Assembly (NCBI GenBank): GCA_902782145.1 | Contig: CACZLZ010000008.1 | Span: forward strand, 23,327 to 87,326 | Origin: an uncultured Aeromonadales bacterium | Lineage (GTDB): Bacteria > Pseudomonadota > Gammaproteobacteria > Enterobacterales > Succinivibrionaceae | DNA: 64,000 nt | Reading direction: 5' to 3' | Shown: piece after piece, positions 1 through 64,000 of the stretch | How the letters are laid out: each line of letters begins with the position of its first letter | Position numbering within the stretch: position 1 is the stretch's first letter | Notes under the pieces: generated by a model | The model's input: the letters and a program-made list of their open reading frames with translations, nothing else | Told to the model about the DNA's origin: nothing | Databases searched by the model: none | Made by a program: the position numbers and the translations under genes

Positions 1-192
1 TCCCTGGGTGAGACCGTTGATCTGAGCAGTCATACGATCGGCGATCTGCAGTCCGGCAGCATCGTCCTTGGCGGAGTTGATCCTGAGTCCTGAAGCCAGT
101 TTGGTGTAGGAACTGTCAAGCGACTTGGTGGATTTGGAAAGGTTGCGCTGCGCATTGATGGAGCTTGTATTAGTATTCACAAACAGTGCCAT
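1..192 (-). CDS. flagellin, N-terminal fragment (gene runs off the window start)
   Basis: Reverse-strand ATG at 190-192. Translation is MALFVNTNTSSINAQRNLSKSTKSLDSSYTKLASGLRINSAKDDAAGLQIADRMTAQINGLTQG, the canonical flagellin N-terminal (D0/D1) motif. Truncated, so absent from the ORF track. Confidence 0.85.
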   Translation of the reverse strand, partial: MALFVNTNTSSINAQRNLSKSTKSLDSSYTKLASGLRINSAKDDAAGLQIADRMTAQINGLTQG

Positions 193-261
193 TACCTTGT
201 CTCCTCTGATATAAACCACTTCCCGCACCCGAGGGGGGGGGCACGCATCTTGTCTGACTAC

Positions 262-289
262 TTATCGTCAGGATCGGAAAAAGATTAAG
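262..289 (-). promoter_or_regulatory. candidate sigma28 (FliA)-type promoter for the downstream flagellin
   Basis: Minus strand reads CTTAA-N15-GACGATAA, against the consensus TAAA-N15-GCCGATAA. It lies about 70 nt upstream of the ATG at 192. Confidence 0.35.
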
Positions 290-390
290 TGTTTTTTGAT
301 CCCCGCCGCAGAGCCTCCCAGGAAAGCCCCGGAGTGTCTGCTCAGGAACGGGTGCCGGAGAGCACCTGACAGATCCGTGCGGTGGCAGGG

Positions 391-420
391 AGTTCCCCCG
401 AGTTCCCCCGAGTTCCCCCG
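391..420. repeat. 10-bp tandem repeat AGTTCCCCCG x3
   Basis: Three perfect consecutive copies read directly, in the flagellin-flagellin intergenic region. Confidence 0.9.
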
Positions 421-545
421 AACTCCGAGATTAATTGTACACCTGGCACCCGCGAAAACATGGAAAGCGGAGCCACAGGATCCCCGGACAGCGACTTGAA
501 TCACGAAACCGGTGCTTCCAAAGCGAGCTCCACAAGAAAGTACCG

Positions 546-598
546 AAAAAAAAAACGGAGGGACACCAGCACATTGATACCAGGTATCACTCTGGTGG
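546..598 (-). terminator. possible intrinsic terminator after flagellin 632..1540
   Basis: On the minus strand a compound hairpin (CACCAG...CTGGTG with an inner GATA/TATC stem) is followed after 8 nt by T10. The gap between stem and T-run weakens the call. Confidence 0.4.
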
Positions 599-631
599 TC
601 ATGTCTACCGTCAGAAGATGGATGACAGGGG

Positions 632-1540
632 TCACTGAAGCATGCCCAATGCCGCCTCCGGACGCTGGTTGGCCTGGGTCAGAATAGACGTTGCAGCCTG
701 CTGGAGCACGTTGTACCGGGCCATGCTGGCAGTCTCCCGGGCGTAATCCGCATCCCGGATACGGGAGCGGCTGTCACTGAGATTCTCAATAATGTTCTCC
801 TGGGTGGCCACCGAAGCCTCCATGCGGCTCTGCATGGCACCCAGATTGCTGCGGTAGGAATCAATGTTGCTGAGGAATGTGTCCAGCAGATCAATAGCCG
901 CGTCGCTGTCAGTATCGCTGAGCACATCCAGGGGAACAAACCCGGAAGAGGGATCCTGCTCCAGGTAGTCCCCGGACAGTCCGTAGATCTGGCCGCCTTG
1001 ATTGACCTCCAGCAGTTCATCCAGACGCAGGAACTTCAGGGAAACGGTCTTGGTGCCGTCCGCCCCCACCTGGAAATCAAAGGTCTTCAGGGCGTTATCA
1101 TTCTCACCCTTGGCATACATCTCAAACAGATAAAGACTGCTGCCGTAGGTGGTGTCGGTGCCGACGCGCATCACCTCCCGGCTCAGCACCTGGAACTCGC
1201 TGTCAAGGGCACTCCGCTCCTCATCACTGTTGGTGCCGTTCCGGGACTGCACCGCCAGGGTGCGCATGCGCTGGAGCATGTTGGTAACTTCATCCAGTGC
1301 CCCCTCAATGACCTGGCACATGGACACGCAGTCGTTGGCATTGCGGTTGCCCTGGGTCAGAACGTCGATTTCCGTACCCATGCGGTTGGAGATCTGCAGA
1401 CCTGAGGCGTCATCCTTGGCCCGGTTGATCCTGAGTCCCGAGGACAAGCGCTCATAGCAGGTATCCAGCCCCCGGCCGGTGACCGACAGGTTCCTCATGG
1501 AATTGATGGAACTCATGTTGGTGTTGATGTAAAAACCCAT
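632..1540 (-). CDS. flagellin-family protein, short (302 aa) divergent paralogue
   Basis: N-terminus is MGFYINTNMSSINSMRNL...GLRINRAKDDASGLQISNRM. C-terminus is LGAMQSRMEASV...IRDADYARETASMARYNVLQQAATSILTQANQ. These are the conserved flagellin D0/D1 termini around a very short variable region. Confidence 0.85.
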   Translation of the reverse strand: MGFYINTNMSSINSMRNLSVTGRGLDTCYERLSSGLRINRAKDDASGLQISNRMGTEIDVLTQGNRNANDCVSMCQVIEGALDEVTNMLQRMRTLAVQSRNGTNSDEERSALDSEFQVLSREVMRVGTDTTYGSSLYLFEMYAKGENDNALKTFDFQVGADGTKTVSLKFLRLDELLEVNQGGQIYGLSGDYLEQDPSSGFVPLDVLSDTDSDAAIDLLDTFLSNIDSYRSNLGAMQSRMEASVATQENIIENLSDSRSRIRDADYARETASMARYNVLQQAATSILTQANQRPEAALGMLQ

Positions 1541-1894
1541 ATCATCCTCCTGTGATCCTTCCGGAACATCACCCTGACTGAAAACCGGACACTGATCAGC
1601 CGGGGAGCATACCCCGCTAGAGGGTTATAAGAAAAAAGCATGCCAGATGCATAAAACGCCGGGAAGGCCCTGCTCCCTTGAGGATCCTGGAAGAGAAATT
1701 CCCGCACTCCTCACGCAAGCCGATCAGGATCCCGCCGGAGCCGGCGGATCCATGGTAGGATCCCGGCAAACTGACCGGCTGAGCCCGGACCCGCAGCCCC
1801 TCCGGAAATGTCCTCCACCTGCCTGCCAGATAGGAAGACAACACCGCCGGAATTCCAGGATCGGCGCCAGATCAGAACAACAAGGAGAATCGAC

Positions 1895-2461
1895 ATGAGA
1901 AAAACCGCCCTGCTGCTGGCCGTAGCCGCCAGCTTGCTGTCCACTGCCGTCCCCGCCGCCGAGGAGGTGGTGTCATCCTTCACCAGCGCCGTGAATGACA
2001 AACTGGGGAAGGGGAGCATCAAGGGAGTGATCACCAGACAGGTCACCAGCGCCAAGTACGGGAACAAGGTGGATCTGAACCTGAAGATTGAAAGGACTGA
2101 CAGGAAAGGTAAAGTTCTGTGGACCGTCCGGGATTTTGTCCGGGACTGCACCGATGACGTGGATGTGGAACTGGAAATGCTGGCACCGATCAGCATAACC
2201 GACATCGACGACAACGGCTTGAATGAGATCTGGATGCCCTACAAGATGGCCTGCCGGGGGGACGTGTCCCCTGCGGTGATGAAGATCATCATGTATGAGG
2301 GAACAAAGAAACACGCCATGAGGGGAACAACCCGGATCCCCACCGGAGACGGCGAGACTGAGGGAGGTGAGCACACCGCAGACAGCGCCCTGGAAAATGC
2401 GGATCCCATGATCCTGCACCACGCCGAGCACCTGTGGAAGAAACTGGAGTCAGAATTCTGA
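1895..2461 (+). CDS. hypothetical secreted protein (188 aa)
   Basis: ATG at 1895 is preceded by AAGGAGA (1882-1888). The N-terminus MRKTALLLAVAASLLSTAVPAAEE looks like a signal peptide. No family recognised. The upstream part of ORF 1808.. was discarded. Confidence 0.6.
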   Translation: MRKTALLLAVAASLLSTAVPAAEEVVSSFTSAVNDKLGKGSIKGVITRQVTSAKYGNKVDLNLKIERTDRKGKVLWTVRDFVRDCTDDVDVELEMLAPISITDIDDNGLNEIWMPYKMACRGDVSPAVMKIIMYEGTKKHAMRGTTRIPTGDGETEGGEHTADSALENADPMILHHAEHLWKKLESEF

Positions 2462-2689
2462 CACCGTCTCACGACAAGATCACACCAACACCATCAGAGG
2501 GCGGACCATGGCGGACCGCCCTTCTGTTTCTGCCAGGTTTCACTGTTTCTGATCCCAGACCCCGGATCCGCTGTCAGAACACAGTACCCGCCATCCGGAA
2601 TGACACAGGGCAGTATCAGTTTCGGGTCACCGTCGGCTGGGCACTCAGTCTCTCTCTGCCGACATTTCCTCCGCCCCGGTGAGACCGTC

Positions 2690-4816
2690 TCAGTTCATCC
2701 CCATGGCCTCCCTTGCCAGGGAGACAGCATGATCCACCAGTTCCCGGTGAGGGCCGAAATCAAAACTGTCAACATGGGAGATCAGGTATTTTGAAGCAGC
2801 CTCCAGCCCCCTGAGGTGCCTAACAAGAAGGCTGTGTGCCAGTTCCACCGCCCTATTCTCGTCCTCGAAATAATACAGGACATGATTCACATAGAGAAGA
2901 AAGCTCTCATAGGACCGGAGCACGCACAATCCCGGGACGAATCCCTGGAGGATCAGACTCTTGAGCTCGTTCAACTGACATTCCTGGCGCAGGACAAACT
3001 CAGCGCGTCCCGCGGGCCTTGTGTCCCACTCAGCCAGGAGGGAGGCGAAAAAGCCGTCAAGCCTGTCTGCCCGCACCAGCTGCTTCAGCCTGCCAACATC
3101 AGGGAACTTAAGTGAGAACTGCCGGTAAATCCGGTTCCTCAGATCCTTCTTGTCTGCCTTGGCAAAATGAAAAAGGCCAATCTCAGCAAACCTGCGGGGA
3201 TCGGCGCCACTGATCCGGGCACCGTTGCTGCAGTTGAAAAACCGGGTTTGTTTTCTGTATTTGGCAATGCACATTTCCATCTGGGAGATGGAGCTCTTGA
3301 ACAGGGCATTGGTCCGGACCTCGGGCACAAAATTGCCCGCCATGGTCTCATGCATGATGTCCGTGGGCAGATTTTTGTACTGATCCTGCAGTTCATGGTT
3401 TTCATCAAAATAGAAACTGTGCTGGGAGTGTCCCTGATCCGAGGCACTGCCGTTGTCGGTTCCCAGCAGGTAAATGGTTTTAAAGCCCATGGCCGCCGTG
3501 AGTTCCAAGCCGAAATTGGCAACTAGAGGATTGGTCCACTCAAGAATACGGACACCGCTGAACACATCGGTACAGCAGCTGCTCAGGAGAAGCATGGTGA
3601 ACTCAGCGTCCTTGGGCACGATGATGCTGTGCCGGAACAGCTGCAGAACCCGGGTCTGGACAACATCAAGGGCAAAACAAACGGTCCGATCAAAGAACTC
3701 CCGGTGCTCAGTGATGGCCACAAGGCTGTCATACACCGGAGGGATCCGCTCCACGGCAACATAAATGTCAGCGCAGATCCCGCACCGGCACAATGCGGAA
3801 TAGGCGGTACCACAGGCAATGATCACACAACGATCCTGGTACTTCCGGAGAAGTTCAATGTCATCGTCCAGGGAGGGACCGTTGCCAACCACCACCGCCG
3901 GCACCGCTGCCAGACTGCCGGAAAGAACAGTCTTCCGCATCAGGGGGATCCCGGCAAGAAGGCTGGAGCAACTGTGATTGAAACCAAAAAGGTAGTCGTC
4001 AATAAACCCGTTGGCCAGGGACATGGTGGGAAAATTCCGCTCCCAGATCTCCTTGAACCGATCGATGGTCCGGTCACGGTAGGAGATCAGCAGTTTGAAG
4101 GGCAACATCAGCCCGACATTCAGGATAAAGAACTCCCGCAGATCGGAGAAGAACTCCTGGTGTTCGCTGGAGAGGTTCAGATAAATGCTGATCCCCCTGC
4201 CAGCAGCATATTCCAGAAGGGAGCTGTAATCAAAACAGCACAGGGACCAGTAGAACAGATCCGGGCTGGGCTCCACAACATACAGCGACACCGGGGTCAT
4301 TTTTTCATAAATGTAGCCCAGCTGAAAGCCCAGACCCAATCCGAACATGAACACCAGGGGCACTGACTCCAGATGCCTCACGTCAGAGGGACCTGAACAG
4401 ATCCTTCTCATATCCTCCAGGATCATCTGGTTCTGAAAATACTCATATTGGTAGAACTTGTTGTCAGCATTCAGCGTGTCATTAAACTCAGCCTTGATCA
4501 TTCCCTTGGACATGTCATCCAGGGAGTCAGCCAGGGCACGGGAGCGGGCAAAGGAATTCCCCCCGTAGACCAGCGTCCCGCTGGCAGTGTCAAGAAGATC
4601 CGGCTCGCCGTTCTCCAGGCACGTGAGAATGTATCTATCAGTTGGCCGGTAGTGCTCAAACCTCTCACAGATCTGGGGCATGAACTTCCTGAAGGCATTC
4701 AGGTTCTCCCGCAGTTTATGGGGGACAATGCTGTACAGGGCCTCCTGGGCCCTTTTGGCCTCATCCGAACTGAGCCTGCCTAACAGATCACTGGTGTTTG
4801 CTGAATTACCATCCAT
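2690..4816 (-). CDS. motility-associated factor (Maf, DUF115-type) flagellin glycosyltransferase
   Basis: Core VVVGNGPSLDDDIELLRKY...VIIACGTAYSAL matches the Maf/MptE-like DUF115 motif, and the gene sits between flagellin and flgL. Start was chosen at the internal ATG 4816 (MDGNSANT, with AGGAA upstream). The ORF is open up to 4915. Confidence 0.75.
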   Translation of the reverse strand: MDGNSANTSDLLGRLSSDEAKRAQEALYSIVPHKLRENLNAFRKFMPQICERFEHYRPTDRYILTCLENGEPDLLDTASGTLVYGGNSFARSRALADSLDDMSKGMIKAEFNDTLNADNKFYQYEYFQNQMILEDMRRICSGPSDVRHLESVPLVFMFGLGLGFQLGYIYEKMTPVSLYVVEPSPDLFYWSLCCFDYSSLLEYAAGRGISIYLNLSSEHQEFFSDLREFFILNVGLMLPFKLLISYRDRTIDRFKEIWERNFPTMSLANGFIDDYLFGFNHSCSSLLAGIPLMRKTVLSGSLAAVPAVVVGNGPSLDDDIELLRKYQDRCVIIACGTAYSALCRCGICADIYVAVERIPPVYDSLVAITEHREFFDRTVCFALDVVQTRVLQLFRHSIIVPKDAEFTMLLLSSCCTDVFSGVRILEWTNPLVANFGLELTAAMGFKTIYLLGTDNGSASDQGHSQHSFYFDENHELQDQYKNLPTDIMHETMAGNFVPEVRTNALFKSSISQMEMCIAKYRKQTRFFNCSNGARISGADPRRFAEIGLFHFAKADKKDLRNRIYRQFSLKFPDVGRLKQLVRADRLDGFFASLLAEWDTRPAGRAEFVLRQECQLNELKSLILQGFVPGLCVLRSYESFLLYVNHVLYYFEDENRAVELAHSLLVRHLRGLEAASKYLISHVDSFDFGPHRELVDHAVSLAREAMGMN

Positions 4817-5215
4817 CGTGCCTAATTCCTGAACTGCCAGGCCGAACCAGGCCTGCTGTCTGAGAAACAAAACAAAACGGTATGCCTGCCCTGCCCGCCG
4901 CACCCGTTTCATCACCGGAGTTCCAGCAGAGTGGGCTCAGGGTAAAGGACAGATCGCCTCCTGCCTGATACTATCACACAGTTCCCCTGGGATGCTCAGC
5001 CTGCGTGATACTGATATGACGGACCGCAAGATCACGGCGTCAGGTGATGAAGTGGGATGTGGCGGCGGGATGGAAGAAAGGATGGAGAGGATATGGGACA
5101 GGTTGGAGGACGGGGACGCCTGCCCTCCGCCGCCCTCCCCCGGCAGCCGTCACCGTCAGACGGCGAGTTCCTCAGGATGGTCAGATCCTCCCCGGCTCAT
5201 GCTCCCGGCACCGCC

Positions 5216-6460
5216 TCAGGAGATGTAGTCAAACAGGGAGGTTCCGGTCACATAGTTGAAGGACTTCATGGACATCTGGAGAATGGACTGCACCTTGGCC
5301 AGATCAGAGGTGGTCTCATAAAGATCCGCCTCGGAAATGGTGGACTTGGCATCCTTCTTCACATCCCCGATGGCCTGGTTGGAGTCAATCACCGTGTCCA
5401 GGATATTCTGCCGGCCGCCGATGGCTCCCAGGGTGGTGTTGATGCTGCTCTGGGTGTTGGTGATGTTGATCTCTGCCTTGGCCAGGGCATATTCGCGATC
5501 CACTGGGGAAACATAGTTGGCGTCAGCCGGATTGGTGCTACCCCTCAGGACGCTGATGACATCAGTCAGTGCATTCAGGACGTTGTCGTTAGCAGGACTT
5601 TCCATTCCCACAAGGAAGGAGGCACCCGCAGTCATCTCGCTGGTGACGATCTTCAGTCCGTGGTAAACCAGGGTACCGTCATCCGACGGTGTCACCTGGG
5701 TGGCAGCACCGCTGGGATCGGTGACGGTGAAGCCAGTGGCAGTACGCTGAACGGAGATGAACTGATCGGCGGTGCTCCCGGCAGGGAAGAACTGCTCATA
5801 CCAGGCACTGAACACATCGTAGTTGTCATAGGAGACATGGGGCTCGGGGCTGGGCAGGGGGTTGGTGCCGTTCTGGGTGATATAGGCATTCCTGGCCGTG
5901 GGCACATCCTCAAAAATGGTGCCGGGATCCGACACGGCGATGGACACCGAGGAGGATGCATTGATCATCCTCTGCCCCTGGTCGCCGTTGTAGACATATC
6001 TGCCGGAGCCGTCCAGGCTGAAGGCCTCATTCCGCCCCAAGGAGCCAGAGAAAATGTACTCCCCCTCAGCGGTCCTGGTGTTCATCAGGCCCTGCAGATA
6101 ATCCCTGATCTCCTCCAGTTCCTCCGCCACGGCGGCAAACTCAGTATCGGAATAGGAGGCGTTGATGGCAGAGGATATGAGGACCTGGGCCCGGTCCAGT
6201 CGGTCATGGGCAGCACTGAGGCTGGTCTCCTCCAGGTTCAGGGAGTCCACAGCATAGCCGGAGTTCACCGTGTACTGCTCATACATGGAGATCTCCTTCT
6301 CCAGGCGCATGGTGGCAGCGAAGTCCGCCGGGGCGTCACCGGCAGAGCGGAATTTAAGCCCGGTGTTGTAACTGTCGCTGACCCGGTCCATGCGGGAGTT
6401 GAGATCCTGGATGTACCTGGTGCTCTTGTGATATGACGTGGTGGTGGCTATGCGTGTCAT
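5216..6460 (-). CDS. flgL: flagellar hook-associated protein 3 FlgL
   Basis: MTRIATTTSYHKSTRYIQDLNSRMDRV...GLKFRSAGDAPADFA is a flagellin-like N-terminus. The gene lies immediately downstream of flgK. Confidence 0.9.
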   Translation of the reverse strand: MTRIATTTSYHKSTRYIQDLNSRMDRVSDSYNTGLKFRSAGDAPADFAATMRLEKEISMYEQYTVNSGYAVDSLNLEETSLSAAHDRLDRAQVLISSAINASYSDTEFAAVAEELEEIRDYLQGLMNTRTAEGEYIFSGSLGRNEAFSLDGSGRYVYNGDQGQRMINASSSVSIAVSDPGTIFEDVPTARNAYITQNGTNPLPSPEPHVSYDNYDVFSAWYEQFFPAGSTADQFISVQRTATGFTVTDPSGAATQVTPSDDGTLVYHGLKIVTSEMTAGASFLVGMESPANDNVLNALTDVISVLRGSTNPADANYVSPVDREYALAKAEINITNTQSSINTTLGAIGGRQNILDTVIDSNQAIGDVKKDAKSTISEADLYETTSDLAKVQSILQMSMKSFNYVTGTSLFDYIS

Positions 6461-6479
6461 GTCAGTGCTCTCCTGTCAG

Positions 6480-8174
6480 TCAGACCACATTGATGAGGGA
6501 CTGGAAGGTGTTCTGGGCCGCAGAGATGATCTTGGCGGCAGCTGAATAATACTGCTGGTACTGCACCAGGTGGGCGGCCTCCTCATCCAGACTGACCCCG
6601 GAAGCGGAGTCATAACTGGCCCGGGACTGCTCCAGTTTGGCATCGGCGGCCATGTAGGCAATGTTCTCGCTGCTGGCCACAGATCCCAGACTGCTGGTGA
6701 TGGTGGCATAGCGCTCGGTGAAACTCACCAGATCACCGCTTCCGGTGTAGGCCCGGCCGTTGGCCACAGCCGGGGTGTTCTGCAGGCGACTCATGAGAAT
6801 GCCGTTGGAGTTGTCGCTGGGTCCCATGCCGGATCCGGACAGGGCCAGATCCCGGGGATCCGTGGTCCTGAGGGTCAGTTTCCGGGCCACATCGGCAGCC
6901 GGCTTGATGGTGACCGTGGCATTGGGCTCGGCATAGTACCAGGCGGCACGGGTGTCCACAATGATGCCGTAGTCCGCCGGGTTCACCGGGTTTTCACTGA
7001 GGCTGCCGTCATCCATGATCTGGTAACAGGCGGTGATGGCACCGGTGTTGTCGGCCTTGAAGCACAGGCTGCAGTCAGAGAACTTCTCAATGGCGGAGGG
7101 ATCCACCACATAGCGGATGTGTCCACTGCCGTAGCAGGTTTCGCACCATTCATCGTCATTCACCACCGGTGCTGAGTTGGGAAGGGTGAACAGATCCTGG
7201 CCGGCATTGCCGATGAGATCCGTGCCGGCGGAGTTCTGCAGGTTGAAGTTCACCGCCAGGGACACGGCCAGCTGGGAGATCCCCGCCAGGGAGGAGTTGA
7301 TCTCCCGCCGGCAGGACAGCAGGCCCCCGATGCGCCCCCCCACATTCTCAAAGTCTGCTCCCAGTTTGGTCAGGTAGGTGGAGCCCTCAAAGCGCACCGC
7401 CAGTTCCCGGGCGCTGGTGTCGTTATACCCGGGAACCGCCTCCAGGTGCCCCCAGACACTCTTGTTCAGATCGGAATCCACCATCACCAGGGTCTGCCCT
7501 GAAGCCAGGTTGATCCCGATGACATCGGCATTGTCCTTGTTGGGCACCGTCCGGATATCCAGCAGCTCGGCCAGCTGGGCCACAGCCGCATCCCTCTGAT
7601 CCACCAGGTTGTAATAGAAGGAATCCCGGACCTTGCCGGCAGTGGCAATGCTGTTATTGAACTGGGCGATGCTCTTGATGAGATCATTGGCCTGGGTGAC
7701 CGCCTCGTCGATCTTCATCTCGTTGTCCTTCACCACATTCTCAATGTCGTCATAAAGGGTGTGGAAACGGTCAGTGAAAGCCTGGAGATCTGACATGAAC
7801 TCGGCCCGCTCCGACTCGGAGATGGGGTTGTTGATGGCCGACTCCAGAGAGGTGAACATCTGGGTCATGGACTCGGACAGGCCGATGGAACTGTCGGAGA
7901 GATACTGATCCACGGTGTGGATCTGCTGATACACAGCCTCATGGTAGGCGGCCCCCGCAGTGTCCCGCCATACCTCCTGCTGCTTGTAGACATCGTTCAG
8001 GCGCTGGGTGATCACCGCCCCCACGCCCAGGCACACATCACTGTCGGTGGTGACGGAACGCTGACGCACATAGTTGTCAGTGGCAACATTGGCAATGTTG
8101 TTGGAGGTGGTCCGCAGCAGAAGCTGCTGGGCCGCCACCGCCGACTTGCCGATTGATAACAGATCCGTTCCCAT
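6480..8174 (-). CDS. flgK: flagellar hook-associated protein 1 FlgK
   Basis: N-terminus LLSIGKSAVAAQQLLLRTTSNNIANVATDNYVRQ and C-terminus SLDEEAAHLVQYQQYYSAAAKIISAAQ are the FlgK signatures. Confidence 0.9.
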   Translation of the reverse strand: MGTDLLSIGKSAVAAQQLLLRTTSNNIANVATDNYVRQRSVTTDSDVCLGVGAVITQRLNDVYKQQEVWRDTAGAAYHEAVYQQIHTVDQYLSDSSIGLSESMTQMFTSLESAINNPISESERAEFMSDLQAFTDRFHTLYDDIENVVKDNEMKIDEAVTQANDLIKSIAQFNNSIATAGKVRDSFYYNLVDQRDAAVAQLAELLDIRTVPNKDNADVIGINLASGQTLVMVDSDLNKSVWGHLEAVPGYNDTSARELAVRFEGSTYLTKLGADFENVGGRIGGLLSCRREINSSLAGISQLAVSLAVNFNLQNSAGTDLIGNAGQDLFTLPNSAPVVNDDEWCETCYGSGHIRYVVDPSAIEKFSDCSLCFKADNTGAITACYQIMDDGSLSENPVNPADYGIIVDTRAAWYYAEPNATVTIKPAADVARKLTLRTTDPRDLALSGSGMGPSDNSNGILMSRLQNTPAVANGRAYTGSGDLVSFTERYATITSSLGSVASSENIAYMAADAKLEQSRASYDSASGVSLDEEAAHLVQYQQYYSAAAKIISAAQNTFQSLINVV

Positions 8175-8217
8175 GATCCTCTACCTCTGTCCCTGTGCCG
8201 TCTTTCCGGACTCCGCC

Positions 8218-9258
8218 TCAGCTCCAGTATTCCCTGAAAGCCGGATTGCGGATGATCTTCTTGAGCTTGTCCGCATACTTGGGATCCGTGGCATATCCCG
8301 CCTTCTGCAGCTCCTCAAAGTAGTTGTCGGCGGTCTGGGCGTCCTTCACCCTGCTGTAACGGCTGTTGCCGGTTATAAGCCGGGCGTAGTCCTCCATGCT
8401 GGCCTCGATGCTGCTGTAGGCCCGGAAGCTGGAGTTGACCATGACCTTCTTCCCGTTCACATACTCGTAGCTGTTGGCCCGGGTGGTTCCCGTCTTCCGG
8501 CCCCCGGCCTTGATCCCGTAGAAGTTGTTGGCCGATGCGGTGCCCTTCTTCATCAGGTGCCGGCCCCATCCGGTCTCCAGGGCCGCCTGGGCCACCATGA
8601 CCATGGGATCCAGCCCGAACTTGGAGGCCACCTTCCGGGCAATGGGCATCAGCTTGTCCACAAAGTCCAGCTGCGCCTTCCCGGCCTTGCCGTCCCGGCC
8701 CTTCACCGAGAAGTGCTTCTGGAGTTCGGCCTCCTGGATGACATCCGGAGTGCGGCTGCTCCTGACAGAATCCAAAGCAAATTCCCTGCCAAAATACTCA
8801 CTCCGCAGGGGAACCTGGGTAGCGGACTCCTGGCGGCGGGCGTTTTCCAGGCTGAAGGCGCCCGGGGTGCGGTTCAGGGCGAAGCTCCGGCTCTCATTGG
8901 GCATGTGGAGTTCACCGGTGGAAGGGGATGAGTTGGAAGACTTGTCCAGCTGGCGGACAATCAGTTCGGAAAGGCCCCCGGACTGCATGCTGACGCCGTT
9001 GCTGGCAAGCTGGGCGGACATCTGCTCATCCAGCATGGACTGGTAGAGCTCCGAGGTGGAACTGGACAGGGGGTTATCCTTGTACAGTTCCTTGGTTGAT
9101 TCTCTCTGGACCTTGAGCCACATCTGGGTGAACATGGCCTCAAACTGGTTGGCGGCCTGCCTGAGGGCGGCGCTCCTTTCCGCCTTCCCGCCGGTCAGGC
9201 CCTGCCTGCGAAGATGTTCCAGAGAGCTGTAGTCGTTGACAAAGTCGGTGTTTCCCAT
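8218..9258 (-). CDS. flgJ: flagellar rod assembly protein / peptidoglycan hydrolase FlgJ
   Basis: N-terminal rod-binding motif AANQFEAMFTQMWLK. C-terminal glucosaminidase-like AQAALETGWG...NNFYGIK...YEYVNGK. Confidence 0.9.
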   Translation of the reverse strand: MGNTDFVNDYSSLEHLRRQGLTGGKAERSAALRQAANQFEAMFTQMWLKVQRESTKELYKDNPLSSSTSELYQSMLDEQMSAQLASNGVSMQSGGLSELIVRQLDKSSNSSPSTGELHMPNESRSFALNRTPGAFSLENARRQESATQVPLRSEYFGREFALDSVRSSRTPDVIQEAELQKHFSVKGRDGKAGKAQLDFVDKLMPIARKVASKFGLDPMVMVAQAALETGWGRHLMKKGTASANNFYGIKAGGRKTGTTRANSYEYVNGKKVMVNSSFRAYSSIEASMEDYARLITGNSRYSRVKDAQTADNYFEELQKAGYATDPKYADKLKKIIRNPAFREYWS

Positions 9259-9282
9259 CTTCGCATCTCCTTCAGTCAGGGG

Positions 9283-10401
9283 TTATATGATGATCAGTTC
9301 CCCCTCTATAGCCCCGGCCTGCTGCAGAGCCTCCAGGACACTCATCAGGTCACCTGGCGCCAGGCCGATCTGGTTGATGGTCCGGACCAGGTCATCCAGG
9401 GAGTTGGAGGATTCCAGTTTGAACATCCGGGTGTTCTTCTCCTCCACCGAGATGTCGGATTCGGGAACCACCGCCGTCTCGCCTTCAGCCAGGGGGTTGG
9501 GCTGATAGACCTGGATATTCTCCTTCACAGTCACCGTGAGTCCGCCGTGGGTGATGGCCACCGGATGGAGTTTCACATCCTTCCCGATGACAATGGTGCC
9601 GGTGCGGGAGTTCACGATGATCTTCGCAGCCTCGTCAGCCATGGTCACATCCAGGTTCTCCACCGCCGACATGAAATTGACTCTGGCGCTGGGATCCCGG
9701 GGGGCGTAGACCTCCACCGAGGTTGCATCTAGTGCTCTAGCAGTATTCTTGCCAAAGTTCTCATTAATTGTGTCAGCCACACTGTTGGCGGTGGAAAAGT
9801 CGGCCCGGTGCAGGTTCAGCACCACCGTGTCCCCGTACTCGAAGGAGGACTTCACCGCCCGCTCCACGATAGCCCCGTTGGCAATGCGGCCCACCGTGGG
9901 AGTGTTGATCACCACCTTGGAGCCGTCAGAGCCCTCAGTGCCCAGGCCCGACACCACCAGGGATCCCTGGGCCACGGCGTACACCTGACCGTCCGCACCC
10001 TTCAGGAAGGTCTGGATCAGGGAGCCGCCCCTAAGACTCTTGGCCTCGCCGATCGCCGAAACGGTGACGTCAATAGTCTGACCCGGCTTGGCGAAGGGCG
10101 GCAGCTCCGCATGGACCACCACCGGTGCCACATCCTTCATCTTGGGCTTGATGTTGTCGGAGACCTTGATGCCGAAATTGTTGAGCATGGTGCGGAAGGT
10201 CTGCTCCGAGAAGGCGTTGTTCTTCTCGCCGGTGCCGTTGAGGCCCACCACCAGGCCGTAGCCGATAAGCTGGTTGGCCCTGACGCCCTGCACCGAGGTT
10301 ATGTCCTTGATCCGGGAAGCCTCAGCCTGGGGAAGGAGGATGATCTGGAGGATCATGGCCGCCGCCAGCAGGGAGGCCTTAAACAGCTGTCTGACATTCA
10401 T
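9283..10401 (-). CDS. flgI: flagellar P-ring protein FlgI
   Basis: Signal peptide followed by [31 protein letters not shown], the canonical FlgI sequence. Confidence 0.95.
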
Positions 10402-10428
10402 GGGATATCTCCTGTCCGCAAGCCATCA

Positions 10429-11115
10429 TCAGAAGGGATTAAACACACTGTTCAGGAACTTGGACAGCCAGCCCCGCTCCTGGGTGTTGGCAAAGTCTCC
10501 GGTTCCGCCGTACTGGATCCGGGCGTTGGCTATGCGCTGGGAGGACACGGTGTTGTCGGAGTTGATGTCCTCGGGACGCAGAAGACCGGTGATCCTGATG
10601 TACTCATTGCCATTATTGAGCATCAGCCACTTCTCGCCCCGGACCTTCAGATTGCCATTAGGCAAAACCTGTACCACACTGACAGAAATATTTCCCTGGA
10701 GGCTGTTGCTCTGGTTGGCCTCGGAGTCGCCCTTGAAGTCATTGCCCGCACCGCCCGAAGCCTCAGGGGTGAACTTGCCCAGATGGACATTCTGTCCCAG
10801 GAGGGTCAGAGGCTGCACGTTGAAGGAGCTCTTCTTCCCCAGTTCCGTGGTGGCGTTCTTCTTGGCGGAGGTCTTCTCCTCCAGGTTCACGGTGATGAGA
10901 TCCCCCACCTTGTGGGCCTTGATATCGGAGTAGATGCTGCTGACCCCGGCATTGTCAAAGATGGAGCCGGTGGGCACCACATTCACGGTGCGCTCCGCAG
11001 GAGCGGCAGGGGCAAAGTCCGGATCGTCGGGCTTGGGGGATCCTGCCTCGATGACGGAGGCGCATCCGGAAAGCAGGGCGGCTGAGATGATGGCGGCGGG
11101 AAGGATCCTGTTCAT
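10429..11115 (-). CDS. flgH: flagellar L-ring lipoprotein FlgH
   Basis: Lipobox LLSGC, then GSIFDN...VGDLITVNLEEKTSAKK...ISVSVVQVLPNGNL, the FlgH pattern. Confidence 0.95.
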   Translation of the reverse strand: MNRILPAAIISAALLSGCASVIEAGSPKPDDPDFAPAAPAERTVNVVPTGSIFDNAGVSSIYSDIKAHKVGDLITVNLEEKTSAKKNATTELGKKSSFNVQPLTLLGQNVHLGKFTPEASGGAGNDFKGDSEANQSNSLQGNISVSVVQVLPNGNLKVRGEKWLMLNNGNEYIRITGLLRPEDINSDNTVSSQRIANARIQYGGTGDFANTQERGWLSKFLNSVFNPF

Positions 11116-11183
11116 GGCTTTGCTCCTGTAGTTCTTTGTCTGCTGGCGGGCCCTCTCCGGGGCTCATTGATCAGTGCTTACGG

Positions 11184-11972
11184 TCAGGTGTTCTGGTTCA
11201 GGCTGGTGAGCATGGCATCCACGGTGGAGAGCACCTTGGAGTTCATCTCATACACCCGCTGGGCCTGGATGAGGTTCACCAGCTCCTCGGTGACATTCAC
11301 GTTGGCGGTTTCCAACATGCCCTGCTTGATGGTGCCCATGCCGTCCTGGCCGGCAGTGCCCTGGATGGGGGCGCCGGAGGACTGGGTCTCGGTGAAGAGG
11401 TTCTCGCCCACCGGCTCCAGGCCCATGGGGTTGATGAACCGGCTGACATTGAACTGGCCCAGGATCTGGGACTCGGCCTGGCCGGCCAGCTGCACAGAGA
11501 CCTGGCCGTCGGTGCTGATGGTGATGCTCACCGCATTGTCGGGGATCTGGATGGCGGGCTGCACGGTGTAGCCGCTGCCGGTGGTGACAATGGTGCCCTC
11601 CTCATTCAGGGCGAACTGGCCGTTCCGGGTGTAGGCGGTGGTGCCGTCAGGCAGTTCCACCTCAAAGAAGCCGGCGCCGTTGATCATCACGTCCAGGGAG
11701 TTGTCCGTGGTCTGCACATCGCCCTGGGTGAAACTCTTCTGGGTGGCGGTGACCTTGGCGCCCACGCCCACCATCAGGCCGGAAGGCAGGGTGGAGTCGG
11801 CGGAGGATCGGCCGCCAGGCTGGTTAACATTCTGATAGAGGAGATCCTCAAACACCGCCCGGCTCTTCTTGTAGCCCACCGTGGAGGCGTTGGCCAGGTT
11901 GTTGGAAATGACTGAAATGTTGGTCTGCTGGGCGTCAAGTCCTGTCTTGGCGATCCATAATGCCGGCATCAT
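11184..11972 (-). CDS. flgG: flagellar distal rod protein FlgG
   Basis: ALWIAKTGLDAQQTNISVISNNLANASTVGYKKSRAVFEDLLYQ is near-identical in pattern to enterobacterial FlgG. Confidence 0.95.
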   Translation of the reverse strand: MMPALWIAKTGLDAQQTNISVISNNLANASTVGYKKSRAVFEDLLYQNVNQPGGRSSADSTLPSGLMVGVGAKVTATQKSFTQGDVQTTDNSLDVMINGAGFFEVELPDGTTAYTRNGQFALNEEGTIVTTGSGYTVQPAIQIPDNAVSITISTDGQVSVQLAGQAESQILGQFNVSRFINPMGLEPVGENLFTETQSSGAPIQGTAGQDGMGTIKQGMLETANVNVTEELVNLIQAQRVYEMNSKVLSTVDAMLTSLNQNT

Positions 11973-11990
11973 GATAAACTCCTCACTCCC

Positions 11991-12737
11991 TTAAGAGAGA
12001 CGCATAAGACTGTTGCTGCTCTGATCCATTTCCTCGGCCGTCTTCATGATCTTCATGTTGGCCTCGAACTGGCGCTGTATTCTGATAAGCTGGGTCATCT
12101 CCGCTGCCACGTTGACATTGGACATCTCCACCGCTCCGTTCACCAGGGTCACCGTGGGATCCTCCAGGGCCTGGCTGCCGTCAGCCAGACGGAAGAGCCC
12201 GTCCTGGCCCTTCCGCAGATCCCTCAGGGGCGGCTTCACCAGTTTGATCTGGGCAAATTCCTCAATGTTGTTGTGCTCCATACCCTCAGGCACACCCTGG
12301 AGGGTACCGTCGGCATTGATGGAAATGTTCTGCACCGGCATCTGCACGGTCACCGGGGAGCCGGAGACATCCTTCACCGCCAGCCCTGAAGAGGTGCGCA
12401 GCACGCCCTCGGCATCAATGGCCAGGCTCCCGGTGCGGACATAGGCCTCATTGCCGTTCCGATCTTCCACGGCGATGAAGCCGTCACCCTTTACCGCCAC
12501 ATCCAGATCCCGTCCGGTGGTGTTGATGGCACCGGAAGTGAAGTCATGACCGGGGCGCTCGGTAAGGGAGAACACCCGGGTGGGATGGCCCTCACCATAG
12601 GCCTGCATGGCCCGGGCATGCTCGAAATCCGCCTTGAAGCCGATGGTGGACGCATTGGCGATGTTGTTGCCCCGGATGGCCAGACTGTTCAGGTTCTCCT
12701 TGGCTCCGGTCATTGCCACATAAAGCGCATGGTCCAT
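11991..12737 (-). CDS. flgF: flagellar proximal rod protein FlgF
   Basis: MDHALYVAMTGAKENLNSLAIRGNNIANASTIGFKA. Size (248 aa) and gene order also fit. Confidence 0.9.
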   Translation of the reverse strand: MDHALYVAMTGAKENLNSLAIRGNNIANASTIGFKADFEHARAMQAYGEGHPTRVFSLTERPGHDFTSGAINTTGRDLDVAVKGDGFIAVEDRNGNEAYVRTGSLAIDAEGVLRTSSGLAVKDVSGSPVTVQMPVQNISINADGTLQGVPEGMEHNNIEEFAQIKLVKPPLRDLRKGQDGLFRLADGSQALEDPTVTLVNGAVEMSNVNVAAEMTQLIRIQRQFEANMKIMKTAEEMDQSSNSLMRLS

Positions 12738-12808
12738 GATATCCTCCCGTGTCTGTCCCCGGCGGGCATCACGCCCGGCGGGGACCCTGTACTGTGCCTA
12801 TCCATATA

Positions 12809-12824
12809 AGCAATTAGGGTGCCA
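12809..12824 (-). promoter_or_regulatory. sigma54 -24/-12 promoter upstream of flgF
   Basis: Minus strand reads TGGCAC-CCTAA-TTGCT, a perfect match to TGGCAC-N5-TTGCW. It lies about 72 nt upstream of the flgF ATG, inside a 314-bp flgE-flgF spacer. Confidence 0.7.
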
Positions 12825-13051
12825 GATCTGGGGATCCGGAAAAGACAGGGTCAGCGGGACAGACGGGAGGTCACGGAAAGCCGGAAGGCAGAGGATGGAG
12901 GGCTGGAGCCTGAGAAGCAGGGTAAGGGAAGCAGGACCGTCAGAAAACGGCAGAGAGTCAGTCCCGTGCCGGAAAGGCGGCGCCGGAAAACTGACGGGAA
13001 AAGATCCGCCCGGAGGCGGACCCGGATACAGGAACAGAAACCTTTAAGAAC

Positions 13052-14563
13052 TCATGAGACGTTCAGGATAGTCTGCATGATGGCGCTGGCAGCCTCCAGG
13101 GCCTTGGAGTTGGCCTGGTAGTTCCGCTGGGCGGTGATCAGATCCACCAGGGAGGCGGACAGATCCACGTTGGAGGACTCCAGAGACGAGGACTTGATGA
13201 AGCCCGCGGTGCCGATGCCAGGCCGGGAGGCCACCGCCTCACCGGAGTTGATGGACTGCTTCCAGCAGGTGTCACCCAACTTGGACAGGCCCTGGCTGTT
13301 GGAGAAGGTTGCCATGGCGATCATGCCCACCTTCTTGATCACGCCGTTGGAATAGGTGGCCTGAACCAGGCCGTTGTCACCGATGTCAAGTCCGGTAAGC
13401 TGACCCTTGCTGGAGCCGTTCTGCACCAGTTTGCTCACATCGAAGGGCGAGCTGACCTGGGTGAGCTCCTCGAACTCGAAGGTGACCTGCTGGTAGTCGT
13501 TGACGCCGAGCAGAACCGATGCACCGTCAGGATTGCCGTCACCGTCATCATCGCCCACCTCGCCCAGGTACTGGGTGGTGAAGGAGATGGCCTTCAGCTT
13601 GTTGCCGTTGTAGTCCACGGGCTCGCCGGAGGAGTTGAAGAGAATGACTCCCGAAGTGACATCCCGGGTGTCCTTCTGACCGGAGGCGTCAGTGTGGACA
13701 TATTTGGTGTCCAAGGTAAGGTTGGTGCTGTTGACGTCAGTCTTGGAGAGGTTCACCATCTCCATGGTGGTGTTGCCGTCATCATCCAGCTTCTCGATGC
13801 CCACATAAACCTGCCAGGCGGTAAGGGTGGACTTCTTGCCGGCGTCATCGGTAATAGTCAGTTTGTCGGCATTCACATAATAGTATGTGGCAGTGTGCTG
13901 GTTGCCCAGGGAGTCGTAAATCGGCACTGAGGTGGTATGAGAATAAGTCTCAGGATTCTCAGGATCGAAATTGGCGGGAACCTTGGACTGATCCTCAGTG
14001 ATGGTTCCTGCAGTCCGGTCCAGGGTCAGTGCCCCCTTCTTAAGGAGCTCCTCTGAGGAGTTCAGGCTCATGCTGGAGGTGACCTTGGTGGTCTCGGCAG
14101 GGGTGCCGCCGTCGGTGGGCACCACCAGGTTCTTGGTGGAAGCCAGGGACAGGGAACTCACCTCGCCGTTGTCATCAACACTGTACACCTGCAGGCTGTA
14201 GCCGTTGGTGCTCACCACATTGCCCTGGGCATCCACCTGGAAGTTGCCGGCACGGGTATAGATGTTCTCCTCGGAGCCATCGGCATGGAGCACGAAGTAC
14301 CCTTCGCCGGAGATGGCCAGATCCAGGGTGTTGTCGGTGTTCTCGATGGATCCCTGGGAGAACTGCTGGGTCACAGATGCAGTCTGGACGCCGCTGCCCA
14401 CAATGGTCTTGGCGTTGGCGAAGATTGAGCGGGTGTACACATCGGCAAACTCGGCCCGGGACTTCTTGAAGCCGGTGGTGGCCACGTTGGCGATATTGTT
14501 GGAAGTGACGTCAAGGTCCTTCTGGGCGGCATTCAGTCCGCTGAGAGAGATGTTGAAAGACAT
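13052..14563 (-). CDS. flgE: flagellar hook protein FlgE
   Basis: N-terminus MSFNISLSGLNAAQKDLDVTSNNIANVATTGFKKSRAEF and C-terminus LESSNVDLSASLVDLITAQRNYQANSK. Confidence 0.9.
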   Translation of the reverse strand: MSFNISLSGLNAAQKDLDVTSNNIANVATTGFKKSRAEFADVYTRSIFANAKTIVGSGVQTASVTQQFSQGSIENTDNTLDLAISGEGYFVLHADGSEENIYTRAGNFQVDAQGNVVSTNGYSLQVYSVDDNGEVSSLSLASTKNLVVPTDGGTPAETTKVTSSMSLNSSEELLKKGALTLDRTAGTITEDQSKVPANFDPENPETYSHTTSVPIYDSLGNQHTATYYYVNADKLTITDDAGKKSTLTAWQVYVGIEKLDDDGNTTMEMVNLSKTDVNSTNLTLDTKYVHTDASGQKDTRDVTSGVILFNSSGEPVDYNGNKLKAISFTTQYLGEVGDDDGDGNPDGASVLLGVNDYQQVTFEFEELTQVSSPFDVSKLVQNGSSKGQLTGLDIGDNGLVQATYSNGVIKKVGMIAMATFSNSQGLSKLGDTCWKQSINSGEAVASRPGIGTAGFIKSSSLESSNVDLSASLVDLITAQRNYQANSKALEAASAIMQTILNVS

Positions 14564-14663
14564 GGCTTAAGCTCCTGTTCCTATGGTTGCCTGTTGATTA
14601 AAAAATCTGGTTGCAGAAAGTGTTCATTTTTCCGGCGCCTGCCGCCGGAATTCCGGCGCATTC

Positions 14664-15350
14664 CTAGCCGGCGGAGATCTCCAGCACATCGCTGAAGCTG
14701 TACTCGCCCAGGCCCTCCAAGTTGAGGGTGGTGCCTGAGCCCCCGGATCCGGTGACCACGCTCTGGATCCCGGCGTACACCTGGGAGGGCAGCGCCGTGG
14801 AGACACCTCCCACCCTGCCGGTGGCTGAGACCGTGTACAAACCGGCGGCCACCTGGTTGCCCTCAGAGTCCGTGCCGTCCCAGGCAAACTCCACGTTGCC
14901 GGTGTGGGTTCCCGGAGCCGAGGCCGAGTAAACCATCCTGCCGGTCTGATCAAACACATTGATGGTGATATCCGAGGCGCCCAGGGAGCCGGCGTTGATC
15001 ACCCCGCCAAAACCGGTACCGGAGGAGTAGCCGGTGCTGCTGTCAATAAGGGCGGTCCTGCCCACCAGGTTGGAAGCCATCAGGGCCTGGTTGGAGGTCA
15101 CCACATCGGTAAGACTCGAGACCGTCTGGTTGAGGGTGGCCACGCCGTTGACCGTGGAGATCTGTGCCATCTGGGCGATCATCTCCTTGTTGTCCGCAGG
15201 ATTGGTGGGATCCTGGTAGGCCAGTTCAGTGGTCAGCAGGCTCAGAAAGTCCGCCTGGGACAGATCATAGGATCCAGTGTTTCTGGAAGCCGCGGCGGCG
15301 GCGCTGGTGGCCTCGGTGGTGGCCAGACCGATATCACTGTAAATGGACAT
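14664..15350 (-). CDS. flgD: flagellar hook capping/assembly protein FlgD
   Basis: DFLSLLTTELAYQDPTNPADNKEMIAQMAQIST motif. Position between flgC and flgE. Confidence 0.9.
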   Translation of the reverse strand: MSIYSDIGLATTEATSAAAAASRNTGSYDLSQADFLSLLTTELAYQDPTNPADNKEMIAQMAQISTVNGVATLNQTVSSLTDVVTSNQALMASNLVGRTALIDSSTGYSSGTGFGGVINAGSLGASDITINVFDQTGRMVYSASAPGTHTGNVEFAWDGTDSEGNQVAAGLYTVSATGRVGGVSTALPSQVYAGIQSVVTGSGGSGTTLNLEGLGEYSFSDVLEISAG

Positions 15351-15364
15351 CTGTCATTCTCCTG

Positions 15365-15793
15365 TTACTGCTTGCCGATACGCAAAGTCTGTGCCAGAAG
15401 GGACTTGGCGGTTTCCGCCACCTGGACACTGGTCTGATAAGACTTGCTGGCGCTCATCATGTCAGCCATCTCCTCCACCACATTGATGTTAGGGCGGAAA
15501 ATGTACCCCTCATCATCGGCCATGGGATGATTGGGGTTGTACTCCCGGATGGCCGGGGCTGCGCTCTCCACGATGCCTGCAACCCCCACCCCGGCGGCAG
15601 CGCCGCTCTGGGACAGGGAGTTGGTGGCGTCCTTGAGCATGGTGGCAAAAACCGGACGCCGGGCCTTGTAGGCGGCACCCGAGGATGACGAAATGCTGTC
15701 GGCGTTGGCCAGGTTGCTGGCCACGGTGTTAAGCCTGATGGACTGGGCGCTCAGCGCCGAGCCGGCTATGTCCATGACTTTGAAAAGACTCAT
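15365..15793 (-). CDS. flgC: flagellar basal-body rod protein FlgC
   Basis: MSLFKVMDIAGSALSAQSIRLNTVASNLANADS...NVVEEMADMMSASKSYQ. Confidence 0.95.
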   Translation of the reverse strand: MSLFKVMDIAGSALSAQSIRLNTVASNLANADSISSSSGAAYKARRPVFATMLKDATNSLSQSGAAAGVGVAGIVESAAPAIREYNPNHPMADDEGYIFRPNINVVEEMADMMSASKSYQTSVQVAETAKSLLAQTLRIGKQ

Positions 15794-16206
15794 GCCTGAT
15801 CTCCTCTGAGAGCCCGGTTAAGAGAGTTAATGCGCTGATTGAGAAACTCCAGGGAGGCCTGGTAGCGCATGGCGTTGTCCAGGAACTCCATTCTTTCAGT
15901 CTGCACATCCACAGTGTTGCCGTCGCCGGTGTCCGGCTGGAGGGGGACCCGGTACATGATGTCCCCTGCGTTGCTGATCCCGGAAGATCCCTTAAGATGC
16001 ATCACATTGGTCCGGTCCAGAGACACGGTGGCGGGCCGGGTTTTTGACAGGGCCTGGTTCAGGGCCATGCTGAAATCCATGTCCCGGGCCTTGTAGCCGG
16101 GGGTGTCCGCATTGGCTATGTTGGACGCAAGGATCTCAGAGCGTGCATTGCGCACCCCGACGGCATACTGGTGCACGCCGAAGGCCTGATCAAAAGAAAT
16201 GGCCAT
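15790..16206 (-). CDS. flgB: flagellar basal-body rod protein FlgB
   Basis: Start at ATG 16206 (MAISFDQAFG) with AGGAGG 8 nt upstream, giving 138 aa. Contains the ILASNIANADTPGYKARD motif. The end overlaps the flgC start by 4 nt. Confidence 0.9.
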   Translation of the reverse strand: MAISFDQAFGVHQYAVGVRNARSEILASNIANADTPGYKARDMDFSMALNQALSKTRPATVSLDRTNVMHLKGSSGISNAGDIMYRVPLQPDTGDGNTVDVQTERMEFLDNAMRYQASLEFLNQRINSLNRALRGDQA

Positions 16207-16257
16207 AATCACCTCCTGTGGACTCAACAGGCTGAATGCCCGTACCGCTGACATTTA

Positions 16258-16273
16258 AGCAACAAGCGTGCCA
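16258..16273 (-). promoter_or_regulatory. sigma54 -24/-12 promoter upstream of flgB
   Basis: Minus strand reads TGGCAC-GCTTG-TTGCT, about 52 nt upstream of the flgB ATG. Confidence 0.75.
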
Positions 16274-16807
16274 CGTATCACCAGTTCCCCTGCCATCATA
16301 CGGAGCCGCTCCCGTCATGATCCCGTCTCTGCACGCACCGTCCGCCCGCCGGGGCCCCGGAAACCATCACGGCCGAGATCTCCGGCATGGAGGGTGGCAG
16401 ACAGCCGGCGCCAGAAACGGCAGATGGCTCCTGCCGCAGATTCAGCATTTTAAATGCCAAGGCCGACACCCACAGACGGCGCGGTCATCACAGAAGATGA
16501 GGAAACTGGAAAACAGACAGGTCGGAGCAGAAGGAGGACAGACGCCATGAGAGATTTCCGGCAGCGCCAGACATCTGCCAGATGTAGGGTCGCCGCCAGC
16601 AGAGTGCCGGATTGCATGCCCTGCCCCGCACAAAGAATGAGCAGATCCGCAAAACAAGCATTCCCGGACAAACATAACTGACACCGGACCGCAAAAGCGG
16701 GTAACATTCATAACAGGAGCATGGAGCTGGTAGTCCGGAAGCAAACCTGAATGCAGATGCTGTTCCGAACCGCATGTCGGCAGACCGCCCACGCCAGGAG
16801 ATCATCA

Positions 16808-18154
16808 TTGAAAAGCCTAGAGAACGCCGCAGACGCCGGCGAGTTGTTTGACCGCCTGTTTCCCCTGTGCCGGAGCATCCTGGGAGAAGGATACCGGCAG
16901 TCCCTCCGGATCCTAGAGGAGTACGTTCCCTTCCGGGAGATCTCCTATGAAAGCGGCCGGAAGGTGCACAACTGGGTGGTGCCTCCGGAATGGGAGGTGC
17001 GCTCAGGCTATGCGGAAAACCTGTCCACCGGGGAGAGGATCGCCGACTTTCACCGCTGCAACCTGGAACTGATGAACTACAGCGCCCCCTTCCAGGGGAC
17101 GGTGTCCCGAGATGAGCTCAGAAAGCACCTCTACACATCCGTAACCGATCCCTCATCAGTGCCCTACGTGTTCTCCTATTACAAAAGGCGCTGGGGATTT
17201 GCCGTGACCCGTCAGGTGTATGACACCCTGCCGGAGGGGGACTACCACGTGGCCATTGACACGGATTTCGTCCCCGGACGGGTGGTGGTGGGAGAGGCAT
17301 TCCTGCCCTCCACCACCGGATCCCGGCGGGAGATCATGCTCACCTCCTACCTGTGCCACCCGTCAATGGCCAACAATGAGCTCAGCGGTCCCATTGTGCT
17401 GGCCATGCTGTACCAGCGGATCAGCAGATGGCCCCGGAGGCGCTACTGCTACCGTTTCCTGATCAATCCGGAAACCATCGGCAGCATCTGCTACCTGAGT
17501 GATCACGGTGAGGATCTCCGGCAGAACCTCTTTGCAGGGATGGTGCTCACCTGCCTGGGCAGTTCCCAGGCACTCAGCTGGAAGACTTCCCGCCGGGGAG
17601 ATACACCCTTTGACCAGTTGATCAACACAAACAATCTGAGGCATCCGGGCTCCTTCAGGATCCGCCCCTTCGATCCCTCGGAGGGATCCGACGAACGCCA
17701 GTACTGCTCCTGCGGCTACAACCTGCCGGTGGGCCAGATGGCCCGGCTGGTCTACGGGACCTACCCGGAATACCACACCTCCAATGACAGCCGGGAACTT
17801 ATGGGATTGGACAATCTGCTCTCATCCTGCGACATGCTTGAAGGACTGCTGCAGCAGATGGAGGATGAGCACTTCTATGTCTCCCCCTGCCCCCTGGGGG
17901 AAGTGAAACTCAGCGATCACCATCTCTACCCGGACATCAACAGCGACGGCAACAGATATGCTGCGGCGCTGAATGATCCCCAGTTTGTGAGGACGGTGAT
18001 GATCCTGCTGAATTATGCCGACGGACTCCACGCCGCCTCCCATGTGGCGGCCAGGCACGGCCTGGATCCTAAACTGGTGCAGGCGGCAGCAGCCATCCTG
18101 AAGGAGAAGGGACTACTCCGGGAAGATCCGGAACGGACGCAGGAGGATTGCTGA
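16808..18154 (+). CDS. DUF4910 / aminopeptidase-like (M28-fold) domain protein, as seen in sugar-modification loci
   Basis: N-terminus ELFDRLFPLCRSILGEGYRQSL and overall layout resemble the DUF4910/DUF2172 proteins I recall from polysaccharide clusters. Start was chosen at TTG 16808, 6 nt after AGGAGA. The ORF is open from 16751. Confidence 0.6.
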   Translation: MKSLENAADAGELFDRLFPLCRSILGEGYRQSLRILEEYVPFREISYESGRKVHNWVVPPEWEVRSGYAENLSTGERIADFHRCNLELMNYSAPFQGTVSRDELRKHLYTSVTDPSSVPYVFSYYKRRWGFAVTRQVYDTLPEGDYHVAIDTDFVPGRVVVGEAFLPSTTGSRREIMLTSYLCHPSMANNELSGPIVLAMLYQRISRWPRRRYCYRFLINPETIGSICYLSDHGEDLRQNLFAGMVLTCLGSSQALSWKTSRRGDTPFDQLINTNNLRHPGSFRIRPFDPSEGSDERQYCSCGYNLPVGQMARLVYGTYPEYHTSNDSRELMGLDNLLSSCDMLEGLLQQMEDEHFYVSPCPLGEVKLSDHHLYPDINSDGNRYAAALNDPQFVRTVMILLNYADGLHAASHVAARHGLDPKLVQAAAAILKEKGLLREDPERTQEDC

Positions 18155-18278
18155 AAATGTCCATTGGACGCAACAGGACTGGAAGTGCACCATCAGCCCG
18201 GCACTCCGGGCACAGCACCAGGGGAACGAACATAACAGATCACAGTCAGATCCGGCACCTGCCGGTCCGGAGGACAGC

Positions 18279-19103
18279 ATGAGCACAGGCGTGGTGATGA
18301 TGATGGGCTCCCACCCGCGGCACTTTGCCGTTGCCCGGAGCCTCAAAGAAGGCGGGCATCTCAGGGCGATGGTAGTGGAACAGAGGGAGGATTTTGTGCC
18401 CGAGCCCGATCCCTCCTGGGATCCCCACTACCAAGAACTCTTCCGCCTGCACTTTGAAAAGCGGCGCCTGGCGGAAAAAGAAGCCTTCGGGGGAATTGAT
18501 CCAGAGGAGATCTGCCGGGGGATCCCCTGCCTGCGGTCAAGCCGGGAAGAACTGAACTCGGAAAAAGTGCTGGGATTCCTGAGGAAGCACCAGTCACCCA
18601 TGCTGGTAAGCTACGGAGTGCACAGGCTTTCCCCGGATGTGATCTCACTGTTTCCGGAAAAGGCCTTCAACATCCACGGTGGGCTGTCACCCTGGTTCCG
18701 GGGCAACACCACCCTGTTCTGGCCCTTCTACTTTCTGAAGCCCAACTATGCGGGCATGACCATCCACAGGCTCTCAGAGCGGCTGGACGGCGGTGACATC
18801 CTCCACCATTCCCTGCCAGAGTTGCGCCGCGGGGACGGGATCCATGATGTGGCCAGCCGGGCCGTGCTGCAGGTGGCAGAAGATCTGGGAAAGATCCTGG
18901 CCAGGCTGGATCAGGGGACTGAACTCAAGTGCGTGCCCCAGAAATCCCCCGGCAAACTCTTCGTCACCTCCGACTGGACACCCCAGACCCTTACGGTGAT
19001 CTATGATCTCTTCGGCGACCGCATTGTGGACCGCTTTCTGGACGGAACCCTGATCCGGGATGATCCGGAGGTGGTGGACTTCTTCCGGAACTGTCCGGAA
19101 TAG
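18279..19103 (+). CDS. formyltransferase-family protein (sugar N-formyltransferase candidate)
   Basis: NIHGGLSPWFRGNTTLFW matches the N-x-H...L-x-P-x-x-R-G catalytic motif. The Asp in RLDGGDILHH is typical of Fmt/PurN-like formyltransferases. Confidence 0.75.
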   Translation: MSTGVVMMMGSHPRHFAVARSLKEGGHLRAMVVEQREDFVPEPDPSWDPHYQELFRLHFEKRRLAEKEAFGGIDPEEICRGIPCLRSSREELNSEKVLGFLRKHQSPMLVSYGVHRLSPDVISLFPEKAFNIHGGLSPWFRGNTTLFWPFYFLKPNYAGMTIHRLSERLDGGDILHHSLPELRRGDGIHDVASRAVLQVAEDLGKILARLDQGTELKCVPQKSPGKLFVTSDWTPQTLTVIYDLFGDRIVDRFLDGTLIRDDPEVVDFFRNCPE

Positions 19104-19279
19104 CGCACCACCAGGCCTTCCGGTCAGAGCCCGGAAAGCCATGGCAGCATGAAGACAGGCAACACAAACTGAAGTGGAAACAGAAAGAGTCCCAGCATCC
19201 ATGCTCCTCTGGAGGAGCGATCAGAAGTCAGAAGGGAGGGAGGATCCGCAAATGGCAGACGGCACAGAGCCGCTCCGCC

Positions 19280-19753
19280 TCACGGGCGGCAGATCTGCTT
19301 CCTCCGACGCACCGCCAGGGTAAGCCGGGCATCGGCAATAAGGGCTGCCGGACGGTCCGGATGAAACAGCACGATCCGCCACACCTGGGTGGTGGCCCCC
19401 AGATGAAGGGGCACAGCACGGGCCCTGACAACACTGCCGCTGAAGGCCCCCTTAAGATGGCTTACCGTGATATCAAGGCCAAGGCAGCACCGGTCACCGG
19501 AACAGCACATGTTCCCCGCCACGGATCCCAAAGTCTCCGCCAAGACGGCGGAGGCGCCACCGTGGAGCATGCCGTAGGGCTGGCGTGTGCGGTTATCCAC
19601 AGCCATCTCAGCCTCCATGAAGCCGGGGCCGAAGGAGGTGAACCGGATCCCCAGGTATCCAATCATGCAGTCTTCCCCCAAGCGGTTCAGACTGTCCAGA
19701 TCAAAAGATCTCTGCCAGATCCCCGCTGCCGGGGCACTCCCCGGGTTTGCCAT
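19280..19753 (-). CDS. ydiI: PaaI/YdiI-type hotdog-fold thioesterase
   Basis: GIRFTSFGPGFMEAEMAVDNRTRQPYGMLHGGASAVLAETLGS...ARAVPLHLGATTQVWRI is the 4HBT/PaaI motif. It is adjacent to ydiJ, as in E. coli. The conservative start at ATG 19753 gives 157 aa. A GTG at 20002 would add an 83-aa repeat extension. Confidence 0.75.
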   Translation of the reverse strand: MANPGSAPAAGIWQRSFDLDSLNRLGEDCMIGYLGIRFTSFGPGFMEAEMAVDNRTRQPYGMLHGGASAVLAETLGSVAGNMCCSGDRCCLGLDITVSHLKGAFSGSVVRARAVPLHLGATTQVWRIVLFHPDRPAALIADARLTLAVRRRKQICRP

Positions 19754-20002
19754 GCCGGCAACATTTCCAGTGCACGCCGCACCTACAGTTTTCCCAGTTC
19801 CAGCCACGCCCACAGCACTCCCGGTTCCTGCCGTTGCATCCCCAGATTCTGTCCCACACACTCCGTTCACCACAGTCCCCGCAGCGTCTACGGCTTCCAC
19901 AGTTCCCACAGTCCCCGCAGCGTCCACTGTCCCCTCCGCATCCACTGCTCCCGCAGCGTCCGCCTTATTCACCGCAAAGCCCGCAGTGCTCAAGGTTTTC
20001 AC
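19754..20002 (-). repeat. 36-bp periodic A/G/T/V/D-coding repeat region upstream of (or N-terminal to) the thioesterase
   Basis: CACAGTCCCCGCAGCGTC occurs at 19871-19888 and 19907-19924, with related units nearby. In frame with the thioesterase it reads DAAGTVGTVEAVDAAGTV. Confidence 0.6.
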
Positions 20003-23000
20003 CTGTCAGATGGAAGATGGCGCACCAGGATCTGCACCGGATGAGGCGCCGCCCTGCCCTCCATGCGCCGCACCTGGCTGCGGCAGGAGTAGCCGGTGAC
20101 CGCGCAGTGCTCCACGCCGTAGCGCTTCACCGCCGCCCCGAAACTCTGGCTGTAGATCCGCCGGGAGGACTCCCGGTGGATCCGCTCATGGCCGTACATG
20201 CCCGCCATGCCGCAGCAGCCCACAGGCACCGGCTTCAGTTTCAGGCCGAAGAAATCAAAGATCCGCACCCAGTCCCCGTGGGCGGAGGGGCAGAAGGTCT
20301 TCTCCTGGCAGTGGGCCAGAAGATAGAAGGTGTCACCGCAGGCGAAGTCCTCCGCCGCCTGCCGGTGCTCCAGCACCTGCAGGAGCCACTCCTGGGGCAG
20401 CAGCACCTGGAAGTCACCCCGATCATCCCCCAGGATCTTCCGGTACTCATCCCGGTAGCAGATCACCATGGCGGGATCCAGTCCCACCATAGGAATACCC
20501 AGACTGTCCAGCTCACAGAGGAACTCAGCGGTGGAGCGGGCGTTCCGGGCAAAAGCTCGGAGGAAGCCCCTGACATGCTGAGCCTTGCCGTTGGGACGGA
20601 AGGGCACCAGCCAGGGCTCAAAGCCCAGATGCCGGATCAACTTCAGCATGTCCCCGATGACATCGGCCTCATAGCAGCTGGTAAAGGGATCCTGCACCAG
20701 CAGCACGGCCCGGGACCGCTGCTCCGGGGAAAGGTGCCGGAGGGCGTCCAGGCTGAAGGCTGGCAGCCCCATCCGGGAAGCAATGTCCGACAAAGTGGGA
20801 TAACTTAAAGCCGGCAGATCCACCATGCCGAAGGCATGCTCCCCAACTGCCCGGGACAGTGGGTTGCCCATCAGCAGGTTGGCTATCCGGGGAAGGCGGG
20901 CCATATAGGGAAGCACCACCTCGGCGGAGGCCACAAAATAGTCCCGGACCGGCCTGAGGTAGCGCCGGTGGTACATGTAGAGGAAGCGTGACCGGAAGTT
21001 GGCAATGTCCACCTTCACCGGGCACTGAGTGGAACAGGCCTTGCAGGCCAGACATTCAGACAGGGACTCCATGACCTCATGGGAGAAGTCGTAGCTGCCC
21101 AGGCTCTTCCTGATCGTGTTGGCACACCGGGCAAGGTAGTCCCGGAAGGTCATGCCCTTCTCCAGATCCTCCTCGGTGATCAGATCCGCCCCGGCCAGTT
21201 CCATCTCCCTGAGCCACTCCCGGGCCAGGCCTGCCCGGCCCTTGGGAGAAAACCGCCGGTCCCGGGTGAGTTTGTAGGACGGGCACATGGGAGTGTTCAG
21301 ATCGTAGTTGAAGCAGGCGCCGTTACCGTTGCAGATCATCACATCCCCATACCGGCGGCGGATCTCCAAGGGGATCTGCCGATCGAAAGTGCCCCGCTTC
21401 TGAAAAGACACCGGCACCAGCTCCTCCGCCGATCCCAGGGGCGTGCAGATCTTGCCGGGATTGATATGGTTCCGGGGATCAAACACCCCCTTGATGCGCC
21501 TGAGATCCTCAAACAGGGCACCGAAGTACTCCGGTCCGTACTGGGAGCGGAAGCCCCGGCCGTGCTCGCCCCACATTAGGCCGCCGTACTTGGCGGTGAG
21601 GCGCACCATCTTGCCGGTAAGCTCGTGCAGCAACTCCTCCTGCTCCGGATCGCACATGTCCAAGGCCGGCCTGACATGCAGCACCCCGGAGTCCACATGT
21701 CCGAACATGCCGTAGGTCAGTCCATGGGAGTCCAGGAGGGCCCTGAACTCCGCAATGTAGTCCGCCAGGTGCTCCGGGGGCACGCAGGTGTCCTCGGTGA
21801 AGGGGATGGGCTTGGCGTCGCCCTCCGCCCGTCCCAGGAAGCCCACAGCCTTTTTGCGCATGGCGTAGATGTTCCTGATGGAAGCGGGATCGTCGGTCAC
21901 CTGGTAGCCCACCACCCCGCCCTTCCCGGCGCTGATCTCCTGATCCAGCCGGCGGCAGAGTTCCCCGGCTTTCCGCCGGAGCTCCTTCTCGTCATCCCCG
22001 GCAAACTCCACAATGTTGATCCCATGCATATCATGTCCGGGGACATCGGTGATGAGATCCTGCACCGAATGCCAAATGATATCCGTGCGGGCCAGGTTCA
22101 GCACCTTGGAGTCCACCGTCTCCACGGACAGACAGCCGGAGGATACCATGATCCGGGCACTGCGCAGGGCCGAGTCAAAGCTGTCATACTTGACGTTGAT
22201 GAGCATCCGGAAGGAGGGAATGTGATCCAGGGAGAGCCTGGCCTCCACTATGAACCCCAGGGTGCCCTCGGCGCCGCAGATCAGCCGGGAGATGTCCAGA
22301 ACTCCGGTTTGAGGATCCCAGGCATGCCGGAGATCATAACCGGTGAGGAACCGGGTGAGCCGGGGGAAGGTCCGGTCAATCTCCTCCTGCTTTTCCCGGA
22401 GAATGCCGTAAACGGTGCGGTAGATCTCACCCTCGGTGCCCTCCAGTGCCAGTTTCCGCTCCAGTTCCTGCCCCGACACCGGGCCAAACTCGGCCAGGGT
22501 GCCGTCCCACAGCACCACGGTCACCGCGGACACATGCTGGGAGGTCTTGCCGTACACCAGGGATCCCTGGCCTGAGGCGTCAGTGCTGATCATGCCGCCG
22601 ATGGTGGCGCGGTTGGAGGTGGAAAGTTCCGGGGAGAAGAAGAGACCCGAGGGCCGGAGGTAGTCGTTCAGCTGATCCTTCACCACTCCCGGCTGCACCC
22701 GGACTGAGCGCTCTGCGGGACTGAAGGACAGCACCACATTCAGGTGCCGGGAGAGATCCACCACCACGCCGCCGTTCAGGGACTGGCCGTTGGTGCCGGT
22801 ACCCCCGCCCCGGGGGGACAGGCGGATATCGGAATACTCATCCCGGGCGGCCACCCGGCACAGAAGCTGCACGTCCCGCACCGAACGGGGAAAGATCACC
22901 GCCTGGGGCAGCCACTGGTAGACACTGTTGTCCGTAGCCGCGGACAGACGGCTGGAAAAGCCGGTCTCCACATCCCCCTGGAAGCCCTCGGCCGCCAGGG

Positions 23001-23061
23001 TTCCAAGATAACTGCGGTAAAGCCCGTCAACAACGGTCTGTTCGCTAAGCTGAGGTATCAT
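19999..23061 (-). CDS. ydiJ: FAD-binding and (Fe-S)-binding oxidoreductase, YdiJ-like (GlcD-type FAD domain fused to a GlcF/CCG-type domain)
   Basis: 1020 aa. The N-terminal FAD PCMH domain has PRGGGTGTNGQS. The central ferredoxin-like part has CLACKACSTQCP. The C-terminal region is Cys-rich. Size matches E. coli YdiJ. Confidence 0.85.
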   Translation of the reverse strand: MIPQLSEQTVVDGLYRSYLGTLAAEGFQGDVETGFSSRLSAATDNSVYQWLPQAVIFPRSVRDVQLLCRVAARDEYSDIRLSPRGGGTGTNGQSLNGGVVVDLSRHLNVVLSFSPAERSVRVQPGVVKDQLNDYLRPSGLFFSPELSTSNRATIGGMISTDASGQGSLVYGKTSQHVSAVTVVLWDGTLAEFGPVSGQELERKLALEGTEGEIYRTVYGILREKQEEIDRTFPRLTRFLTGYDLRHAWDPQTGVLDISRLICGAEGTLGFIVEARLSLDHIPSFRMLINVKYDSFDSALRSARIMVSSGCLSVETVDSKVLNLARTDIIWHSVQDLITDVPGHDMHGINIVEFAGDDEKELRRKAGELCRRLDQEISAGKGGVVGYQVTDDPASIRNIYAMRKKAVGFLGRAEGDAKPIPFTEDTCVPPEHLADYIAEFRALLDSHGLTYGMFGHVDSGVLHVRPALDMCDPEQEELLHELTGKMVRLTAKYGGLMWGEHGRGFRSQYGPEYFGALFEDLRRIKGVFDPRNHINPGKICTPLGSAEELVPVSFQKRGTFDRQIPLEIRRRYGDVMICNGNGACFNYDLNTPMCPSYKLTRDRRFSPKGRAGLAREWLREMELAGADLITEEDLEKGMTFRDYLARCANTIRKSLGSYDFSHEVMESLSECLACKACSTQCPVKVDIANFRSRFLYMYHRRYLRPVRDYFVASAEVVLPYMARLPRIANLLMGNPLSRAVGEHAFGMVDLPALSYPTLSDIASRMGLPAFSLDALRHLSPEQRSRAVLLVQDPFTSCYEADVIGDMLKLIRHLGFEPWLVPFRPNGKAQHVRGFLRAFARNARSTAEFLCELDSLGIPMVGLDPAMVICYRDEYRKILGDDRGDFQVLLPQEWLLQVLEHRQAAEDFACGDTFYLLAHCQEKTFCPSAHGDWVRIFDFFGLKLKPVPVGCCGMAGMYGHERIHRESSRRIYSQSFGAAVKRYGVEHCAVTGYSCRSQVRRMEGRAAPHPVQILVRHLPSDR

Positions 23062-23224
23062 CTGCTCCCATCCTGTCCAGCAACTGCGTCATTACCCCCT
23101 CATTCTATCATCATTCAGGATTTTATCGGCATGTGGGGATCCGGGAGACGTTCCGCTGACTCCGGCGGGATGGCTGGTCAGGCTTCCGGAGAAAATCTGG
23201 GTAGAACTGGCAGCAGGATCTGAG

Positions 23225-23316
23225 CCCTGAGTCTAAGTCTAAGTCTAAGTCTGAGTCAGAGTCGGAGCCTAAACCATAGCCAGGATCAGAGCCTAAGCCA
23301 GAGTCTGAGCCTAAGT
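23225..23316. repeat. hexanucleotide tandem repeat (GTCTAA/GTCTGA/GCCTAA, about 15 units)
   Basis: Read directly: ccctga gtctaa gtctaa gtctaa gtctga gtcaga gtcgga gcctaa ... gtctga gcctaa. Confidence 0.85.
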
Positions 23317-23426
23317 AGCGATCAGAAATATCAGTGACAGAGACATTGCCAGATCCAGGATCAGCCACCCTGCTGGATCTGGAAGGGAGAATAAGAAATG
23401 GAAAAAAGGAGAAGGGGAAAGCCGGC

Positions 23427-23666
23427 TCAGCGGCGTCCTCCGTGATGGATCACAGGAGCATAGGCAGACGAACCGGTATCAGCCGCAGGACCGCCGGCGC
23501 AGGAGGAGGGACCGAAGACCATCAGGCCTACGGTGGAAAGAAGGATGAAAGCCACAGCGGAGTAAACCGCCGCACTCAAAATAAGGCGCCGCCTGGACAC
23601 CGCCCCCCTGTGGGATCCGGAAAACTTCATGTGAAACAATCCCGCTGTCCGCTCTTCAGATGACAT
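23427..23666 (-). CDS. possible small membrane protein (79 aa)
   Basis: ATG 23666 has GGGAGAA 7 nt upstream. One hydrophobic helix, LILSAAVYSAVAFILLSTVGLMVF. No family recognised, and it lies in a gene-poor gap. Confidence 0.25.
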   Translation of the reverse strand: MSSEERTAGLFHMKFSGSHRGAVSRRRLILSAAVYSAVAFILLSTVGLMVFGPSSCAGGPAADTGSSAYAPVIHHGGRR

Positions 23667-24286
23667 GGTGCATTCTCCCGGAAACCGGCGGCAAAATCCC
23701 GCTCCCGGATCACATTTTGTATAAATTTTGAACAAAGCGCCAGAGTCGGACCCGCCGTCCACCAGATCGGATATGCCCCATGTCTCAACCCCGCCGCCCG
23801 GACCGGATCTGCCTCATGCACCAACCACGCCTTAACGGATCTGCCCCCACTGCACCAACGCCCTGCCCACGGCAGACGGCACCCAGGGGGCCTCCCAGAT
23901 CATGCTCCTGCCCAGCTCAACGCACCCTCCCGGCATCTCCCGCACCGGAGTCTGGTGATCCAGGAACCCCCTTTTCCCGCTCACAAAAAGCTCCCGTCCA
24001 CCGCCAGTGCCCCCGGCTCCCTCTGCTATAATCACCCGCAGACGGTCCGGCGCCGGCCTGCCACCGGGATGCGCCCAACGCCCCGCACCATAGGCCAATG
24101 CCAGATCCGGCTCCTCCGCCCTTCACCGCCGGAGGTGCCTGATACGGATCCCTGTCCCGGTCCCAGATCCCGCCCCCGGACCCAGAATCAGCCCCGGCCC
24201 GGACCCAGTCCAGGTCCCATTCCCAGCACCGGATCCCAGCCACCGGCGGCCCGGTACCCGCCATCACCAGCAACGGAGACACTGCC

Positions 24287-25636
24287 ATGGAAACCATCCT
24301 CATCAAAGACGCCACAGTGGTCAACGAAAACCGCCTCCAGGAGGCCGACGTTCTGATCCGCTCCGGCCGGATTGAGCACATCGGCCAGGGGATTGCCTGC
24401 CCCGGTGCCCGCATTGTGAACGCCGCCGGGCTCCACCTGCTTCCTGGACTCATTGACGATCAGGTGCACTTCCGGGATCCGGGAGGGGAGGCCAAGGCCG
24501 ACATAGAGTCCGAAAGCCGGGCGGCTGTGGCCGGCGGCACCACCTCCTTCATGGACATGCCGAACACCAACCCCCAGACGGTGACCATAGAGGCCTGGGA
24601 GAAGAAGATGCAGCGGGCCGCCGCCGTCTCCGCAGCCAACTACGGCTTTTTCCTGGGAGGCACCAATGACAACAGCGAAGAGGTGCGCCGGCTGGATCCA
24701 CTCCGCTGCCCGGGGCTCAAGATCTTCATGGGCTCATCCACCGGCAACATGCTGGTGGATCGGGAGGAGGCCCTGGACACCCTCTTCAGCATCGCCCCCG
24801 CACTCATTGCCGTGCACTGCGAGGACAGCCGCATCATCAGCGCCAATGAGCAGAAGGCCCGGGAGCAATACGGGGAGGATGTCCCGGTGGCCATGCACCC
24901 CCTGATCCGGTCCCGGGAGGCCTGCTTCGCATCCTCAAGGCTGGCTGCAGATCTGGCCCTGAGGCACGGCGCCAGCCTGCACATTCTCCATGTGTCCACA
25001 GCGGAGGAGGTGGCACTCCTGAAGGAGATCAACCGGGATCTGCCCCCGGGACAGCGCCGGATCACCGGCGAGGCCTGCCTGCCCCACCTGATGTTCACCG
25101 ATGAGGACTACACCGCCCTGGGAACCCTCATCAAGTGCAACCCGGCAGTGAAAACCGCCGCTGACCGAAAAGCGCTCCTCCAGGGACTCCGGGATCATGT
25201 CCTGGACATCATCGCCACCGATCATGCCCCCCACCTCTTGGAGGAGAAAAGACGGACCTACTTCCGTGCCCCCTCGGGGATCCCCATGTGCCAGCACACC
25301 CTGTGCGCCCTGCTGGAGCTTTTCCATGAGGGTGAACTGTCCCTGGAGGACATTGTGAACGCCACCGCCCACAATGTGGCCCGGCGCTACGGCATTGATG
25401 AGCGGGGCTTCATCCGGGAGGGGTACCATGCAGATCTGGTGCTGGCAGATCTCAGAGGAACCACCCGGGTCACCGAAGATGGAGTCCTCCACAAGTGCCG
25501 CTGGACTCCCTTCACCGGCCGCACCTTCCGCTCCCGGATTGTCATGACCCTGGTGAATGGGCATATAGCCTTTGAAAACGGGTGCCTCAGCCCAGGCAAG
25601 GCCATGGCCCTGACCTTCGGCAACCGGTCAAAATAA
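24287..25636 (+). CDS. pyrC: dihydroorotase (class I cyclic amidohydrolase)
   Basis: LPGLIDDQVHFRDPG...AVAGGTTSFMDMPNTNP...ATDHAPH are the amidohydrolase metal-site motifs. The DDQVHF variant is one I recall from long-type dihydroorotases. Confidence 0.75.
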   Translation: METILIKDATVVNENRLQEADVLIRSGRIEHIGQGIACPGARIVNAAGLHLLPGLIDDQVHFRDPGGEAKADIESESRAAVAGGTTSFMDMPNTNPQTVTIEAWEKKMQRAAAVSAANYGFFLGGTNDNSEEVRRLDPLRCPGLKIFMGSSTGNMLVDREEALDTLFSIAPALIAVHCEDSRIISANEQKAREQYGEDVPVAMHPLIRSREACFASSRLAADLALRHGASLHILHVSTAEEVALLKEINRDLPPGQRRITGEACLPHLMFTDEDYTALGTLIKCNPAVKTAADRKALLQGLRDHVLDIIATDHAPHLLEEKRRTYFRAPSGIPMCQHTLCALLELFHEGELSLEDIVNATAHNVARRYGIDERGFIREGYHADLVLADLRGTTRVTEDGVLHKCRWTPFTGRTFRSRIVMTLVNGHIAFENGCLSPGKAMALTFGNRSK

Positions 25637-25860
25637 GCTTGCTGTCGCTTTCCTGGCAGTTTATTTGTGCTATACATAAAGGAGAGGGGATCTGTCTCCC
25701 CTGATCAGAGAGCAGCATGGAAAGCCGCCCGCCGGACAGACCGGCAGGCGGACACGGGACCAAATGCTGTGCTCCGGGCAGGCACACCGCCACAGGCACA
25801 AGCGCACCAGTATAAGAACACTGAATATAAAGCGTCAGCCGGAACACGGGAAAGAAAATA

Positions 25861-28431
25861 ATGGCAGTCAACGTTCGCAAGCTATTCAAGTCACCCAGAA
25901 AAAAGCAGGCCGGGGATGATCCCCTGCTCCCTGAGAAGCCTGGTGCCGCCCCTGCCGGGGACACTGCCCCATCCCGGAAAGAAGCCTCTGCCGGAAAGGC
26001 GGACAAATCTCCCCTGCCCGGCAGTCAGACCGGATCCGGGACCCCTGGAGACGGCAGCGCACGCCCTGCCGCCACTCCTGCATCATCCAAAGAGACTTCC
26101 CCGGACGGCAGCAGCCGCCTGAAGGCCACATCCGGCGGCAGCAGTTCTCCCGGCTCCAGGAATGCACCCGCCGCCAAAACTACCGCAGCAGGAAAGAGGG
26201 GCCGCTCCCCAGATCCGGCCGCATCTGCCGCCTCCATCAGAGCCGGCACCGGCACTTCTTCCATCAGATCCGGTGACCTGGGCAGCCGAGCCGCCCGATC
26301 CGGTGACAGATCTTCCCCTTCCAGCAGTTCCGGCGGCAGCACGAACCTTTCCGGCAAGATCGGCAGCAATGCCGGATCCGCTGGCAAGGGAAAGAAAGAA
26401 CGATCCCTTAAAGATCGGATCTACGGCATCATCACCTTCTCCGACATATCCATTGTCAACGTGGTGCACATGGGCTTCTTGCTGCTCCTGTTCATCATCT
26501 GCGGCATCGCCGGCATCACCTATTCCAGCCTGAGCAGCCTCAGCAGCGCCTTCAACGTGGTTTCAGATCACGCCACCCCCATGGCCATGATCGCCAAATC
26601 CATGGAGTCCGATCTGCTGCTCATCCACGACGACGTGAACCAGATCCTCATGGAGCGGGTCCCGGACCGCATAGCCGTCCATGAGAAGGAGCTGTCCTCC
26701 TTCCGGGAAAGCTTCCAGAAGTCCCTGGAGGATTTCCAGGAGATCACCCGGGATGAGCCCAAGCTCCAGGAACTCATTGCCGGGGTACAGGGCATGACCG
26801 ACGCCTACCTGTCGGAGATCAGCAAGATCCCCGCCCTCCGGGGGGAACTCCTGAAGAGAACCGCCGAGGTCAACAAGCAGAAGGCCGCCTTCGGCGGTCT
26901 GGTGCGCTTCTTCAACAACGAGGAGACCGCCTTCTTCGCCAAGATTGACGATGATTTCCTCCTGGACAGCTACCGTTGCATGAAAGCCGCCCAGAGCACC
27001 ATGGAGAGCAACACCACCACCGCCCTGGACACGGATATCCCCGAGAAGATCCAGGAGTACATCAAGACCAACCAGAGCTACCTGAAGGAGTTCAACCTGA
27101 ATCTCAATGATCTCAAAGCCGAGATCAAGGATCTGGAAAACAACCTGGGCACCTACATCTCCAGTTTCATCTATGACACCACCAATCCCAACGGTCTGAT
27201 CTACAACCACCTGAAGCTGGCCGAGGAGACCATGGAGCTCCAGCGTGCCGCCGACGGGGCCAAGGAGAACATCATCCGGATCCGGGAGCACATCCACACA
27301 GTCCAGAAAATGGCCAACGAGGCCATCAACCAGAGCAACCGCACGGCCAACAGCATCTTTGACCGCAGCCGGATAACCCTGCTGGTGTCCGTGGCCCTGT
27401 CCATTGTGGTGGCACTGTTCGTGGCCTTCCTGGTGGGCAGATCCATCCGGGTGCCCCTGGGGCGCATCATCAGCGCCATCTCCGCCATGTCCGACGGCGT
27501 CTACGTGGGCCGCCTGGGCTACCGTGCCAACAACGAGTTTGGCCTGCTGACCCGCAGGATCAAGGCCTTGCGGCTGCAGTTTGCCGACGTGCTCCGCCAG
27601 GTGTCCGAGGGATCCAACAAGGTCAAGAATGCGGCTGAAGCCAACACCGATGCCGCCACCAACACCGCCAACGGCATCCAGTCCCAGCAGCGCATGACCC
27701 GGGACATGGTGAACGCCATCGAGGAGATGCGGGCCTCCGGCGCCGAAATGGCCGACTCCGCCAACGAGACCCGGAAGATAGTCCTCCAGGCCGGGGAGGC
27801 AGTGACCAACGGCAGCGATGTCATCAACCGCAACATTGAGTCCACCAGGAAGCTGGCCGAGCAGATCGCCTCCACCGGCGAGCGGGTCAACCAGGTGAGT
27901 GCCATGAGCCAGAACATCAACTCGGTGATCCAGGTTATCCGCGGGGTAGCGGATCAGACCAACCTGCTGGCCCTGAACGCCGCCATTGAGGCTGCCCGGG
28001 CCGGTGAACACGGCCGGGGCTTTGCCGTGGTGGCAGACGAGGTCCGCAGTCTGGCAAGCAAGACCGCCGCCGCCACCAACCAGATCCGGGAGGTTATCGA
28101 GGCGCTGCAGGACTCCGTGGGCAAGTCAGTGGACTCCATGCAGGAATGCCGCAATGAGATGGAAAAGTCCATCAGCCAGACCTCCGACGTCCACCATGCC
28201 ATTCAGAAGATCCAGACTCACCTCAACGTCATCACCGAATATTCCGACAAGATCGTGGATGCCGCCAACAACCAGGCCAGCAGCACCGACGCCGTGGCCA
28301 TGAACGTGAAGGACATTGCCTCCATTTCCGAGAGCAACGTGGAGGAGATCAACAAGGTGAAGGAAGCCTGCCTGGGTCTGAACGAACTGGCCAGATCCCA
28401 AACCGAGTGGGTCAGCAAGTTCACCTTCTGA
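25861..28431 (+). CDS. methyl-accepting chemotaxis protein with about 190-aa low-complexity N-terminal extension
   Basis: Signalling hairpin QTNLLALNAAIEAARAGEHGRGFAVVADEVRSLASKTA. Two TM segments flank a helical sensor region, followed by a HAMP-like segment. Confidence 0.9.
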   Translation: MAVNVRKLFKSPRKKQAGDDPLLPEKPGAAPAGDTAPSRKEASAGKADKSPLPGSQTGSGTPGDGSARPAATPASSKETSPDGSSRLKATSGGSSSPGSRNAPAAKTTAAGKRGRSPDPAASAASIRAGTGTSSIRSGDLGSRAARSGDRSSPSSSSGGSTNLSGKIGSNAGSAGKGKKERSLKDRIYGIITFSDISIVNVVHMGFLLLLFIICGIAGITYSSLSSLSSAFNVVSDHATPMAMIAKSMESDLLLIHDDVNQILMERVPDRIAVHEKELSSFRESFQKSLEDFQEITRDEPKLQELIAGVQGMTDAYLSEISKIPALRGELLKRTAEVNKQKAAFGGLVRFFNNEETAFFAKIDDDFLLDSYRCMKAAQSTMESNTTTALDTDIPEKIQEYIKTNQSYLKEFNLNLNDLKAEIKDLENNLGTYISSFIYDTTNPNGLIYNHLKLAEETMELQRAADGAKENIIRIREHIHTVQKMANEAINQSNRTANSIFDRSRITLLVSVALSIVVALFVAFLVGRSIRVPLGRIISAISAMSDGVYVGRLGYRANNEFGLLTRRIKALRLQFADVLRQVSEGSNKVKNAAEANTDAATNTANGIQSQQRMTRDMVNAIEEMRASGAEMADSANETRKIVLQAGEAVTNGSDVINRNIESTRKLAEQIASTGERVNQVSAMSQNINSVIQVIRGVADQTNLLALNAAIEAARAGEHGRGFAVVADEVRSLASKTAAATNQIREVIEALQDSVGKSVDSMQECRNEMEKSISQTSDVHHAIQKIQTHLNVITEYSDKIVDAANNQASSTDAVAMNVKDIASISESNVEEINKVKEACLGLNELARSQTEWVSKFTF

Positions 28432-28704
28432 GAACTGCTCCGTGCCCTAGGCACGTGGGGCTCCGCTCAGGCTCGGAAACTCCGCTCAGACCTCTGTTCC
28501 TTCGTGTGATACGGCAGGATCGAAGCCCTGGGCGGTCACTGCCACTGGAAGGTAACTGATCCGGCATCCTCTCCCCAGGAGCTTCTTCAGGCAGTGCTTT
28601 TATTCTCACCCGCTAACTTGCGCCCGCCTCATATCTCCGCAATGCAGGAGGGAGGCCAAAACGAGACCTCTCCCCGCAGATCACCCGCACCTGATCCTGC
28701 TCAT

Positions 28705-29107
28705 CACGCAAAAACCTCATTTTCAGCCGCCAACAGCCCGGCAGTGACTGCACATACCAGCCTTATGTCCTGCAATATCTGCATTTTTTGCCACTCAGAA
28801 CGTTGCAATAACTGCACTTTTTAACGCTCACGGCACTGCAAAATCTGCACTTTTTGGCTGCAGTGCCCAGAATACCGCACTGATCCTGACCAGATCCAGC
28901 ACAACTCCATGCCTTCAGGAACTCCGCAAGCCCCATTTCCCCTTTCTCCTGAACAGAAAAGCTGGCAACAGCAGTTTAGTCAAATTCGCAAAACCTGCAC
29001 TTTTTGCTGCACAGCAACCTGCAAAACCACCATTTTCAGCCCCATTGGATCATGCAAAACCTGCACTTTTCGCTCCTTTCAGCTATGCAAAAACCGCACC
29101 TTCAGAC
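28705..29107. repeat. array of at least 8 copies of a palindromic 21-nt motif TGCAAAAyCTGCACTTTTTGC, phased at 33 bp
   Basis: Copies begin at 28708, 28771, 28804, 28837, 28987, 29020, 29053 and 29086. The arms GCAAAA / TTTTGC are inverted. Eroded copies lie between the two blocks. Confidence 0.85.
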
Positions 29108-29185
29108 AAAAAGCCGATCCAGCCTGAGTTTTTTCTGTTCTAGTGTGTGATAATCCATGCAGTCATCTGCTCCCGGAGGGACACA

Positions 29186-30553
29186 TTGATATTCAAAAGA
29201 AAGGTCTATGACCAACTCCTGGAATGGAAGGAGAAATTCTCCCGAAGATATGCTGTCATGCTGGAAGGCCCCAGACGGGTTGGCAAGTCAACCATTGCCG
29301 AAGAATTCGCCCGGAGACATTTCCGCTCATACATCAGGATCGACTTTGCCGACATAACCCCGGAAAGGATTAAAGCCATTTTCAGCAGTCTGGCGACGCC
29401 GGATCTGCTGTTCCTCCAACTCCAGGCTGACACCGGGATCCAACTGTATCCAGGGGAGTCAGTTATCATATTTGACGAGATCCAGCGGGCACCGCCTGTC
29501 CGTCAGGCCATCAAATACCTGGTGGCTGACGGCAGGTACAGTTACATTGAGACTGGCTCCCTGATAAGCATCCGCCAAAACATCAGGAACATAGTGATCC
29601 CGTCAGAAGAATATTTCATCAGCGTCAACCCCCTTGATTTCGAGGAATTCCTCCTGGCCACCGGCAACCAGGCCTACGGCATTCTCCGGGAGCTTTACCA
29701 CCGCAACAAGCCCGTTGGCAGTCAGACAAACACCAAGCTCATGCGGGATCTGCGCCTTTATATGGCTGTCGGCGGCATGCCCCAGGCCGTAGAGTCCTAC
29801 ATTGGCAAGAACAACTTCGTTGAAATTGACCGGATCAAACGATCAATACTTGACCTGTACGAGCAGGATTTCTACCGCATCGACAAATCCGGGATCCTGG
29901 CGAAAATGTTCACCTCCATCCCCAGCCAGCTTGGCCATAACAAGAAGAGATTCGTGCTGTCCCAGGCCTCCGGGAAACGCACCACAGCAAAAGATCTGGA
30001 AAGGTTTTCCGAACTGGTGGACTCCAAAACCGTCCAGGTCTCCTACGACACAGCCGATCCCGGAATTGCCCTGGGCTCCACGGCAAGACCAGACTCCTAC
30101 AAAGTCTATCTCAGTGACACCGGCCTTTTCACCTCCCTGCTTTTCAGCTCAGCCGATCAGACCAGCAGCCAGATCTATAGCAAACTCCTGAGCGACAAAC
30201 TGAGCGCGAACCTCGGTTACCTCTATGAGAACGCCGCCGCACAGATGATCACTGCCAGCGGCAACAAGCTGTTCCATCACACATGGAAGAAGGAAGGCAG
30301 CACCCATCACCACGAAATCGATTTTCTGATCCAAGCCGGGACCAAGATAGTGCCCATCGAGATCAAATCCTCCAGCATCAACAGCCACAGTTCCATCACA
30401 GCTTTCAGCCTCAAATACCCCGGCAGGATCCTGAGCCAGTACCTGTTCTCCCAAAAAGATGTGAGCCACAGGGAGACACTCCTGTGCAAACCACTGTGGA
30501 TGCTGCCCTTTGTCCTGGAGGAACTGGGACAGGCAGAAATAACTGGCCGGTAA
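29186..30553 (+). CDS. AAA+ ATPase with DUF4143-type C-terminal domain (COG1373-like)
   Basis: Walker A LEGPRRVGKST and Walker B VIIFDEIQ. The C-terminal EIDFLI...IPIEIKSS is a restriction-endonuclease-like motif typical of this family. Start was chosen at TTG 29186, 5 nt after GGAGGG. Confidence 0.75.
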   Translation: MIFKRKVYDQLLEWKEKFSRRYAVMLEGPRRVGKSTIAEEFARRHFRSYIRIDFADITPERIKAIFSSLATPDLLFLQLQADTGIQLYPGESVIIFDEIQRAPPVRQAIKYLVADGRYSYIETGSLISIRQNIRNIVIPSEEYFISVNPLDFEEFLLATGNQAYGILRELYHRNKPVGSQTNTKLMRDLRLYMAVGGMPQAVESYIGKNNFVEIDRIKRSILDLYEQDFYRIDKSGILAKMFTSIPSQLGHNKKRFVLSQASGKRTTAKDLERFSELVDSKTVQVSYDTADPGIALGSTARPDSYKVYLSDTGLFTSLLFSSADQTSSQIYSKLLSDKLSANLGYLYENAAAQMITASGNKLFHHTWKKEGSTHHHEIDFLIQAGTKIVPIEIKSSSINSHSSITAFSLKYPGRILSQYLFSQKDVSHRETLLCKPLWMLPFVLEELGQAEITGR

Positions 30554-30631
30554 AACCCGGATAGAAGAACCGCGGCAGCGGGACACCCCGGAATTTGAAT
30601 ATTTTGTCAGAAGCAGACTGGGTTGCTGAAC

Positions 30632-31924
30632 ATGGCACAGATAGAAGGTTTGAGAATTCAGAACTACAAGGCGCTGAAGGATATAACACTGGGAAAGTTA
30701 TGGAACACTCAGGACAGGCCCCTGACCCGGCTGACCGCGGTGATTGGCCATAACGGCACCGGGAAAAGCTCACTCTTTGATGCCTTTGGTTTTATCGCCG
30801 ACTGCCTGAAAATGGGAGTGGAAGAGGCCTGTGACAACCGGGGAGGCTTTGAAACGATTTACTCCAAAGGGGTGGATTTGGCGGAGGGGATGACTTTTAC
30901 GGTTTCTTACCGGGAGAGTTCTGATGCTGATGACAGCCCCATAACGTATGAGTTTGCCATTAAAGCCGCTGCCGACAGATGGCCTTATGTGGCTTCAGAA
31001 AGGCTGCGGCAAAAAAGGAAGGGATCTACTGAGGGCGACTGTCCTCAGTCATTTATGATCATCAATAACGGCACCGGAGTGGTCTGGAAAGGCGGATCTG
31101 AAGGCAGGCTGAACAATGAAGATGAGGGTTCTGTGTTAAACCTCATTAACCAAATCGAAGCGGGACAAAAGACAGAAGAGACAAATGAAACCGAAGTTGT
31201 GAGGCTGGAAGACAACCGGCACCTTGCGGTTACTACCCTCGGCTCATTAAAACAGCATCCAAGGATCACCGAATTCAGAAAATTTATTGAAAGCTGGTAT
31301 TTAAGTTATTTTACCCCCGACTCTGCCCGTTCGCTGCCGGCTACCGGCTGTCAGAAGCACCTTGACAGTCATGGCGGCAATCTCGCAAATGTGGTTCAGT
31401 ACATGCAAAGGGAGCACGGGAACCAATTTAAGAAGGTGCTAAGCAGGATCTCCGCCAAAATTCCCGGCATAGAAAAGATAGACACCCGGGTAACACCAGA
31501 CGGCAGGCTGCTGCTTGAATTTTATGCAGAGGGATTTGCGGAACCCTTCTTTGCCCAGCAGATGTCGGACGGCACACTGAAATACTTCACCTATCTTCTG
31601 CTTCTGGAAGATCCTGAGCCTCATTCACTGGTCTGCATTGAGGAGCCTGAGAACGGTCTCTACCCCCAGCTGCTGGAAGAACTGGGCCAAGAATTCCGCA
31701 ATTATGCATCAGCCAGAACAGCAGACTCCCAGGTGTTTATCACGACCCATCAGCCCTTTTTGCTTAACGCATTCAATACTGATGAGGTGTGGATCCTGGA
31801 AAAGCAGCCGGACGGCTTTGCCCGCATTTCCCGTGCCAGCAATAATGAACTGGCAAGACAAATGGCAGATGCAGGACTTCCCCTGGGGGAACTGTGGTAC
31901 AGCGATTATCTCAGCGGGAAATGA
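30632..31924 (+). CDS. ABC/SMC-type AAA ATPase (AAA_21/AAA_15-like), partner of the downstream Toprim-like gene
   Basis: IQNYKALKD...VIGHNGTGKSSLFDAF (Walker A), MSDGTLKYFTYLLLL (signature-like), LVCIEEPENGLYPQLL (Walker B) and FITTHQPFLL (H-loop). Confidence 0.8.
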   Translation: MAQIEGLRIQNYKALKDITLGKLWNTQDRPLTRLTAVIGHNGTGKSSLFDAFGFIADCLKMGVEEACDNRGGFETIYSKGVDLAEGMTFTVSYRESSDADDSPITYEFAIKAAADRWPYVASERLRQKRKGSTEGDCPQSFMIINNGTGVVWKGGSEGRLNNEDEGSVLNLINQIEAGQKTEETNETEVVRLEDNRHLAVTTLGSLKQHPRITEFRKFIESWYLSYFTPDSARSLPATGCQKHLDSHGGNLANVVQYMQREHGNQFKKVLSRISAKIPGIEKIDTRVTPDGRLLLEFYAEGFAEPFFAQQMSDGTLKYFTYLLLLEDPEPHSLVCIEEPENGLYPQLLEELGQEFRNYASARTADSQVFITTHQPFLLNAFNTDEVWILEKQPDGFARISRASNNELARQMADAGLPLGELWYSDYLSGK

Positions 31925-32879
31925 ATGCACTTTGAAATCCTGGTTGAGGATCTTTCGGGCAAGATAATGCTTGCCAGCCTGATCCCCATGATCATAGGAG
32001 CTGATCCTGCCAATACCTTCAGGATCATCCATTACCGGGGATGCGGATCCCTGCCATCAGATCTGAAAGTGAGCCAGGCCGCCGACAAACGGGCACTGCT
32101 GAATCAGCTGCCAAGGCTGCTCATTGGCTACAGCCGGGCATTTCAGAATGCGGTCAGTGACAATGCGGTCATTGTCGTATGCGATCTGGACACCCGGGAC
32201 AAAGACACCTTTCTGGCCAGGTTAAATCAGATGCGGGATGAGGCGGCGGCAGCGACGTCCGTTCCCCTGACCGTCCGCTTCTGCCTGGCCATTGAAGAAG
32301 GAGAAGCCTGGCTTCTGGGCGACTGGGAGGCGGTAAAACAGGCTCTTTGCAAAAACAAGTTGGAATTATCCAGGATTATATATTCTAAATATCAAAAACA
32401 TATAGCCATGAATATTTATTTGCTGGAGATCGGATTTAGGTATGTGCCATCATGTCGTCATGCTAACACATTGATTTCTGGGGGCTTTTGACTGTGTGTG
32501 TGCTTACGCAGCTTCTAAAACTGAAGGCTCATTTCGTGTCATAGCCCATGGGGCTGGCCAACATCGTTCCAACTGGAATTTGCAAAGACCCGTAAAACAG
32601 GCATATCCCCAGGCCAAAGCGAGTGTTTTCCGTAAATACCAAAACGATGCCGTCTGCGGCACCTGGGAAATGCTGGCTGACATGATCTGCCCGGGTGGTT
32701 CAGCGAAACTGAAAGCCGAGGGACATAGTTTACTCGGCCAGGCAAAATGCGAATGGGCTGAAAAGATCAGCCCACTCATGGATATTTCCCGCAACAAGTC
32801 CCCAAGTTTCAACGTCTTCAAAAGCGCGCTGGAAAGTCTCCTGCACCTGCCCCATCATGAGCCGGAACATATACCCTGA
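31925..32879 (+). pseudogene. Toprim-like DUF4276-type gene split by a MITE insertion
   Basis: The two ORFs 31925..32491 and 32496..32879 join in frame (...EAVKQ|AYPQAKASV...) once 32341..32599 is removed. Conserved EILVED, CDLDTRD and AIEEGEAWLLGD motifs are present. The ATG directly follows the TGA of the ATPase gene. Confidence 0.7.
32341..32591. mobile_element. 251-bp MITE (non-autonomous element with ISL3-like termini)
   Basis: Left end is GGCTCTTTGCAAAAACAAGTTGGAA. The reverse complement of the right end is GGGTCTTTGCAAATTCCAGTTGGAA, about 21/25 identical. It is flanked by a perfect 8-bp direct repeat GTAAAACA (32333-32340 and 32592-32599). The interior is AT-rich with no ORF. Confidence 0.75.
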
Positions 32880-32969
32880 AACATCCCGGCCGGTGGGCTG
32901 ACATCGAAGCCTGCGCCGGGCTGCCACCAGTAGCCGGCAAAGAGCCATCCAATCTGACAGCCAGCCTGC

Positions 32970-34862
32970 TCAGTCCCGGACCACCGGCGCCCCGGCATCA
33001 GCCAGGATATCCTGACCGTCAGCAGTTTCCCCGCTGCCCTGGGGGACATAGGAGATCTCGCTGTCAATGGGCGGGACGACCGCTGCCGGGGTCACCGCAA
33101 CCTCCGCATTGTCCCGGGCGATCTTGGCACAGGCCTGGGCATCCGCATTCATCCGGGTGATCCCGGAGGCCTTCCGGCTGTCAGCACCGGATCCTGCCAC
33201 ATCGGCAATGACACTGAAGCTGTCCAGGAAACTTCTGAGATCTCCCAGGAAGGCATTGGCCGTGGCCGGATCCCCGTGCATCTCCATCACAAACCTGGCG
33301 CCATCAAGACGGGCAAAGCCCCGGCCCACAAAGGTGGCAGAGATGATCCGGGAGATGATCAGCCACTGGTGGAAACTGGACCGCACCACGGTGTTCTCAG
33401 AACGGTGGGAGTCATACACGCTGCTGCCCACAGTCACTGTGGAGGTGGTGTATGTGCCGTTGTTCTTGTAGTAGATCATCAGGGAGGAGAACTTCAGCTC
33501 GCTGTAGAACAGTCCGGCAGCATCCCACAGCATCTTGGCGGAGATCAGCAACAGCACCAGAGTCAGGGCGGTCCCTGCCAGGGACTGGCCGCTGATGGAG
33601 TCAAAGGCGCCGTTCCAGTTGTGGGTGAAGCCCTGGGCGAAGGCGGCCAGTTTGGAGTAGGTAAGCACCGTGACAATGCCCGCGGCAAGTCCCAGGAGGA
33701 ACTTCACACAGACAAAGGCGGGATGCTGGCCGGAGGGGATGCACTCGGGCTGGGTCTCCTGCACCGTGTAGCCGAAGAACTCGCCCTTGGACTCGGAGGA
33801 ATGGGACTGCAGCCCCGGCACCGACCGGCTGTAGACCCGGTTGGGGGTCTCCCGGAAACGCCGGCCCGCCATGGCCTTGTTGTCAATGGCAGAAAACAGC
33901 TCGTCTGGGTGGACCGACTCCTGCCAGTCCTCGATGCGCTCGGTGACCTCAGTCTTGAGATCATACTCCAGGGTCTTGCACCAGGTCAGGAACAGAATGG
34001 GCAGGGTGATCAGCAGGGGGATCAGGGCAAAGGCCCAGAACCAGCTGATCCAGGGGAAGGCGTTGAACACGTCCACACACTCCCGGAACACCCCGTCAGC
34101 CGGAACGGAGACCAGGGTGAACAGGCCGCCCAGGAAGGCGGGCACCGCCAGGGCATAGGCGATGTTGAGGGTGAAGTAGCGGATCCGGAGATTGTCAGGG
34201 GCGGCCACCCGGTTGCGATCGGCCACAAAGGCCCGGCGCCACAGGAACACCATCCGGGCACCGAAAAACAGTGCGCACAGGTTCACAGCCAGCACCGGGC
34301 TCCCCTGCCCCACCAGGGATGTGTCCACCAGGAACACCAGGGCACCGTACCCGCACAGGAGCACCAGGGTGTTGATGATGGCCGAGACGCACCCCTGGAG
34401 GATGTTGCGGTAAGGGGGCGGCAGGAAGAACATGCTGCGGAACAGGGTGTAGCACAGGCTCTCCACCCAGCACCGGGGCTCTACAAAGGTCTTGTTCATG
34501 CGGGAGTTGAGCATCTCAGCCAGGTCGGCTGCCTTGTAGGTGATGTGCAGCTGGTTCTCCCCGGGGTTCTCCATATCGGTGGCCAGGGACTTGGGATCAT
34601 GGCGTCCCACTGTCAGGGAGAGGCACTTGAGCAGGCCGGCGCCGGAGAAGACAAGACCGTTCAGGGCGATGACCACGCCGAAAAACAGTGAGATCCAGGC
34701 TGCGGGATTCTGTCCGGACTTCACCAGTGACGATATGTCCGTGAGCATTCCCAGTCCCAGGTACAGGGTGTAAAGACCCGCCGCCGCCTGGATCAGCCCC
34801 AGCACCAGCATGGGATTCCGGATCCGCTGGCTCTTGGATCCCAGATCATTTTGTCCGGCCAT
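32970..34862 (-). CDS. polytopic membrane protein, unknown family (630 aa)
   Basis: Long ORF with host-like composition. About 8 hydrophobic segments in two clusters are separated by a soluble region of about 90 aa. The C-terminal soluble domain is about 150 aa. No motif recognised. Confidence 0.65.
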   Translation of the reverse strand: MAGQNDLGSKSQRIRNPMLVLGLIQAAAGLYTLYLGLGMLTDISSLVKSGQNPAAWISLFFGVVIALNGLVFSGAGLLKCLSLTVGRHDPKSLATDMENPGENQLHITYKAADLAEMLNSRMNKTFVEPRCWVESLCYTLFRSMFFLPPPYRNILQGCVSAIINTLVLLCGYGALVFLVDTSLVGQGSPVLAVNLCALFFGARMVFLWRRAFVADRNRVAAPDNLRIRYFTLNIAYALAVPAFLGGLFTLVSVPADGVFRECVDVFNAFPWISWFWAFALIPLLITLPILFLTWCKTLEYDLKTEVTERIEDWQESVHPDELFSAIDNKAMAGRRFRETPNRVYSRSVPGLQSHSSESKGEFFGYTVQETQPECIPSGQHPAFVCVKFLLGLAAGIVTVLTYSKLAAFAQGFTHNWNGAFDSISGQSLAGTALTLVLLLISAKMLWDAAGLFYSELKFSSLMIYYKNNGTYTTSTVTVGSSVYDSHRSENTVVRSSFHQWLIISRIISATFVGRGFARLDGARFVMEMHGDPATANAFLGDLRSFLDSFSVIADVAGSGADSRKASGITRMNADAQACAKIARDNAEVAVTPAAVVPPIDSEISYVPQGSGETADGQDILADAGAPVVRD

Positions 34863-35096
34863 TGTTCAAACCTCTGCCGTCAGTTTCAGTTCATATTTTC
34901 CGTGGGCTGAATTATACCATCAGAGGCCGCAAATCATAGAGCGTCCCGGCGGAGGGGGCCGGAAGGCACGGCCCACCGGGGCGGCAGTCAGATGAAGAAG
35001 TGACAGCAGATGGAGCGGCAGATGGACAGATAAAGTGAATAACGACAGAAGCGGAAAGCGGAAAACTGGCAACCGGGAAAGTCTCCCAGAGGAAAC

Positions 35097-36020
35097 TCAT
35101 TCCCCGCCCCGCTCCAGGGCCTCCTGGAAATAGCCCCGGACCGGATCCAGCTCCCACACCGGCTGCACGCCCCCGGGAAGCCAGAGATCCCCGCCCAGGA
35201 TCCGGGCAGCAACCCCCGGGGCGTGGAAGTCGGAGCCCGCCGATCCCCAAAACCCGTGTTTCACTGCCAGATCCCGGATGAAGATCCGCTCCTGATTGTC
35301 CTGCTGGGGGGAGAACTCAATCCCCAGGCCGCCGCAGCCGGCAAAATGTGCCGCCAGGGCCCGGAGGGTCCGGCCGTGCATGCTTTCATATTTAAAGGGG
35401 TGGGCCAGCACCGGAATGCCTCCGGCGCATTTGACCGCCGCCACCGTGGTCTCCAGGGGGGTGAAGTTAACCTGGAAAAAGGCGCTGCCCGTCTTTCCAA
35501 GGTAACGCTTAAAGGCATCCTGGTTGTCCCGGACCAGCCCCTGCTCCACCAGGAAGTCCGCAAAATGCTTCCGGGTGACAAAAGTGCCCCGGGCCCTGAG
35601 ATCGGCCACCATGGCGTCAAGAAGATCGTGATCAAAGTCCAGCAGCTCACACAGCCGCCCGGCGATGCGATCGGCCTGGGAGTCCCGGATGACGGCATGC
35701 TCCCGGATGATCCCCGCCAGTTCCTGGCAGTCTTCCCTGCAGCCCAGGCCCACCACATGGATCTGGAAGTCGCAGCTGCCAAAGCGCCAGTGGGAGGAGA
35801 TCTCAATGCCCGGGATCACCGTGATCCCCAGTTTCTGTCCCCGGGACACAGCCTCCGCCACCCCGTTCATGTTGTCGTGATCGGTCAGGGCCAGCAGCCG
35901 GAGCCCCCGCCGGGGGGTGGCGGCATACTCCACCAGATCCGCCGGATCCAGCGCCCCGTCGGAGCGGCTGGAATGGCAGTGGAGATCCGCCTTCACAGGA
36001 AAGTCAACGCGCTTTATCAT
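35097..36020 (-). CDS. trpH: PHP-domain phosphoesterase TrpH/YciV (RNase AM-like)
   Basis: [16 protein letters not shown]...[11 protein letters not shown]...GSDFH are the PHP metal-binding motifs. Confidence 0.85.
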
Positions 36021-36273
36021 GGCCTTCTCCTCACATCAGCGCCCCGGCACCGCACCGGATCCCAAAGGCACCGGCGCCGTCACTGCCCCGTCTCCCGGGG
36101 TGCAAGGGCGGAAGCAAAATACTGTGACAAAACAAACACAATTCATTAAAATACCGCAGGTCACAGACATCAAGCAAACCCACCATCCATTTACCATTAA
36201 ATCTGTCAATTTTATCGGAGGAGATCAGCCCCGGGATCTGCGCGCCGCTTTCCGGGAGGATCACAAAACGCCT

Positions 36274-37692
36274 ATGAAAAAAACCAAGATTGTATGCACC
36301 ATCGGTCCCAAGTCAGAGAAGAAGGAGGTCATGGCCAAGCTCCTGGACGCTGGCATGAACGTGATGCGCCTCAACTTCTCCCATGGTGATTTCTGGGAAC
36401 ACGGCGGCAGAATGATCAACCTCAGGGCCCTGATGGCCGAGACCGGCAAGATCTGCGCCATCCTCCTGGACACCAAGGGACCCGAGATCCGGACCAACGA
36501 CATGAAGGATGACCAGGAGGTCACCCTGGAGGCCGGCCAGGACTTCACCCTGACCGTGGACGGCTCCGTGCTGGGCGACAGCACCCGGGTGTCCGTGACC
36601 TATGCCAACCTCAACAAGGATCTCAAGCCCGGGGACACCGTGCTGCTGGACGACGGCCTCATCGGGCTGACCGTCAAGGCCATTGAGGGCACCGAGATCC
36701 GCTGCCAGGTGCAGAACACCGGCGTCCTGGGCTCCCACAAGGGCGTGAACCTGCCCAACGTGATCACCTCCCTGCCCGCCCTGTCCGAGAAGGACGAGAT
36801 TGATCTCCGCTTCGGCTGCGAGCGCGAGGTGGACTTCATCGCCGCATCTTTCATCCGCAAGAAGGAAGACGTGCTGAACATCCGCAAGTTCCTGGACACC
36901 AACGGCGGCAATGACATCAAGATCATCTCCAAGATCGAGAACCAGGAGGGTCTGAACAACTTCGACGAGATCCTGGAAGTGTCCGACGGCATCATGGTGG
37001 CCCGTGGCGACATGGGCGTGGAGATCCCCTTCCAGGACGTGATCTTCGCCCAGAAGATGATCATCCGCAAGTGCAACAAAGCCGGCAAGTTTGTCATCAC
37101 CGCCACCCAGATGCTGGAGTCCATGCAGAAGAACCCCCGTCCCACCAGAGCTGAGGCCGGCGACGTGGCCAACGCCATCATGGACGGCACCGATGCCGTG
37201 ATGCTTTCCGGCGAGTCCGCCAAGGGCAAGTACCCTGAGGAGGCGGTGAAGACCATGAACACCATCTGCGAGCGGACCGATCCCTATGTCAGGGTGCGCC
37301 TGGACATCGAGGAAAAGAGCGTGGTCAAGAAGCACATCACCGAGGCTGTGTGCCGGGGCGCTGTGAAGACCGCCGAGACCACCGACGCCGCCCTGATCGT
37401 GTGCACCACCCGCCACGGCAACACCGCCCAAAAGGTGCGCAAGTACTTCCCCGAGGCCCCCATCCTGGCCATCACCCCCAATCTGAAGACCGCCAAGCAG
37501 CTCTGCCCGGTGAAGGGTGTGTTCCCCTATGTCATCGATCACGAGTTCAACAACACCGACGAGTTCTTCAAGCTGGGCAAGAAGCTGGCCCTGGATCTGG
37601 GCCTGGCCAAGCCCGGGGACCGCATTGTGACCGTGTCCGGCGCCCTGGTGCCCTCCGGCCACACCAACACCTCTTCAGTGCACGTGCTGTAA
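36274..37692 (+). CDS. pykF: pyruvate kinase
   Basis: [15 protein letters not shown]...[12 protein letters not shown]...MVARGDLGVEIP-type motifs. 472 aa from ATG 36274. The upstream part of ORF 35917.. was discarded. Confidence 0.95.
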
Positions 37693-37801
37693 GCCCGGGA
37701 CACTGTCCGGAAGACAGCAGGCACATTCCCGGATATCACCGCCAGGAGGATCCGGGGATCAGAGTGAAGAAAGGCCGCGGGGAAAAGCCCTGCAGCCGCC
37801 G

Positions 37802-37826
37802 GGATCGGTCAGGCCGATCCTTTTTT
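37802..37826 (+). terminator. rho-independent terminator after pyk
   Basis: GGATCGG-tcagg-CCGATCC followed by TTTTTT. Confidence 0.7.
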
Positions 37827-38011
37827 GTGCCCGCCCTTCCGGCGGGCGTCCTTTGTTCAGGATCTTCAGATCCCGCCCATCTCAGCCCCCGCACACCCTG
37901 GATCCGGCACTCCTCTGCATGCGGCCATCCCCTGATCCGGCGCCGTCATCAGCCGTCATTCCCATCGTCATTCCCGACGTCACCCCGTCGTCATTCCAGG
38001 GCGGCAGGGAA

Positions 38012-39505
38012 CTAAAGATCCCGGGCCACAATCCCGTACTTCTTCATCTTCTCCACCAGGGTGGTCCGGCGCATCCCCAGGAGCTCTGCGGCCCGGGCAG
38101 TGACCCCGCCCACCTTGTCCAGTGCCTGGCGGATCATGTTGATCTCCAGATCTGCCAGCATGTCCTTGAGGTTGATCCCGTCATCCGGCAGAACCTGGGC
38201 AAAGGCCCCGGACTCGCTGCTGGCGGCAGCATCCCCGGTGCTCAGGGAGGCCACAGAGGCCTGGGGCTCAGCGTCCGGTGCCGGATCCCCGCCGTCGGCA
38301 AACATGGCAATAATGGCATCCCGCTCCGCCTGGGGTGAGTTCTCCTGGGGCTTGGGTGCCGCCCCGCCGGGACCGTAGCGGTACTTGGCAGGCAGATCCA
38401 CGTCATCCACAATGCAGTTGGGATGCAGGATCATCAGGCGTTCCACCAGGTTGGACAGTTCCCGGACGTTGCCGGGCCAGCTGTGCTGCATCAGGGAAGC
38501 CATGGCCCGCTGGGTGAAGCGGATGTTCACATGGTGCACCAGGGCATGGCGGTTGGTGAGCTCCTGGAGCAGCAGGGGGATGTCATCGGTCCGGTCCCTC
38601 AGGGGCGGGGTCTCAATAGGAAAGACATTCAGCCGGTAATAGAGATCCTCCCGGAACCGGCCGTCAGCGATCATTTCCTCCAGGTGCCGGTGAGTGGCGG
38701 CAATGACCCGGACGTTGACCTTGACTGGCTTGGTGCCGCCCACCCGCTCAAAGCAGCGCTCCTGGAGCACACGGAGCAGCTTCACCTGCATGGGCATGGG
38801 CATGTCCCCGATCTCGTCCAGGAAGATGGTTCCGGACTCAGCCATCTCAAAGCGCCCCTTCCGGGAACTGATGGCTCCGGTGAAGGCGCCCTTCTCATGG
38901 CCGAACAGTTCCGACTCCAGCAGATCCGGCGGTATGGCGCCGCAGTTGATGGGCACAAAGGGTCCCTTGCTCCGGGAGGAGAGCTCATGAACCGATCGGG
39001 CCACCACCTCCTTGCCGGTGCCGGACTCCCCCAGGATCAGCACATTGGCGTCGGTCACCGCCACCTGCTCAATGAGGTGGCGCACCTCCTGGATGGCGCT
39101 GCCCTGCCCCACCAGCAGCCGGAGCAGGGTCTCGCTGCCGCTGCCACCCTTCTTCCGGGGATGCAGGGCATAGAAAGACTGGCAATAGCGCATCTGCTGG
39201 GTGAAGTCGTCCAGTTCAAAGGGCACCCTGACGGAGCCCATCATGTTGGAGTTGCTGTACTCCACATCCAGGTTGATGCCGATGAAGGGGGTTTTGGGAT
39301 AGTCCATCAGAAGCTTGGGCAGGGAGACCGTGGACACATCCCCCACGATGACGGCGGTCATCTCATTGGAGTCCGCCAGATAAGCCAGGCAGTCAGCCTC
39401 GCTGCCGCTCTGCCAGGATATGCCCAGAAAGCCGGCTATAGTCTCGATCTGCGCCCGGCGGGCGGGATCCCCGTCCAGGATCAGCAGGTTGCCGTCAAAA
39501 TCCAT
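38012..39505 (-). CDS. flrA: sigma54-dependent transcriptional activator, flagellar master regulator type (FlrA/FleQ-like)
   Basis: REC-like N-domain. AAA+ sigma54-interaction domain [16 protein letters not shown]...[16 protein letters not shown]-terminal Fis-type HTH. Start at ATG 39505 with GGAGGTG upstream. Confidence 0.85.
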
Positions 39506-39697
39506 GTCATCCACCTCCCATGATCCAAGAGCCGCGCCTCCCCAAACCGATCCCGCCGGCGGCACCGGCGGGATCCGGGATCATGCTCCCGCTCTCCTGC
39601 CTGCGCCTGCCGGGATCCGGTTTCCGGAGACCTGCACACTGTGCAATTTTAGAGCAGACGCGCCGGCAAAAATTTGATCAGATGGGCAAAAGGCGGT

Positions 39698-39718
39698 TTT
39701 TTGACTGCCAGTCAAAAA
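39698..39718. promoter_or_regulatory. perfect 21-bp palindrome TTTTTGACTG-C-CAGTCAAAAA in the flrA/pseB divergent region (candidate operator)
   Basis: Read directly: 10-nt arms are exactly complementary. It lies about 190 bp upstream of flrA and about 290 bp upstream of pseB. Confidence 0.4.
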
Positions 39719-39957
39719 TGCGTCACCAATCCCGGCAGGGCAGATCAGTGCCTGGTCGGCGCTGACGGGAGGCGGCGGAAGGGAGGAAGCACAGAAAACA
39801 CAGACAGGTCCGGGAAAGGGTTGAGCAGGAGGATACAGAGTGTTTTCCGGCGGCCCGGTTTCCAAAAATTCAGGACAGATCCAACAAAAAATGCCCCAAA
39901 GACGGTAGCATGACCATATCTTCCAGAAGGCTGCGGCCCCCGGGGGCCCACTGATGA

Positions 39958-42158
<2,201 letters not shown>

Positions 42159-42274
42159 GCAATCCGCTGACTGCCCTCCGGAGCACCGCTCCCCTGACTA
42201 CCTACGGAGCCTCACCCTTGGCTCCGGAAGGCGCGCCGGCACGCCGGTTTTTCAGTAACCCCAAAACCGCAAAA

Positions 42275-42299
42275 GTTCCCTACCCCGGGAACTTTTTTT
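42275..42299 (+). terminator. rho-independent terminator after pseBC
   Basis: GTTCCC-tacccc-GGGAAC followed by TTTTTTT. Confidence 0.7.
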
Positions 42300-42347
42300 C
42301 ATATTTCCACCATTGATCGCATTTCGCAGATCAGCGGGAAATTCATG

Positions 42348-42377
42348 TTAAACAAATGCCCTCCCAGCCCCTATAAT
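42348..42377 (+). promoter_or_regulatory. candidate sigma70 promoter for malE
   Basis: TTAAAC-N18-TATAAT, about 70 nt upstream of the malE ATG. Confidence 0.3.
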
Positions 42378-42448
42378 GTCCCCGGTTCCGTGTGAACCGG
42401 CGCAGGTGCAGACCTGCTTCTTAGTCTCTTATGGAAAAGGATTTTCAA

Positions 42449-43633
42449 ATGACCAGAAAAATCATTGCATCTTTGGTTGCCGCTGTCACCCTCGGCTTGT
42501 CCGCCACAGCCGGCGCCGGTATTGAGGCCGGCAAGCTGGTGGTCTGGGTAAACGGCGACAAGGGATACAACGGCATCGAGAAAGTCGGCAAGAAGTTCAC
42601 TGAGGAGCAGGGTGTGCCCGTTGAGGTGGCCCATCCCGACGGCGTGGAGAACAAGTTCCAGCAGGCTGCCGCCACCGGCAACGGTCCCGACATTTTCATG
42701 TGGGCCCATGACCGCTTCGGCGAGTGGCAGAAAGCCGGTCTCCTCTCCGAGCTGACCCCCAGCAAGGAGTTCATCGCCAAGTTCCAGAAGTTCGCCTGGG
42801 ACGCCGTGTCCATTGACGGCAAGATTTACGGCTACCCCATTGCCATTGAGGCCATCGGTCTCATCTGCAACAAGGATCTGGTGAAGCAGGCCCCCAAGAA
42901 CTTCGAGGACTTCGAGGCTCTGGACAAGCAGCTCCAGGCCAAGGGCAAGAAGGCCATCATGTGGGACTACACCACTCCCTACTTCTCCTATCCCCTGATC
43001 GCAGCCAACGGCGGCTATGCCTTCAAGAAGGTGGGATCCGGCAAATATGACATCTCCGACACCGGCGTCAACAATGACGGCGCCAAGAAGGGTGTGAACT
43101 TCCTGGTGGACATCATCAAGAAGGGACTCATGGCCAAGGGCACCGACTACGGCGTCATGGACTCCTCCTTTGCCAAGGGCGATGTGGCCTGTATCATCAC
43201 CGGCCCCTGGGCATGGTCCAACTATGACGGCAAGATCAACTACTCCGTCAACGCACTGCCCAGCCTCGCCGGCAAGCCTGCCAAGGCCTTCGTAGGCGTT
43301 CTGGCAGCCACCATCAACGCCCAGTCCCCCAACAAGGATCTGGCCACCACCTTCCTTGAGGACTACCTGCTCACCGATGCCGGCCTGAAGGCGGTCAACG
43401 ATGACAAGGCCCTGGGCGCCGTGGCCCTGAAGTCCTTCCAGAAGGTCCTGGAAAAGGATCCCCGGATCAAGGCAACCATGGCCAACGCCATCAACGGTGA
43501 GCCTATGCCCAATGTTCCTGAGATGAACCGCTTCTGGGCTGCCTTCCAGCAGGCTCTGAGAAACTCCACCACCGGCCGTCAGACCGTGGACGAGGCTCTG
43601 AAGGTTGCTGCCGAGCGTATCGCCGTCAAGTGA
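42449..43633 (+). CDS. malE: maltose/maltodextrin-binding periplasmic protein MalE
   Basis: [40 protein letters not shown]...[15 protein letters not shown] closely follows E. coli MalE. Signal peptide present. Start at ATG 42449 (AAGGA upstream). Confidence 0.9.
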
Positions 43634-43660
43634 TCTGAGATCCTCCTGACGTATGCATGA

Positions 43661-43686
43661 GGCCCCTCCCCGGAGGGGCCTTTTGA
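43661..43686 (+). terminator. rho-independent terminator after malE
   Basis: GGCCCCTCC..GGAGGGGCC hairpin followed by TTTTGACTTT. Confidence 0.65.
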
Positions 43687-43859
43687 CTTTCCGCAAGAAG
43701 GATCCGCGACCGTGAAAAGTCAGGATCGGAAGACAGTCAAGCCTCCCTCCGGACTCCGGAGCGGGTGCGCTGCCGGATTCTGCCGCCTGATTTTGGTAAA
43801 ATGCCCAAGTCACAGTAAACTCATCTCCAGAAAACCGTTTTCCCGGCAAGGCACACCCT

Positions 43860-44918
43860 ATGGCACCCCGAATTCCCCATGCCAAGATCAGAAGTTTCAT
43901 CATTTCCTTGTTCAGGGAAAGCCCCCGGCTTACCACCAAAGCCTTAACCCAGCGGATCATCGAAGAATTTCCCCTCAAAGAAGTCACTGCCAAGGAGCAC
44001 ATCAAACGCCTGACCTATCGCCGGGTTCTGGAGGGGCTGGCCGAAGGACGGGAAAACGTCTACCAGCTGAAAAAACTACGCTTGGACAAATTCACCTTTC
44101 GACCAGCCGCGGACAGAGACGCCCTCAGGATCCTCCATGAGGTTATTGCCCCCGCCCTCTCCTTTCAGGGCAAAGCATGCAGTGAGATCCTTGGCAGCTG
44201 TTTTGCGGCCGTCTACAGCAATGCCGTTGAACATTCCGGAGCCACAGAGATCAAAGTGGAACTCCAGACCACGGTCCTGAACACCGCCCTGATCATCAGA
44301 GACAATGGCATAGGCATTTTCCGGAAGATCCAAAAAGATCTGGATCTTGATGATGAGGAGCAGGCCCTGCTTGATCTGGCAAAGGGCAAGTGCACTTCAG
44401 ATCCGGCCAGACACCAAGGCGGGGGGATCTTCTTTTCCTGCAAAGCCTGCGGCTACTTTCAGATCACATCGGGAGATCTGGTGTATTCTCAGAGTCAGGG
44501 GCTGAACTGCGGCTGCTATGAAGAGCCTCCCTGCCCTTACCCATCAGGCACAGAGGTGGTGATGTGCGTGTCCCGCCACGCAGCCCGCACCATGGCGAAA
44601 ATTTATGAACAGTACTCCTCTGCAGAGGGTGCTTTTACCCGGACCCGGATCCCGGTGGCGCTGCTCTGCCGCCGCAATTTGAATCCGGTGTCCCGGGCCC
44701 AGGCCAGGCGGCTTCTGACCAGGCTCGATCAGTTCAAATGTGTGGAACTGGATTTTGCGGGCATTGATATGATGGGGCAAGCTTTTGCCGATGAGGTCTT
44801 CAGAGTGTATGCCCAAAAGCACCCGGAGATCAGGATCACTGCGGTGAATGCAAACCGTGATATTCTCAAAATGGTAAAGCATGTACTAACTGACAGCACT
44901 CAAGCCATCTTCTCATGA
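43860..44918 (+). CDS. wHTH - GHKL (HATPase_c) ATPase - STAS-like (DUF4325-type) fusion protein
   Basis: N-box SNAVEHSGA, G1 IIRDNGIGIF and G2 HQGGGIFF. The C-terminal VELDFAGIDMMGQAFADEVFRVY resembles the DUF4325 STAS-like signature. The N-terminal 80 aa look like a winged helix. Confidence 0.6.
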   Translation: MAPRIPHAKIRSFIISLFRESPRLTTKALTQRIIEEFPLKEVTAKEHIKRLTYRRVLEGLAEGRENVYQLKKLRLDKFTFRPAADRDALRILHEVIAPALSFQGKACSEILGSCFAAVYSNAVEHSGATEIKVELQTTVLNTALIIRDNGIGIFRKIQKDLDLDDEEQALLDLAKGKCTSDPARHQGGGIFFSCKACGYFQITSGDLVYSQSQGLNCGCYEEPPCPYPSGTEVVMCVSRHAARTMAKIYEQYSSAEGAFTRTRIPVALLCRRNLNPVSRAQARRLLTRLDQFKCVELDFAGIDMMGQAFADEVFRVYAQKHPEIRITAVNANRDILKMVKHVLTDSTQAIFS

Positions 44919-45312
44919 CAAAGTCTTTTCTGGCTCTCCTGTAGACGGGCCGATGGCTTTTGATGCGCAAGCACGGTGCTAAAGCCTTTGAGCGCTTTCA
45001 CAACTCACAGCAACTTTTTCTTCTGATCCCGGTCTCAGACAGTTTTATTAACCGCTGACGGCGCCATCCCGTGAGATCCGCCGGCTCTCACCGCCCGGAT
45101 CCGGCTGATCTGTCCGGCCCTTCCACCCTGCCGCAGTTCTGACCGCCGGATCCGTTCCGCCCCTTATGCCACCGTGCATGCCACCCGGGAGCACCGGAGC
45201 CGCACCATCCTTCCGCCGTCCTTTTTCCCCTGCCGCACCCGGCCAAGCCCAGTCCCGCCTTAAAAAACAGCCCTGAAACTGCTATCATATGGTTTCAAGG
45301 AGAACCTCAGCC

Positions 45313-48300
45313 ATGCCCAGATCCATCCCCCGTCTGTCCCGCCTCATCAGCAGCCTCATCACCGCCTTCGTCCTCCTGTTCCTTTCATTCCCCGCCATCG
45401 CCGGGGTGGTGAACCTGGCGGATATCAAGCCGGAGACCTACCGTGCCCAGCTGGACGAGCTCAACAGCCGATCGGCCCTGTCGGAGACTGAGAAGCTCAC
45501 CCGCAACGATCTGGTGAGCATCCTGGAGACCATCACCCAGTACGAGCAGGCCAAGGCCATGTATGAGCGGGTGCAGGAGGCGGCAAAGAACTCCCCGGCC
45601 ACCATCAGCGAGTTCCAGCAGAAGAAGGAGAAACTGGAGAAGGAATACGCCCGGAAGAAGCTCCCGGATCTGAGCCGCATGAAGGACAAGGAGATCATGG
45701 CGGCCCTCCATGAGATCCGCCAGCAGCGGGAAGAGACCATGAAGCTGCTGGAGGAGGACCGGAAGAAGCTCACCTCCATCAACGCCATTTCCGAATACAC
45801 CCAGAGGAACGAGATCCAGTACCAGGACAGCATCCACAACAACAAGCAGAAGATCTCCGACGGCAATCTCCGCCCCCTGGAGGAAATGGCCCTCCAGGCC
45901 CAGATCAGCTACTGCGAGTATTATCTGCAGTACCTGCAGTTCCTGAACTCCGCCCACAACTCCCTGCAGGAGCTGGTGTCCGCCCGGATCGCCTACTACC
46001 AGTACAAACTGGACCGGGAGACGGAGATCAAGGACAAGTACACCCTGCGCATGGATCAGATCCGCAGCGACGCCAGCCTGCTGGAGGACATGGAGCTGCA
46101 GATGAAGCAGGCGGAGATCAAGGTACCCGAAAACGCCCGGTCGGCCTCCTCAGACTACCTGGAGGAGGAGAACCGGAACTACCTGGTCCAGATCCGGGCG
46201 ACCATTGTGGACATCAACTCCTACAGCCGGGAGAACCGGGAGCTTGCCAAGATCCTGGAGACCGCCAGCAAGGTGGAAAACAACGTCAACTCCCTGATCG
46301 ACACCCTTTCAGACTCCCTGTTCCTCTCCCAGATGATGGCCATCCAGCAGAAAAGCATCCCGGAGTTTGTCTCAGCCTACAACGCCGAGGAGTTGCTGTC
46401 AGAGGTCCGGCTGGAGCAGTACGATCTGAACACCAAGGAAATGTCCATCCGCAACCCCCAGGAGTACCGGGAATACCTGAAGCGGAAATACGATGAGACC
46501 TGGGACGAGGCCCAGTCCGCGGCGGTGGACAAGCTGCTCATCCAGCAGCAGGAGCTGCTAGAGCAGTACAAGGACAAGCTCTACAAGAAGGTCAACATCC
46601 TGGTGAACATCCAGATGAACACCTCCATGTACCAGCGCACCAAGCAGAACATCAACGACACCATCAACAAGAAGGTGTTCTGGCTCCAGTCCAACCAGCG
46701 CTTCAGCATCAACTGGCTGAAGAACCTGCCCGCCCAGGTGCACCGGGAGGTCACCGGCACGGAGTTCTTCTTCAGCGGCAAGAAGTTCCTGGTCAACCTG
46801 TTTGACAACATCCACAAGATCCTGGGGGTGTTCCTCATCAGCCTGGTGATCATCATGTTCCACCAGCGCATGGACGATCGGATCAGCCAGCTGAACGCCG
46901 CCATCGGATCCTACCGGAAGGATCGGCACATCAACACCGCCGAGGCGGTGTTCCTCACCGCCCTGCGCTGCGCCAACTGGGCCTGCTGGTCCCTGATCGT
47001 CGGCTGGCTGCTGAAATATATGACCATCCGGATCGGCACTTATGACATCGGCGAGGTTGCCAGCACCGACAACGGCCGCATCGCCCTACTGATCCTGCTC
47101 ATCAGCATCACCCGTTTCACCCTGGGCCCCCATGACATCTGCCGGCCCCATTTCGGCCTGAACATCTCCCGGGGCAGCTGCCGGGCCCACATCTGCTTCC
47201 TGATCCTGCTGGCGGTGCTCTCCCTGTCCTGCACCTGCAAGACCCTCTACCCCCACACCTTCGCCACCGACGTCATCGGGCAGATCATCTTCTTTGTGCT
47301 GCTGCTGGCCATCTTCCTGATCATGCTCCGCTACGCCTGGGACTGCGTCAGGAACCCCGCTAGCTCCCTGCTGACCCGCACGGTGCTCATCGGGGCGGCC
47401 TTTATCCCCGCCTCCCTCCTGGGCTTCCTGTGCATGGGGTACTTCTACTCCACAGTGAAGCTGGCCGAGCGGTTCATTGACACCTACTTTCTCATCGTCC
47501 TGTGGGTGGTGATCTACTTCATCATCGTCCGCAGCCTGTCCGTCACCAGCCGCCGCATGGCCTTCCGGCGCAAGCTGGACGAGCGGGAGCAGAAGCGCCG
47601 GGAGAAGCTTGCCGAGGAGCACGGCCGGGCCGATGACGACACCGAGGCCGCCGTGGAGGCCGACGAGATGATGCCCGTGTCGGACATCTCCAAGCAGGCC
47701 CAGAGCATCACCAAGATCTCCATGTTCACCATTGCCGCAGTGATCATCTATTTCATCTGGGCCGACTTCATCACCATCATCTCCTACCTGGACAACATCA
47801 ACCTGTGGTCCGTCACCTCCGGGGATCCCACGGCGGGCGTCACCACCAGGAAGATCTCCCTGGGGGATCTGCTGATCTCCGTCTACACCCTGATCATGAT
47901 GGTGCTGTTTGTGCAGAACATGCCGGGCCTTTTGGAGATCACCGTCCTCAACCGCTTCAACGCCACCCGGCGGGTGAGCTACTCCATCAAGACACTGTTC
48001 ACCTACATCATCATCGCCCTGGGCCTGTCCCTGTCCCTGTCCCGGCTGGGGGTGTCCTGGGAAAAACTCCAGTGGCTGGTGGCAGCACTGTCGGTGGGAC
48101 TGGGCTTCGGCCTCCAGGAGATCTTCGCCAACTTCGTCTCCGGCATCATCATCCTGTTTGAGCGCCCGGTGCGCCTGGGGGACGTGGTGACCATCAACGG
48201 CACCACCGGCATCGTGTCCCGGATCCGGATCCGGGCCACCACCATTGTGGACTTTGACAAGAAGGATCTCATCATCCCCAACAAGATCTTCATCACCTCC

Positions 48301-48756
48301 CAGCTGACCAACTGGTCCCTGAACGAGGAGTGCCTCACCCGGATGATCATCAAGGTGGGAGTGGGCTACGGATCTGACGTGCGCCTGGTCCATGACACCC
48401 TCATGCGCATCGCCGAAAGGAACCGCTTTGTCCTCAGGACCCCGCCCTTCTATGTGGTCTTCATTGGCTTTGGGGACAGCAACCTGGACTTCCAGCTCAT
48501 GGTGTTCATTGAGAAGATCAAGGACTACTACCCCACCATCGACAGCCTGAACACGGATATCTACAACGAGTTCTCCCGCCTGGGGATCGAGATCGCCTTC
48601 AACCAGGTTGATCTGTTCATCAAGAACACCCGCACCGGCGACGAGGTCAGAGTCCTCACCGGAACGGAGCAGGAGGAGAGCCGGCAAGCTAAGGAGGAGG
48701 ATCCGGACACAGGATCGGAAAGCCGCCATCTCCCCCCGGGGAAAGCCCGGGCCTGA
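45313..48756 (+). CDS. mscK: large mechanosensitive channel, MscK/KefA family
   Basis: Signal peptide, long coiled-coil periplasmic domain and multiple TM segments. C-terminal MscS core is LGFGLQEIFANFVSGIIILFERPVRLGDVVTINGTTGIVSRIRIRATT. Start at ATG 45313 (AAGGAGA upstream). Confidence 0.85.
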   Translation: MPRSIPRLSRLISSLITAFVLLFLSFPAIAGVVNLADIKPETYRAQLDELNSRSALSETEKLTRNDLVSILETITQYEQAKAMYERVQEAAKNSPATISEFQQKKEKLEKEYARKKLPDLSRMKDKEIMAALHEIRQQREETMKLLEEDRKKLTSINAISEYTQRNEIQYQDSIHNNKQKISDGNLRPLEEMALQAQISYCEYYLQYLQFLNSAHNSLQELVSARIAYYQYKLDRETEIKDKYTLRMDQIRSDASLLEDMELQMKQAEIKVPENARSASSDYLEEENRNYLVQIRATIVDINSYSRENRELAKILETASKVENNVNSLIDTLSDSLFLSQMMAIQQKSIPEFVSAYNAEELLSEVRLEQYDLNTKEMSIRNPQEYREYLKRKYDETWDEAQSAAVDKLLIQQQELLEQYKDKLYKKVNILVNIQMNTSMYQRTKQNINDTINKKVFWLQSNQRFSINWLKNLPAQVHREVTGTEFFFSGKKFLVNLFDNIHKILGVFLISLVIIMFHQRMDDRISQLNAAIGSYRKDRHINTAEAVFLTALRCANWACWSLIVGWLLKYMTIRIGTYDIGEVASTDNGRIALLILLISITRFTLGPHDICRPHFGLNISRGSCRAHICFLILLAVLSLSCTCKTLYPHTFATDVIGQIIFFVLLLAIFLIMLRYAWDCVRNPASSLLTRTVLIGAAFIPASLLGFLCMGYFYSTVKLAERFIDTYFLIVLWVVIYFIIVRSLSVTSRRMAFRRKLDEREQKRREKLAEEHGRADDDTEAAVEADEMMPVSDISKQAQSITKISMFTIAAVIIYFIWADFITIISYLDNINLWSVTSGDPTAGVTTRKISLGDLLISVYTLIMMVLFVQNMPGLLEITVLNRFNATRRVSYSIKTLFTYIIIALGLSLSLSRLGVSWEKLQWLVAALSVGLGFGLQEIFANFVSGIIILFERPVRLGDVVTINGTTGIVSRIRIRATTIVDFDKKDLIIPNKIFITSQLTNWSLNEECLTRMIIKVGVGYGSDVRLVHDTLMRIAERNRFVLRTPPFYVVFIGFGDSNLDFQLMVFIEKIKDYYPTIDSLNTDIYNEFSRLGIEIAFNQVDLFIKNTRTGDEVRVLTGTEQEESRQAKEEDPDTGSESRHLPPGKARA

Positions 48757-48859
48757 GCCCAACAACCATGTGACAGCCCGCAGGTCTTCTGCGATAATTC
48801 AGCCAGTTTCCCGGGGGCGTCCCGACGCCGCCCGGGTTTTCCGTAACTTGCAACCAGGG

Positions 48860-49999
48860 ATGAAAAAGATGTTCAGCAAGCGCTCAGTCCTCACAGCACT
48901 ACTCACCTGCACCCTATCATTCTCCCTCCCCTGCACCACCGCCTGGGGAGACGGCGCAGCCCAGGAGGAGGAGAAGATCCTCTATGTTTACAACTGGAGC
49001 GAGTATGTGGCCGATGACACCATTGAGAACTTCGAGAAGGAAACCGGGATCAAGGTGGTCTATGATGTCTATGACTCCAACGAGGTGCTGGAAGCCAAGC
49101 TGATGGCCGGCAACTCCGGCTATGATGTGGTGGGACCGGGCTCCGATTTCCTGGCCCGGCAGATCAAGGCGGGGATCTTCCGCAAACTGGACAAGAGCCT
49201 GTTCCAGAACTACGGGAACCTGGATCCGGTGCAGATGAAGCTCCTGGCGGGGCTGGATCCGGACAACTCCTACGCCATCCCCTATCTGGTGGGCACCACC
49301 GGCATCGGCTACAACCCGGACAAGGTGGCCAAGGCCCTGGGAGGCGACGGGAAGATCACCTCCTGGGACGCTCTGTTCAAAAAGGAGAACATCAGCCGGC
49401 TGGGTGAATGCGGCGTGGCCGTGCTGAACGCCCCCACGGAGATCATGGGCACCGCCCTGCACTACCTGGGGCTGCCTGAGAACAGCACCGATCCCAAGGA
49501 CTACAAGAAGGCAGCCGCCAAGCTCCTGGAGATGCGCCCCCACATCCGTTACTTCCACTCCTCCCAGTTCATCACCGATCTGGCAACCGGGGAGATCTGC
49601 GTGGCCATCGGCTGGAGCGGAGACATCCTCCAGGGTGCTGACCGGGCCCGGGAGGCCGGCAACGGCATCAAAGTGGAATATGTGGTGCCCGAGGAAGGCG
49701 CCCTGATCTACTACGACATGCTGGCCATCCCCGCCGACGCCAAGCATCCGGGCAACGCCCACAAGTTCCTGGACTACATGATGCGGCCGGATGTCATGTC
49801 CAAGCTTTCCAGCTTCACCCACAACGCCGTGGCAGTGGTTCCGGCCATCCCCCTGGTGGTTCCTGAGGTCCGGGACAATCCCAATGTCTACATTCCCCAG
49901 GAGAAGATGGCCACCCGAATGTTCGTCAACCGGGTTCTGCCCCCGGAGATCAACAAACTGGTGACCAAACTCTGGATCCGGATCAAGCAAGGTAAGTGA
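48860..49999 (+). CDS. potF: putrescine/spermidine-binding periplasmic protein PotF
   Basis: ILYVYNWSEYVADDTIENFEKETGIKVVYDVYDSNEVLEAKLMAG...IRYFHSSQFITDLATGEICVAIGWSGD closely follows E. coli PotF. Signal peptide present. The upstream part of ORF 48608.. was discarded. Confidence 0.85.
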   Translation: MKKMFSKRSVLTALLTCTLSFSLPCTTAWGDGAAQEEEKILYVYNWSEYVADDTIENFEKETGIKVVYDVYDSNEVLEAKLMAGNSGYDVVGPGSDFLARQIKAGIFRKLDKSLFQNYGNLDPVQMKLLAGLDPDNSYAIPYLVGTTGIGYNPDKVAKALGGDGKITSWDALFKKENISRLGECGVAVLNAPTEIMGTALHYLGLPENSTDPKDYKKAAAKLLEMRPHIRYFHSSQFITDLATGEICVAIGWSGDILQGADRAREAGNGIKVEYVVPEEGALIYYDMLAIPADAKHPGNAHKFLDYMMRPDVMSKLSSFTHNAVAVVPAIPLVVPEVRDNPNVYIPQEKMATRMFVNRVLPPEINKLVTKLWIRIKQGK

Positions 50000-50005
50000 G
50001 CATGG

Positions 50006-50052
50006 GGATCAGATCCTCTGCCGGCACCGGATCCGGTGCCAGGATCTGATCC
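50006..50052. terminator. long imperfect palindrome between convergent potF and the sulfatase-family gene
   Basis: GGATCAGATCCT...GGCACCGGA|TCCGGTGCC AGGATCTGATCC. No clear U-tract. Confidence 0.35.
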
Positions 50053-50239
50053 TTGGGGCACCCAGTGTGCCTGCCCCTGCCACTCCCTGCCAGTACCCGA
50101 CAGGGATATACCTCCGCAGCCGCCATCTGGCGGCTGTGCGGTTTCCGGGATCCGGAGACCGGCGGTGCCTGCCACAGGATCACGGCCACCAGTCCCCCGG
50201 GTTGGGATCACACTCCTCTGGATCAGGATCCTCCGGCGG

Positions 50240-52240
50240 CTACGGCTGTTCCTCCCCGGGCTCCGCCTGGACGGTGAACAGCACATTCAGCAGTTTCTCA
50301 TAACTGTCATGCCGTCTCTGCAGATCACTGCTGTCAAGGCTGCTCTCCAGGCCGGAAGGATCCAGAAGGAAGTCCTCGTTGTAGGCGAAGTCAAACCGGC
50401 AGGGCTCATCAGACAGCAGATCGCATCCCGTGCTGATGTACTCCTGACCGCTTAAGGTGTGCTCAATCAGTGTGGGAAAGATATCCTTGTGGCTGGCCAC
50501 CCGATCCGGTCGGTACCGGATCTCATCCTGGTCAACATAAGCCGGGGGAATATAGAGGGAGAACAGCACGCCCCGGGCGGTCAGCAGGGGATCATGGCGC
50601 AGATCATAAATCCCCAGCCGGGCGTTGTGATCACCAGTGAAGGCGACAAAGGTCCGGGGTCCCAGATCCGGATCATCCTTTATCCCCTGGATGAAGCTGC
50701 CCAGCATCTCCGCAGCATAACGGTAGGTGGACATGTGCTTCCGGATCTCCTCCTCCCCCTTGCCGGGAAAGCCCGCAAAGATCCCGGGCACAAAGTTCAG
50801 CTCCTCATGGCCATGGTAACCCTCAGGCAGATCATAGGGGGGATGGTTGGTGGTGTTGAGGATAAACACCGCCTTGGGCCGGCTGCTGCCGTCATGCAGA
50901 AGATCCATGACGGCCCGGTACACATACCCGTCGGAGATCCCCCAGTAGAGTTGCTCGGCCTTGGGATAGCGGACAAGGATATCGTCGGCACAGATCACCC
51001 GGGTGATACCGTTGGCCTTCAGGATCTGGCCCATATTCCCCCACCCGCAGGCGGAGCCCATGACAAAGTAGGTGTCATACCCGCTTTGGGCATAGGGTCT
51101 GAGAACAAAGGACGGGTACGACAGTCGCCCGTACCGCGTATGAAAGGGCAGCATCCACTGGGATGTCCGGAACAACAGCCGGATCAGTGAGCGCTGAGTG
51201 GCATTGCCGTCAGAGAAAAACTGTCGGAAGGTGTAGTCCTGATCCAGCGCCCCTGCCAGGGTGCTGAGAATGTCAAAGGACGGGGCTTCAAAGGTGGAGA
51301 AGTGCACCCCCAGGCTCTCCGACAGGACAAACACCACATTAGGCCGGTGCTCCTCAAGATAGGGCCTGTTCCTGGTCCTCACTGTCAGCGCCTGGAGGAT
51401 CTCCTCCCTGCTGGCAGCGCCGGCGGCGGGCAGGCCGAACTCACCGGCAACCTTGTGCCAGGTTTGGCGCCAGTTCCGATCCGGCTCAATCTTCATGGAT
51501 CGGCGGTGATCCTGAAAGGCATTGACGATCAGGGAAACCGGATTACCCCGGGCCTGGTTGATGACGTTGACAGTGGATATGTCGGCAAACTGATAGGATC
51601 GGGACTGGATACGCTGACTCCGGAAGCCCCCCTGGTAACAGAGCCCTGCGCAGATCCCGCCCAGAAGCAGGATCAGGATGCAGTGCTTCGGAGAAAGGGC
51701 GGCCGCAAACCGCTCCCCTGCAGGGATCTGCCACCGGAGCAGCAGGAACAGTACCGTCAGGATCAGCAGCAGCCCGGCCAGGATCCAGCCCAGGGGATAA
51801 CCGCCGGCAATGGTGGCCGCCAGGGCCCCAAGATCCTCATTCAGAAAGTTGAAGAAGAAGGTGTCGATGCTGCGGCTGAAGGTCTGGTAAAAGTAGTGGT
51901 TCAGCACCGAGGCGGCGGCGCACAGCGTCAGGAACAGGGCATACAGACCCGCTGACAGACTGGTGAAGCTGATCCTGGGGAACAGGATCCTGAGCAGGAA
52001 GTTCAGAGCGCCCAGGCATAGCAGGATCTTGATCAGAAAGTGGGCGTCCAGCTGCAGAGCCACCCGGAAGAGTTCAGCCAGCTCCCCCAGATGGGTCCCG
52101 GGATCCTCCTGGAGAAAGGCCCCAAGGAGTGCCAGGCGTCCTGCCATGAAAAGCCCTGTGCCCAGCAGCAGGACAGCAAAGGTCTGAAGCAGCGCCCAGG
52201 ACGCCACCCGGAGGGGGAAGGCTAGTTTGTCAGATGTCAT
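50240..52240 (-). CDS. LTA-synthase/sulfatase-family membrane phosphotransferase (OpgB/EptA-like)
   Basis: N-terminal multi-TM region followed by a sulfatase-like domain (PNVVFVLSESLG..., FTGDHN). Start was chosen at ATG 52240 (MTSDKLAF). The ORF is open to 52402. Confidence 0.75.
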   Translation of the reverse strand: MTSDKLAFPLRVASWALLQTFAVLLLGTGLFMAGRLALLGAFLQEDPGTHLGELAELFRVALQLDAHFLIKILLCLGALNFLLRILFPRISFTSLSAGLYALFLTLCAAASVLNHYFYQTFSRSIDTFFFNFLNEDLGALAATIAGGYPLGWILAGLLLILTVLFLLLRWQIPAGERFAAALSPKHCILILLLGGICAGLCYQGGFRSQRIQSRSYQFADISTVNVINQARGNPVSLIVNAFQDHRRSMKIEPDRNWRQTWHKVAGEFGLPAAGAASREEILQALTVRTRNRPYLEEHRPNVVFVLSESLGVHFSTFEAPSFDILSTLAGALDQDYTFRQFFSDGNATQRSLIRLLFRTSQWMLPFHTRYGRLSYPSFVLRPYAQSGYDTYFVMGSACGWGNMGQILKANGITRVICADDILVRYPKAEQLYWGISDGYVYRAVMDLLHDGSSRPKAVFILNTTNHPPYDLPEGYHGHEELNFVPGIFAGFPGKGEEEIRKHMSTYRYAAEMLGSFIQGIKDDPDLGPRTFVAFTGDHNARLGIYDLRHDPLLTARGVLFSLYIPPAYVDQDEIRYRPDRVASHKDIFPTLIEHTLSGQEYISTGCDLLSDEPCRFDFAYNEDFLLDPSGLESSLDSSDLQRRHDSYEKLLNVLFTVQAEPGEEQP

Positions 52241-52412
52241 AGGAAGTTCCGTCAGAAATGCGAAGAAGATGGATCGGTTGTGGGGATCCAGCAGCGGGAG
52301 CCCTGCAAGACAGTGATCCGTTGAGAGCCGCAGCAATGGGGAGACAACCGGAGTGGCACTGGCAATGAAGTGATCCGGAGTTCCCCGGCCATGGAGAGAC
52401 ACAGAACTGCCA

Positions 52413-52571
52413 CGGCAATAGGGTCAGGAGAAACCCGAAGGCAACGGGGAGACTCCGGAGATGGCCGGCAATAGGGTCCGGAGATGCCCGAAGGCAACGG
52501 GGAGACTCCGGAGATGGCCGGCAATAAGGAGAGCCGGCAATACCACGGCAACGGGAAACACCGGAGCCGCC
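52413..52571. repeat. 53-bp tandem repeat, 3 units
   Basis: Units start at 52413, 52466 and 52519. Units 1 and 2 differ at only 3 positions; unit 3 has diverged. Confidence 0.8.
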
Positions 52572-52667
52572 ACCGCAATGGAAGATCCGGCTGGCGCCCG
52601 GAAGAGATAACCCCATGAAGAAGTTCCGATCCAGTCCCGGGATAAGCGCGCCCAGTGACGCCCTGCC

Positions 52668-53504
52668 CTACTGGTACCGGTCCCAGATCTCCTCTGATCC
52701 CCGGAGGAGCTCATAATACTTGGCATACTTGAGATAGGAGTACACCGCCTGGATCAGGCAGATGCTCAGACCGTCAGTCCCGTCCAAAAACCCCAGCCGG
52801 AAGAGATAGCGGCTGACAAACATGTGGGCCCCGTGGAAAGCGGCGGAGCAACGGGAGATCTGCCGGCGGTGCCGGAGCATCTCCCCGGCTGCCAGGGTGG
52901 AATAACGGTTCTGCTTGGCCAGAAAGGCCTCCAGGCTCTCATAGGCATAGTGGACAATGTCCCCCGGCAGCACTGCCGTCTCCCGGGTCTCCAGGCGCTC
53001 ATGGACACTGCTGTCCGACCACCGGGCCCGGCTGCGGCTGTAAAGCCGGTAGCAGATATCCGGGGACCAGCCGCAGTGGCGGATCTGGCGGCCGCAGAAC
53101 AGGTTCCGCCGCCGGAAGCCAAAGGCGGCCGGGCCCTGGGGACTGAGATCTGCCCCCGCAATGGCTGCGGCCATCTCCGGGCTCACCCGCTCATCGGCAT
53201 CCAGGTTCAGGATCCACTCCGTGGCGCAGAGCTCTGAGCCATGGCACTTCTGCCGGCCGAAGCCGTCAAAGTCACGGACATGAACCTCCGCCCCCAGGGA
53301 GGCGGCAATTTTCCGGGTCAGATCGGTAGATCCGGAGTCCAGCACCACAATACGGCTGCACACCTGCTGAAGACTCCGGATGCAGGAGGCGATATGCTTC
53401 TCCTCATTTCTGGTGATGATCAGACCCGTGAGTTCTTTGACAGGCATAGCAGCAGCAACCATCCGGAAGGGGAGGAAAAAGATCGCCCAGAGATCTGTTG
53501 TCAT
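52668..53504 (-). CDS. family-2 glycosyltransferase (KdtX/WaaE-like LPS core type)
   Basis: LIITRNEEKHIASCIRSL...VVLDSGSTDLTRKIA...GFGRQK...LNLDADERVS are the GT2 DxD-type motifs. Start was chosen at ATG 53504 (GGGAGGGAGG upstream). Confidence 0.8.
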   Translation of the reverse strand: MTTDLWAIFFLPFRMVAAAMPVKELTGLIITRNEEKHIASCIRSLQQVCSRIVVLDSGSTDLTRKIAASLGAEVHVRDFDGFGRQKCHGSELCATEWILNLDADERVSPEMAAAIAGADLSPQGPAAFGFRRRNLFCGRQIRHCGWSPDICYRLYSRSRARWSDSSVHERLETRETAVLPGDIVHYAYESLEAFLAKQNRYSTLAAGEMLRHRRQISRCSAAFHGAHMFVSRYLFRLGFLDGTDGLSICLIQAVYSYLKYAKYYELLRGSEEIWDRYQ

Positions 53505-53693
53505 GTCCTCCCTCCCCGCCGGCAGAGCGGGAAACGGTATGGCAGGAAATAGATCCCCGGGAGCATAAGCCAGGACCCGGCCCAACAGGCGCCGGAGCCT
53601 CCGGAGAGTTTACGACTGTTTTTTTTTGTACAGTTTAAGGAATGACAGGTTAGACAATTCCGTGATCTAGATCACCATCCGATTTCCAGGCAC

Positions 53694-53717
53694 AAAAAAG
53701 GACTGCCGTAGCAGTCC
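53694..53717 (-). terminator. rho-independent terminator after fbaA
   Basis: Minus strand reads GGACTGC-tacg-GCAGTCC followed by TTTTTT. Confidence 0.7.
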
Positions 53718-53801
53718 ATATGGAAATCTTCATTGTGCCCAGGGTTACCGGCCCTAAACTGAGGAGGTCTCAGTCCGGCCAGCTCCCTCACCAGCCCCGG
53801 A

Positions 53802-54884
53802 TCACAGGGTGTTGGCGGAATGCAGGTTCTCGAAAGCAATCTGCAGACGGGCGATCTCGGACTCCTGACCCTTGCGCAGCCAGGCCCGGGGATCATAGTA
53901 CTTCTTGTTGGGGGCGTCAGGTCCCTCAGGATTGCCCAGCTGGCCCTGGAGGTAGTCCTGCTTGGCCTTGTAGTACTGGAGCACGCCGTCCCAGGTGGCC
54001 CACTGGGTGTCGGTGTCAATGTTCATCTTCACCACACCGTAGCTCACTGCATCCTCAATATCCTGGGGAGCGGAGCCGGAGCCGCCGTGGAACACGAAGT
54101 TCAGGGGCTTGGAGCCCTCAGCCAGACCCAGCTTCTCAGCCACATACTTCTGGGAGTCCCGGAGGATGGTGGGCTTCAGCTTCACATTGCCGGGCTTGTA
54201 GACGCCATGGACATTGCCGAAGGAGGCGGCAATGGTGAAGTTGGGGCTGATCTTGATCAGGCGCTCATAGGCGTAGTAGACGTCCTCAGGCTGGGTGTAC
54301 AGAGCGGACTCATCCTTGCCGGAGTTGTCCACGCCGTCCTCTTCGCCGCCGGTGCAACCCAGCTCCAGCTCCAGGGTCATGTCGATCTTGGCCATGCGCT
54401 CCAGATAGCGGCAGCACAGATCCACATTGTCCTTCAGGGACTCCTCGGAGAGATCGATCATGTGGGAGGAGAACAGGGGCACGCCGTGCTCCTTGTAGTA
54501 CTTCTCACCCTCGTCCAGGAGGCCGTCCACCCAGGGGAGCAGCTTCTTGGCGCAGTGATCGGTGTGGACGATCACCGGCACGCCGTAGGCCTCGGCCACA
54601 TTGCGGGCATGGAGGGCGCCGCTGATGGAGCCCAGAACCTGGGCCTTCTGGCCCTCCAGCTTCAGACCCTTGCCGGCAATGAACTGGGCGCCGCCGTTGG
54701 AGAACTGCACGATCACCGGAGCCTTGGCCTTGGCGGCGGCCTCGATGACGGCATTGATGGAGTCAGTGCCCACGCAGTTGACAGCGGGGATGGCGAAGCC
54801 GTTTTCCTTGGCAACGGAGAAAACCTTGCCCAGATCAGCGCCGGCAATGACGCCAGGCTTAACAACATCAAGAACTTTAGTCAT
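53802..54884 (-). CDS. fbaA: class II fructose-1,6-bisphosphate aldolase
   Basis: MTKVLDVVKPGVIAGADLGKVFSVAKENGFAIPAVNCVGTDSINAVIEAAAKAKAPVIVQFSNGG is near-colinear with E. coli FbaA. 360 aa. Confidence 0.95.
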   Translation of the reverse strand: MTKVLDVVKPGVIAGADLGKVFSVAKENGFAIPAVNCVGTDSINAVIEAAAKAKAPVIVQFSNGGAQFIAGKGLKLEGQKAQVLGSISGALHARNVAEAYGVPVIVHTDHCAKKLLPWVDGLLDEGEKYYKEHGVPLFSSHMIDLSEESLKDNVDLCCRYLERMAKIDMTLELELGCTGGEEDGVDNSGKDESALYTQPEDVYYAYERLIKISPNFTIAASFGNVHGVYKPGNVKLKPTILRDSQKYVAEKLGLAEGSKPLNFVFHGGSGSAPQDIEDAVSYGVVKMNIDTDTQWATWDGVLQYYKAKQDYLQGQLGNPEGPDAPNKKYYDPRAWLRKGQESEIARLQIAFENLHSANTL

Positions 54885-54902
54885 TTGAAACACCTATAAA
54901 CG

Positions 54903-54934
54903 GAAAAGAAAAGGGGAGGATCCCGGATCCTCCC
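54903..54934 (-). terminator. hairpin plus U-rich tract between pgk and fbaA (attenuator/terminator)
   Basis: Minus strand reads GGGAGGATCC-G-GGATCCTCCC followed by CTTTTCTTTTCC. Confidence 0.45.
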
Positions 54935-54946
54935 GCACACATGTCA

Positions 54947-56116
54947 TCAGGCCTGGGCAGCACGCTTTTCCAGGATCTCAACTGCAGGGAGCTTCTTGCC
55001 CTCAACAAACTCCATGAAGGCGCCGCCGCCGGTGGAGATGTAGGACACCTGATCCTTGATCCCGAACTTGTCAATGGCAGCCAGGGTGTCACCGCCGCCG
55101 GCGATGGTGAAGGCCTTGGTCTTGGCAATGGCTTCTGCCAGAACCCTGGTGCCCTCGGCGAACTTGTCATTCTCAAAGACGCCCACCGGGCCGTTCCACA
55201 GAACGGTCTTGGCATTCATGATCACATCGGCAATGGCCTTGGCGGACTCAGGTCCGATATCCAGGATCATGTCGTCTTCAGCCACGTCGCTCACCTTCTT
55301 CACGGCAACCCCGGTGGTGCCTTCAAAGTCCTTGGCCACAACCACGTCGGTGGTGGGAGGGATGGAGGTCTTGGCGGCGATCTTCTTGGCCTCGTCGATC
55401 AGATCGCTCTCATACAGGGACTTGCCAACCTTGTTGCCGGCAGCGGCCACAAAGGTGTTGGCAATGCCGCCGCCCACCACCAGCTGATCGGCAATGTCAG
55501 CCAGGGTGTTGAGCACTGTCAGCTTGGTGGACACCTTGGATCCGCCCAGGATAGCCACCATGGGGCGCTCAGGATGCTCCATGGCCTTGCCCAGGGCATC
55601 CAGCTCAGCGGCCAGCAGAGGGCCGGCGCAGGCCACCGGGGCAAACTGGGCTGCACCGTAGGTGGTGCCCTGGGCCCGGTGGGCGGTGCCGAAGGCGTCC
55701 ATGACAAACACGTCGCAGATGGCGGCGTACTTCTTGGCCAGCTCCTCGCTGTTGGACTTCTCGCCCACGTTGAAGCGGCAGTTCTCCAGGACCACCAGCT
55801 CATTGGCGGCAACCTCAACTCCGTTCAGGTAATCCTTCACCAGGCGCACCGGGCAGTCCAGATGATCCTTGAGATAGTCCACCACGGGCTTCAGGGAGAA
55901 GGCTTCGTCATACACCCCCTCCTTGGGCCTGCCCAGATGGGAGGTGACCATCACCTTGGCACCCTTTTCCAGGGCCAGCTTGATAGTGGGAAGGGTGGCC
56001 ACAATGCGGGCATCGGAGGTAACCTTGCCGTCCTTCACGGGCACATTCAAATCTGCGCGGATCAGAACCCTCTTGCCGGCAAGATCCAGGTCGGCCATTT
56101 TCAAAATTTCAGACAT
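54947..56116 (-). CDS. pgk: phosphoglycerate kinase
   Basis: [38 protein letters not shown] is nearly identical in pattern to E. coli Pgk. Confidence 0.95.
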
Positions 56117-56187
56117 CTAAAAGACCTCTTTCCAATGTGAAGAAGAAAAACAAAAAAAGGATTGCATAACTGAAAATCAACGGGCTG

Positions 56188-56216
56188 ATTATATCATCAT
56201 TGCAGGGTGCCAACAA
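56188..56216 (-). promoter_or_regulatory. candidate extended -10 sigma70 promoter for pgk-fbaA
   Basis: Minus strand reads TTGTTG-N17 (ending in TGA)-TATAAT, about 70 nt upstream of the pgk ATG. Confidence 0.4.
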
Positions 56217-56292
56217 AGCGCGCCCGCCCGGCTCACCTGCCGGCGGCAGGAAAGACGATCGAAGAGCTTCGATGGGCGATGGAAGGGGGATC

Positions 56293-59200
56293 TCAGTGGT
56301 GGGAGCACATGGAGGTGAGAACCATGAGGAGAAAAAGGCCCCCGGCCACCTTCAGGGCACCGACCAGGCACCCTGAGGAAGAGGAGGTGCCCTCCGGCCT
56401 GCTGTAGCCCGGCAGCACCATGCCCTCCCGGATATCCCCCTGCCGGACATAGGTCCGGTTGCCGGGCTCCCCGAAGACATACACCCCGGATTCCGCCGGA
56501 TCGGCCAGGAAACACCCCTCATACATGTCCGTGTCGGAGCGCAGGCTGTTCCGGGAGAGGCTGGGAAACCGCAGCAGGCTGCGGCAGCCGAAGAACATCC
56601 GGTCGGTGAACTCGGCCCGGGAGGTGTCAAAGTCCGGCACGGAGCTCAGGGAGGTGCAGCCCTCAAACATGGACCGCATCTGGGTGACCCGGGAGGTGTC
56701 GAACTTGGGCACGGTGGACAGGCTCCGGCAGTCCTCAAACATGGCGGTCATGTCCCAGATCCGGGAAGTGTCGAAAAAAGGCACGTCGGTGAGCCGGTAG
56801 CAGTGGGCGAACATGCCCTTGAGGCTGGTGACAGATCCCCCCAGGACAATGGTGAAGTAAATCCCCGTGAGCTCCCGGATCATGCGGTTGAACAGGGGCA
56901 CGGCCCGGTTGTGGGAGATCCGCAAAGTGCCGAAGTTCTCCGCCACCGACACCAGATCCCGCACCAGCCCCGGGTTGGCGCTGTACAGCAGTTCATCGTC
57001 ATGCATCAGATCCAGCACCCGCTGGTTCCGGTTGATCACCGCCGTCCCCTGGCCCTGGGCCTCGATCCGGGCGGCGGGATCGGACGTGTCCAGCCCGGCT
57101 CCCGCCGCTGCGGGCTCCGGCTCCTCCGCGCTGCCGGCAAAACCGGCGGCGGGTGAGATGGTGGTGGTGGCGGTCCAGTGAGAGGCGGAAAAGGCGCTGC
57201 CGGAGGAGCCCCGCCCCCCCGGCCAGGAGGAAGAGGTAGAAGAGGATGATGATGAGGTGGCAAAGGCGGCGGAGCCCGATGAGGTGCCAAAGTCCACAGT
57301 CACATGGATATCACCTCCCGGGGATCCGGTCCTTTCCCGGAATTCCCGGTCGTCAATGATCTCAGGCCCCCCGGTGATCCCCTCAGGATCCTCCTTGTTC
57401 TCCTGCTGGCCGAAGGCTACCTCATGGAAGATCTCCCCACGGGGGCGCTTCCGGAGAAAGGCCGGGAGTGAGTTGGCCAGCACCAGTTTGCCGCAGTTGG
57501 CAACGATCCCCCGGACGCTCACATCCTCGTCCACCTGAAACTCCGGCACGCTTTCCAGCAAACTGCAGCCGGCAAACATGGCATCCATGCTGCGCACTGA
57601 TGCCGTGCTGAAGGCAGGGATCTGCGTCAATGCCGGGCAGTCCCGGAACATCCGGTCCATCTTCCGGATCCGGGAAGTGTCAAAGAGGGGCACCGTCCGG
57701 AGCTTGGGACAGCCGGCGAAAAGCCCGGTGAGATCCGTGATCTCCGGCGCCAGGCTGATGGCAAAGTCCATCTCCTCCCCCTCATAGCCCGCAAAGAAGT
57801 CCCTGGGCAGCTCACTGAAGCGCAGCATGCTCAGCTGCAGGGACTTCATGATCTCCTGCACCTGGCTGAAGCTGCGGATCAGGCCCTTCACCGTGAAGAT
57901 CCCCGCCTGGAGAAGATCCTCCTCCGTAAGGGCCGACGCCAGATCGTCATAGCTGACGGTGAAGCGGCTGCTGTGCACCGCCCCGGGCAGTTTCTGAAAC
58001 AGATCGTCAAACACCCGGGCAATGCCTGGGACATAGATGTGCCGGCAGGCGGAGAGCAGCATCCGGTGCTTAAGGAAAAACGCCATAAACTCCCCGGAGG
58101 CGGGATCAAGGCCCGCAAGGCGCCGGGACAGATCCGCAAAAGTAGCCAGATCCTCCCCGGGGAACAGCCGGGGATCTGCCAGAAGGGCAGGATCGTCATC
58201 CCAGAGGAAAAGGCACAGGTTCACCAGGGCTGACCTGGAGGCGCTCCCCCCGTAAAGGGAGTTGAAGCGCCGGATCTCCCCCAGGACCGCCAGCCGGGTG
58301 CTGTCCTCCCGGCACAGGAGTTCGGCAGCGCTGTAGAGTTCCTCCAGATCCGGGATCTGATCTGCCGCTCTCCTGCCCTGCCCGCCGGGGATCTGCTCCC
58401 CGGCCCCAGGGGCCGGCTCCAGGATCCGGCACAGAAGATCTGCGGCAAACTCCCGGAGATCACCAAAACGCCTGCCGTGCCAGTAGATGCTGCCGCTGTC
58501 CCCGGACAGCTCCAGCAGCAGCCGGAAATAGGCCGGATCTGAAACCCCGGCCTCCTCGCAGTCCTTGACGCTGCTGGCCAGATCCTGCTCCCCCTCAGCG
58601 GAAAGGAACTGAAACAGCAGCCCCCGGCCCACATGCTTCTTACCGTCCTCCCAGTGCCGGCCCAGGGCGTCGGTGAGCTCCCCCAGGGTTCTGAACTCCT
58701 GGCGGCGGAGCTTGTAGGGCCGGGAGAATTCCCCGGAAGCGGGGGCCGGGGCGGCGGTTCCGCCCCCGGATCCGGAGGCGGCGGCAGAGCCAGCCCTGCC
58801 GGCCGCTCCCCGGACGTCGGAGGAGGACAGCTCCTCCCCGGGGACCCGGAGTTTCCGGCCTGCCAGCCATGCTGTGACCTCCTCCGCCCCCCAGCGACGG
58901 TTGGGATTGTCATGATCATTCCGGTAGGTCAGATCCTTGTAGGTGAGCCCCAGGATGAGATCCCGAAGCTCCCGTGGGAAGCTGTCGGGGAAGGAGATCC
59001 GCATCAGGGAGGCCACGGCAGCCATGTCATCCCCCTGGGACAGGCGGAAGGGATGGCAGCCGGCGAAGATCTCATACAGGGTGATCCCCAGGGAGTAGTA
59101 GTCCGACTCCCGAAGATAGGTCCCGGAAAAGGTCTCCGGGGCGCTGTAGGCCAGGGACAGACCCGTGGTGGTCCGGATAAGGGACACATCCTGGGACAGG

Positions 59201-59730
59201 ACGGAGCTGATGCCAAAGTCAATGATGATCACCGACTGACCGTCATCTGCCAGCATCAGGTTGGAGGGCTTGATATCCTTGTGGATGATCCCCCGGGAAT
59301 GGAGATCTGCCAGACCCGAGTTCACTGAGGGGATGATGATCCTCTTCATCTCCTCCAGGGTGAAGGTCCGGCCGCTGAGGCTGCCGTTTTTGAAATAAGG
59401 CATGACGGTCACCGGCAGATCCTTTTCCCTGCCAAAGTCCGTCACCGGGGCCACATAGGGGCTCTGGATCTCCGTCAGCTGCTCCAGAACCTCCATCTTG
59501 ATGGCGTCGCTGCGGCGGTAGATCTTGGCCACATACTCCCGGCCGCCCTCATCCTGGCAGACATACAGATCCGCCTCCCCCGAGGACACCTCCATCCGGC
59601 GCAGGATCCGGTACCGGCCCTCCAGGAGGGTCCTGCCCGCCGGTGAAACGTCTTCAGTGGGGGCAACGGAGGAGCGCACCCGGGTGCGGGAGGGGGATTT
59701 GCCGCGGTTGATCCTGGTGGTGTAGGACAT
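56293..59730 (-). CDS. Ser/Thr protein kinase fused to two blocks of DUF285/BspA-type repeats, with a C-terminal hydrophobic tail
   Basis: Hanks kinase motifs YVAKIY (Lys), IIHKDIKPSNLML, IIDFGIS and YSAPE. Later there are repeats such as FDTSRVTQMRSMFEGCTSLSSVPDFDTS. The last 22 aa, ALKVAGGLFLLMVLTSMCSHH, are hydrophobic. Start was chosen at ATG 59730. Confidence 0.8.
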   Translation of the reverse strand: MSYTTRINRGKSPSRTRVRSSVAPTEDVSPAGRTLLEGRYRILRRMEVSSGEADLYVCQDEGGREYVAKIYRRSDAIKMEVLEQLTEIQSPYVAPVTDFGREKDLPVTVMPYFKNGSLSGRTFTLEEMKRIIIPSVNSGLADLHSRGIIHKDIKPSNLMLADDGQSVIIIDFGISSVLSQDVSLIRTTTGLSLAYSAPETFSGTYLRESDYYSLGITLYEIFAGCHPFRLSQGDDMAAVASLMRISFPDSFPRELRDLILGLTYKDLTYRNDHDNPNRRWGAEEVTAWLAGRKLRVPGEELSSSDVRGAAGRAGSAAASGSGGGTAAPAPASGEFSRPYKLRRQEFRTLGELTDALGRHWEDGKKHVGRGLLFQFLSAEGEQDLASSVKDCEEAGVSDPAYFRLLLELSGDSGSIYWHGRRFGDLREFAADLLCRILEPAPGAGEQIPGGQGRRAADQIPDLEELYSAAELLCREDSTRLAVLGEIRRFNSLYGGSASRSALVNLCLFLWDDDPALLADPRLFPGEDLATFADLSRRLAGLDPASGEFMAFFLKHRMLLSACRHIYVPGIARVFDDLFQKLPGAVHSSRFTVSYDDLASALTEEDLLQAGIFTVKGLIRSFSQVQEIMKSLQLSMLRFSELPRDFFAGYEGEEMDFAISLAPEITDLTGLFAGCPKLRTVPLFDTSRIRKMDRMFRDCPALTQIPAFSTASVRSMDAMFAGCSLLESVPEFQVDEDVSVRGIVANCGKLVLANSLPAFLRKRPRGEIFHEVAFGQQENKEDPEGITGGPEIIDDREFRERTGSPGGDIHVTVDFGTSSGSAAFATSSSSSSTSSSWPGGRGSSGSAFSASHWTATTTISPAAGFAGSAEEPEPAAAGAGLDTSDPAARIEAQGQGTAVINRNQRVLDLMHDDELLYSANPGLVRDLVSVAENFGTLRISHNRAVPLFNRMIRELTGIYFTIVLGGSVTSLKGMFAHCYRLTDVPFFDTSRIWDMTAMFEDCRSLSTVPKFDTSRVTQMRSMFEGCTSLSSVPDFDTSRAEFTDRMFFGCRSLLRFPSLSRNSLRSDTDMYEGCFLADPAESGVYVFGEPGNRTYVRQGDIREGMVLPGYSRPEGTSSSSGCLVGALKVAGGLFLLMVLTSMCSHH

Positions 59731-59976
59731 ATCTTCAGCCTCATATGGTGCTTTGGTGTCAGGTCGCGCCTGATCTGCATGAATGTTAGCACCCGGGAGG
59801 CGGGAATTGCTTGACCTCACTCAAAAATGACGGGGACGGGATCCTGGGGCCCCGGACAGGAAGCTGCCGGCGACGCCCCCGGATCCTGTCGGCGTCTTAC
59901 CCGGATCTTGCCGCCAGAGAGGGGCGAGGAGGAAGCAGGATCGGAAACGGGATCGGAGTCGGCGCCAAGCAGGATC

Positions 59977-60010
59977 AAAAAAGCCCGTCCCGCTGTCAGG
60001 CGGAACAGGC
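59977..60010 (-). terminator. rho-independent terminator after pnp
   Basis: Minus strand reads GCCTGTTCCGC-ctgaca-GCGGGACGGGC (two G-U pairs) followed by TTTTTT. Confidence 0.65.
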
Positions 60011-60093
60011 CGTATTAGCTCTCTCTTGTCAGTTCAGATCCTCAAGGGGGTATCAGCCGCCCGGCAGATCCTGTCTCCTGGCAAAAGGCCGGG

Positions 60094-62403
60094 TCACATC
60101 TCTCCGGAGGGCTGATCCTCAGGAGCCGGAGCTGCCTCTGCGGGGGCGGGAGCCTCCTGGGCTGCCACAGAAGTAGCCTCACCGGCAGGAGCCTCAGCGG
60201 GGGCACTGTCAGCCACCTGGGGTGCAGCCTCACCGGCGGCTGCCTCAGGGGCGGCGTCCATGCTCAGGCCCTGCATCTGAGCCTTGGTGACCTCGCCGAA
60301 GGCGTCAGGTCCCAGCTCCTCGTATTTGGCGTCCTTGATGGACAGGCGCACCCGGCCCTGGCGGTCAATCTCCAGGACCTTGACCCGGACCTTGTCTCCC
60401 GCCTTCAGGTAGTCGCCCACATTGTGGACCCGCTCAGGAGTGATCTGGGACTTGTGCACCAGACCGTCCTTGCCGGGAAGAATGGTAACAAAGGCGCCAA
60501 ACTCGGCAATCTTGCTCACCACGCCGTCATAAATCCGGCCCACCTCCACGTCGCAGGTCAGAGCCTCGATGCGGTTGATGGCCTCCTGGGCCTTAAGGCC
60601 GTCGGTGGCGGCGATCCTGATCACGCCGTCATCAGACACCTCAATCACCGTCTGGGTCTCCTCAGTCAGGGCCCGGATGGTGGCGCCGCCCTTGCCGATG
60701 ACATCCTTGATCTTCTCAGGGTTGATCCGGATGGTGTGGATCCGGGGGGCATACACGGAGATATCCGGACGGGGACGCTCAATGCAGCGGTTCATGACCC
60801 CCAGGATGTGGAGCCGGGCCTCATGGGCCTGCTTCAGGGCAGTCTGCATGATCTCCCGGGTGATCCCCTCGATCTTGATATCCATCTGCAGGGCTGTGAC
60901 GCCGTCGGCGGTGCCTGCCACCTTGAAGTCCATGTCACCCAGGTGATCCTCGTCACCCAGGATATCGGTGAGCACCACAAAGCGGTCCCCTTCCTTCACC
61001 AGACCCATGGCAATGCCGGCCACCTGGGCCTTGATGGGCACACCGGCGTCCATCAGGGCCAAGGAGGAGCCGCACACTGACGCCATGGAGGAGGAGCCGT
61101 TGGACTCAGTGATCTCCGACACCACCCGGACGGTATAGGGGAATTCCTCCGCCGTGGGCATCACAGCGGCGATGCCCCGCTTGGCCAGACGGCCATGACC
61201 CAGTTCCCGGCGCTTGGGGGAGCCAATCAGGCCGGTCTCGCCCACGCAGTAGGGAGGGAAGTTGTAATGGAGGATGAAGCGCTCGGTGCGCTCGCCGCAC
61301 AGATCATCCACGATCTGGGCGTCACGCTCGGTGCCCAGGGTGCAGGTCACCATGGCCTGGGTCTCGCCCCGGGTGAACAAGGCTGATCCGTGAACCCTGG
61401 GCAGCAGGCCCACGCCTGCGGACAGGGAGCGGACCATTTCCGTGGTGCGTCCGTCAATGCGTTTCTCACCGGCCAGGATCCGGTCCCGTACAATGCGCTT
61501 CTCCAGGGCGTGGAACAGCTCGCCGGCGTTCTTCACGTTGACCTCGGGATCCTCGGCCACAAAGGCGTCAATCATCTCCTTCTTCAGATCAGCGATCCGG
61601 CCCAGACGGTCCAGCTTCTCGGTGATCCGGTACAGATCACCCAGCCTGGACTCGGCATAGTTCCTGACCTTCTCCTGCAGGGAGACATTGACCTCCGGGG
61701 CGGTCCAGTCCCAGCGGGGACGGCCGGCCTCGGCCACAAACTCGTTGATGGCGTCAATGACCACCTGCATCTGCTCATGTCCGAACATCACCGCATCCAG
61801 CATGGTGTTCTCCGGGAGGATCTTGGCCTCGGACTCCACCATGAGCACGGCGGGCTTGGTGCCGGCCACCACCAGATCCAGCTGGCTGGAGGCCATTTCG
61901 GACTTCAGGGGGTTCAGAACGAAGTGACCGTCAATGAAGCCCACCCGGGCGGCGCCGATGGGGCCGTTGAAGGGGATGCCGGAAAGGGACAGGGCGGCGG
62001 AGGTGCCGATCATGGAGATGATGTCCGTGGGGATCTCAGGATTGGCTGACACCACGGTGACCACCACCTGGACGTCATGGGTGAATCCTGCGGGGAAAAG
62101 GGGGCGGATGGGACGGTCGATGAGACGGGCGATCAGAGTCTCGCCCTCGCTGGGACGGCCCTCCCGCTTGAAGTACCCTCCGGGGAAGCGGCCGGCGGCA
62201 TAGGCTCTCTCCTGGTAGTTCACCGTGAGGGGGAAGAAGTCCCTCTCCTCAGCGGGCTCGTCCTTGACGCCCACCACGGCGACAAACACTGAGGTGTCGT
62301 CCATGCTGGCCATGACTGCGGCGCTGGCCTGCTTGCCGATGGCGCCGGTCTCGAGGGTTACCGTATGCTGACCGTACTTGAATTTTTTAACCTTAGGATC
62401 CAC
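60094..62403 (-). CDS. pnp: polynucleotide phosphorylase
   Basis: [20 protein letters not shown]..., two RNase PH domains, then KH and S1 domains. GTG start. The Ala/Pro/Glu-rich C-terminal tail is extended. Confidence 0.95.
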
Positions 62404-62536
62404 TTTGAAATTCCTTTGTTCTGTTTACACTTTAAGACGGGCTAATTATAGTGGAAAACACCACTGACTGAAATTAGCGCCTGTCAAAAACGGTTCCGTT
62501 TTTGCAAAACAGTGACGGGAGGCGGAATTCAGGCAC

Positions 62537-62571
62537 AAAAAAAACCGGATCCCGGCATAACCGGAACCCGG
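62537..62571 (-). terminator. rpsO terminator / start of pnp leader
   Basis: Minus strand reads CCGGGTTCCGG-ttatg-CCGGGATCCGG followed by T8. Confidence 0.6.
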
Positions 62572-62621
62572 CAGCAGCGGATCCCCGCAGTCAGCAGGGG
62601 ATCCCCACGGCTTTTCCGCGC

Positions 62622-62891
62622 TTACTTGCGCAGAGCAAGCCTTGCGATGAGCTTCTTGTAGCGCTCCTCATCCCTGGAGTTCAGGTAGTCCAGCAGCCCG
62701 CGGCGCTGGGAAACTAGGTGGAGAAGACCGCGGCGAGATGCATGATCCTTCTTGTTCTTCTCAAAATGAGGCTGCAGATCATTGATCCGGGCAGTGAGCA
62801 GGGCAACCTGAACCTCAGTGCTGCCGGTGTCCTTCTCATCACGGCCGTATTCCTTGATGATGGCCTGACGCTGTTCCTTGGTTAAAGACAT
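62622..62891 (-). CDS. rpsO: 30S ribosomal protein S15
   Basis: [57 protein letters not shown]...; 89 aa from ATG 62891. Confidence 0.95.
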
Positions 62892-63150
62892 GTCATATCT
62901 CCTGAAAACAAAAACTGACCGCCACCGATCATCAATCCAGTGACAGATCCGGGATCCTGCTGCCCCGCCATCTTCCGGCCGGGACCGATTCACCGCTTCT
63001 GTGGGATCCCCCTCACAAAAGCGGGCATATTCTAACACAGACTCCGCCCTCTGGGTAGGGTCCGGGAAAAACGATTGGAATGATACCGGCATCGGGACCA
63101 GGGCTTCAGACGGAAGTGTGGCGGCAGCACTGCCCCGGGGCTCTGCCCCT

Positions 63151-63248
63151 GGAGAAACCGCAGACCCGGCAGTCAGCTCCACAGGGAAACCGCAGTCCCG
63201 GCAGTCAGCTCCACGGGGAAACAACTGTCCCGGCGGTCAGTGACCCCG
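63151..63248. repeat. 32-33-bp tandem repeat, 3 units
   Basis: Units start at 63151, 63184 and 63216, with the pattern GGGAAACCGCAGTCCCGGCAGTCAGCTCCAC. They lie in the truB-rpsO spacer. Confidence 0.75.
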
Positions 63249-63290
63249 TGATCGGTGGCCGCAGGAATGGCGCACGGTATCCCAAGACTC

Positions 63291-64000
63291 TCAGGCCTCG
63301 GGGGCGCCTTCCTCCGGCACCGGCAGATCCTGGGGATCGCCCACCGGCTGCAGCAGGGCCAGCACCTGGGCACTGCGCACCAGGCGCCGGGGCTTCAGCA
63401 GTGTCCCCTCCACCTCGCCGACACCCAGGAAATACCCCCGGGTGCTGTCATAAAGCCGCACAGGACCGGCGGGCGCCCCGGGAACTGCCAGGGACACCGC
63501 CTGGCCGCTCATGATCCGGGAAACCTGCCCGCCAGCCAGCCGGAGCTCCGGGAACCGGGATACCGCGCTGTCCGGGGGCAGCAGCAGATGATCGATGCCA
63601 TCCCGTTGACCGTCAGAGGACTCCAGGCTCTCGTCCAGGATCCGGTTGAGATCCTCCAGGGTGATCATGGCAGCGGGATCATAACTGGCCACCGCCGTGC
63701 GGCGGAGCCGGGTCACATGGGCCCCGCAGCCCAGGGCCTCCCCCAGATCGTCCACTATGGTGCGAATATAAGTGCCCTTGGAGCAGCTGATCCTGAGGGT
63801 GGCAGTGTCCCCCTGGTAGGACAGCAGTTCAATGGAGTGGATCGTGACGGGACGGGCCTCCCGCTCCAGGCTGATCCCCTGGCGGGCATATTCATACAGG
63901 GGCCGCCCGTGGTACTTCAGGGCCGAATACATGGAGGGCACCTGCAGGATCTCCCCCCGGAAGGCCTCCAATGCCTCCAGCAGGCGTTCCCGGGTGACAT
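63291..64000 (-). CDS. truB: tRNA pseudouridine(55) synthase TruB, C-terminal part (gene runs off the window end)
   Basis: GEILQVPSMYSALKYHGRPLYEYARQGISLEREARPVTIHSIEL...SCSKGTYIRTIVDDLG. The frame stays open to position 64000 (VTRERLLEALEAF...). Confidence 0.9.
   Translation of the reverse strand, partial: VTRERLLEALEAFRGEILQVPSMYSALKYHGRPLYEYARQGISLEREARPVTIHSIELLSYQGDTATLRISCSKGTYIRTIVDDLGEALGCGAHVTRLRRTAVASYDPAAMITLEDLNRILDESLESSDGQRDGIDHLLLPPDSAVSRFPELRLAGGQVSRIMSGQAVSLAVPGAPAGPVRLYDSTRGYFLGVGEVEGTLLKPRRLVRSAQVLALLQPVGDPQDLPVPEEGAPEA

Follow-up and report, generated by a model that had tools for sequence, protein, structure and literature searches.

The stretch of DNA analysed here (64 kb in total, hereafter the window) carries on its forward strand a methyl-accepting chemotaxis protein (MCP) gene (positions 25861-28431), which forms the conserved left flank of the locus, followed by an intergenic region of 754 bp (28432-29185) and a gene for an AAA_14/DUF4143 ATPase (29186-30553, 455 aa), which PADLOC assigns to the defence candidate PDC-S01. 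Downstream on the same strand, PADLOC detects a second candidate defence system, consisting of HEC-01A (an AAA_21 ATPase, 30632-31924) and HEC-01B (DUF4276, 31925-32879). In this strain, HEC-01B carries a MITE-like insertion of 259 bp that disrupts it. An array of short phased repeats occupies much of the intergenic region, which confirms its placement in an earlier note on this DNA, made from the sequence without database searches, between the MCP stop codon and the DUF4143-type ATPase. By Pfam and PADLOC, PDC-S01 and HEC-01 are the only content of the island, and the statement in the same note that no par or rep gene is visible holds for the neighbouring genes, namely, MCP, PDC-S01, HEC-01A and HEC-01B.

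From about 28.7 to 32.9 kb, the GC content is 44-53%, compared to about 60% in the surrounding DNA. The GC content falls from about 59% to 44-49% at about position 28700, which is where the array starts, and the island has a GC content of 51%. In a sister species whose MCP gene is 72% identical at the nucleotide level, the stop codon of this gene is the exact point at which homology ends, and the corresponding slot holds a RelA_SpoT gene, with neither the array nor the ATPase being present. The slot, which lies between the MCP gene and a gene encoding a 630-aa protein, is variable, and the chromosomal context is syntenic in every strain. The names given to near-identical PykF proteins point to a Succinivibrionaceae bacterium as the host. 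The drop in GC content at the start of the array, together with the sister species that has neither array nor ATPase, indicates that the array is part of an imported island and not of the core genome, in agreement with the earlier description of its position as the edge of an accessory island. A candidate flanking direct repeat, TCTGTTC-N4-GTGTGATA, at 28493 and 29134, was treated as a chance occurrence because the similarity does not extend further and the local alignment, which scored 18, falls within the range obtained with shuffled sequences (mean 15, maximum 23).

The ATPase gene starts with a TTG codon at 29186, preceded by the ribosome-binding site GGAGGG (29175-29180), and the 455-aa product is identical (100%) to database protein P0001. 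Residues 1-443 match the PDC-S01 profile of PADLOC (E 2.2e-89), and Pfam identifies the AAA_14 and DUF4143 (PD-(D/E)xK) domains, so that the profile match and both domains that jointly define PDC-S01 were found in this protein. Within the PD-(D/E)xK-like domain, D379, E392 and K394 are invariant in the alignment. Variation among strains affects 11 of the 1368 positions of the gene, with 1/1/9 substitutions at the first, second and third codon positions, indicating that the gene is under purifying selection. The AF2 model (pLDDT 80, pTM 0.83) consists of an AAA+ core, a lid, a helix-helix-helix-hairpin segment (residues 237-310) and a PD-(D/E)xK nuclease-like domain. Purely from its secondary-structure pattern, the segment spanning residues 237-310 is predicted to be winged-helix-like. 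A sequence search of the PDB with the ATPase yielded no match, and the Foldseek neighbours of the model were generic AAA+ proteins with low TM-scores, including the DNA-binding Cdc6, ORC, MuB and RuvB, along with the nuclease-domain proteins VC1899 and Cdn1. Recent surveys describe PDC-S01 as a very abundant but not yet experimentally validated ATPase fused to a PD-(D/E)xK domain, which is reported to rank fourth in frequency among the defence candidates of prokaryotes and first among the single defence loci of rumen genomes (PMC12988326, PMC13356809).

The array consists of eight copies, all on the plus strand, of a 20-bp imperfect palindrome with the consensus TGCAAAACCTGCACTTTTTGC, which span positions 28707-29107 and form two blocks. 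The earlier note had reported at least eight copies of a 21-mer; eight copies do exist, but just four of them are close to this 21-mer (28771, 28837, 28987 and 29053 with up to three mismatches, all on the plus strand, against an expectation of 0), the remaining four being degenerate. A search with a shorter, degenerate core of 17 nt, GCAAWAHCNSCAYYTTY, allowing at most one mismatch, recovered eight matches, all on the plus strand (28708, 28772, 28805, 28838, 28988, 29021, 29054 and 29087), against 0.13 expected in the 64-kb window. No match to this core was found outside the array in the 64 kb, in line with the earlier observation that the motif occurs nowhere else in the window. A position weight matrix (PWM) derived from the copies scored 22-35 bits on the copies and at most 12.7 bits in the rest of the window, a difference that is partly circular because the matrix was built from the same copies that were scored. 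The inverted-repeat arms described previously are part of a palindrome that is longer than first thought, with 8 of 10 positions pairing across GCAAAACCTGCACTTTTTGC. Tandem Repeats Finder reported no repeat for the array because the spacers are not conserved, only the 21-nt cores.

Copy 1 (CGCAAAAACCTCATTTTCAGCC, 28707-28728) is degenerate, with one extra A and a PWM score of 22 bits, and is followed by copy 2 (TGCAATATCTGCATTTTTTGCC, 28771-28792), copy 3 (TGCAATAACTGCACTTTTTAAC, 28804-28825) and copy 4 (TGCAAAATCTGCACTTTTTGGC, 28837-28858). Copy 3 holds a TAA triplet (28822-28824) that is specific to the window, all other strains having TAC at this site. Beyond an inter-block gap (28859-28986) that shifts the register by 18 nt lie copy 5 (CGCAAAACCTGCACTTTTTGCT, 28987-29008), which is the best palindrome and scores 10.8 bits on the minus strand as well, copy 6 (TGCAAAACCACCATTTTCAGCC, 29020-29041), recognised by both the core match and the PWM, copy 7 (TGCAAAACCTGCACTTTTCGCT, 29053-29074) and copy 8 (TGCAAAAACCGCACCTTCAGAC, 29086-29107), which ends 99 nt 5' of the ATPase start codon. 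The start-to-start distances are 64, 33, 33, 150, 33, 33 and 33 nt. Thus, the 33-bp spacing in two blocks noted before is exact within the blocks, but copy 1 is off register, at 64 rather than 66 nt from copy 2, and the blocks are not mutually in phase (150 = 4 x 33 + 18). Because the blocks are out of phase and 33 bp correspond to about 3.14 helical turns, the proposal that the sites sit on one face of the DNA is valid only roughly and only within a block. Eroded copies had also been described between the blocks, and such 33-bp units can be discerned by eye in the gap (GAATACCGCACTGATCC at 28870 and CATGCCTTCAGGA at 28906), as can an eroded in-register unit at about 28738, but all three fall below the PWM threshold and are suggestive only.

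To assess variation within the species, we compared eight strain sequences, the same-species contigs being 98-100% identical. The array varies at 28 of 471 positions (5.9%), compared to 9 of the 456 third-codon positions in the ATPase gene; in raw counts, 5 of 136 positions vary in the motif cores and 23 of 335 in the spacers. Copies 2, 4 and 7 are invariant in all eight sequences, and no variation in copy number was seen among the aligned strain sequences. Among the strains, the array shows no more conservation than neutral sites do, and, judging from the alignment, a large part of the expanded array appears to be nearly neutral. With 8 recognisable units, or about 14 if the eroded ones are included, compared to 2-4 units in relatives, the array in the window is most likely an unusually long, lineage-specific expansion that is partly decaying.

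We collected loci encoding homologues of the ATPase by a metagenome motif scan, exact-protein look-ups, IMG/VR and tblastn against plasmids. The resulting 22 loci, with 26-77% protein identity, are a convenience sample, and the start codons in some of the locus records may be mis-annotated. A simple lag statistic of our own (14-nt windows with at least 11 matches, applied to the 260 bp upstream of the ATPase) gave 32, 33, 34 or 66 as the top or second lag in 20 of the 22 loci, which span at least six phyla (Bacillota, Bacteroidota, Spirochaetota, Pseudomonadota, Actinomycetota, Fusobacteriota, Chlamydiota); for the window itself, the top lag is 33, followed by 66. Among 1673 control windows, drawn from the homologue loci, including their other intergenic regions, from the window and from sister loci, 64 contained some repeat, none of them at lag 33, 34 or 66-68. 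The homologue loci with an array carry 2-4 direct repeats with a 32-34 bp period and a motif of 15-22 nt that is often palindromic, with an A-tract and a T-tract, and these arrays, 70-140 bp long, lie in promoter regions. In the 15 loci that were checked for the location of the motif, every copy is 5' of the gene and on one strand. No array was found upstream of the ATPase in Ruminococcus albus (L055) and Vibrio (L059).

The sequence of the motif differs among these loci. The closest relatives of the window ATPase (67-69% identity), in two unassigned metagenome contigs (L062, L064), a Lachnospiraceae genome (L032) and a Treponema genome (L026), are preceded by 3-4 copies of TTGTAAAAAACTGCTCC with a 34-bp period, the final copy contributing a TTGTAA located 17 nt 5' of the -10 box. 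At 61% identity, an unassigned isolate (L048) and Acetitomaculum ruminis (L049) carry TTGAATAAATGACATTTTTTGC / TGAAATAATGACATTT at 33 bp. Scanning metagenomes with nothing but the motif returned the species of the window (L021) and a few other loci, including two (L020, L024) in which three copies of CTGCAAAATCCCCATTTTTA, spaced by 33 bp, lie directly 5' of the gene for an ATPase sharing 44% identity with P0001 along its full length. Among the other relatives, Agathobacter rectalis (L042, 48%) has four copies of AAAAATGCGATTTTGTGG, Segatella hominis (L043, 47%) has three copies of AAATTTGCGTATTTTC followed by a Bacteroidota -7 box, two IMG/VR contigs (L036, L038, 43%) have three units, and Segatella copri (L044, 39%) has three copies of GTCAAAACGTGAGAAATAG. 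Units of the GAAAAGTGT type are found in Vescimonas (L045), Prevotella (L056) and Collinsella (L057); in Glaesserella (L046), the final one of three units gives TTGAAA, 17 nt and TAAAAT; the units in Parabacteroides (L047) are 66 bp apart; and Fusobacterium (L054) and Criblamydia (L058) show a 32-bp period.

Relationships between the motifs of different clades were judged by eye. On this basis, the window motif TGCAAAACCTGCAC(TTTTTGC) is related to those of the 67-69% relatives and of the 61% relative (TTGAATAAATGACATTTTTTGC), TTGTAAAAAACTGCTCC aligning with it at TG(Y)AAAA..CTGC, and an A4-5-N-TG half-site recurs across the family. The Lachnospiraceae and Treponema loci (L032 and L026) share one motif, and GAAAAGTGT is common to three loci from different phyla, those of Vescimonas, Prevotella and Collinsella, which encode ATPases with 35-41% identity to one another; conversely, three Lachnospiraceae loci have three different motifs. 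In these comparisons, the motif sequence tracks the ATPase clade rather than the host. The sole gene common to all of these loci is the ATPase, and the unit of array and ATPase gene is found in many unrelated chromosomal contexts, with some of the homologues located on plasmids. Judged by its sequence, the array in the window is a member of this group, with same-strand copies upstream of a PDC-S01 gene, a period in the 32-34 bp range and a related motif.

Across the family, the promoter-proximal repeat often overlaps the -35 box. In some loci, namely, those of Segatella copri, Prevotella and Agathobacter rectalis (L044, L056 and L042), the likely promoter is located 5' of the repeats, which separate it from the start codon, so that a single model of overlap with the -35 box does not fit all loci. 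In the window, a strict sigma-70 scan detected no promoter in the array region, nor in any of the units, and 99 nt separate the last clear copy from the start codon, which suggests that the proximal architecture of the relatives is disturbed here. Two elements were picked out by eye in this part of the window, namely, a possible extended -10 element, TGTGATAAT (29146-29154, plus strand), and a possible relic of the promoter-proximal repeat, TGCAGTCATCTGCTCC (29157-29172, plus strand), which is fused directly to the GGAGGG and agrees with TGTAAAAAACTGCTCC, the repeat of the closest homologues, at 12 of 16 positions.

Most likely, the array marks protein-binding sites that control the PDC-S01 gene, and the general view of the earlier note, that the repeats are DNA sites, fits the data, given that short, phased palindromic sites are what would be expected for the binding of a protein oligomer. 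Specifically, we propose, with a probability of roughly 0.6, that the array is a cis element of the downstream PDC-S01 gene and that the repeats are bound by the ATPase for self-control; both the identity of the binder and the direction of regulation are what we infer. Under this scenario, the ATPase would bind each repeat via its own winged-helix-like domain, and the phased sites would allow protomers to assemble cooperatively in a head-to-tail manner, with about one protomer for every 33 bp. Whether the proximal site is occupied would then determine transcription of the gene encoding the ATPase itself, probably through autorepression, which would hold the amount of a potentially toxic nuclease-ATPase steady. 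The array would have come into the Succinivibrionaceae lineage with the low-GC island, and tandem duplication would have subsequently enlarged it to the 8 recognisable units that now appear to be partly decaying.

The two leading rivals of self-control by the ATPase attribute the repeats to transcription as such or to repeat slippage, and we consider both of them unlikely. Instead of operators, the repeats could be tandemly duplicated promoter modules, that is, copies of the stretch from the -35 to the -10 box that RNA polymerase recognises, which would provide several transcription starts or an enhancer of the UP-like type and would involve no dedicated regulator. The two boxes of a sigma-70 promoter together cover about 29 bp, which is close to the 33-bp unit; in several loci, the units start with TTGTAA, TTGAAA or TTGAAT, a unit in L048 and L045 holds both a -35-like and a -10-like hexamer, and each unit of the Prevotella locus (L056) contains a TAnnTTTG box. 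However, at most loci (L032, L062, L020, L046), a usable -10 box is present in just the last unit, and no unit in the window contains a promoter detectable by the strict scan. Furthermore, the 32-34 bp period is constant across phyla with different promoters (sigma-70 as opposed to the Bacteroidota -33/-7 type), whereas the motif varies with the ATPase clade, and the control windows, including other intergenic regions of the same loci, contain no repeat at this lag. A similarly low probability is assigned to the view that the extra copies in the window are a functionless minisatellite, in which a normal three-unit element, once acquired horizontally, was lengthened by slippage and the majority of its units are now decaying neutrally. 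The difference between the 2-4 units in relatives and the 8 units plus eroded ones in the window, the 5.9% diversity of the array, which is higher than that of third-codon positions in the flanking genes, and the 18-nt phase shift between the two blocks are all in keeping with such an origin, which is also compatible with self-control by the ATPase as the explanation for the family as a whole; the invariance of copies 2, 4 and 7 in all eight strain sequences and the constant copy number in the aligned strains argue against it.

Far less probable are readings of the array as a gene, a plasmid maintenance site or a pair of transposon-type ends. The earlier note had suggested, as an alternative, that the array encodes a Cys/Thr-rich peptide, real or decayed, with CxxCTF every 11 aa. 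A 177-codon frame does run across the array (28594-29127, plus strand); seven of the eight strain variants have no stop codon in it, one assembly annotates it as a gene, and the plus strand shows the C>G and A>T skew that is seen in plus-strand genes. Nevertheless, the frame is interrupted in the window by the TAA in copy 3, which had been placed at 28825, and not all copies share a single frame, as had been claimed, but only seven of the eight, copy 1 being out of frame. The check by codon position that had been proposed for distinguishing the two possibilities gave 8/10/7 substitutions at positions 1/2/3 in the strain alignment, in contrast to 1/1/9 in the ATPase gene. In Pfam, the ORF has no match, and among 1.84 billion representative proteins, it matched only the same locus and two low-complexity sequences. 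In addition, the arrays of the relatives are short and confined to promoter regions, and the 34-bp period of the closest ones makes an in-frame peptide repeat impossible. Taken together, these results speak strongly against a coding function, and we judge the ORF to be a non-coding by-product of a stop-free 33-bp unit, the length of which is a multiple of three. The analogy with plasmid iterons and centromeres drawn in the same note, according to which the array would be a replication origin or partition site of a plasmid or an integrative conjugative element (ICE), is equally improbable. Although the direct repeats are phased, each with an inverted repeat inside, the adjacent AAA+ protein has a winged-helix-like domain and Cdc6/ORC-like fold neighbours, and some homologues are on plasmids, the island contains no rep, par, relaxase or integrase gene, and the locus is chromosomal, with a syntenic context in every strain. 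On inspection, neither an AT-rich unwinding element nor DnaA boxes were noticed beside the array. A blastn search of the intergenic region against plasmid and phage collections yielded no match, and the array accompanies the PDC-S01 ATPase, as a single-gene unit, in many unrelated chromosomal contexts. Only marginally more credible is the idea that the ATPase gene is carried by a small mobile element and that the repeats are the sites bound at its ends, in analogy to the multiple transposase-binding sites of Tn7 or Mu ends. The gene occurs singly in many genomic contexts across phyla, which implies horizontal transfer, MuB is among the fold neighbours, and the ATPase carries a PD-(D/E)xK nuclease-like domain, a fold shared by TnsA, but in the 15 loci tested, there is no downstream or inverted copy of the motif, no transposase is present, and the candidate flanking repeat at 28493 and 29134 does not rise above the shuffled controls.

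Several other classes of elements were considered and rejected. A dispersed REP/BIME-like element, as which the motif might have been dismissed according to the earlier note, does not fit the confinement of the copies to the array within the 64 kb or the results of broader scans, which place this motif variant only at the locus of this species and found no arrays of it elsewhere. These scans required the motif followed by the start of the next copy 33 bp on (public genomes) or two full copies 33 bp apart (metagenomes); the public genome scan returned 10 single, chance-like matches, none with a second core copy. The motif of 21 nt, the spacers of 12 nt and the degenerate copies do not conform to a CRISPR array, which would have repeats of 23 nt or more and unique spacers of about the same length, and the island ORFs tested have no match to a Cas family. 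For a structured RNA, there was no Rfam match in the window, and the fold was unremarkable, with a z-score of +0.87.

A cis element that accompanies the gene from phylum to phylum, with a period of about 33 bp and a sequence that tracks the clade, suggests a first concrete and easily testable hypothesis for PDC-S01, namely, sequence-specific DNA binding and self-regulation. More tentatively, with odds that we put clearly short of even, PDC-S01 ATPases in general might be sequence-specific DNA-binding oligomers that place one protomer per ~33 bp on a triple-repeat landing pad at their own promoter. In that case, the period would reflect how the active AAA+ assembly is arranged on DNA and the clade-specific motif would reflect the recognition code of each protein, providing a handle on how PDC-S01 is kept silent and which DNA features it recognises. 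For annotation, the element can help mark the true promoter and start of PDC-S01 genes, and it serves as a warning that long ORFs over such arrays should not be called genes.

Published accounts of PDC-S01 deal with the protein and its abundance, to which the window adds an upstream repeat array, and in the open-access literature on PDC-S01, DUF4143 and COG1373, we came across no account of upstream repeats. Elements of this type, phased, iteron-like operator repeats beside the gene of the presumed binder, are known as such; what appears to be new is their link to the PDC-S01 family, together with the ~33-bp period shared by several phyla and the motifs specific to each clade. Iterons (pSC101, P1, R6K and F) and F sopC are, like the arrays of the PDC-S01 family, direct repeats of about 20 nt located whole helical turns apart, possibly with an inverted repeat, which lie beside the gene of the presumed binder, and the proximal site can overlap its promoter. 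The array described here differs from them in that it has no Rep or Par protein and no origin features, is chromosomal and has a period of about three turns instead of two, and in that the neighbouring gene encodes an AAA+ ATPase with a nuclease-like domain, for which DNA binding is putative. The ORB elements of archaeal Orc1/Cdc6 offer a second parallel, as the gene of an AAA+ protein with a winged-helix-like domain adjoins an array whose boxes are partly palindromic. Each monomer in the Orc1-ORB structures occupies about 30 bp, a footprint that would fit one protomer per 33-bp unit. The Foldseek matches to Cdc6 and ORC are weak, however (TM-score about 0.25), the boxes in the window are all direct and strictly phased, with no unwinding element noticed, and the protein, which counts as a defence candidate, has a C-terminal PD-(D/E)xK domain. 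Finally, BrxR and CapW resemble the proposed arrangement in that a defence gene has a palindromic operator at its promoter, presumably holding a toxic effector at a low level until it is needed. In the BrxR and CapW systems, the wHTH-WYL regulator has a gene of its own and the operator is one inverted repeat. At the PDC-S01 loci, by contrast, no separate regulator is conserved, the phased direct repeats number three or more, and it is the effector that is proposed to bind them.

The island that carries the PDC-S01 ATPase gene and the HEC-01 genes is damaged differently from strain to strain of the species. At one of these loci (L018), an insertion sequence with a DDE_Tnp_1 transposase of 535 aa is located between the ATPase gene and HEC-01A (L018 7520-9127), and at another (L015), HEC-01A is truncated to 390 aa and HEC-01B is split (L015 2636-4623). 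Despite this damage, the PDC-S01 gene is intact in every strain compared. In the window, the HEC-01B (DUF4276) gene is broken by a 259-bp MITE-like insertion (32333-32602) and is represented by two ORFs (31925-32491 and 32496-32879). The insertion has imperfect 25-nt terminal inverted repeats (84% complementary) and is associated with an 11-bp direct duplication, GTAAAACAGGC. HEC-01B is uninterrupted in strain L014, where it encodes 231 aa.

Around the repeat array, the strains differ by a 19-bp indel (window 28461-28479) in intergenic sequence outside the repeats. The 19 bp are located between two CTCCGCTCAG copies and are missing from three of the other strains (L015, L018 and L019), which looks like a slippage deletion. 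Furthermore, a direct repeat, TCTGTTC-N4-GTGTGATA, is present on either side of the array, at 28493-28511 and 29134-29152, 641 bp apart. The pair is unexpected when that exact pattern is counted; the similarity stops at the pattern, and the local alignment score is inside the range of the shuffled controls. The pair is probably due to chance.

A related array, with the motif of the metagenome loci L020 and L024, was identified at locus L025 (590-720): GCAAAATCCCCATTTTTA occurs four times with 33-bp spacing, and an inverted GGGGATTT comes after these copies. No ATPase is visible there within 1.9 kb of sequence.

The right flank of the island is formed by a gene for a 630-aa protein (window 32970-34862, minus strand), which had no match in Pfam, NCBIfam or PADLOC and is kept in the sister species (L050-L053). 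In these sister loci, the slot that is syntenic with window 28432-32969 (5500-6516 in L052, for example) has the MCP gene on one side and the 630-aa gene on the other; it is occupied by a RelA_SpoT-domain gene, which encodes 338 aa in L052 and is split in the remaining ones. Thus, the slot acts as a hot spot in which the cargo varies and is possibly of the defence or toxin type.

Follow-up and report, generated by a model that had tools for sequence, protein, structure and literature searches.

The combination of an ABC-ATPase sensor with a Toprim nuclease is a widespread design, seen in OLD, Gabija, PARIS, AbiL and MADS. In PARIS, AAA15/21 ATPases are the sensors that work with TOPRIM effectors, and MADS3-4 are found in the same tree (PMC11464382). 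MADS, the methylation-associated defence system, includes an AAA_15/21 ATPase, Mad3, and a homologue of DUF4276, Mad4 (PMC12065111, PMC11464382). The DUF4276 family itself has been placed in the Toprim superfamily, and it also provides the C-domains of NsnC in variants of Menshen, which makes DUF4276 a swappable effector domain (PMC12065111).

The closest described relative of the locus analysed here is HEC-01 (Hma-embedded candidate 01), a PADLOC family described by Payne et al., who reported that HEC-01B is structurally TOPRIM-like, with the metal site of BpOLD, and that the HEC-01 representative which they tested gave no protection from any phage that was tried (10.1101/2024.01.29.577857). 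In contrast, one representative of HEC-01 gave E. coli B protection against one or more of T4, T5 and T7 (10.1101/2024.09.26.614923), and the two published phage tests of this family disagree. An earlier note on this DNA, made from the sequence alone, had held that the DUF4276 partner was known only from comparative surveys; given both phage tests and the membership of the DUF4276 homologue Mad4 in MADS, that statement is outdated.

An ABC-type ATPase gene followed by a DUF4276 gene

The window, i.e. the whole stretch of 64,000 nucleotides that was analysed, comes from the MAG of an uncultured Succinivibrionaceae bacterium, and the locus under study is a HEC-01-type two-gene operon, composed of an ABC/SMC-like ATPase and a 231-aa DUF4276 protein, in which the second gene is broken. 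Gene 1 (30632..31924, + strand), of the HEC-01A type, is an intact ORF of 430 aa, and the four motifs from which the earlier note had read an ABC-type ATPase are all present, namely Walker A GHNGTGKSS (aa 39-47, nt 30746-30772), a signature-like SDGTLKY (aa 312-318, nt 31565-31585), Walker B LVCIEEPENG (aa 333-342, nt 31628-31657) and the H-loop TTHQP (aa 371-375, nt 31742-31756). Their order, Walker A, signature, Walker B with the catalytic Glu and H-loop, is that of ABC ATPases of the SMC/Rad50/OLD type, and the residues of the four motifs were found to be invariant in 34 homologues. The Walker B motif reads CIEEPE, with a Glu at the usual Asp position. Pfam AAA_21 (5.2e-32), AAA_15 (5.9e-16) and, weakly, SMC_N matched gene 1, and the PADLOC profile of HEC-01A (PDLC04182) aligned with residues 1-428 over positions 1-401 of 406 (6.8e-166). 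Among the PDB sequences, phmmer retrieved no match to gene 1 at E<=0.01; a gene 1 profile found the heads of OLD, SMC1, Rad50 and PtuA as the nearest, all weakly, the best being the OLD-family nuclease 6P74 (E 4.6e-5, N-terminal head only).

The two genes are co-oriented and translationally abutted, TGA|ATG at 31922-31927, where the start of gene 2 had already been placed. The acidic motifs previously pointed out in the gene 2 protein are likewise found, EILVED at aa 4-9, CDLDTRD at aa 86-92 and AIEEGEAWLLGD at aa 122-133, and its attribution to DUF4276 was borne out. In fact, once repaired as described below, the protein scored 34.4 bits against Pfam DUF4276 (PF14103), just above the gathering score of 30.2 and within the range of its homologues (31-46 bits), and it matched positions 1-211 of the 213 in the PADLOC profile of HEC-01B (PDLC04205, 7.5e-82). 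NCBIfam models gave no match to gene 2. The PADLOC search files the pair as HEC-01, in agreement with the proposal of a candidate defence pair.

The two families are closely associated. Of 80 loci taken from diverse bacterial and archaeal genomes of many phyla, 79 have the ATPase gene immediately upstream of the DUF4276 gene, mostly with a gap of 0-6 nt, and the expected co-occurrence of homologous pairs was confirmed. The E...DxD...EE arrangement is also kept among homologues: in representatives clustered at 50% identity, the column conservation amounted to 84/86 for E8, 89/91 for D87, 90/91 for D89, 89/91 for E125 and 88/91 for E127, and E8, D87 and D89 were near-invariant in 60 close homologues as well. 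A similar domain logic is found in RecF (SMC-like ATPase) and RecR (Toprim), and this likeness, together with weak RecF and SMC_N matches, would suit a housekeeping pair for DNA repair and not for immunity. Nevertheless, such a role is extremely improbable for a pair that is sporadic, horizontally transferred and dispensable within the species, and for which the defence-candidate HMMs match at 1e-166 as opposed to an E of only about 0.1 for RecF.

The locus shares with PADLOC HEC-01 both protein families, their order and the tight operon, but its B gene is split and it adjoins PDC-S01 instead of being Hma-embedded. PARIS is likewise made of separate adjacent genes, AriA (ABC ATPase) and AriB (DUF4435 Toprim), that is, an AAA_15/21-type ATPase and a small E...DxD effector (PMC11464382). 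Membership in PARIS was rejected, the effector being a DUF4276 protein with no DUF4435 match; the AriA HMMs cover only the generic C-terminal AAA_21 core of gene 1 (residues 264-379), the AriA chains in the PDB match gene 1 at E 0.28 only and, in contrast to PARIS, the HEC-01 family is rarely phage- or plasmid-borne. MADS was rejected upon a partial match to NCBIfam MAD3 of 103 bits, far from the cut-off of 420, and neither other mad genes nor a methyltransferase were found near the locus in the neighbourhood given by the syntenic contigs. An ABC ATPase and acidic motifs of the Toprim type are also shared with OLD (P2 Old, class 1/2) and Gabija GajA, but these have both domains on a single polypeptide, with PF20469, whereas here they are encoded by two genes, and the DUF4276 effector has an extra helical domain; membership in OLD/Gabija was rejected because the proteins are unfused, PF20469 (Toprim_OLD) gave no match and the neighbourhood holds no GajB-like helicase. 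AbiL (AbiLi ATPase and RloB-like AbiLii) similarly joins an ABC ATPase to a divergent effector of the Toprim superfamily, and AbiLi matches gene 1 at 5.1e-27, but membership was rejected as no RloB match was obtained. Finally, the locus differs from Menshen in having no NsnA/NsnB/NsnC architecture. Taken as a whole, the locus is an ordinary and probably dead member of a catalogued family, new only as an inactivated Succinivibrionaceae copy.

Interruption of gene 2 by a 248-bp insertion

At codon 140, gene 2 is interrupted by a MITE-like non-coding insertion of 248 bp with 40% GC (32344..32591). The element is bounded by imperfect terminal inverted repeats of 25 nt (32341-32365 and 32567-32591, 84% complementary) and flanked by a target-site duplication of 8-11 bp, GTAAAACAGGC, the left copy at 32333..32343 and the right copy at 32592..32602; if the first GGC is counted in the element, the insertion measures 251 bp and the target duplication 8 bp. 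A precise empty site, in which the insertion is absent and the target is single-copy, is present in three conspecific contigs (L001-L003, 99% identity). The earlier note had alluded to this insertion as a 'MITE'. A second copy was found neither in the window, the fetched loci and the plasmids, nor in JGI metagenomes by an exact 28-mer or by the paired inverted-repeat pattern, and consequently 'MITE' is used here as a structural label only.

The N-terminal fragment of gene 2 (31925..32343, + strand; codons 1-139 plus 2 nt) encodes the alpha/beta domain of DUF4276 (HEC-01B) and carries E4/E8/D9, D87-L-D89 and E124/E125/E127, and the C-terminal fragment (32603..32879, + strand), from what remains of codon 140 through the stop codon at 32877-32879, encodes a helical domain, the invariant residues of which are P142, Y152, D155, T160-W161-E162, K188, W191, N204, S206 and F209. 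As found, the N-terminal ORF runs into the insertion and reaches a stop at 32491, after 188 aa. Removal of the insertion and of one target duplicate restores a frame of 231 aa, and the resulting protein is 99% identical to that of an intact 231-aa allele (P0001). Both fragments are recognised by PDLC04205, the N-terminal one at 1.9e-48 (profile 1-140) and the C-terminal one at 1.4e-29 (profile 129-211 of 213), although the former alone reaches 27.7 bits with DUF4276, under the gathering score. Gene 2 is a pseudogene in this strain and, since the insertion cuts the predicted catalytic alpha/beta domain off the highly conserved helical C-terminal domain, the HEC-01 module is most likely non-functional here. 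Because the effector gene is broken in the window, we make no claim about the activity of this copy. Annotation pipelines would see two 'hypothetical' fragments in place of one effector gene.

The insertion leaves every acidic motif on its upstream side, an ORF running from GTG 32496 to 32879 spans the C-terminal fragment, and the disrupted allele is carried by 4 assembled contigs, all of which would fit a truncated allele that is still functional or has become functional in a new way. In that case the first 139 residues, in which all predicted catalytic residues are retained, would act with the intact ATPase, and the C-terminal fragment would perhaps be expressed separately from a start inside the insertion. 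We regard this as highly improbable. The many invariant residues of the C-domain point to strong constraint on this domain as a portion of a single protein, the N-domain alone folds much less confidently in AF2 (pLDDT 76, with 56-63 around residues 121-138, as opposed to 87.6 for the full protein), and in other strains the pair displays plain frameshift and nonsense decay.

The Toprim assignment and the proposed mechanism

In the AF2 model of the full gene 2 protein (pLDDT 87.6), strands are predicted at residues 2-8, 31-38, 80-87 and 116-122, and the conserved acidic residues are located at the C-termini of strands beta1, beta3 and beta4. The alpha/beta domain, with its four strands, thereby has a Glu after beta1 and the DxD after beta3, where Toprim catalytic residues sit. 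The Toprim-style arrangement proposed earlier is supported by these motifs, by the topology and by the published analyses, but structure and profile searches lent it little further weight. With the full-length AF2 model, Foldseek against PDB and BFVD returned nothing at E<=1e-3 and listed no Toprim; with the N-domain model (residues 1-138, pLDDT 76) it returned generic flavodoxin- or Rossmann-like matches only, again with no Toprim, and an hmmsearch of the DUF4276 profile against PDB sequences gave nothing credible. When a broad DUF4276 profile, for which representatives had been clustered at 50% identity, was compared by hhalign with a P2-Old-type Toprim profile, the probability was 36% (E 3.7e-4) over 45 columns (beta1-alpha1-beta2), below conventional significance, and the 'eiLVED' and 'rGiG' of DUF4276 were paired with the 'lLvEGKTE' and 'G' motifs of that Toprim. 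A control against the ATPase part of Old gave 0.1%, and a narrow DUF4276 profile gave 1% both with the P2 Old sequence alone and with a P2 Old profile. Since Foldseek found no Toprim structure and the comparison with the OLD Toprim profile was weak, the Toprim assignment of gene 2 rests mainly on the agreement in motifs and topology and on two published analyses (10.1101/2024.01.29.577857; PMC12065111).

By analogy, PARIS would be the best mechanistic model for the intact system, i.e. a sensor scaffold freeing a nuclease. We consider it somewhat more probable than its negation that the locus is a HEC-01 operon with a broken B gene of which the intact counterpart works as a PARIS/OLD-like sensor ATPase with a DUF4276 nuclease. 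In such a system, an oligomer of the ATPase would act both as sensor and as scaffold and keep the DUF4276 subunit in an inactive state; a cue from the phage, along with the binding or hydrolysis of ATP, would then release or activate the subunit, and its putative Toprim-like acidic metal site, formed by E8 after beta1, D87/D89 after beta3 and E125/E127 after beta4, may cut nucleic acid (tRNA or DNA), whereby the infection would be aborted.

A constitutive complex similar to those of OLD and Gabija, in which a stable ATPase-DUF4276 nuclease nicks or degrades invading DNA and is regulated by nucleotide levels or DNA ends, would do without the trigger-released RNase or abortive-infection effector of the PARIS type. 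The OLD nuclease 6P74 as the best solved sequence for the ATPase profile, the hhalign signal towards an OLD-type Toprim and the alignment of the metal site to that of BpOLD by Payne et al. (10.1101/2024.01.29.577857) speak for this model. We nevertheless hold it to be rather unlikely, as the domains reside on separate polypeptides, as in PARIS, neither PF20469 nor a GajB-like helicase partner accompanies them, and the conserved helical domain of the DUF4276 protein is absent from OLD proteins. The PARIS-like release of a nuclease by its sensor remains our preferred model.

Setting of the locus and alleles within the species

The pair is located in a low-GC islet of ~4.4 kb (28432..32969), which in the composition profile has a GC of about 0.50-0.53, compared with ~0.60 in the flanks. 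The islet is bordered on one side by a methyl-accepting chemotaxis gene and on the other by a convergent gene encoding a 630-aa membrane protein, and it contains, besides the HEC-01 pair, a PDC-S01-type gene (29186..30553, + strand). The latter encodes a 455-aa ATPase with AAA_14 (1.8e-20) and DUF4143 (5.5e-16) domains in Pfam and matches PADLOC PDC-S01, a single-gene candidate, over its full length (PDLC04786, 2.2e-89). In the syntenic contigs the neighbours are the MCP, PDC-S01, the membrane protein, a PHP protein and pyruvate kinase, and from the gene content of the islet and of these contigs no integrase or transposase is present in the islet. An Rfam scan of 27-35 kb of the window gave no match, and a scan for promoters and terminators gave nothing informative above shuffled expectation.

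The neighbourhoods of the homologues are highly heterogeneous. A minority of the homologues are found inside DUF1156/DUF499 (Hma) systems. The majority lie outside recognisable defence islands, which counts against the proposed mechanism. Counting both this heterogeneity and the drop in GC in favour, we infer that the islet was horizontally acquired. The lower density of GATC around the pair remarked upon by the earlier note is real but weak, with 18 sites in the 2248 bp of the pair (8.0/kb) against 12.6/kb in the whole window, and it is not distinctive, because 8% of equal-sized windows have a count as low or lower (z about -1.5); part of the deficit is explained by the islet's reduced GC. 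GATC depletion was therefore rejected as a mark of foreign DNA, the pair standing at the 8th percentile of equal-sized windows.

Strains of the species differ, some having an intact pair and others pairs that were mutated independently. Intact alleles of the pair are found in the conspecific metagenome contigs L001-L003, at 99% nucleotide identity; in L001 the intact ATPase (P0130) and effector (P0001) genes span 8708-10696. In L084/L085 codon 391 of the ATPase gene has a nonsense mutation and the effector gene a 1-bp deletion, and L086/L087 carry two 1-bp deletions, both frameshifts. The pair has been knocked out in at least two, possibly three, independent ways within one Succinivibrionaceae species.

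Such recurrent loss-of-function alleles (the MITE-disrupted allele, L084/L085 and L086/L087) would also be compatible with a selfish cassette resembling addiction or toxin-antitoxin modules, in which the ATPase neutralises a toxic DUF4276 nuclease and post-segregational killing or horizontal transfer maintains the pair, which has no dedicated anti-phage role. The Pfam description of AAA_21 as 'putative AbiEii toxin, type IV TA', the patchy occurrence across phyla in varied neighbourhoods and in a low-GC islet, and the failure of Payne et al. to find phage protection (10.1101/2024.01.29.577857) point in the same direction. However, phage protection was seen with one HEC-01 (10.1101/2024.09.26.614923), some of the homologues are inside Hma defence systems, and the pair is rare on plasmids (4/72,556) and on phages (1/50,697), where addiction modules thrive, and in consequence we find this explanation quite improbable. 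The broken ATPase gene of L084/L085 would have been lethal if it encoded an essential antidote, but gene 2 is broken there too, and thus these alleles do not decide against an addiction cassette.

Regarding HEC-01 as an immune system, the recurrence of knockouts beside intact alleles may suggest, tentatively and with less than even confidence, that HEC-01 is a genuine immune module of sensor and effector, of which the DUF4276 effector is costly to carry, so that the pair would be under selection for both gain and loss, autoimmunity acting against phage pressure; the helical C-domain would then be a regulatory element or one for docking to the ATPase.

The family is already represented in PADLOC and its Toprim nature has been published, and with the present copy broken the practical value of the finding is modest. 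Nevertheless, the intact, MITE-disrupted and nonsense or frameshift alleles constitute a natural allelic series in one gut or rumen species, with which one could examine whether carrying the system has a cost. Should intact HEC-01 function as proposed here, DUF4276 would be another effector flavour of the design in which an ABC-ATPase sensor is combined with a Toprim nuclease.

A HEC-01 pair with a split effector gene

Gene 1 (30632-31924, + strand) encodes an ATPase of 430 aa in which Walker A (GHNGTGKSS, aa 39-47), a signature-like motif (SDGTLKY, aa 312-318), Walker B (LVCIEEPENG, aa 333-342; 31628-31657) and an H-loop (TTHQP, aa 371-375) are intact. The protein matches HEC-01A of PADLOC (PDLC04182) over its full length (6.8e-166), as well as Pfam AAA_21 (5.2e-32) and AAA_15 (5.9e-16); the match to PADLOC AriA (6.7e-30) covers the generic AAA_21 core only, that to AbiLi is partial (5.1e-27), and mad3 reaches 9.7e-16, with 103 bits for NCBIfam MAD3 against a cut-off of 420 bits. 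Among solved structures, a profile of gene-1 homologues matched only head regions, those of an OLD nuclease (6P74, 4.6e-5), SMC1, Rad50 and PtuA, with AriA at E 0.28, which confirms the ABC/SMC class, a close solved relative being absent. In ABC ATPases an Asp is normal at the Walker B position that is held here by E337; in the CIEEPENG of this family the catalytic Glu, E338, follows, and the motif is invariant in 34 homologues.

The stop codon of gene 1 directly abuts the start of gene 2 (TGA then ATG, 31922-31927). The first ORF of gene 2 (31925-32491, + strand) begins with MHFEILVED, and further in come CDLDTRD at aa 86-92 and AIEEGEAWLLGD at aa 122-133; the motifs and the gene junction quoted in the earlier note were thus accurate, all being found in these ORFs. 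A second ORF in a different frame (32496-32879) encodes the rear part of a protein of this family, and against HEC-01B of PADLOC (PDLC04205, 213 positions) the two match positions 1-140 and 129-211, respectively, the ORF at 31925-32491 being, on these matches, just the front of one gene. Between the fragments lies an insertion of 248 bp (32344-32591, 40% GC) with imperfect terminal inverted repeats of 25 nt (32341-32365 and 32567-32591, 84% complementary), flanked by direct repeats GTAAAACAGGC (32333-32343 and 32592-32602). The left inverted repeat opens with GGC, three bases that also close the direct repeat, so the target duplication proper measures 8-11 bp. Upon removal of 259 bp, the element plus one repeat, a single frame of 231 aa is regained, whose product shares 99% identity with P0001, a protein of 231 aa that is intact in public assemblies. 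This repaired protein matches HEC-01B at 7.5e-82 (positions 1-211 of 213) and, in agreement with the family proposed in the earlier note, Pfam DUF4276 with 34.4 bits (gathering score 30.2 bits); a search of NCBIfam gave zero matches. By model matches and gene arrangement the locus qualified as HEC-01, save for gene integrity, and as DUF4276; it did not qualify as OLD/Gabija, PARIS, MADS or AbiL.

The pair belongs to a stretch of about 4.4 kb with low GC (0.50-0.53 versus about 0.60), flanked on one side by a methyl-accepting chemotaxis gene and on the other by a convergent gene for a 630-aa membrane protein. The sole other gene of the islet (29186-30553, + strand, 455 aa) encodes an AAA_14 + DUF4143 ATPase matching the PADLOC single-gene candidate PDC-S01 over its full length (2.2e-89), so that the stretch can be regarded as a mini defence islet of two candidate systems. 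Outside it lie housekeeping genes (PHP phosphoesterase, pyruvate kinase, sigma-54 activator, sugar-nucleotide enzymes), the pyruvate kinase clustering at >=90% identity with proteins named Succinivibrionaceae, and no integrase or transposase was found in the neighbourhood. Upstream of the PDC-S01 gene, an intergenic region of 715 bp contains direct repeats of 21 nt (28708-29107; consensus GCAAAAyCTGCACTTTTTGCy) spaced by exactly 33 bp, in clusters at 28772/28805/28838 and 28988/29021/29054/29087 with a degenerate copy at 28708, which look like an iteron-like or regulator-binding array. The chemotaxis protein (25861-28431, + strand) carries an unusually long Ser/Gly/Ala/Pro-rich low-complexity N-terminal extension of about 190 aa, preceding its first transmembrane segment; the predicted multi-pass membrane protein (32970-34862, - strand), convergent with gene 2 and syntenic in conspecific contigs, has no match in Pfam or PADLOC. 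In the 64-kb window GATC occurs 809 times, 3.5x the base-composition and 1.34x the second-order Markov expectation, and CTAG (0.28x) and CGCG (0.25x) are strongly depleted. The pattern is a genome-wide signature of this Succinivibrionaceae lineage and not of the HEC-01 pair.

The DUF4276 protein and the Toprim question

Across 60 homologues there is no variation at D87, L88, D89, E124, E125 and E127, and hardly any at E4, E8 and D9. Likewise, in a set of 91 sequences (the repaired query plus 90 full-length sequences, each representing a cluster at 50% identity, drawn from the 1,438 matches of a library search), the expected E and DxD residues proved conserved: E8 accounts for 84 of the 86 residues in its column (5 gaps), D87 is found in 89/91, D89 in 90/91, E125 in 89/91, E127 in 88/91 and W129 in 91/91. 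An AlphaFold2 model (pLDDT 87.6, pTM 0.84) presents a small alternating beta/alpha domain (strands 2-8, 31-38, 80-87 and 116-122) followed by a conserved helical domain (134-220); beta1 ends with the near-invariant Glu, beta3 with the DxD, and the EE follows beta4, a placement that in the model is the Toprim pattern.

The Toprim reading of the earlier note holds for the acidic pattern and agrees with the modelled topology, but independent structural tests did not confirm Toprim: Foldseek gave nothing at E<=1e-3 with the full model (PDB, BFVD) or the N-domain model (PDB), the top matches being generic flavodoxin-, Rossmann- or GTPase-like folds. Profile-profile comparison was more informative. 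Against an OLD-type Toprim alignment made from P2 Old homologues, the DUF4276 'eiLVED...rGiG' aligned to the Toprim 'lLvEGKTE...G' block, with a probability of 1% for a narrow profile and 36% (E 3.7e-4) for a broad one; with the ATPase half of Old as a control, the probability was 0.1%.

Operon pairing and putative mode of action

Relatives of gene 2 were sought in one genome per GTDB species; more than 514 were found, and the best 80 loci were kept. These come from Pseudomonadota, Desulfobacterota, Verrucomicrobiota, Spirochaetota, Acidobacteriota, Cyanobacteria, Chloroflexota and Bacteroidota, and from archaea (Methanosarcinaceae, ANME), the closest homologues of the pair (61-76% identity) belonging to rumen/gut Succinivibrionaceae, Aeromonadales and Enterobacterales MAGs. 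In 79 of these 80 the DUF4276 gene is immediately preceded by a gene-1 homologue (49-76% identity), mostly with a gap of 0-6 nt; the sole orphan, on an Enterobacterales MAG contig (L007, 1234-1878, 63% identity), has no ATPase gene within 1.2 kb upstream. Together they make up an essentially obligate, translationally abutted operon that is horizontally mobile and recurrently lost. Immediate neighbours in the 80 loci are very heterogeneous, many of them housekeeping, with DUF1156 upstream in 3/69 and DUF499 downstream in 5/72; these two constitute the Hma system, where HEC-01 first came to notice (10.1101/2024.01.29.577857). The subfamily is rare on plasmids (4/72,556) and in phage records (1/50,697).

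By analogy with PARIS (PMC11464382), we hypothesize that in an intact system the ATPase, as an oligomer, would detect a cue from the phage and, using ATP, set free or switch on the predicted DUF4276 nuclease, which would cleave tRNA or DNA and abort infection. The main rival is a constitutive DNA nuclease of the OLD/Gabija kind, for which the OLD head match and the broad Toprim profile speak and against which the failed OLD/Gabija assignment does; PARIS-like sensing and release is most likely. Less likely readings are an addiction module and a RecF/RecR-like housekeeping pair. The earlier proposal of an ATPase-Toprim defence pair was partly supported: it was right in identity and logic, but not in novelty, functionality or the argument from GATC density. 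It is essentially correct and already known, since PADLOC and the literature carry HEC-01/DUF4276: an ABC-ATPase/TOPRIM defence tree includes DUF4276 (PMC11464382, Fig. 6c), which occurs also as Mad4 and as a Menshen effector domain (PMC12065111). HEC-01 has been phage-tested twice. E. coli MG1655 ΔRM gained no protection from it when challenged with BASEL and classic phages (10.1101/2024.01.29.577857), and in E. coli B a cold-seep representative was protective against one or more of T4, T5 and T7 (10.1101/2024.09.26.614923).

Natural inactivation in the host species

Three conspecific contigs that carry the P0001 gene (L001-L003) share 99% identity with the window across 8-20 kb, keep the same gene order, and have a clean empty site with a single GTAAAACAGGC copy, so the insertion is a recent, strain-level event; the disrupted allele is present on four assembled contigs. 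A second copy was found neither in the window nor in the fetched loci, plasmids or JGI metagenomes, and 'MITE' is accordingly a label for structure alone. Because the effector in the window lacks its conserved C-terminal domain, the system, judged from sequence, is most likely dead here.

Other conspecific contigs carry lesions independent of each other. In L084 (2636-4623) and L085 (518-2505), described as one of five contigs from several runs, both genes are affected: the ATPase gene has a stop at codon 391, and the effector gene a 1-bp deletion near codon 99. In L086 (86-661) and L087 (190-765) the DUF4276 gene has two 1-bp deletions. The 1-bp indels could in principle be assembly errors; for the ATPase nonsense substitution, common to several samples, this is unlikely. 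Another cluster member, P0134, is an ATPase shortened at its N-terminus. Only this HEC-01 instance, with its natural inactivation, is new. The host species can clearly do without the module, which it has lost more than once.

Follow-up and report, generated by a model that had tools for sequence, protein, structure and literature searches.

The interrupted gene pair

The window, by which we mean the whole 64,000-nucleotide stretch of DNA that was analysed, carries three neighbouring genes on the + strand that are the subject of this report: a PDC-S01 candidate defence gene (AAA_14 + DUF4143; 29147–30553), which provides context outside the element described below, an intact gene for a 433-amino-acid ABC-type ATPase (AAA_21/AAA_15; 30623–31924) and a DUF4276/Toprim-like gene that is split in two. 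Both Pfam and PADLOC identify the ATPase, which matches the HEC-01A model PDLC04182 from residue 4 to residue 431 (E = 6.6e-166) and Pfam AAA_21 (5.3e-32). Its stop codon is followed immediately by the ATG (31925) of the split gene, HEC-01B. The 5' part of HEC-01B (codons 1–138; 31925–32340, + strand) encodes N-terminal acidic residues and a CDLD (DxD) motif, and the 3' part (codons 139–231 of the restored frame; 32600–32879, + strand) is cut off from the start codon. Between them lies a 251-bp element. As the sequence stands, the HEC-01B frame runs through 138 native codons and 50 codons supplied by the element before reaching a stop at 32491.

Removal of the element together with one copy of the 8-bp repeat that flanks it fuses the two open reading frames in frame, as an earlier note made from the letters alone had proposed, with GDWEAVKQ joined directly to AYPQAKASVFRKYQ. 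The resulting 231-amino-acid protein matches the PADLOC HEC-01B model PDLC04205 over residues 1–218 (E = 7.5e-82) and scores 34.4 bits against Pfam DUF4276, for which the cut-off is 30.2. Taken alone, the N-terminal fragment scores under the DUF4276 threshold and the C-terminal fragment (32600–32879) has no Pfam match. Uninterrupted homologues of 229 and 215 amino acids are encoded directly after the ATPase gene in two members of the same genus of Succinivibrionaceae, G006 and G002; they are colinear with the joined frame at 63–65% identity and show no gap at the junction. The G006 orthologue of HEC-01A is 428 amino acids long. Thus, both components of HEC-01 are present at this locus: HEC-01A and, adjacent to it, HEC-01B, which as the joined frame retains the glutamate and DxD motifs.

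DUF4276 belongs to the Toprim superfamily and has a conserved glutamate as well as a DxD motif (PMC12065111). In a three-sequence alignment of HEC-01B proteins, E4/E8 and D87-L-D89 are invariant and all are encoded upstream of the insertion; following the assignment of PMC12065111, E4/E8 and D87/D89 are predicted to be the Toprim catalytic residues. The 93 residues downstream of the insertion also hold many invariant positions in this alignment. Because these residues are lost, the truncated HEC-01B product is most likely inactive and the module most likely without an effector, even though the product keeps the predicted catalytic glutamate and DxD residues, which is a point against loss of function.

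Structure of the 251-bp element

The element occupies 32341–32591 (no strand assigned) and is bounded by a target site duplication (TSD), GTAAAACA, at 32333–32340 on the left and 32592–32599 on the right. The two copies are identical (8/8 bp), and one of them is kept in contigs with an empty site. The ends of the element pair as 25-nt terminal inverted repeats (TIRs) at 21 of 25 positions (84%), GGCTCTTTGCAAAAACAAGTTGGAA at 32341–32365 (+) being compared with the reverse complement of the right end, GGGTCTTTGCAAATTCCAGTTGGAA, at 32567–32591 (−). The direct repeat is really 11 nt long (GTAAAACAGGC), as the 3 nt past the right TSD are the same as the first three bases of the element. This introduces a formal junction ambiguity of 3 nt, despite which the empty-site sequence is the same; insertions of the element at other sites, and those of its partner insertion sequence (IS), support a TSD length of 8 bp. 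When the whole window was scanned for a perfect 8-bp direct repeat immediately flanking an inverted repeat of at least 19/25, 32341–32591 was the sole match. This configuration appeared in none of 200 dinucleotide-type shuffles of the window, the best of which reached 18/25.

At 41% GC, the element stands apart from its 1-kb flanks (56%) and from the genome (58%). It has no Pfam match, its open reading frames are read-through frames only, Rfam gave no match at E ≤ 1, and a search of its sequence for a sigma-70-like promoter was negative. Its RNA folds modestly better than shuffled sequences (z = −2.5), a difference that is driven by TIR pairing. An intron or intein reading was considered and rejected. 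What, then, should the element be called? The earlier note had described a miniature inverted-repeat element (MITE) with imperfect TIRs and a perfect 8-bp duplication, and its coordinates and sequences are borne out. The name MITE is justified by structure, as the element is shorter than 500 bp, non-coding and equipped with TIRs and a TSD, but not by copy number, since a BLAST-level search of its own genome returned the element alone. A stricter name, for reasons given below, is ‘non-autonomous ISL3-type element’.

Empty sites in other strains

Public sequencing runs offer a view of the same locus in close relatives. In runs X2–X8, contigs about 99% identical to this genome at the locus skip exactly 259 bp (32333–32591), passing from 32332 directly to 32592. 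These seven runs represent seven samples and seven studies, covering cattle, sheep, a bioreactor and one metatranscriptome; X2 comes from the same study as X1, which is probably the source sample of this genome. Among X1–X8, only X1 carries the insertion at HEC-01B, with the proviso that the public-run data are contigs rather than reads, so that X1 could hide a minority allele with an empty site. The 251 bp are thus an insertion and did not originally belong to the gene, a conclusion supported by precisely the empty sites that would be anticipated in related strains.

The metatranscriptome, X8, is from sheep rumen and contributes a 968-nt contig corresponding to window positions 31564–32790, which extends from the 3' end of the ATPase gene into most of an intact DUF4276 gene. 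This contig suggests that HEC-01A and HEC-01B of the intact allele are co-transcribed, with DNA carry-over as a possible source of the signal.

Other insertion sites of the element

The element is also found elsewhere. The strain in X2 has one assembled copy, located within a 12.8-kb contig whose flanks map to C5:50628–50657 and C5:50655–50684 of this genome. At C5:50650–50657, X2 contains 259 additional bp (251 + 8) with the octamer GAAAATCC on both sides, and the site is empty in this genome, X1, X3 and X5. The gene hit in X2 (C5:49988–51793; locus L068, 1389–3194; 52% GC) encodes a 601-amino-acid AAA_14 P-loop NTPase that weakly resembles PDC-S01 models. In this species, the two mapped insertions consequently both fall in accessory NTPase-type loci. 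Three further runs, X24, X25 and X26, show the element beside other, very A/T-rich flanks that are missing from this genome; for X24 we infer ATAATTAT as the duplicated target. The alignments of X2 and X24 each report a single mismatch to the element, which most likely lies in flank bases carried past the element end, so that the copies would be identical and the TSDs perfect. Altogether, the element has at least five distinct insertion sites, every one of them an A/T-rich octamer.

The insertion at HEC-01B is private to one sample, is flanked by a perfect TSD and has apparently identical copies at other sites in other samples. These three observations support the proposal of the earlier note that the event is recent, and we regard it as very recent and strain-specific. 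Only one element site is seen per strain, a pattern that copy-out transposition does not readily explain unless a donor copy went unseen, alleles were exchanged by recombination or a copy was precisely lost; it counts as a point against the model proposed below.

A resident, multi-copy ISL3 insertion sequence

A pattern search of this genome with the TIR core of the element returned seven further occurrences (control, 0), and a close variant of the pattern returned three more. Most of these termini sit at contig ends. They fall into two types. About 137 nt inwards of the type GGGTCTTTGCAAAATCTAGTTGGGA an open reading frame starts with MYDTITFPSQL, and the type GGCTCTTTATAAAAACAAGTTGGAA resembles the end found downstream of the ISL3 transposase in a congener metagenome-assembled genome and in a metagenome contig. 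A protein-database search with this ISL3 transposase retrieved P0002, an intact protein of 502 amino acids with PF01610 and HTH_Tnp_ISL3 domains, whose N-terminus is identical to the contig-end reading frame of this genome at 47 of 48 residues. P0002 is encoded on contig L095 within a complete element of 1,722 bp, in which the left and right inverted repeats (IRL and IRR) correspond exactly to the two types of terminus. The idea that the termini belonged to two elements, ‘family A’ and ‘family B’, was rejected on this basis: they are IRL and IRR of one IS. The contig ends of this genome are 97–100% identical to the ends of the L095 IS over 94–282 bp.

On the IRL side, ends of the IS lie at C5:219312–219462, C9:75049–75330, C12:1–144 and 59662–59810, and C40:23371–23469; on the IRR side, they lie at C62:1–98 and C79:1–94 and 5607–5704. 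By way of shared 8-bp duplications, C9 can be joined to C62 and C12 to C79 across copies of the IS. Each pair of junctions, C9 with C62 (AGTATTTT) and C12 with C79 (GAAATAAT), reconstructs an IS insertion with an 8-bp TSD. A clean TSD was looked for at the IS copies of L076 and L095 and none was seen, for which reason the evidence on the TSD of the IS is drawn from the junction pairs of this genome. Similarly, contigs of X1 and X2 were compared on the genome's own contig-end junction, the L076 IS copy being too divergent.

In X1, a 1,643-bp contig runs from the IRL junction into the interior of the IS at a depth of 140, compared with 15–18 for chromosomal contigs, which puts the resident ISL3 at about eight copies in this sample, with the transposase reading frame taken from the L095 copy. 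The IS copy at C9 is missing in X2, X3 and X5; contigs of these runs pass uninterrupted through a single AGTATTTT. Given this depth and this polymorphism, the ISL3 element is resident, multi-copy and active in this genome. The assembly consists of 93 contigs, the smallest of 2.3 kb, and the interior of the IS is missing from it because repeats were collapsed and short contigs dropped. The resident ISL3 also explains several of the contig breaks of this assembly.

A PF01610 search of the genome's own assembly found just a remnant on C48 (20023–20213). It corresponds to residues ~170–235 of the 502-amino-acid protein and runs off the contig end, with the DDE domain truncated after ~46 positions. 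Two solo IRL-end fragments of the resident ISL3 (~95–107 bp), at C19:33730–33836 and C43:12630–12728, are followed by unrelated sequence. Metagenome contig L078 and runs X1 and X5 share the C19 arrangement, flank included, so that this fragment looks like an old, fixed remnant.

Relationship of the element to ISL3 insertion sequences

The left end of the element matches the resident IRR at 23 of 25 positions (L095; C62 and C79 of this genome) and the right end matches the resident IRL at 22 of 25 (23/26). Crossed pairings of the element ends with IRL and IRR give 20–21/25, below these end-specific matches. Together with the 8-bp TSD, the match of its GGCTCTT-type TIRs to an ISL3 that encodes a transposase places the element among ISL3-type sequences, and a PF01610 transposase is available in the same cell, as indicated by the 47/48 match to P0002 and by the X1 contig that enters the IS interior. 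The assignment to ISL3, which the earlier note had suggested, is therefore upheld, with a resident PF01610 IS that has matching ends, 8-bp TSDs and multiple copies. The notion of a full-length parent IS stood only in part: a partner ISL3 with a transposase exists, but no similarity was detected between the interior of the element and the resident IS. A deletion derivative of the resident IS was rejected on the grounds of this unrelated interior and of the 17-point gap in GC (41% versus 58%). We propose instead that the resident 1,722-bp ISL3 is the likely mobilizer of the element in trans, and not its parent.

Related short elements of 192–262 bp, about 12 in number, are present in G005, a congener of ~42% GC. 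Such relatives share 30–100 nt at each end and are numerous in G005 and in rumen metagenomes. Among genome contigs, a scan with the IRR pattern returned G005 only. An ISL3 represented by L076 and G005:C84 has an IRR, ~85–100 bp from the stop codon of the ISL3 transposase, that matches the left end of the element at 24 of 25 positions, and a weak sub-terminal similarity reaches ~55 nt. The ISL3 at G005:C84 (L064, ~4300–5965) is broken, an IS256/Mutator-type transposase gene replacing its N-terminal half, and the ~1,990-bp IS256/Mutator + ISL3 composite recurs in two metagenome contigs (L075 and L088). The ISL3 copies of G001, G003 and G004 were set aside as partners: they are intact but have unrelated ends and belong to a different subgroup. 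The element family may have arisen in lower-GC relatives, from which horizontal acquisition would have followed.

A model for the insertion and its alternatives

Based on these observations, we propose a model to rationalize the state of the locus. In a rumen Succinivibrionaceae bacterium of ~58% GC, a 251-bp non-autonomous element with ISL3-type ends entered HEC-01B at codon 138/139 and duplicated its target GTAAAACA. HEC-01B is thereby cut after 138 native residues, to be continued by 50 element-encoded residues and a stop, and loses its conserved C-terminal 93 residues; the HEC-01 module most likely loses its effector, while the ATPase gene is intact. Lacking a transposase of its own, the element would most likely have been moved in trans by the resident multi-copy ISL3, whose 1,722 bp encode a 502-amino-acid DDE_Tnp_ISL3 transposase between an IRL and an IRR like the element ends, and which generates 8-bp duplications at A/T-rich targets. 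As a whole, namely a very recent and strain-specific insertion of an ISL3-type element in HEC-01B, a module most likely without effector and the resident IS as the most likely mobilizer, we hold this account with high confidence. It agrees with the suggestion of the earlier note that the effector had been inactivated and the ATPase spared: the joined frame is a full-length HEC-01B, the C-terminal fragment by itself has no match and HEC-01A is matched end to end. The insertion with its TSD, the empty sites, the movement of the element between sites, and the presence, copy number and activity of the IS are demonstrated by the data; the loss of function and the mobilization in trans are the parts of the model that we infer.

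The assignment of the mobilizer is the point at which the model meets its most serious competitor. The TIRs of the element agree with those of the resident IS at 22–23 of 25 positions and not perfectly, and the IRR of the G005/L076 type is closer (24/25) and accompanied by the ~55 nt of sub-terminal similarity. A different ISL3 transposase, supplied by a lower-GC congener or by a passing plasmid or phage, might thus have moved a horizontally acquired element. The composition of the element (41% GC), which resembles that of G005 (~42%), the home of the ~12 related elements, would fit such an origin, as would the very A/T-rich flanks, missing from this genome, that surround the copies in X24–X26. 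On the other side, another ISL3 transposase was not found in this genome, in which the C48 remnant is the sole PF01610 match, and the L076 and G005 copies of ISL3 are themselves pseudogenes. Moreover, movement of the element between two sites on the chromosome is seen among strains of this species that are ~99% identical, both of which contain the resident IS in an active state. We therefore consider a foreign mobilizer unlikely, albeit a competitor to be taken seriously.

More speculatively, our own account could be extended to a low-GC foreign MITE, cross-mobilized by the resident ISL3 through ends that are ~90% identical, that acts as a frequent and possibly reversible switch of defence-island genes in rumen populations. 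Both mapped targets, HEC-01B and the gene of the 601-amino-acid AAA_14 NTPase, are P-loop NTPase-associated accessory genes with a GC content below that of the genome. We rate this extension as quite improbable.

A chimeric join of element reads into the HEC-01 locus, arising during assembly or binning, might be suspected in a metagenome-type assembly of 93 contigs that is visibly disturbed by repeats. However, an independent assembly of X1 (Logan) contains both junctions in a 24.5-kb contig and is 100% identical to this genome over the 1.8-kb region that includes them, a chimera would not yield a perfect TSD together with restoration of the reading frame, and the element is single-copy in the assembly of the sample, which leaves no repeat to mis-join; an artefact is accordingly very hard to credit. 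The opposite polarity, in which the 259 bp are ancestral and have been precisely deleted elsewhere between the 8-bp (11-bp) repeats, is effectively refuted, for although short direct repeats can mediate deletion and the 11-nt GTAAAACAGGC would permit one, it is the shorter form that encodes a full-length, family-matching protein and that is carried by two further species of the genus and by seven of eight samples. In addition, the TIRs of the segment match an IS family, and unrelated loci contain it between 8-bp duplications of their own.

Comparison with known systems and significance

How does the insertion of an ISL3-type element in HEC-01B compare with events described elsewhere? Gene-disrupting MITEs mobilized by ISL3, with GGCTCTT-type ends and 8-nt duplications, are already known: in Microcystis aeruginosa PCC 7806, a 187-nt MITE of this kind lies in the sbp gene (PMC11448079). 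Like the element reported here, it is short and non-coding, has imperfect GGCTCTT-type TIRs that match ISL3 copies of the same genome, is flanked by 8-nt duplications, disrupts a gene and is polymorphic between close strains. The present element differs in its length (251 bp), its single copy, its sequence and the phylum of its host; in addition, its ends are specific to the resident IRR and IRL, and its base composition is unlike that of the host and of the IS. The ISL3 family (ISfinder; PF01610, DDE_Tnp_ISL3) is characterized by common GGCTCTT termini, 8-bp duplications and A/T-rich targets. The partner IS, with its 1,722 bp and one reading frame of 502 codons for HTH_Tnp_ISL3 and DDE_Tnp_ISL3 domains, is a typical member, whereas the element has no transposase gene and is a non-autonomous passenger. 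It is well known that MITEs insert into genes, and the present case does not imply a new mechanism; what is documented here is an active ISL3/MITE pair in an uncultured rumen Succinivibrionaceae.

What are the implications for HEC-01? In PADLOC, the system pairs an ABC-type ATPase with a small protein of the DUF4276/Toprim type that is encoded directly after it (Payne et al., bioRxiv 10.1101/2024.01.29.577857). The order is the same here and both proteins match the HEC-01A and HEC-01B models very strongly and over their full length, HEC-01B as the joined frame. Two features set this locus apart from the reference: the B gene is interrupted, and the pair adjoins a PDC-S01 candidate and is not inside an Hma system. 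Broader relatives are found among pairs of an ABC ATPase and a Toprim protein, such as PARIS AriA/AriB and OLD/Gabija. Since the HEC-01 that was assayed conferred no protection in E. coli against the phages tested (bioRxiv 10.1101/2024.01.29.577857), a role of this ABC ATPase and TOPRIM pair in defence is a candidate function only. The allele described above would be a natural knock-out of HEC-01B in a widespread defence candidate. The intact allele exists in many other rumen samples and is apparently transcribed in one, which provides a ready contrast for tests of HEC-01 function.

Two further observations concern the surroundings of the gene pair. The block formed by PDC-S01, HEC-01A and HEC-01B (window 28432–32969) has a GC content of 50–56%, against 61–62% in the flanking chemoreceptor and membrane-protein genes, a difference that fits an acquired defence islet; in the congener G002, the HEC-01 pair is found in a different context, adjoining a gene for a LolC/E-like permease. 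Finally, a small indel-rich patch is located just 3' of the HEC-01B stop codon (32905–32930), in the intergenic spacer ahead of a convergent gene for a 630-amino-acid membrane protein, where other strains have 6–7 additional bases, for example GCCTGC after 32908.
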